A DNA stretch of 64,000 bases from Botryllus schlosseri (Eukaryota): positions 24,678,001 through 24,742,000 of the forward strand of contig CM119372.1 in assembly GCA_051294905.1 (NCBI GenBank). Reading direction: 5' to 3'. Below, one piece after another: positions 1 through 64,000 of the stretch; position 1 is the first letter of the stretch; the number at the start of each line of letters is the position of its first letter. The translations under genes were made by a program, and so were the position numbers. The notes below the pieces were generated by a model, which saw nothing but the letters and a program-made list of their open reading frames with translations, was not told where the DNA came from and ran no database searches.

Positions 1-3000
1 TACGGAAATCTGCCAAGAAAATTAAGGTTTGTCGGACATCGCCATGGCCAGGCGAAATTGAGTATGTTAACAACAGCTGCTGCCAGCGACATTTCGAAAT
101 CGAAACTTCGGTAAGCCCATACCGAAACCTTGAATATTAGTAGTCATCTTGTGTACTCGAATAGAGGTAGAAGTAATGTTACATTTCTACTCGAGTACAA
201 GTTGAAGTAACAAAGTAGCCAGTAAGTATTTTTAACTCTTTGTGATCGGCCGACCCCTGACCAAAATTTCACTGCATCCTTGAAAAAGCCATAAAATGCC
301 ATCCATGAGACTCGAATCGACGCCCAATATATTGCCGTAAACCTGAAGTTGCCACCTATTGGACCGAGATACTCTATCGGCTCAGACGCGAGAGGGAGTG
401 GCGTTACCGAGGAAGTGTTCTCGATTTTTTGAAAATAAAAAATAATTTTGTTCTTCAATTTCTCCTGACGTCGTATATAGGCCTTCTTGACCACCTGATT
501 GCCTACTGCATGAAACTCGCTCCAACGAGATATTACACGCTATTATAACGCTGATATTGCGAAGGTAGTGAGGATAAGCATGGCTCACGCGGCCGCCGCC
601 GATGAGCTAAAGGCAACTCGCGCCCAGTTCTACATAACATAGTAGGTACGCTCCCTTAGCGGCGTTGCCTATCTTATTAAAATACACACTATTGAAGTGT
701 TATCAACCTCAGTAGCTTATTATGTGTAACTTCCAACTGCATAACGCAATCGTAAGTGAACACAAATGGCTTTATTTGACACTGCCCAGTGCCCCTTCGC
801 GTTCGAGAATTCATTCATTTTATGTGACACAGTATTGCTTTATTTCACAACAATTTGAACTGTATTCTACACGGCTAATGTTCCATATATAGGCCAATCA
901 ACAGTATTCATAGAAGCCAACAGTAAATTCGTACAATTTGAAATTGCCTGAAGCAATTGTACGTGTGTTTGAAACCCAACCAGTCAGGTGCTCTTACGCA
1001 GCCATGATTTTCACTTAATAAGGTATTGCTCTCTTTCACATCAATTTGAAACATCTTCTACATGCTAATCTTCGACTTTGATAGAATGGTATAAACAACA
1101 AATCATAGAAGGTAACTGTAATTGGTTATATGACCTCTCGAACGGAAGGTACAATGGTTTATATTTCAGGCGTTGTTTCACACGAACATCGTTACAAATT
1201 CAATTTTGCGGGAAATGTTTTTGTGTGTTCAATCTGCATTTCAAGCAGGATGTACATTGATATAATAGGTTATACATACATGGTCTGATGTATGCGTTGC
1301 GTATTCGTAAGAGCTATCCATATAAAACGATTGTAACAGTTTATGACCAATACAGGTCTAGCTATCTTAGATTAAATAACGACTCCTCTGTGTTAATGAG
1401 TCGCGGTCTAGTATACTAGATGCCGGTTTCAAAGGGTTAAACCTAGTTTTACCTAAAAAAATTGAAAACTGTCAAGTAGAAGTGAAAATAGTCCAAAACA
1501 TCTTGAGTAAGTAGTGAGCACTGTTCTCTCTAACCTGCGCAAATGCGCAGTGGTGACACGGTCTCTGCGCACAGAAAATTCGAAGTAATGACCTTTTTTT
1601 AGCCGTTACGCACTATCGTCGAAGGTTCTGCGCAATGAGTTGGTGAGTGTGCGCAGACTCGTCCAAAATTAGAGGGAACATTGGTAGTGAGTACTGCAAA
1701 AAGAACTCTGTTGCTGATCACCTCTGTATTCTGCTTATCATTGCATTTGACGTCAACACCTCAGTTTAACATTATTTTTATGACCATTACTGTTTACTGA
1801 TTCCCGTCTGCAGTCTCTCCACGTGCAGCAGAAGGAGCTGAAAGAGCTTCGAGCTGCGAAGCGAACGTCAGTTGTCGACGACGACTTCTCCCCCTTCGTT
1901 CTGAAGAGAAGGAAAGTCAGCACGGCGTCATCTCGAAACAACGGTACGCTTTAGGAATTTACTCTGCCGCAATTTGCGCGAATCTTTATTGGCATTATTC
2001 CGTATTCAGATTTGGTTAAGTTTAAACAGCGTAGAACGTTTCTGACCATCGAAAAGGAACAATGCGCGGGCGCAGAGGAAATCATCACCATAAAAATTCC
2101 GTCGAACGCGTCGGAAATGCACAGTGAGCCGTTGGGTTTTCTTGAGAGGCGTGTTTTATGTATCGAAGAAAATCACGTTCATGATCGATTCCAACAATCT
2201 CAAAAATAGCATGAAAATTTTTAATTGTTAGATACTCCATGTCCTAATCTGATCCAATCTGCTAAAAACTTTTCGATGTCCGATTTACAGGGTTCTCTCA
2301 GCTCGAAAATGATCCCTAAAATGATCACTACAGGTAGAATTTTAAAACGAATTCTGTGGGCCTGTGCACTTTGAGAAATCAAAATCAATCCATGGGAACT
2401 TCAATTTATTGAGAAATTCGCTGGTCTTTTGATATTACATCAGTTATGCGTGGTTGTATTGAAGTTTTTGCAAGGCAAAATTGTTTTCAAACCGCCAACT
2501 GGATTTTGAATGTTTTTTAGAGAAATTTGACTTCGCTATGAAATGAATTTTATTACAATATCAAATGTCGCTAAATTGTACCTTTGGATTTTGTCCAATT
2601 TTGATAAAAATGTAACTTTTCAATACTAGTCGTATGCAAGCTGTGGGCTTCTTTCACACAGTCTGGTACAACAACAAGCTCATTGAGATGTAGGATAAGT
2701 TGAATGTAGACCATAAACTCTATAACACGTCAGAAAGCATTTTTAGTCGTTTGTAAATTTGCTGTCTCATTTTTCTAATCAATGGACAAGCCTTCAATCT
2801 CTACATTTTGTGCAATATATTCGGTGGACCGGCCAGAAAGTTGAAACGGTGGTTGAGGATTGAGAACCACTGCTGTAAAATAACTCGTAAATATGTGCCA
2901 AGTCTTCCAGATTTTTTTCGAGCCAGAGGTTATTATCACCATTTATTTCGATCTCCGATTTGGATGAGTTGTATTTTAGCCAGTCCCAGCAAGTAGCTTT

Positions 3001-3206
3001 TGGTATCTAATCGAATATTTTTGGCAGCTGCCAACTTGTTAAACATTCTCAACACCGGCAATGAGAAATCGCTACGATCGCTGCACGGCATCGGTTCCAA
3101 ACGAGCAGCACAGATTATCCAGTTTCGGGAGGAGAACGGCAGGTTCGAAAAGATTGAAAATTTGGAAAGGATCTTGCCGAAGCAATTTGTGACGAAATTT
3201 GTCGAG
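1..3206 (+). CDS. KIF22: Kinesin-like protein KIF22 (Kid/kinesin-10), 3' exons; 5' part outside window, terminal exon unresolved
   Basis: Phase-compatible GT-AG exons: <1-110 (boundary uncertain), 1814-1943 (SLHVQQKELKELRAAKR...), 2010-2123, 3028-3206. The last encodes LLNILNTGNEKSLRSLHGIGSKRAAQIIQFREENGRFEKIENLERIL, a helix-hairpin-helix domain matching the KIF22 C-terminus as I recall it. The motor domain is not in the window. Confidence 0.75.
1519..1683. mobile_element. 165-bp hAT-type MITE
   Basis: TIRs CACTGTTCTCTCTAA / TTAGAGGGAACATTG; perfect 8-bp TSD GTAGTGAG at 1511-1518 and 1684-1691; related end near 47079. Confidence 0.85.
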
Positions 3207-5177
3207 GTAACCTATATTCTACGATTTCTTGACGGGGGGGCACTGCGCTCTAAATAGGAGGTGGTCTCAAATTAAAGTGGAAGGTGTGTAAAACATTTTA
3301 ACAGCAGCCATTTTTCTCGCAAAGCCAGAATCTCTGAACCGCATCTAAAATATTTTCATTAAAAGTTACCTTTCCAATTTTGCTATCTGTATGGTATTGA
3401 TTGAGGTCATAAGTAGTCATAGTCACGCACCATCTTGGTTTGGTTACGGTAAGTAGGCGTAAGGTGCAGGCGCTCCACATTCAGTTATATTTATGTGTGA
3501 CATATGTTACTGGCACCAAACCGGTTCAATTACTGGTACCATATGCCTAGTTACCGTACCTGGCACTGTACTTTCATATCGGCTGACCACTATCTTAAAT
3601 TTCTTCTCTGCCTTGGTCGCTTCCATAAAGTGCAACGGTGAAAAAATGCGTGCCAGAAATATTGCTAACGGTCAAGAACTGATGACACGTCACCTCGATA
3701 ACACAGAGATGGCTTGATTGGAGTAACACCTTTCATGATAATCTTTCAGTGGCAGTACATGTTTGAACTTTCCGTATCATACTTGATGTTATGACTGGTA
3801 ATGTGTGTTACTCGATTTGACTCAAATATCGAATCACTCGTATACTCGATTTTGCCCAGCCTTATTAGTAACATAACATAAGTGAGTAGTGCAATTAGCA
3901 AAGATGGTCAGTAACGTAGTACTTATACTTTTTCTGAGTACTCATGTAGGTTTTGCCGACTTGTACTTCTTATCAAGCGCTGTGTTCTCAGACCGCTTCT
4001 ACTTGACAGATTTTTTGGCAAACTACTTGCTTTTTACGCTTTGGATTTTGTAAAGCAGAAAATAGTTTTGGGATATGCTTGCGTCACTGTTCTGAAATTG
4101 TAATAAAAACTTAGCAATTTCTATCATTGAATTACATTTCGGTATCTCCATGACGAGGCACAACCCAGTTGACGATTTTGTCGTTGTTGGAATGGAGCCA
4201 GCGGTCACGTAAAACCATGTACTGTAATCAAACTACAACGTTCGTTTAGAACTCTCTGCTCCGTTCCTGCCATCTTGAGGTATCTTGAAAGACAGGCAAA
4301 GTTGTTATTCGTCAGGAAAGAGTGGGAGCTACCCAACTATTTTCGAATCGCTTGGGGGCTTCGAGTGAGTTTACGGCACGTGTATGCGGAACAGCATATC
4401 CGTATCAGTGGAGTTGACGGGAAGAGATAACCAGAAGCCGACTTCCCAACTGTGAACCCCGACTATACTACTACAAATATGAACTTTGTCTGAAAATGTG
4501 TTTTTGTAGGAGCTACCACAAAACTTCGCCCTGCAACTCAGTGTGTTGCGTACGTACATTGTTTTGCTGAATAAATTTTTAATATGTTCGAACCTAATCT
4601 CGTCCTGCAACTCAGTGTGTTTGTAGTTTGTACACTGTATTACTGAATAAAATCATGATGAATAAATTTATGATATGTTCGAACCTTGTTTGCGTTATGA
4701 TTCATGCGTTAGACATTGTTACGATTCAAAGGAGATTGCGGTTGGATTTCTGTCGCTTTCCCAAATGCAATTGCCGTGTCGACCGGGTGACGCTGATCGC
4801 AGCGTGGCGGTACAAGATTCCGAAATTAGCGCCATTCACCCCACTCCTCAGACTTTGCGTTTCAATTGATAAAGTTCTGAATTAGTACTGTTTCTATACT
4901 TCATAATAGCAGTTTAATTCACAACGCAGAGAAAAATACAGTGAGGCCTCTTCAAAAGCAAGCGCACCCTACGCACAGCGAGTCACTGACATCAGAGTCC
5001 AAACAAAATAACGAATACTTCACCCTTCACTACTCGAGCATACCGATAAGCCAGAACAAATCAAAAATTAGCCACTAAACAACGAAGCATTTCAACCATA
5101 GTGTAATACAAAAATCACCATTTAAACCATAAATTTGAAGACATTATACTATCTTCTTTCACTTTTCATTCACTGTG

Positions 5178-5310
5178 CCTGCCTCCTCTTACATCGCTTC
5201 GGCGAAGGTGGGTGTCTGATTCCAAAGACTACTCCAAGTCGTTTTGGCACCTTCCCATGTTTTCATTGTATCGCATTTTTGTGGTGTATTGAACTGATAA
5301 AAATTGCTAA
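5178..5310 (+). repeat. 3'-end fragment of a LINE/SINE family
   Basis: GGTGGGTGTCTGAT...CTACTCCAAGT...CATTGTATCGCA block, shared with 7788-7907, 14028-14187, 14628-14760, the duplicated copies at ~17527-17687 and ~18127-18260, and (reverse) ~40870-40980. Several copies end in AATAAA plus (TGAT)n or (TGAC)n. Confidence 0.7.
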
Positions 5311-7469
5311 TATACCGAACCGATATATGGTTGTTGTTATTCTTCATCACATCATTCCTCATCTCCAACTGTATCACCAAGCAGTGACTTTGGTGCGCGT
5401 TTCATTGAAAACATCATCTTATGTTGTAATTTATTTTATTCAAGAAACAACGAAATTAAAATTACGGCAAATCACGCGCAGCATGTAGTTTGCTCAATCC
5501 GGGTAGTAATTCAGAATAATATTAACTCGAGGCAATAAGTACAGGGCAGTAAATTGTCACAGGGAGTAATTTAATTGCAAATGGTAGATATCTATGATAC
5601 AAGTACGGCGCCGATATGGCAGTACATGCGAGTAACAGATGCTGAATGTACCATTACGTATTAAAAGCTAATCTTTGAGAGTGCTTCCTTGAGGATTAGA
5701 CGATAGTTGATGTTGGTGAACATTTCATCGCTGGAAAACAATTAGATGTCGTATTGTTATTCGACAAATGTGATTTCTTGTATATGCCTACAAAATAATA
5801 ATTCACTGCTGTAATCTAGTGGCTATAACTTGGATCAAATCGAATACCTCAGGCTTTGAAACAAGAAAATATTACCAAATTTCAGAAAAACGGCATTCTA
5901 TTGGCCAAAACAAAGCATTGGTGCACTGACTGATTCAATTCGAATAATTCTACAAATAATACTAGAGTTTGGCATGTACGTCAGGTGGTAAGAGTAGTTA
6001 GCGTTGATACAGAAGTAAAAGTAATGCAGTAAAATCATACTTAATTACAAGTGGGAGTAGCAATTTCCAGACATGTCTAAACTACATGAGTGGAAGTAGA
6101 AAATGAAGGTATGAAAAATTGCTCAAGTATGTAATTTCAAAAAGTCGATTTGGCCAGGGGTCGCATCGTTGAAAATATTGCGAATGCCACCGTTACAAAT
6201 AGGTGCAATTTTCGATCGTTGCGGTGGTATCAAAGTAGCTTATGTCCATTTTTTCACATTTCGAGATCCACTTTTCAAATAGATAGAAAAAAGTTTTTAT
6301 AACATTTTCATATTTTTCGTCCATATCTTGGCCACGTTTATGTTTGTCACATTGTTTTAAAGTAAACCATGCCCAATGTATGGCCGAAAGAAAATGAAAA
6401 CTTCACACAAAATGAACATAATCTACTATGATATTACTGCGACGATATATTCGGTTACGAAAGGTGCTATTTCGTCTCCTTGTTATGGCAATTTCACTCA
6501 TGAAAGTGATCCAACTACTTTCTTCTACAGTTTTTCCGGCAAAACTGCATACTTTTTACACTTTGGAATTGAAAAGCAGAAAGTAATTTTACTGAAAAAA
6601 TTTGTTTGCAGAAGTTGTTTTAACTTGAGTAGTTCTGATTCTGATTGTAATGTGAGAATTTTGCAGTGGATTGACATCCGTCTCGCAAGGAAAATAACTG
6701 ACCGAGTGTAACTGGAATCAAGAGGAACTTCCCCTGTCACGATCTTTCCCTGCTTTGAGCCTTCCTTATGCTCAAGTACAAATAATCTCCTCTTCTTGAA
6801 CGCATGTATCAGTTCATATTCTGAAATCCTGACGCCCTGTAAAGATAGGAAATGTTAATGATCAAATGAAAACTCAAAAAGATCTATAATTTAACTACAT
6901 GGTTGAATTCCCGCTAATGTAAATGCAATCCAGTATATGCCCAATTTCCTAAATCCTCCATTATGATTCAATTAGAACTCCATTATTGCAGCAGCAGCTT
7001 TTGAATAAACATAGTGGCTAAAACAGGTCAACAAGGAGTTGTTATACTGACATCATATACTCCCGCTGGAAAATACACACGCAAATAACCATCCGCAACT
7101 TGATTAATCCGTCCATCTGGAGGTTGAGGCTTCTTGATGAATTCTGGAAATGAAGCTTCCAGTTAGAATTGTGGGACATGAACGTTCCACTTTTAAAATG
7201 AAACAATCTACCAGCTGGCAGCAATGTTGAGCAAGAAATTATCAAGATGAAGAGAGAGGCTTTCATTGAACATGTGAGTTAGAACCTTTGTCATTCGTCA
7301 AGAGTGCAAAGAGATAATGTATTATACCTTGTCCATCTGCAATTACAAGTATCCGTACAACAAAAAAATCAGTTCAAATGATAAGAGAAATGCACAAATC
7401 AATTTGCACAAATCAATTCTCGGGAATAGAAGGGATTTAAACAATGGCCACTCTTCTTATATATGACAA

Positions 7470-7907
7470 GACAGCGTAACGGTGGAGTGTCCGGCTTCTT
7501 GATCGGTAGGCAGCGGGTTCAATCCCTGGCCAGGTCAGACCAAAGACTTGATTTGTAAAACTGGTATCTGTGGCTTCCCTGATTGGCGCTCAGCGTTTCT
7601 GCGGGAGTATGGATGGGTAATGCAAGACTTATAAAACCTTACAAGGCTATATCTGCAGACTGCTGCCTCTCTATCAAGCGACATATGTAGCCTACATCAT
7701 GCACTCATGGTATGCATGTGCGCGCGGATTGTGTGTATGTGTATCATGAGTTGGTCAGTGTATAATGCAGCAAAAACATCAAAGACAGGGTGTCTGATCT
7801 CAAAGGCTACTCCAAGTTGTTTCGACACCTTCCTATCTTTTCATTGTATCGCAGTCTTGTGATGTTTTGAAACGATGAAAATATTAATAAACCTGATTGA
7901 TTGATTG
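7470..7907 (+). mobile_element. tRNA-derived SINE (head, core, body, LINE-like 3' tail)
   Basis: B-box GGTTCAATCC at 7516-7525; core GGTCAGACCAAAGACTT...AACTGGTATCTGTGGCTTCCCTG...GCGCTCAGC; body repeated at ~33456-33641; ends AATAAACC(TGAT)n. Confidence 0.7.
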
Positions 7908-8271
7908 AGACAAAAATACATACCGTAATTTCATATTCCTATTGGGTGGTAAGGATTCAAAATTCTATGATTTCACAAGCATGTGAAAGTTGAGTAGGCT
8001 AATTATACAATTATATTGTCCATTTTACACATTCTAGGTCACTCTAAAATTTACAGTAAAATTGCAATATTTTTAAATTGCAATTAGCTTACGGTAGTTC
8101 ATTATTCACTCAATTTGACAGGTGAAGTCAAAGTTGACAACTTTAGGTGTCTTTTTAAACAGGTTATCGCATGATTTAAGATACTAATGGTTCAGGGATT
8201 ATCAATCATCTACTTGTCATTCGTTTACACTGATGTATATGTGGCAAATATGGAATTGAAGGTTTTTTTGG

Positions 8272-9570
8272 TTAAAACTGACCTCGGAATTGATTTTCAT
8301 ACTCTTCGTCTTCTGATAGAGGTTCTTCAATGTAGTTGAATAAAGTGTCGACTAAGATTTCCATGCAACCAGTTTCGTGTTTAACCAACCCCTCGCATCG
8401 TATAGTCTCTTTCAAAAATCTTATCGGCAACATCTCAAGCTTCAAATGGCGGAACAATTCAGGAAAGAACTTCGTCCTGTCATCGGAATTGTGCTTCACC
8501 CATTTAATGATCGCATTCCATTTCAATTCCTCTGACTTCACTTCGAATGAGCTCACGAGCATTGCAAAATCTTCCTTAGAAAGCCCAACAAATTCTGGTT
8601 CAGCAATTAATGATTGGAAATTTCTCTTCATAAAGGAAGCAATTATGTTTTTCGAATCCTTATTCGGCGCCAATTCATTGAGGTGAAAGCAATTCTTACG
8701 GGATAAATTTTCTCCCACTGTCACCGGATTAGAAAACAGAGCACCGACCACGACAGATTTTATTCTCTGACTTTTCGCAACCAGCGGTTCAGTGAGGACG
8801 GTGTTCAACAGAAAATCAAACGAATATTTTCGAAAGTGTATGTGATCTACTAAATTGCCAAATTTTTCAGCACACCCTTGAGACCAGCACAGGACTGCTT
8901 TCCAACATGTCGTGAATTTAACGTCTGAAATGTAACGGACAAGATCTTTTTTTGTGACGGTTTGAAATAGCTCCAAGTCCGTGGACATGACAATCTCCAA
9001 ATTTTTCATCACCATAACATCAGCTGCTTTTTCTACAACAGGACAGTGAAAGTCTCTAGCCAAGTTCAAGATAGATAGACTGTTCTCGGGGCAAAGTATA
9101 TTCCGCATGAATTCAAGACATTTTTCTTGGAGTCCATAAATTTGTAGGAAGCTGGCAGCATGAAGAATCTTTGAGATTGAGTCCGAGGTGATGTTGCATT
9201 TAAAAGCGTAAATGAATTCTATGCATTGTTCAACAACGTCTGCTTCAATATTATCAATTCTGAGTCGTTTTTCTTCAGCTTCTTTCATATTACAGGAGAA
9301 AAGACTTTTGAAATAACCTGAGTTGGCCGCAAGAATTAATCGATGAGCATTTATTGATTTGTTGCCGACCTCAATCTTAAAGTCGCAAAGGAAATCTTTC
9401 AGCCTCATGCTGTCCACCGATGCTGTTACATGTATCAAGCGATCCAAGTCATCATATTTGCGCATGGTTGTCGAACTAATTCTTATTGCTGAGGCCTTGG
9501 TCACACAAAATTTCCAAGACGCAGAGGACAACTGAGAAGAGATATGTGCTGAGCAAATAATTGCTTGCAT
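8272..9570 (-). CDS. BTB/POZ-BACK domain protein (kelch-like family architecture, no Kelch repeats in the ORF)
   Basis: 432-aa uninterrupted ORF; BTB motif (FLCDFKIEVGNKSINAHRLILAANSGYFKSLF...EQCIEFIY...LHAASFLQIYGLQEKC), a BACK region, then a second BACK-like segment (EFVGLSKEDF...SEELKWNAIIKWVKHNSDDRTKFFPELFRHLKL). Likely start is Met at 9465 (MRKYDD). Confidence 0.85.
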   Translation of the reverse strand: MQAIICSAHISSQLSSASWKFCVTKASAIRISSTTMRKYDDLDRLIHVTASVDSMRLKDFLCDFKIEVGNKSINAHRLILAANSGYFKSLFSCNMKEAEEKRLRIDNIEADVVEQCIEFIYAFKCNITSDSISKILHAASFLQIYGLQEKCLEFMRNILCPENSLSILNLARDFHCPVVEKAADVMVMKNLEIVMSTDLELFQTVTKKDLVRYISDVKFTTCWKAVLCWSQGCAEKFGNLVDHIHFRKYSFDFLLNTVLTEPLVAKSQRIKSVVVGALFSNPVTVGENLSRKNCFHLNELAPNKDSKNIIASFMKRNFQSLIAEPEFVGLSKEDFAMLVSSFEVKSEELKWNAIIKWVKHNSDDRTKFFPELFRHLKLEMLPIRFLKETIRCEGLVKHETGCMEILVDTLFNYIEEPLSEDEEYENQFRGQF

Positions 9571-10230
9571 AGATATAGTGTATCATACTCAACTCGAATT
9601 ACGGCATAATACACTTCACTATCTGTAACCTCAAAACCATTGTCTAAAACTAAGTTCAGATGGTGAAGCGCTCAATGACCCTTAGTACGGCATTTTAGTA
9701 TAGTATGGTATTCAATGACGAATGTTTGTGGATGAAATCTGCATATCAAGTACCTCTTGTACCGTACATGCAATTTCCATCAGGCAAGGTAAACCATCCA
9801 CTCCTAGCAGCTAGCACCACTCGCATACTACTAACTACTGGATGCACACGTTCTTTTCTATTAGTTTACGTCTGCAGTGCCCGTATTGGGGGCAGTGTGA
9901 CGAGAAATGGGACAACGTTTCTTGGCAACCACAGCTGTCGCATAGTCCCGTACTGTGTAGAATAGTAGATTGAGACGATCCCTTTAACCGGCATTGACCG
10001 GTTCCAAGGCGGAAAAGGACTGTGTCAACTTCGCATCTTTCTGAAGGACTATAGACTGCTAGTAACTAGCCTACCGAAGGCCATACTCCAATGAACGACG
10101 TAATTAATTAAACCGTGGTCAAAGCCTGAGTAGCTGAGTGACTTTGGTGGGAACATGGAATACGAAAATACTCTAGCGGGGAATTCCCACGAAGATAAAC
10201 ATGGCAATCAAAACAACCACAAGGTGGAGT

Positions 10231-10770
10231 GGTTGCCAGTAAATTCGGCCCTCCGAGAATATTACCAACCGTTAACATGAATTAATTACATAATTATACT
10301 ATTATTAAGTGATTTGGATGTCAGCGTATGCGTAGATCGCGTAATCGTGGGAGATAGCGCGGATATTCACGGGACCGAATTTACCGATGGGCGAATTTAC
10401 TACTGGAGAATTTTGTATAAAAATGTATTACCAACTATTAATATTAGGATCTTGGTTGTTTTCACACCCTATTTAGCGTCCACTTGCAACGTAATAATTT
10501 TATTTATTACACGAGCTTTCGGAGCTCCGCTCCTTCTTGAGGTGTTGAAATGAAATGAAAAAATGAAAAAAGAATTATTCAACTATTAATATGAATTAAT
10601 TACATAATTATATTATTATCGAGTGATTTGGAGGTCAGGGTATGCTTATATCACACAGTCACGAGAGATAACGCGGATATTTACAGGGCCAAATTTACTG
10701 AGGACCGAATTCAATCGGTAAATTCGGCCCTCGGAGAATTTTGTGTAAAATTGTATTACCAACTATTAAT
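10231..10770. mobile_element. Degenerate/tandem copies of the GGTTGCC-terminated foldback-like family
   Basis: Starts GGTTGCCAGTAAATTCGGCCCT; internal ATGAATTAATTACATAATTATA block duplicated (~10277 and ~10590); related to 12596-13776 and 14189-14397. Confidence 0.6.
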
Positions 10771-12595
10771 CATCATCATCATTGGTTTATTAGCAATTTT
10801 ATCAGTTCAATAGACGATTTCCACTGGCTGCGCATGGGTGGCGCCATTGTTACGAAAGGCTGGCCAGATGTCTGATCGGAGGTTTTGATACTCCATCCCT
10901 TTTGAAGGGGCGTAACGTAGGTCATTATAGTTGTAGATCTATATGTGCCGGTGCCTGCATATAGCATGTAAAAACGAAGCCGAATGGTGTCTCACACCTT
11001 CATTGTTGCGACCCTATGTGCATTATGCAGTAATGAGAGAATGGTGAATGGTACCGGTAGCTTCCATCGCAAAGGACAAGAAGCTATAAAGAAATATTGT
11101 ATTACGTTGGAACATAGGAGAGGTTACCGTGGAAAGGATTTTATTTAAGGTTTGTGTAACACTGGCATATTTGTGAGAAACTTGTTATTTATAACATTCA
11201 TTTCCATCTACTTCTATTATAAATATCATATTATTATGACAATCTGCATATTATTATTGCCTCGACTCCTATTTGTGGTTCTTCTTCTGTTACCTCCACT
11301 GAGCTATATCCTCTGTAAAGATGAGTGCACTGTATTAGTCCACTGCAATAGTTGCGACGAGTAGTATAAGACCTTCACATGTGATTTCATGATTTCCAGT
11401 CAAATTTGTTTATTTTTGACGAAGCAATAAATTGTCAATATGTCTGTAGTTTGTGATTTACATTTCTAGATCACTCAGAGAATATAAGAGTCTGTGAAAG
11501 ACATTTCCACGATAGTGATGATGTCAGGCTTGTCTCAGTCAGTGATTTGCATTACTAGAGCTCTCGGAATACAAAAGTATATGGAAGACAATTCCACGAT
11601 AATAACATCAGGCTAACGCATTGCTGCAGACAGAATACGAGATATGGCTCCGTCCCGGCAGAATACGAGATATTGCTCTGTCCCATCTAAATTTCCATGA
11701 CAAAAGATTTCAGTCGAGCAACACCAAGTGAAGAGAATCTCTGACAGATTATGTGTTGACGTGGATATTTTTCTATATAGTCATAGAGACAGATCCAACC
11801 AGTTTGTACAGCAGGGTTCGCCAACTCAAGGCAACATCGAGACGAAATAAGTCACACACCACAAAAGAACTAGTATTTTATTGAAGGGAAACAAATACAA
11901 CAGAGAATATCTGGATCATGAATATCATTTTATTCTACAGTATGAGTTGAATACGATACCTGACAACAGTTTGCATAACAGTACTATCTGAAAGACATCT
12001 TGTGGGAATCCCTAAGTGGTTTTCTAAGACTCGCAGTCTTGGCAGTATCTGCGCCATCTCACGTCAAGCCAAGATACCCCACCCATTCATATCAGCTGAT
12101 TCTGTCCCGATTAAATGCTGTTACCATCGCCGAAGCTGTCTCAGCTAGTGAGACAGGCCACCCCTGGGTTTTTTCACCCAGATCTGAGGTTTTCGAGCAT
12201 CCCCTGGGTTCGTCAGGTCAATTTTACGCTCGAAAATCAATTATTAGACCAGTAAGATCATAATGTCGTGAAATGTACGTCCTTCAGTTCGAGTTCGCCA
12301 TTGTCGACGGATTCAGCTGTTATTGTAACGGGAGAGTCTGGAGAGACTGTTTACATTCGATAGTTTCACTACTAAAATGAGATGCCTTGCGATGCGATGG
12401 AGCTTCATTGAATGCTGACTGCCAGGCACTTGGCTGCAATCATGTATGTCTTCATCTTTGCAAACTAAAGATTGAATGAGCATATAGGAGTCAATATTGT
12501 TATGCAGTTTTGGGTATGCTACATCAAGATAGGCAATCATCTCCAAATAAGTTTCATGCTGCATTAATGCCAATAAACGAACACAGTAAATCAAT

Positions 12596-13776
12596 GATTA
12601 CCAGTGAACTCGGCACTTGGTGAATTCGGCCGGACGAACTCGGCACTTGGTGAATTCGGCCATTGGTGAACTCGGCCATCGGGAAATTTTGTAATAAAAA
12701 TGCAGTAAATATATATCTCAGATAAAGAAGAATCATGTGCCGTGGTAGATCGCGTAGCGGTCACCATATCATTGGTTACTGGAATGTTTGCCGGTGAACT
12801 CGGCACTAATCTTGAGATATCCTAACCCCAACTTTGACCCTAACCCACCTCCAATCCCCCTTTCCCTCAACCTAATATCCCCCCTTCCCTAACATCCCCC
12901 AACCCTAATCTTGGGATACCCTAACCCACCTCCAATCACCCTTTCCCCAAACCTAATATCCCCCCTTCCCTAACATCCCCCAACCCTAATCTTGGGATAC
13001 CCTAACCCACTTCCAACCTAATACCCCCCCCCTTCCCTAATCTTGGGATACCCTAATCCACCTCCAATCCCCCAACCTAATATCCTCCCTTGCCTAACAT
13101 CCCCAACCCTAATCTTGGGATACCCTAACCCACCTCCAATATCCCTTTCCCCAAACCCTAATATCCCCCTTTCCCCAAACCCTAACATCCCCCTTTCCCC
13201 AACCCTAATATTCCTCTTTCCACCAACCCTAACATCCCCCTTCCAAACCCTAATATCCCCCTTTCCCCAACCCTAATATCCGTCTCTCCGAAAGGCACAA
13301 AAAAAAAACAATTTATTTTGACGTTATAAATTTTTGTTCGTGTTCGTGGGAAACGTTTATTGGTGATCCTTTAAAACTTCGTTATTACATAAAACACAGA
13401 TATTCATCTTCTCAAAAGTCGTCCGTCCGTCCCACGCCAAGTCAAATCAACACTGAGCCGACCACGCGTGGTCGATGTGCGAACGTCTCGTTATCTCCTG
13501 CGCTTGCGCAATCCGTGATCATGTGATCTAATCACGCCGTGACTGCGTGATCTACGTGCCCTGACCTCCTTACAAGATTGACGTATCACTTGATAATACT
13601 ATTATTAGTTTAATAATTCATATTAATAGCTGGTAATACACTTTATTACAAAATTTCCCGATGGCTAAGTTCACCAATGGCCGAATTCACCAATGGCCGA
13701 ATTCACCAAGTGCCGAGTTCACCAAGTGCCGAGTTCGTCCGGCCGAATTCACCAAGTGCCGAGTTCACCGGCAACC
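12596..13776. mobile_element. Foldback-like non-autonomous DNA transposon with modular TIRs and a telomere-like minisatellite core
   Basis: TIRs >100 bp built from ~15-bp TGAA(T/C)TCGGC(ACT/CAT)TGG units; perfect 8-bp TSD AAATCAAT at 12588-12595 and 13777-13784; empty site with a single AAATCAAT at 17276-17283. Confidence 0.9.
12820..13280 (+). repeat. C-rich minisatellite containing CCCTAA (telomere-like) units
   Basis: Repeated CCCTAAC/CCCTAAT/TTGGGATACCCTAACCCACCTCCAAT units with higher-order periodicity, inside the foldback element. Confidence 0.85.
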
Positions 13777-14188
13777 AAATCAATATGTACCGGTACTGTG
13801 TCTGAGAATACTGAAATCCATGTATTCTACAAACATTTTGTAGCCTAATAATCAATGTTCCCTCCCACCACAAAAATGCGACACAATGAATAGACAGGAA
13901 GATGTCGAAGCGACTTGGATTTGGACTTAGAACTATTAAAATGAATTATATCGACCTCGCCCTCCGCCAGATGCCACCCCATTTTGTCGCTTGCGTCTTA
14001 TATTCTCTGCATTACTTTTCATTCCGTGTGCATGCCTCTTATTTACTTCGCCTAGGCTAAGGTGGGTGTCTGATCTTATAATGGCTACTCCAAGTTGTTT
14101 CGACACCTTCCTATCATTTCATTGTATCGCAGTCTTGTGATGTTTTGAAACGATGAAAATATTAATAAACCTGACTGACTGACTGACT

Positions 14189-14397
14189 ATATTACATAAT
14201 TATATTATTATCAATTGATTAGGAGGTTAGGGTTAGGATTAGGGTTATGATTAGGGTTAGGTTAGGATTAAGGTTAGGTTAGGATTAAGGTTAGGTAATG
14301 TTATTGTAACTGTTATTGTTACCCTGGCCCTGGCTGAATTTACCGAGGGCCGAATTAACTGGCCGAATTTACCGAGGGCCTAATTTACTGGAAATCG
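14189..14397. mobile_element. One-ended remnant of the foldback family with degenerate TTAGGG-like repeats (duplicated at ~17688-17896)
   Basis: GGTTAGGGTTAGGATTAGGG... run followed by GAATTTACCGAGGGCC units ending TTTACTGGAAATC (reverse complement of the family terminus). Confidence 0.7.
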
Positions 14398-14928
14398 GTG
14401 GAGTCACAACAGCAATCAGGTATCGGCGCAACAAAGTATTCAACAGCAAAAAACAGACCACCAACTTTCCTATCTTCGCCATTGAAAGTTGGTAAACTAT
14501 TTCAGAATGTAGCACCAGCACTATGTGCACCAGTGCAGTGCGGGCTGACCGGTAGTTCTTGGATTTTTCTACAGCACAATCACACTACGTATTTTGTTAT
14601 CCTTTCATAAATCCAGTATGCACTGCAGTGCATGCCTCTTATTTAAATGCTATAGGCCAAGGTGGGTGTCTGACTAAAATACTACTACAAGTCGTTTCAG
14701 CACCCTTCTATCTTTTCATTTTATCGCAATCTTGTAGTTGTGGTGTATTGATTTGATTATAGAATGTAAACAAGATCTCAAAACCGGATTCAGTAAATTC
14801 TGCGTTCTGCTTACGCAAAAGCAATTCTGAATACAGCCTCAGTGAAGCGGAACGAAGCTGCAAAATCGGTCGTTGCCATTCCATCACAGTGTTCCTTAGA
14901 ACCCTTAGAACGACCCCGTTCCTTAGAA

Positions 14929-17246
14929 CGACCCCGTTACGGCGTATACCGGTAGCAATAACGGGGATCGCGGGTGTGTTACTGGGCTCGGGACCCCGTC
15001 TCTTTGCGACTGCCGCCTGCTCATATGACACTTGCAATCACGGCACAACCAACAACACAAACACCACAAGTCTATGCGGTATAAGATTATATTAATACGA
15101 CACAAGAAACTCATGATAAACGATACTCACGGACACATATAACGCAACCAAGACGATCTACAGGCTAACTCCTATACAATACACACTGCCCAACGCACAG
15201 GAAACTATAACAAATCTCCACACAAGCCTCACGCACACATAGCCTACCCATCAGCCTACCTAGCCAAGCAGCAGCCTTGTCATCTACAAGCGAGTACGAA
15301 CTACCAACGGGGCAACATCACTCCCTAGGTGCTCGCGCAGCACCGTCAGTGACTAGGCCGTGCCCCAGCCTATCCGCGCAGAGATTCCGACCGGTACGTC
15401 CAACTCAAGCCCGCCAATACAAGACCAACTACCTACTTCACGCCCTAACTGCCTAATACCACCACTACTTCACGCTGCTGCCCCAAACTACTAATACTTC
15501 ACGCTACCAAACACAGAGACATACTCACTCGCATCCATCTTCAGCCACGCTCTCAGCCAACTCTCCCAACCAACTCAACTCAACACGCGGTCTCCAGCCA
15601 TCCCACGCGCAACAATATTCCAAACGGAAAATACCGAACATTCTGGAAACCTCGGGTTTCCACACTACCCCGGCCTATTTTGATTGAGATTTCTTCAAAC
15701 TAAATCGAAATCACTAGTTGCCCAATTCCAAAACAGTACGCTCAAGTCTACAAATAGCTTCCAATAACATGAATACGCTTGGCCTCACAGACTGCTCCCC
15801 GACATCAAAGTCCGCCGCACTAGTTCCGACTGCATTCCACAGCTTGCCATGGCCACCGTCCAAGCTGCCCTCGGGTGAATGCGAATCCACCATCAACTAA
15901 TCACGGTTCCCGGAAGGAGACGCCTGATTCTCTGCCGCCGACACACACTGACGAACTTGTCACTTCATCAGTTCCTGAGCCAACCCTGCGCTTCGACACG
16001 GCCCACGCCAGGGCTATCAGTTACGACCCGATGCTCCGCTTGACCAGCAATCCAGCATACACATTTATTGAAGCTTCCGCAATCCGCAATCAACGTCACT
16101 CGCCCAGTTATCTTCAGCCATCCGCCTCTATACTGCACTCCGCCAGCACATAACCCCAGGCTCTGTAACATCTTCAGTTCAAGTGCACGCACATGCACTG
16201 CAGGCACTGGTTACAATTTCTTCACAGCCAATCCACTCACTATAATTGGCCTCCGCTTCGTACTTCGTAGTAGCCAAACCAGTACGAACGCTCGTTCCCA
16301 TTGTTCACGTCATAAAGAATCCACAGAACACTCGGCCACCGCAGACACAATAACAAATAGCTATTCCAAACGTTCCGCCCAAAAAAGCTTCATCTCTCAA
16401 ATACGAATATACGATATACCGGCACTCGATAGTCGACATATTATATGCATGCACAGCAGCGGCAATCACAAAGATAAACAAGGTCCTGGCGTGCTCGCCA
16501 AAATTTGTAGCGACCCCGTTACGGCGTATACCGGTAGCAATAACGGGAATCGCGGGTGTGTTACTGGGCTCGGGACCTCGTCTCTTTGCGACTGCCGCCT
16601 GATCAAACGACACTTGCAATCACGGCACAACCAACAACACAAACACCACAAGTCTATGCGGTATAAGATTATATTAATACGACACAAGAAACTCATGATA
16701 AACGATACTCACGGACACATATAACGCAACCAAGACGATCTATAGGCTAACTCCTATACAATACACACTGCCCAACGCACAGGAAACTATAACAAATCTC
16801 CACACAAGCCTCACGCACACATAGCCTACCCATCAGCCTACCTAGCCAAGCAGCAGCCTTGTCATCTACAAGCGAGTACGAACTACCAACGGGGCAACAT
16901 CACTCCCTAGGTGCTCGCGCAGCACCGTCAGTGACTAGGCCGTGCCCCAGCCTATCCGCGCAGAGATTCCGACCGGTACGACCAACTCAAGCCCGCCAAT
17001 ACAAGACCAACTACCTACTTCACGCCCTAACTGCCTAATACCACCACTACTTCACGCTGCTGCCCCAAACTACTAATACTTCACGCTACCAAACACAGAG
17101 ACATACTCACTCGCATCCATCTTCAGCCACGCTCTCAGCCAACTCTCCCAACCAACTCAACTCAACACGCGGTCTCCAGCCATCCCACGCGCAACAATAT
17201 TCCAAACGGAAAATACCGAACATTCTGGAAACCTCGGGTTTCCACA
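14929..17246 (-). mobile_element. Non-autonomous LTR retroelement (TRIM/LARD-like), minus orientation
   Basis: Intact 741-bp LTR 16506-17246 (TG...CA); second LTR 14929-15664 lacks the terminal 5 bp; ~7 differences between LTRs by eye. PBS at 16484-16500 (+ strand TCCTGGCGTGCTCGCCA, resembling the tRNA-Arg(ACG) 3' end plus CCA). PPT (minus strand AATAGGCCGGGGTAG) abuts the 3' LTR. The ~840-bp internal region has no recognisable gag/pol. Confidence 0.9.
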
Positions 17247-18401
17247 CTGCATTAATGCCAATAAACGAACACAGTAAATCAATATGTACCGGTACTGTGT
17301 CTGAGAATACTGAAATCCATGTATTCTACAAACATTTTGTAGCCTAATAATCAATGTTCCCTCCCACCACAAAAATGCGACACAATGAATAGACAGGAAG
17401 ATGTCGAAGCGACTTGGATTTGGACTTAGAACTATTAAAATGAATTATATCGACCTCGCCCTCCGCCAGATGCCACCCCATTTTGTCGCTTGCGTCTTAT
17501 ATTCTCTGCATTACTTTTCATTCCGTGTGCATGCCTCTTATTTACTTCGCCTAGGCTAAGGTGGGTGTCTGATCTTATAATGGCTACTCCAAGTTGTTTC
17601 GACACCTTCCTATCATTTCATTGTATCGCAGTCTTGTGATGTTTTGAAACGATGAAAATATTAATAAACCTGACTGACTGACTGACTATATTACATAATT
17701 ATATTATTATCAATTGATTAGGAGGTTAGGGTTAGGATTAGGGTTATGATTAGGGTTAGGTTAGGATTAAGGTTAGGTTAGGATTAAGGTTAGGTAATGT
17801 TATTGTAACTGTTATTGTTACCCTGGCCCTGGCTGAATTTACCGAGGGCCGAATTAACTGGCCGAATTTACCGAGGGCCTAATTTACTGGAAATCGGTGG
17901 AGTCACAACAGCAATCAGGTATCGGCGCAACAAAGTATTCAACAGCAAAAAACAGACCACCAACTTTCCTATCTTCGCCATTGAAAGTTGGTAAACTATT
18001 TCAGAATGTAGCACCAGCACTATGTGCACCAGTGCAGTGCGGGCTGACCGGTAGTTCTTGGATTTTTCTACAGCACAATCACACTACGTATTTTGTTATC
18101 CTTTCATAAATCCAGTATGCACTGCAGTGCATGCCTCTTATTTAAATGCTATAGGCCAAGGTGGGTGTCTGACTAAAATACTACTACAAGTCGTTTCAGC
18201 ACTCTTCTATCTTTTCATTTTATCGCAATCTTGTAGTTGTGGTGTATTGATTTGATTATAGAATGTAAACAAGATCTCAAAACCGGATTCAGTAAATTCT
18301 GCGTTCTGCTTACGCAAAAGCAATTCTGAATACAGCGTCAGTGAAGCGGAACGAAGCTGCAAAATCGGTCGTTGCCATTCCATCACAGTGTTCCTTAGAA
18401 C
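17247..18401 (+). repeat. Copy 2 of the ~1.15-kb direct duplication (uninterrupted)
   Basis: Begins on the base after the intact LTR end; near-identical to copy 1 but lacks the foldback insertion. Confidence 0.95.
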
Positions 18402-18621
18402 ACTATGATTCCATGTTTACATTCTATAATTTGATAAAATTTTCAATAAAATGATGATGATGATAGCATAGCACGTTGTAAATAGCTATGATGCTAGTGA
18501 TGACCTTAGATTAAGATGGTGATGACGTGATGCGATACACAGGACACAATTCGATGCAATGAACATACAGGAGATGTCTAAACGATGATGAAGGTTTTCT
18601 CAATCCAACATCAACCTATAG

Positions 18622-20727
18622 CAGAGGTGGTCAGTAACGAAGTACTTCTACTTTTTGGAAGTACTCAAGTAGTTTTCCTCTACTTCTGGTACTTAGTCAA
18701 GTAGATCTGGTTTTCTCTACTTCTACTTCGTAATATTTTGCGATCTACTTACTTACTTTTCGCTATTTACGCAGTTTGTCAAGTAGAATTAGTTTGATCC
18801 CCCAATACGAAAGATAGCCTGAGGAATGTCGGGGCTGTTTTCTCGGAGTACCAACATTTAATATTCATAAAAGTCAAATAAAGCCCATACATTTTGTTGC
18901 GCTTCGCGCACAGCAGTTATGGAGTGACAATTATGTTTTCACGAAAGTATCAGTGAATATAATTTAGGTACCGGATTGCTTGGTTCCGCTCACACCCCAT
19001 TGTCGCCCATATCAAGCATTTCGAGTAAATATGGCCTCCCATAACGTTTGAAACTACCGTTTCGTAATCTAGCAATTACCCATCATATGGTAATCTAGCA
19101 GCCCATGACGTGTCCTGCTAATCTGGAAAATACGACTTTTTTAACGTTACACCTGTTTCAGCAGATCCCTTTTGAAGCTTTATGGACAAAAGACATGAAA
19201 TATATTTTACGCGCTTTTTAGAAGTGGTATTTGTATTTCACTTTCAATTCTGGGTATCATACATTGAGTTCTATTTTCTAAATGGCAAATTTGTTTTACT
19301 TAAAAACCTAAAAAATTAAAATTTGACATTTTTTGACCTTAACAAACTTAATTTTGACCAAATTTTGACCTAACGTATGAAAATTAGGTGTTTGTCCACA
19401 TAATGTTAGAATTGCACTACTTATCATCATTTCTGGTTCGAACTGTCTGTCCTTACGAATTAGTTCGGCCTGAAAAAACTTTTTTTACTCAAAAACTTTT
19501 TCATAAAAAACTTGATTTTAACGAAATCTGTCCCTATGAAAAATTTCAGTAGTTACATCACGCATTGTGGTAAAAATAACTAAAATCTGTAGTAGTACAA
19601 CGAAAGATACTTTCCTACATTCTCGGGTAGAAGGTACGTAGCCTACGTGTCTGTCCTTACTAAGTAGCTATAAGCTAGAACGTTCAACAGTAGCAGTTGT
19701 TGGCTGACAACACTGAAGTTGTGCGTGCGTACACTGCTGGTGACACACCGTGTTGCTTCATTCTGACAATGGTGTCTACGTCACAATTTTTCATAATGCG
19801 CTTCTTGATCTAAGAACCATGCAATGTCCACGCAGTCTTGCTTCAGTTATAGGATATTGCGTAACGTTGAGCATAACACCATATCAACCGATTTGTTTTA
19901 TTTGAATGTTTCTGATTCACAATGGGCTGTCTACAACGGTAGGTCTATAAAGTAGGCTACAAGCCCTAAAATGTCAAATGATAAGTTCCCCGACAGAACA
20001 AAATCTACGATACAAACGAAATGCAGGTTGTAAATTTTTTTTTTAATTGTAAACAATTTTGACATTTTTTGACCTAACGCTACAATTCTGACCTAATTTT
20101 GACTTTTTTTGACATGTCAGTTCGTTTGTCTGCAGAACATATACATGTTGAAGCATGGATGCAAGTGTAGTAATGCCTCTATTTTCCAAAAATAAACCTA
20201 CACTAAATACAACTTTTACGATTCAAAATATTTGTTATTAACGTATACTAATCCCGCAAAGAGATGAAACCGTATTCGATACAACTTCTACGTATTGCTC
20301 TTCGCCTGAACTTGGGACCTTATAATATGGGGTTGGGCGCCATGCCATGATATTCTCTAAAACGGGGTCTTCTAGTAAACAAAGGGTTAGTATCGCATTT
20401 TCATATCAATACTATAATTTGCATCCCATGATGCGAAAGAATGCTTATTCAGTCGAAAATTGATAACTCCTGGGATGCATCAATACGAATCAAGGTCTCT
20501 TCACCTTCCGCATAGCTCAATTCGCAGCTTTTTACAGTCGATGCGAATTTAAGACTGTTTTCAAAACTACTTACTTGCTTAAGTAGATTTAAAGTCAGTA
20601 AATTCTACTTCAAGTAGTTTTAGGTGGCTTATGGAAGAAGTACTTCTACTCGTACTTGAGTATATTTTTTTCGTCGTTACTTCCACTTCTACTTGAGTAG
20701 CTTTCTTGACTACTTTGACCACCTCTG
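18622..20727. mobile_element. 2.1-kb non-autonomous hAT element with Tol2-like termini
   Basis: TIRs CAGAGGTGGTCA / TGACCACCTCTG; subterminal AAGTA/TACTT arrays; 8-bp TSD ACCTATAG / GCCTATAG (1 mismatch). Remnants of the same family near 3903, 26440, 34053 and 39155. Confidence 0.85.
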
Positions 20728-21074
20728 GCCTATAGGCTGGTTACCGATGCAACCGGGTTTGATCAGGTTGCTGCTCTGTAGACTGTCTTCCCTTGGACGC
20801 CTTTTCGTGCTCTATTTCATTCGTTCTTCAACGTGTCTTTCTCTGGGCTGGAGGGCATGAGCAGGAGCCCAGATAAACCCTACAGACTTCGAAATTTACT
20901 TCTGATACTGATGACACTGTGCTGCGCTAATTTTAGGGTTATCACAGTATTGACGGTTCTCAGTGTACTTTTTGATGCTGAATTCAAAACTGTTATCCGT
21001 TTTTTCAATCAGGTCTAGTTTTCGACAATTACAATTCTTCGACAATGTTTATTGAATAGCCTACCTCTACCGAT

Positions 21075-21220
21075 AGGGATGTTTCGGATACTTGACGAGA
21101 TTCTTTGGATTATCTCGGAGTTTGGGATTGAGCTCTTTTGGAGTCGGAGGGAGATTTCCTCAAAGACTAAAGTTGTCGGAGGAATACGAATTCTCGAAAA
21201 GCACTATCCGCTCATCACTG
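21075..21220. repeat. Short dispersed repeat (MITE-like)
   Basis: GGATACTTGACGAGATT...GGAGTCGGAGGGAG...CTCGAAAAGCACTATCCGCTC.TCACTG recurs at ~62009-62149. Confidence 0.7.
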
Positions 21221-21649
21221 GACCAAAGTTTCTCAACTAGTTTCGGATTGGGGTATAAATTGTAGAGCATCCTACAGGTGATACAAGTGATATATTACCC
21301 CGTATTAATTTTCTTTCATTTTTATGTGAGGTTTTTAATAGATGCTGATATATTTTCTACTGAAAGCATGCTGAAAGTATGGAAAGTAAGCTTTCGATAC
21401 TGAAAGTGATTTTATGAGCAATGAAGTCCGGGTCCGATCTTTAGATATTGCCATCTCAGTGATGTCAAAAACCCCAATGTACTTGTTGTACAGTAAGCAC
21501 CTGATGTGATTACTGCGGATACTTGTAAACCCAACTGGCGATTTGGTGAAGTGACTTGGTAGTTGGGGCGGCCGGGAGCTGGTGAAGTGGAATAGTTAAA
21601 AGTGTGTGACCATAATTGAAGATGAGAGGAACGGACTCATAAAGTTTAC

Positions 21650-39784
<18,135 letters not shown>

Positions 39785-40695
39785 TGAAATTTTTTTACGA
39801 TCCTTTTCCGTCTCGTTTTATTTTATGCGTTCCTGCACAGTGTCTTACTATATCAAGTCTCATTTTTTTAAGTCTTAGGTAATAAATGCGAGGTTGTTAC
39901 TGAGTTTGCTGTCGATTTGGCTTGGTATGGTTTGGTTTGGGGCCAGAAATGATGGGGATCTGAAAAAAGCGGCAATTTTCCGAGTAATGTCAAAACTAAA
40001 TCGGAAATTTTATGATCCGTGGTTTAAGTTGGGGTTCTGGTTAGTTTTAGGGGCGATAAAGTCATACGCCCAAGTGTCTCATGATGTGCGGTATCATGGA
40101 AAACTGGAGGCATGTTCCACTATCGTTTTTCGACACGTCGTATGCTCAAATGTCGGCCAACAAATTTGATATCTTTTGAGCTAGCTGGTGCAAGGTCGTT
40201 TCCGTTCCCAACTATGAGACGTTTCGACATTCATTCACGCGTATGAAACAGGTTTTATTGCAACGGAAGGAAGAACGAAATAAATTGCAGTAAGAGACAT
40301 CTGTAATAAGATTACTGTGAGCTTTAAAGATAGCCTTCCATGCCTCCCAGACTGAAGGATAGCAGGCTGAAGTGCAGGTTTGGTTTGCTACGAAGATACT
40401 TGGTGTTTTCAAACAAACGGTGCATATGCTCGACGGTTATGATATAGGCTACAGTGCGCTGTCCTGGAAGTCAGTGCGCTGCCCTGGAAGTATGGAAGAG
40501 CTCGGCTGTTTGGAATAGTACACTCCAGTCCCAGGTGAATTTAGTATGCAATACTGTCGATAGTTGTGGACTTGCAACAGCTGTGTATTGTTGACTTGCG
40601 TGTTCTCTTTATTCCGTCGAGTTGTAACGGCGCCTGCATGCGGTCAGTGTTCCATGTGTAAGCCTTCAGGAATCATGGTTGTGTGCACGGGTCTT

Positions 40696-53876
<13,181 letters not shown>

Positions 53877-56185
53877 TTGTAACAGTGTTGCTACGAGAGT
53901 TATCTGCCTATGATTTTACATTATGAACGTGTATATTTCTGTAAGAATTCGGTGAACTACTCGGCCATAACTATCAGCTTTGACAATGCGACATTACATA
54001 GGCTACATCTGCCTCAGTTACATACTAAACGTACAGCGTACAAGTAAGCGGTATATCCTGCTTGAACTTGCGAAGCGTAGAATATCGAATGTGTGTGTGT
54101 ACACAAGCCCATAAAAGATTATCGGGAGTGGTCGTGTGGTATACGCGAAGACACCTTTCATATCAACCCATTCGTAAACATTCCGAGTTCGAGAAATATT
54201 CCCCGATTGTTTACCACTATAGTGAGTAAATCACGGCGAGTAAATCCTATATTCGAGGAGTTGTTGCCTTTGTCATTGTTAGCACCTTACCGCATTACCA
54301 GTAATCACGGAACTCTAATACGTGTGAGGTGATTAGGCTATGAGCAATGCGTATGCTGATGAAATTAAGCCTACTAACTATATTTACTATGACCTGTCAT
54401 ACTCGTATACATTATCCCTCGTATAGTGAACGTCAAACTATCAATTCGAAATTGATCAAAACTAGTCAAAGCAAAATATTTTGGTGTTCCATCGTCTTTT
54501 ATAGGAAAGTATGCACTTATCTTATCGTTATATGGCTTGACAGGATATGCGTCCAAGAGGGCTGGGACAAGAGTCACATCAGTCACATTCGTGTATCTAT
54601 TTGCCGCAGTCGCCAAGTGTTTTCGTCCCCATCACGCCCCTATTCCACCTTGCACGGATATTTTTAGCTCGGACAGGTGAAAGGAGAATTAACTAGTATT
54701 ATCGAAATTATCTAATCTTGAATGTAACTCCGTGTTTCATTAGGATACCTATAATATTGTGCTGTTTTGTACATTGTATTTTAGACTTACATTATTATCA
54801 ATGGTTCTTGACCGACCTATCTGTAATTACTCCCATCAAGGTAATTTGCTATTCCTTGAGGGGTAATTTGACCACATTCATTCAATGCCTATTATTCACA
54901 ATTGATTCTCAGAATGCTTATGGTCGAGATATCGATTCCGAATGTCCCCACTACTTTATAATTACTATGTTTCGGAACTAGTTTTGTGTCTGAAACTACA
55001 AAAATCTAGCTTTGTATTGGGGCTAATAGTGCAGCCTTTTTCAGAACTGCGTCAAGATATTCAATTCCATACCCCTCATATTATTGATGTGAAGTGTACG
55101 ATTTTTCGGCAATGGCATCTATATAAAAACAAAACACCGCAACAAGCTTACATTCGACGATGATACGTGTGCTACTCCGAATTTCCTCCAGGCTTGCTAA
55201 ATTTGACATCTTACTGGCAGAAGAGCAAAATCAGCTTTTTGTTGAAAGTACTCTTGAATGAAATTTATGACCTCATAATTATATTCATTATTGAAATGAG
55301 GGTAATTGAAGTTCATGTTGTTCTTCTCGGTGGTAATGATAGGCAGTGTAAAGAACACTGGTCTATATCATGAACTATATAACAGGAAAAGCAACATCAC
55401 AGTAGTGATCGACAGGATATGCGTCAATGCGTGTTGATAAGATAATGTCTACATTCCAGAATTGTACATATTTCCATATCTGCGTGTTGCGACATCTCAC
55501 TGTTGGCGCAGCTGTCCTGAACCCTGCCTGCACTTCGGACGGTCGCGGTTCGTTTGAATTCTGAAATCGTGGCAAGAGCCGAACATTTCTGGCATACTGA
55601 TCGATGTGCAATCGTCACGGACGAATGGCCCAACTAGTATGTTGTCAATTTATATCGTGAATAATTTATGTGAAGGACACCGTGACCTTTTCGATATATA
55701 TATAAATATCGATTCACAACATTTTCTATTGAATTTCAGTAGCCTCCCTATAGTCAATTATTATGTATGCTTACCAATATTCTAAACAGAACATGACTTG
55801 AAAGACGTTGGACTTGGATTCATACCAGACACAATATTACATATTTCCATATTGGTAACGTAGGCCTATAATCTCAGTATTCAGCTGTAGCCCACGCGTA
55901 CGTCATACGATCGGTTTTATACCTAACTTGGGCTCTGCAGCTCAAATATGTGCATGTGCATGTGTATAGAACAGGGTCGGCAACCTTTCGTGCAGCGTTC
56001 GAAAAACGGGCTGCGACACCGGGAACTAGGCCGAGGTGGATGCCAGTTTAAGAGACCGCAACTGCAACCGCACTGGGTCGTTCGGCATCCTCCCATCTGT
56101 TCCTTACATCGCATTGTGTCTTATCGGATTGTACATTGTGTGTGTATTGTTCAGATAAAAATATAATCTGACGATTATCTTATCT

Positions 56186-56214
56186 TACTACTACTACTAC
56201 TACTACTACTACTA
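56186..56214 (+). repeat. (CTA)n microsatellite
   Basis: About nine tandem CTA units. Confidence 0.9.
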
Positions 56215-57170
56215 TGTTGATAATTTTGGCTCACTTTCGCTTTTGCCCTATATATATCCCTTTGCTTGGGGTGCGGAAGTCCTGGTCTGAATATTTATAT
56301 GGGCTACTTATATTCATATATTCTTATACTAACATTAGAAACTCCTTTCTTTCGATGCGTTTAGGATGTCTCGAGATGTTAATTGTTAATAAAACTCAGA
56401 TTTGAGCGGTGCTACAAAACGTTTTAGATTGAACCACTACTGGATACCTTACATCTTACCACGTAGGTTTTGATTCCCCGGACTAACTTTCAAGAAAACT
56501 AGGGTAATTCGATTCAAAAAAATCTGAATATTGGTTCAGAAGTGACCATAGACCGCATTTGGCCTTGGCGTAACACAGGAGTTCTCAATTCCCATGCATA
56601 ATGGGCCGCATTTTACCATTAAAAAGTGTTGCGGGCCGCCGAACATGATTACTATGTAATCGTAGGCTACTAACAAATTCACTGTATTTACGGACGATTA
56701 ATACCAATCAACCCCGCTATTTTCTGGAGATATACGTAAATGCAGTTTATTATTGGACAAGCTAGGGTTACCATATTTCTGTGACCCAAATTACGGACAC
56801 TCTTTAGCGCCCACTAATGGATTTCAAAATTATTTATGAGCACATCATCGGTCAATATGACGTCACACTATCAAAGCTTTACTTATAGGCCAGAGGCGGT
56901 CACGACCCGGTTCAGGTGTAGCCTATGTGGCTGTATGTAATGTAACCGGGACTGAAACCACATTTTTCAGGCCTTCCCGCCAAAATAAATAATGATTTTG
57001 GACCCACCATAGATATACAGGACCATAACAGCACTTCGTCAGCCCGTTAGTCTTGGGCCCCCATAGGGTGATAAACCGAACTTCTGGGGGGATTCTCCCC
57101 CTCCCCATACTCCCTCAAGTTCTACGCTTTTTGCCGCTACTTATCATCTACATTGGGTGTCTGTATATTG

Positions 57171-57384
57171 TAGGGTTACCATACGTCCTCCTTTAGGATG
57201 ATTTGTCCTCCTTTTTCGGGTTTTTGAAAATGTCCTCCGAAAACGCCTAAATGTCCTCCTTTTTGAGATTTTGTCCTCTCTTTGAGGAATTCTGGTTAAA
57301 TTCCTAGCAAAATTCGTTTGAGAATAAGTTGGAAAATTTTGAAAAAGTGTCCCCCTTTCCTGTTTCCAAAATATGGTAAACCTA
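57171..57384. mobile_element. 214-bp hAT-type MITE (TAGGGTTACCATA family)
   Basis: TIRs TAGGGTTACCATA / TATGGTAAACCTA; perfect TSD GTATATTG; GTCCTC repeats; related ends near 22778, 42191 and 56763. Confidence 0.88.
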
Positions 57385-57482
57385 GTATATTGGTCGAGTT
57401 TGTATCGCCTAAATGCGCGAAGCGGGAAAAATTTATATAATTCATGATTGAATCGGTCAATATGATCTGGAATTGCATATAT

Positions 57483-58332
57483 CAGTGGTCGGGAACCTAT
57501 GGCTCTCGAGCCATATCTGGCTCTTTTGAGTATAAGATATGGCTCTTTGAGATATTTTTAATTTTGTTCTTAATTTTATCGATGTTGCAGTAACTTGTTA
57601 GTAAAGGCCAGAATAACTATTCTCGTGGCAGCATAAACAATATAAACATGTATTTGAAAGGTCAAGGCAGTGGCGTATCCAGGATTAAGGGCTCGGACCC
57701 CTTTACAAAATCCTCAAATTTTAGTTGCTGTAGCGCCAGCGACCAACATCCCTCGCGAATTCGATGCATACCTGGCATCGCGCGTTGCGTAATCGTGGAT
57801 TGCACCATACGTTGGTTGATCAAGAGAATATCAGACATGGAGACGCCTTTATGACAATACAGTTTTTAAATACGCATTCTCTTCCTGATCTATGCCGAGA
57901 AATGAACTGCCTTGGACGTGACATTCCAATTACAAATCCAAATTACAAACTATCCACGTCCAAATTGATAAGTAGCTTTCTAGTATACTGCCGTTAAAAT
58001 GTAGGCGCGTGTAGAGCAACGTTTATGTTTCCGCCGAATTGAGAAGTCGAAATATTTAGATTTTCGAAATCAGTGCTATCAGTTATTGTAAATTCTAAAC
58101 TAATTACGATGAATTGCGCTATCACAGGATGATTAGAAGCCTACGAGTTTTTACAGACAAGATATGGTGCCCACGACGAATCCCATGTGGTGGGCTCGAA
58201 CTAGTACTACCATGACGTCACGAATTTTCAATTGTGTAGTAACAATTGATTGACATGTATGGCTCTCTAGGAGTTACAATGGAAAATATAGGGCTAACAT
58301 GGCTCTTCAGACGAAAAAGTTCCCGACCACTG
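57483..58332. mobile_element. 850-bp hAT-type non-autonomous element
   Basis: TIRs CAGTGGTCGGGAAC / GTTCCCGACCACTG; ATGGCTC subterminal repeats; perfect TSD GCATATAT. Confidence 0.9.
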
Positions 58333-59882
58333 GCATATATATTGCTATCAATTTTTTATATTCTCTCTGCTCACGTAATCATTTTTACCGGTAAAGCTGA
58401 GTGAGGTGTGTTGTAAAAGGTAGGACCCCCGGGGCCCCTATTGTAGGCCCCGGGACCCCTAAATAATAAGTAAACATCTTCGGGCGTACCCGTTGGTATA
58501 ATGACTTCGGTACATGATGCTATTTCGTGACCTCCTATCTGCTATGTCAAAGGATATTGAAATCGCCCAATCGTACTAAGCTAAAAGACGTACAGTCGTA
58601 CACGATTTCAAATTGGTATTTCTTCACTGGCAAATAATGTTCCCTGCGGGATGGGATTTGTATTGTGGGGCTCAGATCGCCAGGACAGGAATATTCGGCG
58701 CCAGCCATTTAGACGCCTATGGACAATTAAACATATGTATTGGTTATCACAAGGGCAGTCTTTTTCGGCCAAGGTCTTCTCGCTGCTGATCGTTCTGGTA
58801 CACTTCTCGGAGTCGCATGTTACATGGCCTATAACTTCATATGTCTTGATGCGTCGTGGCGCGGTAATGGTGGACGTGGAAGTGCCAATTTCTATAAATC
58901 ATGCATATTTTTTGTTAAGGGAAGGGTACCCAACAATCAATATATTTGACGGCTGTAACAGACGGGTGTGTCGAGCTGGAGCAATAGGTAGCTGAGCTGG
59001 CGACTGGCTGTCTTTAGGTTGGTGATTCCTTAACTCACATGTTCACTCGGTCGGATGCATTTCAGAAGATATACGTACGGTTTTCTTTCTTTGGGCTGTC
59101 CGCCAACATATTTATTGCTTAACTAATTTCAATACATATAATTTCAATTTATATTTTATCGCGCGCACTCGCATTCACACACATGAAATATACAAACACA
59201 GTGCACACACTCTCACATACACATTCAGATTTCGCCGCGTTCTTTTCCGTTTCGTCCATCATCCTTCGTCCGTTGGTATTCATCATCCTTGCTTTCGTCT
59301 TTCTTTCTTTCTTTCGTCATCGTCCTTATTGTCGTTTCCTTCCCATCGTTCCTTCTTTCTTCGGATAAGAATGTTTGAATTTTGTTCGTCCACTTTTTAT
59401 GCTCTAATTTATGAGATTTTCTTCTTGCAGTTTTATTCTCTGCAACATTTTCATCAGGATCATTTCCGCCGTGTTCTTCCTCCATGCTTTTTCGTTTGAC
59501 AGGGATGCGTTCGATATCTCTAGGTGCTGTTTATATCGCAGCACCGTACGCTATAGTATATCGATATCAGCGTCAACTTTACACTGTCTTCATTCAGCTT
59601 GTTGTGAAGTATCATTTATCTGTTCGTACGCCCCAATTGGAGGGCCTTTTCTATATTATTCAGTACTCCTCTTGTTACTCTGCAGTCTGCGAAGACGTGA
59701 TCCACTGTCTCGTATTTTATTCAACAAAATTTGCATTTATACACCGCAGTTTTTCTTCTAATCAGTCTTAGCATTCCTCTGTTAAATCTTTTTAGGCCGA
59801 AGATATATCCATCCTTTGATATCCTATAGCTTATATATAACTTGATAAGCTGTTTTTTGACTTCTTATACCATCCTGAAAAG

Positions 59883-60290
59883 ATGGAAACAATCTCCAGA
59901 TCGATTCTGATCGAGGACAAAGGCGGAGGTGGAATGGCCTCCCCAGAACACAAATCAACAACCTGCAATATAATCAAAATGAAAGACTTGGCAAACATTG
60001 AAACTCCTGTAGAATTCTGGAAAAACAGGCGGTATACCAATTGGGCTCTAAGATCAAACCAATTAATTCCAAATTATTTACAAACACCGTTCAACACAGA
60101 GACATTCCAAACAAAGATTGGGCAACCACTTTACGGGATTACAAAAAATTACACTGGGAACAAAAACAACTCCAAGAAACCAACTTCAAAGAAATTTACA
60201 AAACCACAATAAAACTGAATGAAAGGGAAGACGCTATGACACCAAATATCAACTGGTGCCAACTGAACAGGCCTAAGAAAAATCTCGCAA
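59883..60290 (+). mobile_element. Decayed L1/Tx1-clade LINE ORF2 fragment (post-RT region)
   Basis: ISRSILIEDKGGGGMASPE resembles the L1/Tx1 '..L..PK..GGLG.PD' motif; A-rich strand; frameshifted continuation. Confidence 0.45.
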
Positions 60291-62381
60291 TAATATACGT
60301 ACGGTTCATGGATGAATCTCAAGTCTCAGGGGCGACTTGAGATAAACGTGGGTTTTTATGCTTGAAAATGCGTAACAATTGTAACGTTTAAGCCAATAAG
60401 AACGGTTGGTAAAGTTCTAGCGATAGGAAAAAGGCAGAACTATAGCCAGGAGTTATGTTTGGCGTAACAATGATGAGTATTGACTAAGCTTGCGCAACAC
60501 TAGAAGAGATAAATTTCTAATAGTTGTCATGATATGGTCAACTCTTAGTACTACAAGCACAGTCTATTTCCCGGCGTTAACTAGGGACATTGCATTAAAA
60601 GGACCAGCGGTATGCTACACGGCATTAAATCGTGGCTAATAACGTGAATTTTTTTTAAAAGTTGCATAAATTGTCCGAAAAAAATATTATATGATTTATG
60701 TTGATTCACGAAATGATTTTGGGCCATCTTCGATCTCCCCCACCAATTGAGGGGTTCCGGGTGCGGCAGTTACGGTCCTGCATATGTCTTAACTCCGAGC
60801 CTTACCCTAGCCCAACCCGAAGTCCAACCCTAACTCACTCATAACCCGTAATTTCACCCACATGCTCATGTGCCGCATGCTCAATTGTCGCGTGGCCAAG
60901 TGTATTGCTAATGTCGCATGCTCATATGTCCACGGACCATCCCTGTATTGTACAAAACGACATGGGATATAAAGCAGAATTGTGTCGTAACTAGACGTTG
61001 GAGAATTGCATTACTTGACAAAATTTTTAACAAAATATAAGCTTCAACAAAGTCCAGGAAAAAAACACTTGAGATGCGCCAGATCCGTGGTCCGCCATTT
61101 ACATTGCGAACTATGTGATAGTGATAGTGATATATAGCTCAGTGGATAGTCCGCAGTTCCGCGCCGTCAACCGTTTAGTATTGCATATTCCGCTGTTGCG
61201 CGGTCCGCCGTTTAGATTTGAGCTATTTTGTTATGGTCCGCTCGGTCCGGAGTCGGAGTGGATTCGGAGCGGAGTTTTGCCGATTTTGTGACAGTCGGAG
61301 CGGAGTCGGAGTTTACTACAGATATTTTTTCGGAGAATTTCGGAGTATTGTAACTTTTGTCTCCGATATCTTTGGATAGCTCTGACCAGAATACACGATT
61401 GATTATGATTACAAACCAAAACACAGACAGTTGACACCTTGTAAAGTTGTAATATTACGGGTAACGTGCAAAAATGATTGCCAAGTGCATAAAAATCAGC
61501 CATCTGCACTGCAATTGGGGACTGGAGAGTAGACAATAGTATGAGGCCAACCCTATTATCACATTTATTTAGTAAAACACATTACCAAGTGTACCATGCT
61601 TGTCACTCTAATGATATGGTTAAAATGGTATATGATTGGCCACGAGCTATCTCAGGGATATCTAAACACCTGGAGCTATTTTAACCTGGCAAGGCATTCG
61701 TGAACATTGTCTGTGACCGTTGAGTCCCGGCACGTTGAGATTGTTTTTATTCAAAGTGAAACCCGATATCACAAGGTTGGTGGCATTGCACCAAGCTCAT
61801 CCATCGCATTAGTTAAAATATACACATGAACCTTTGTCTTATCTGGTCATCGGCTGGGTAGGGTGGAGGGGTAGGGGGCGCTGGCACGTTTTTCAGTGTC
61901 CAAGGGGCCGCAAGCTAGAAAAAGTTTGGGAGACATAGATTTACGTCATCGAATTTTTCGCCCCTCCCAAATATTTTTTCTGGCTACGCCCTTGGTCTGT
62001 GGTTAATTATGTTTTGGATACTTGACGAGATTCAACGGAGTATCTCGGAGTCTGGGATTCAGCTCTTCGGAGTCGGAGGGAGTTTTCCTCAGACACTAAA
62101 GTTGTCGGAGGGATTCGGAGTCTCGAAAAGCACTATCCGCTCGTCACTGTATAGTTTCGCAGTCCGCTCGTTCCGCCGTTTAGAGTTTCCTTTCAATTAT
62201 GCAATGCAAATGCAAATGCAGACCAATTGTCACCTGATTTGACCTACTATTTCACTTATCGTATGTACGGGATTGTGGACTACCAATATAATCCGATTTC
62301 CAATCATGGCATTGGATTCCCGTTCACATGTTCGTTTCTCTGCTAGGTTTGTATAAGTGAAGTTCGCTAATATAAGAGAGA

Positions 62382-62463
62382 GTTGTCGTGGCCGAGTGGT
62401 TAAGGCGACAGACTAGAAATCTGTTGGGCTCTGCCCGCGCAGGTTCGAATCCTGCCGACAACG
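62382..62463 (+). tRNA. tRNA-Ser, anticodon AGA
   Basis: Acceptor stem GTTGTCG/CGACAAC plus discriminator G; D-arm TGGCCGAGTGGTTAAGGC; anticodon arm ACAGA-CTAGAAA-TCTGT; long variable arm; GGTTCGAATCC; T-run terminator downstream; 82 nt. Confidence 0.97.
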
Positions 62464-64000
62464 CGTATTTTCTTTTCTCATTTCTGAGAACGTTCGACCG
62501 CATGTTTGAATAAAATTTTGCAACATATCAAAACTAACAAATTGCTAGCCTCTCAGCATTATTTTCATCTTATATATTACCGAACACTATTTTTCCGTGC
62601 TTTTGTTTCGGATTTGGGAATGACGACCAGGAATATCATATTCCAGTTGTTAGTTTCTAGCTCCAAATTGCTCTGCTTCATCCACTAATCAGTGGTTCGA
62701 ATCATAATAATCCTCAGATCATATATTTTCATCCGCCCAAGACACACAAAACGTATAATGCGAATACAAGAGAAAAATGCGATGTAATGAACAGACGAAG
62801 GATGCCGAAACGGCAAGTTGTGGCCTCGATCCAGCCCGATCTACTGCCCGATTTCACAATGTTAGCCGCAATGTCGATGTCACAATGTTAATGTTCGAAC
62901 TTGATTTTTTCGCGTCTGGCATTCTATTTAGATTGCTCTTCCTTTATCTTTTTCGTTTAATTCATTGTTCCGTTCGTCTTCGGGTGCTTCCTATGGGCTT
63001 TTCTGACTTCGTAAGAACTAGCGACACAGGGGAAGAGCAGCTCAGATATAGTCTAACGCAGTTTGCGGTGGTTAATTGAAGGAAGTAATCATTACGCTAT
63101 CTCACCTGAACGTTGTTAGCTGACGATAAAACCGGTGGATCTTCAAATATCAAAATCAACCCAATACGGAAGCTAATTACGACAGAAGTATGCAAGCGAA
63201 AACGGAGGTTACAGACCAGGTGTCGCCAACTCAAAATGGGTCGCGGGCCACTTTCGTAACTTGATAGACGCCCCGGGCCGCATAATTGTAATGTCGAGAT
63301 TGTCGGCATCTAATATCTGGCACCTGATTAGCTATTGGCAAAGGTGAAAAGGCACTATATTGACTATAACTATATCAATGTAGCGTGTTGTTGTCTAACA
63401 CGCGTGGTACACATTGTTAAAAAGAATCACTGATTCACTGCTTACATTTAATTACGATTAATACAACTCTATCAAATATATGTATTGAGCTTGATGTATA
63501 TTGTGTAGCATACCTCGCACCCGATATCTGACCGCAAGTACTTTACTGCGACATGATGGTGATACGCCGTTTATTTTCTGGCGTCAAGACCGATTGGAGA
63601 TGCTCTGTCGGTCGCGAGCGTACGGCAGATCCATTAGGCTAGTGATTCCCATTTTTTAGTTCAAATTTAGTTCAATAAACCATGCAACCGTCTTGTGCAA
63701 ATATTAACTGTACGCTATAGTGATAAACAACAAAAAATGACCTGTCTTTAAAATAATATCATTCTATTGTTGCAGCAAACAATACGTTCATATTGTTAAA
63801 TTTATTCCACTGGAAGCTTTTCGACTGGCTCTCTTGAGCAGAGATGCCACTGGGATATTTCGGAAAAACCCAGATGTGGAGTCGAAATAAACCCAGAAAA
63901 ACCCAGATCCTATATTTCACTCAAAAGACACGAGATAGCTGTGAAAGTGGAGCCTGATAGTCGTCGAATACACTCATACAGTCATTGAAGCCTTTGATAT

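Follow-up and report, generated by a model that had tools for sequence, protein, structure and literature searches.

An LTR retrotransposon in the genome assembly of Botryllus schlosseri is flanked on either side by a copy of the same 1,155-bp host segment, and this arrangement is best read as the product of a one-ended integration, in which the integrase joined one end of the element and host repair joined the other. We consider this reading probable. The locus lies in a window of 64,000 nucleotides (the whole stretch of DNA analysed; contig CM119372.1 of assembly GCA_051294905.1) and is ordered as a left host copy holding a TIR element, a 27-nt insert, the LTR element and a right host copy (Table 1). 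When the right copy is aligned with the two parts of the left copy, exactly two mismatches are found (14704/18203 and 14838/18337). A duplication of about 1.15 kb on either side of the element, with two substitutions detected by eye, had been put forward in the original prediction, and the alignment bears out both its extent and the count. The window contains no N, and hence no gap. No gene was seen to be affected by the duplication, which represents one event at a single locus.

Table 1. Positions of the features at the duplicated locus, numbered within the window
Feature	Positions	Strand	Remarks
Left copy, first 37 bp	12559–12595	+	identical to 17247–17283
TIR element, 1,181 bp, non-coding	12596–13776		left copy only
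Left copy, other 1,118 bp	13785–14902	+	2 mismatches against 17284–18401
27-nt patchwork insert	14903–14929		host-end 9-mer, LTR-end 9-mer, host-end 9-mer
3' LTR, 736 bp, U5 end 5 nt short	14929–15664	-	99.05% to other LTR
Internal region, 841 bp	15665–16505	-	purine-rich tract and PBS-like site; no recognised coding domain
5' LTR, 741 bp, TG...CA	16506–17246	-	U3 end flush with host
Right copy, 1,155 bp	17247–18401	+	mostly high-copy repeat fragments
Hairpin with flanking repeats	18377–18414		hairpin at 18384–18407

The element (14929–17246; 2,318 bp, minus strand, non-coding) is a non-autonomous LTR retrotransposon of a dispersed family, as indicated by its LTRs, its purine-rich tract, the lack of gag/pol capacity and the variants present in public sequencing runs. 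Its direct repeats are bounded by TG...CA, with three of the four LTR ends canonical and one 5 nt short. A PBS-like site beginning with TGG (about 16483–16500) lies 5 nt past the 5' LTR and is laid out like the 3' end of a tRNA; it may be complementary to tRNA-Arg. It does not match the tRNA-Ser of the window, and none of its three metagenome matches is a tRNA gene. The purine-rich tract, interrupted by pyrimidines, adjoins the 3' LTR and ends in a run of G 3 nt before it. These two signals place the element on the minus strand, which makes the end at 17246 the U3 end and the short end the U5 end. The region is overlapped by 22 open reading frames of at least 60 aa, and none of the five element frames tested had a match in Pfam; together with the paired LTRs and the purine-rich tract, this result supports the earlier description of a non-autonomous retroelement. 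The LTR-end pattern had no match among metagenome contigs. Self-priming of the Tf1 type was rejected: the longest inverted match between the PBS and the element's own LTR is 6 nt, and 92 of 100 shuffles gave a duplex at least as stable as the best one (-18.4 kcal/mol).

Public contigs confirm the LTR family. Seventeen runs were listed, the best of which contains 0.55 of the words of 11500–19500, and they probably derive from other individuals; four of them (X1, X2, X4 and X10, representing two samples) were compared over 15670–19200 only. Among the contigs listed, the LTR end runs on into the internal region in X2, X4 and X10, and variants of the element are present in all four runs. One internal contig of X10 reaches a depth of 3,387, whereas unique-looking contigs have about 80, depth not being equivalent to copy number, and internal deletions of 94 and 125 bp occur in public contigs (region 15670–16500). 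These data hint that the element family is variable and recently active, and a recent burst in one lineage is possible. Relative to unique contigs, the depth of the internal region is several-fold apart between the two samples (15670–16500; X2, X4 and X10).

No TSD flanks the LTR pair at any of the three lengths tested (4, 5 or 6 bp); the 4–6-bp duplication on both sides by which a normal integrase insertion is recognised is absent from the locus. At the clean junction (17246|17247), the duplication begins at the first base past the CA of the intact LTR. At the U5 junction, 5 nt of the LTR have been lost, and the breakpoint lies at most 6 bp from the LTR end, for which a random break in the 2,318-bp element gives p = 0.0026. 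Both positions favour one-ended integration. The clean end abutting the duplication and the 5-nt loss had been described correctly in the original prediction, which did not include the 27-nt insert found between the left copy and the truncated LTR.

Read in order, this insert repeats the terminal 9 nt of the host copy, then the 9 nt with which the truncated LTR begins, and then the host 9-mer a second time; its last base (14929) is shared with the LTR. Within the window, the host 9-mer is found only at 14894, 14903, 14921 and 18393, and the LTR 9-mer on the plus strand only at 14912, 14930 and 16512. Four template switches can be traced, with microhomologies of 0, 1, 3 and 1 nt (three of the four with 1–3 nt). 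All 27 nt map at most 12 nt from the two joined ends, which also speaks for one-ended integration, as does the shared starting point of both LTR-derived pieces at the truncated end of the LTR, which is what a free end there would produce. The scar suggests a patchwork of the kind made by polymerase theta.

The clean end could itself be a microhomology joint, given that the 2 nt past it match both the host and the element's own PPT-side internal flank (chance 0.063). This ambiguity counts against one-ended integration and favours an integrase-independent capture, in which DNA broken spontaneously would have given rise to a tandem duplication, with a complete linear cDNA patched into its junction by end-joining at both ends. 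Such a capture is also compatible with the patchwork at the other end and with the size of the duplication, which is typical of repair-made duplications in the sections of PMC8654963 considered here. However, the U3 end lost no LTR bases and stops at the CA used by integrase, end-joining would have trimmed and patched the other end only, and the 2-nt match may be a matter of chance (1/16). Capture is accordingly improbable in our judgement.

High-copy repeat makes up most of the duplicated segment, and low depth in all four runs is confined to the bin 17912–18029. Relative to contigs taken as single-copy, the depth of the unique core is 1.56 in X1, 1.13 in X2, 1.46 in X4 and 0.93 in X10, where the reference contigs were hand-picked, higher-depth contigs were excluded as presumed multi-copy, and depth does not equal copy number; these ratios support no conclusion. 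In X10, a contig runs unbroken over 18354–18647, across 18401|18402, with a depth of 80.5 compared with 78.7 inside the segment; this hints weakly at a single-copy allele, relating to the right flank only and to contigs that drop rare variants. Coverage holes at 17280 and 18386 in X1, X2 and X4 prove nothing. Neither element junction appears among the contigs listed for the four runs, which gives no evidence either way. An assembly artefact, with merged haplotypes or a chimeric read producing a false duplication, would account for this absence as well as for the window letters at 15749 and 15755, which occur in no contig listed from any of the four runs. Against it stand the limited extent of the contigs listed and the incomplete match to runs that are probably from other individuals. 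Only 1 nt is common to the joined ends, which leaves an assembler no overlap on which to merge them, and misassembly is therefore given very little probability. The structured, templated insert likewise favours a real repair joint, and the two differences between the copies and the lack of any gap in the window also count against an artefact.

Under one-ended integration, a non-autonomous LTR cDNA would have been mobilised by an autonomous partner, and the integrase would have joined its U3 end only, before the base now found at 12559 and 17247. This junction is observed, and its CA end points to the enzyme. Such half-joining would leave two ends free, the host 3' end at 12558 and the U5 end of the element. 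One of the two, either the host end or the element end (the latter running back to the site of integration), would then be extended and so copy the 1,155-bp interval once. The free U5 end, shortened by 5 nt, would be attached at a distance of 1,155 bp after repeated rounds of priming on 0–3 nt of microhomology. This priming, presumably by polymerase theta, would leave the 27-nt patchwork seen in the sequence. The TIR element would have inserted afterwards, or the left copy would have been templated from a homologue already carrying it. An extra step, a short gene conversion from a family member, would be needed for the clustered differences between the LTRs. The half-site integration originally proposed is thus favoured as the best explanation and is strengthened by the templated insert, whereas the LTR divergence and the 2-nt ambiguity keep it short of proof; that the case consists of a single locus also weighs against it.

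Between the two LTRs, 7 of 736 positions differ, compared with 2 of 1155 between the duplicates (Fisher p = 0.033). This contrast is a difficulty for one-ended integration: in excerpts of PMC6894440 and PMC5668417, newly made copies have identical LTRs, recombinants included. Near the U5 end, five of the seven LTR differences are packed into 61 bp (p = 0.003). Outside this cluster, the LTRs differ at 2 of 675 positions, which is not distinguishable from the 2 of 1155 in the duplicates (p = 0.63) and agrees with one-ended integration. At 16602, the only cluster site among those listed, the family majority carries the letter of the 3' LTR in all four runs, with a remainder that also exists, and this difference may be a family polymorphism rather than a sign of age. 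The cluster would most simply be explained if a short tract had been gene-converted by another copy of the family, at the cost of an added step.

The same divergence can be approached through an older element that inserted normally at 12559 and suffered a later break at its U5 boundary, the broken end being extended on the empty homologue, whose host segment would be copied together with its TIR element, and end-joined to the LTR. One step would then cover the LTR divergence, the patchwork joint and the presence, in a single copy, of a TIR element whose arms have diverged, and the scheme matches the extension-then-end-joining model of ~1-kb duplications set out in the relevant parts of PMC8654963. 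Nevertheless, the break would have to fall at most 6 bp from the LTR end (p = 0.0026 if random within the element), the concentration of five of seven LTR differences in 61 bp (p = 0.003) is unlike clock-like ageing, and the TSD remnant beside the 3' LTR is absent. We regard a later break as quite unlikely.

The interruption of the left copy by inserted sequence, also noted originally, is due to the TIR element, whose 8-bp TSD (12588–12595 and 13777–13784) is present once in the right copy (17276–17283). The element has tandem-repeat arms and C-rich, telomere-like internal tandem arrays, and older relatives occur at about 10270–10770 and 14184–14391. It may be a Merlin element, as suggested by its GG-type ends and 8-bp TSD, with one end starting GA. 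Inverted-repeat detection gives arms of about 94 nt at 89%, and the arms differ at about 5 of 104 aligned positions, compared with 2 of 1155 for the duplicates (p = 6e-5). That the insertion followed the duplication is an interpretation rather than an observation. Judged from its arms, the TIR element may predate the duplication, which would count against the preferred reading; alternatively, imperfect arms may be a trait of the family. If the interval was copied from the sister or the same chromatid, the TIR element must be younger than the duplication, whereas copying from the homologue imposes no such requirement. A more specific form of one-ended integration would hold that the half-finished integration acted as a chromosome break, was extended on a homologue bearing the TIR element and the two SNPs, and was closed by polymerase-theta priming, leaving a natural germ-line record. 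This form we consider unlikely.

Aberrant proviruses of ASLV and HIV-1 provide the closest features for comparison. According to excerpts of PMC5041404, they have one normal end and another that is often truncated, with short homology, the host DNA beside them is duplicated over hundreds to thousands of bp, and several host or viral pieces can be added at the unintegrated end; one-ended proviruses of this kind are also summarised in PMC7912079. The present locus shares the clean end, the truncated end, the long host duplication, the short homology and the appended segments, and these matching features support one-ended integration. In contrast, the ASLV and HIV-1 cases covered by those excerpts are somatic and arose in culture through mutant ends, inhibitors or mutant integrase, whereas the present one lies in a genome assembly and involves a non-coding retrotransposon with LTRs that are not identical.

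The other half of the proposed reaction resembles joints made by polymerase theta in C. elegans, for which the sections of PMC8654963 considered describe tandem duplications with a median of ~1 kb, microhomology on the scale of 1 nt and repeated flank-templated pieces. Duplication size, microhomology scale and patchwork pieces are all similar at the Botryllus locus, and this precedent lends further support to one-ended integration. The C. elegans joints, as far as those sections go, involve no retroelement and were shown genetically in mutants, whereas the enzyme at the present locus is suggested by the scar.

Long duplications around LTR elements are also on record from a natural germ line. 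For HERV-K (HML-2), the available part of PMC5488345 gives 451 called TSDs for 622 sites, eight of them longer than 10 bp (13–450 bp), with empty alleles for two of the eight long-TSD loci and a duplication search that stopped at 500 bp. The word "mechanism" has no occurrence in its main text as retrieved, and rearrangement models are offered. In that set, as at the present locus, LTR elements of a natural germ line are flanked by long host duplications; unlike the HERV-K loci in that account, the Botryllus case measures 1,155 bp, concerns an invertebrate-type retrotransposon and has a junction insert that records repair. The phenomenon is already known, including in the natural germ line (PMC5488345, in the part considered), and the present case is a well-preserved example in a new setting, with an informative scar. 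Titles and the openings of abstracts yielded no natural LTR-retrotransposon case with a kb-scale duplication, in a search that left most subscription papers outside its scope and is not proof.

The Bar duplication of Drosophila (203.5 kb) contains a complete roo element and is ascribed, in excerpts of PMC13322080, to crossing-over between two elements. Applied here, family members at 12559 and 18401 on different homologues would have recombined unequally into a chimeric element. The architecture is the same as that of Bar in those excerpts, including a transposable element unique to one copy, and non-identical LTRs would be accounted for. Such crossing-over predicts two intact outer ends, whereas the U5 end at this locus is truncated and patched, and it requires two insertions in the same direction 1,155 bp apart. 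The locus also differs from Bar, as excerpted, in its size of 1.2 kb and its one damaged element end, and we think an origin of the Bar type improbable.

If one-ended integration is real, an aberrant reaction known from culture work with crippled retroviruses takes place in a germ line too, with an invertebrate retrotransposon; its duplication exceeds the 450-bp maximum of the HERV-K list, and its repair scar is still readable. Annotation tools that require a short TSD would miss such loci, which may thus represent an undercounted source of kb-scale duplications. If extension on the homologue is also true, a single insertion would not only duplicate host DNA on the kb scale but also exchange sequence between homologues, with no second element involved, and some "Bar-like" duplications in animals would have been mis-assigned. 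A single event, located in repeat-rich DNA and not seen to affect any gene, settles no open question alone.

The duplication stops at 18401, inside a 24-bp hairpin that lies between 7-bp direct repeats, and the hairpin is cut at 14902 in the left copy. Hairpins of this class make up 0.57% of the window, and the coincidence with the breakpoint was noticed post hoc and is taken as a lead only. Among the public contigs listed, those of the repeat family pass from 18383 directly to the letters at 18415. The hairpin with its flanking repeats is missing from most copies of its host repeat family. In X10, the letter at 18386 makes the stem perfect. The structure is possibly a transposon footprint.

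Elsewhere in the window, Rfam returned a single match, a tRNA far from the locus, namely the tRNA-Ser(AGA) gene at 62382–62464 (+). A single open frame of 436 aa at 8272–9582 (-) contains BTB and BACK domains and has no kelch match, an exon-like frame at 38739–39182 (+) contains ankyrin repeats, and a serine/arginine-rich open frame of 416 aa at 52665–53915 (-) has no Pfam match. An inverted repeat at 32791–33354 has 96-nt arms at 93%, and another at 44061–44480, a young foldback or MITE, has 181-nt arms that are 99% complementary around a 58-nt spacer.
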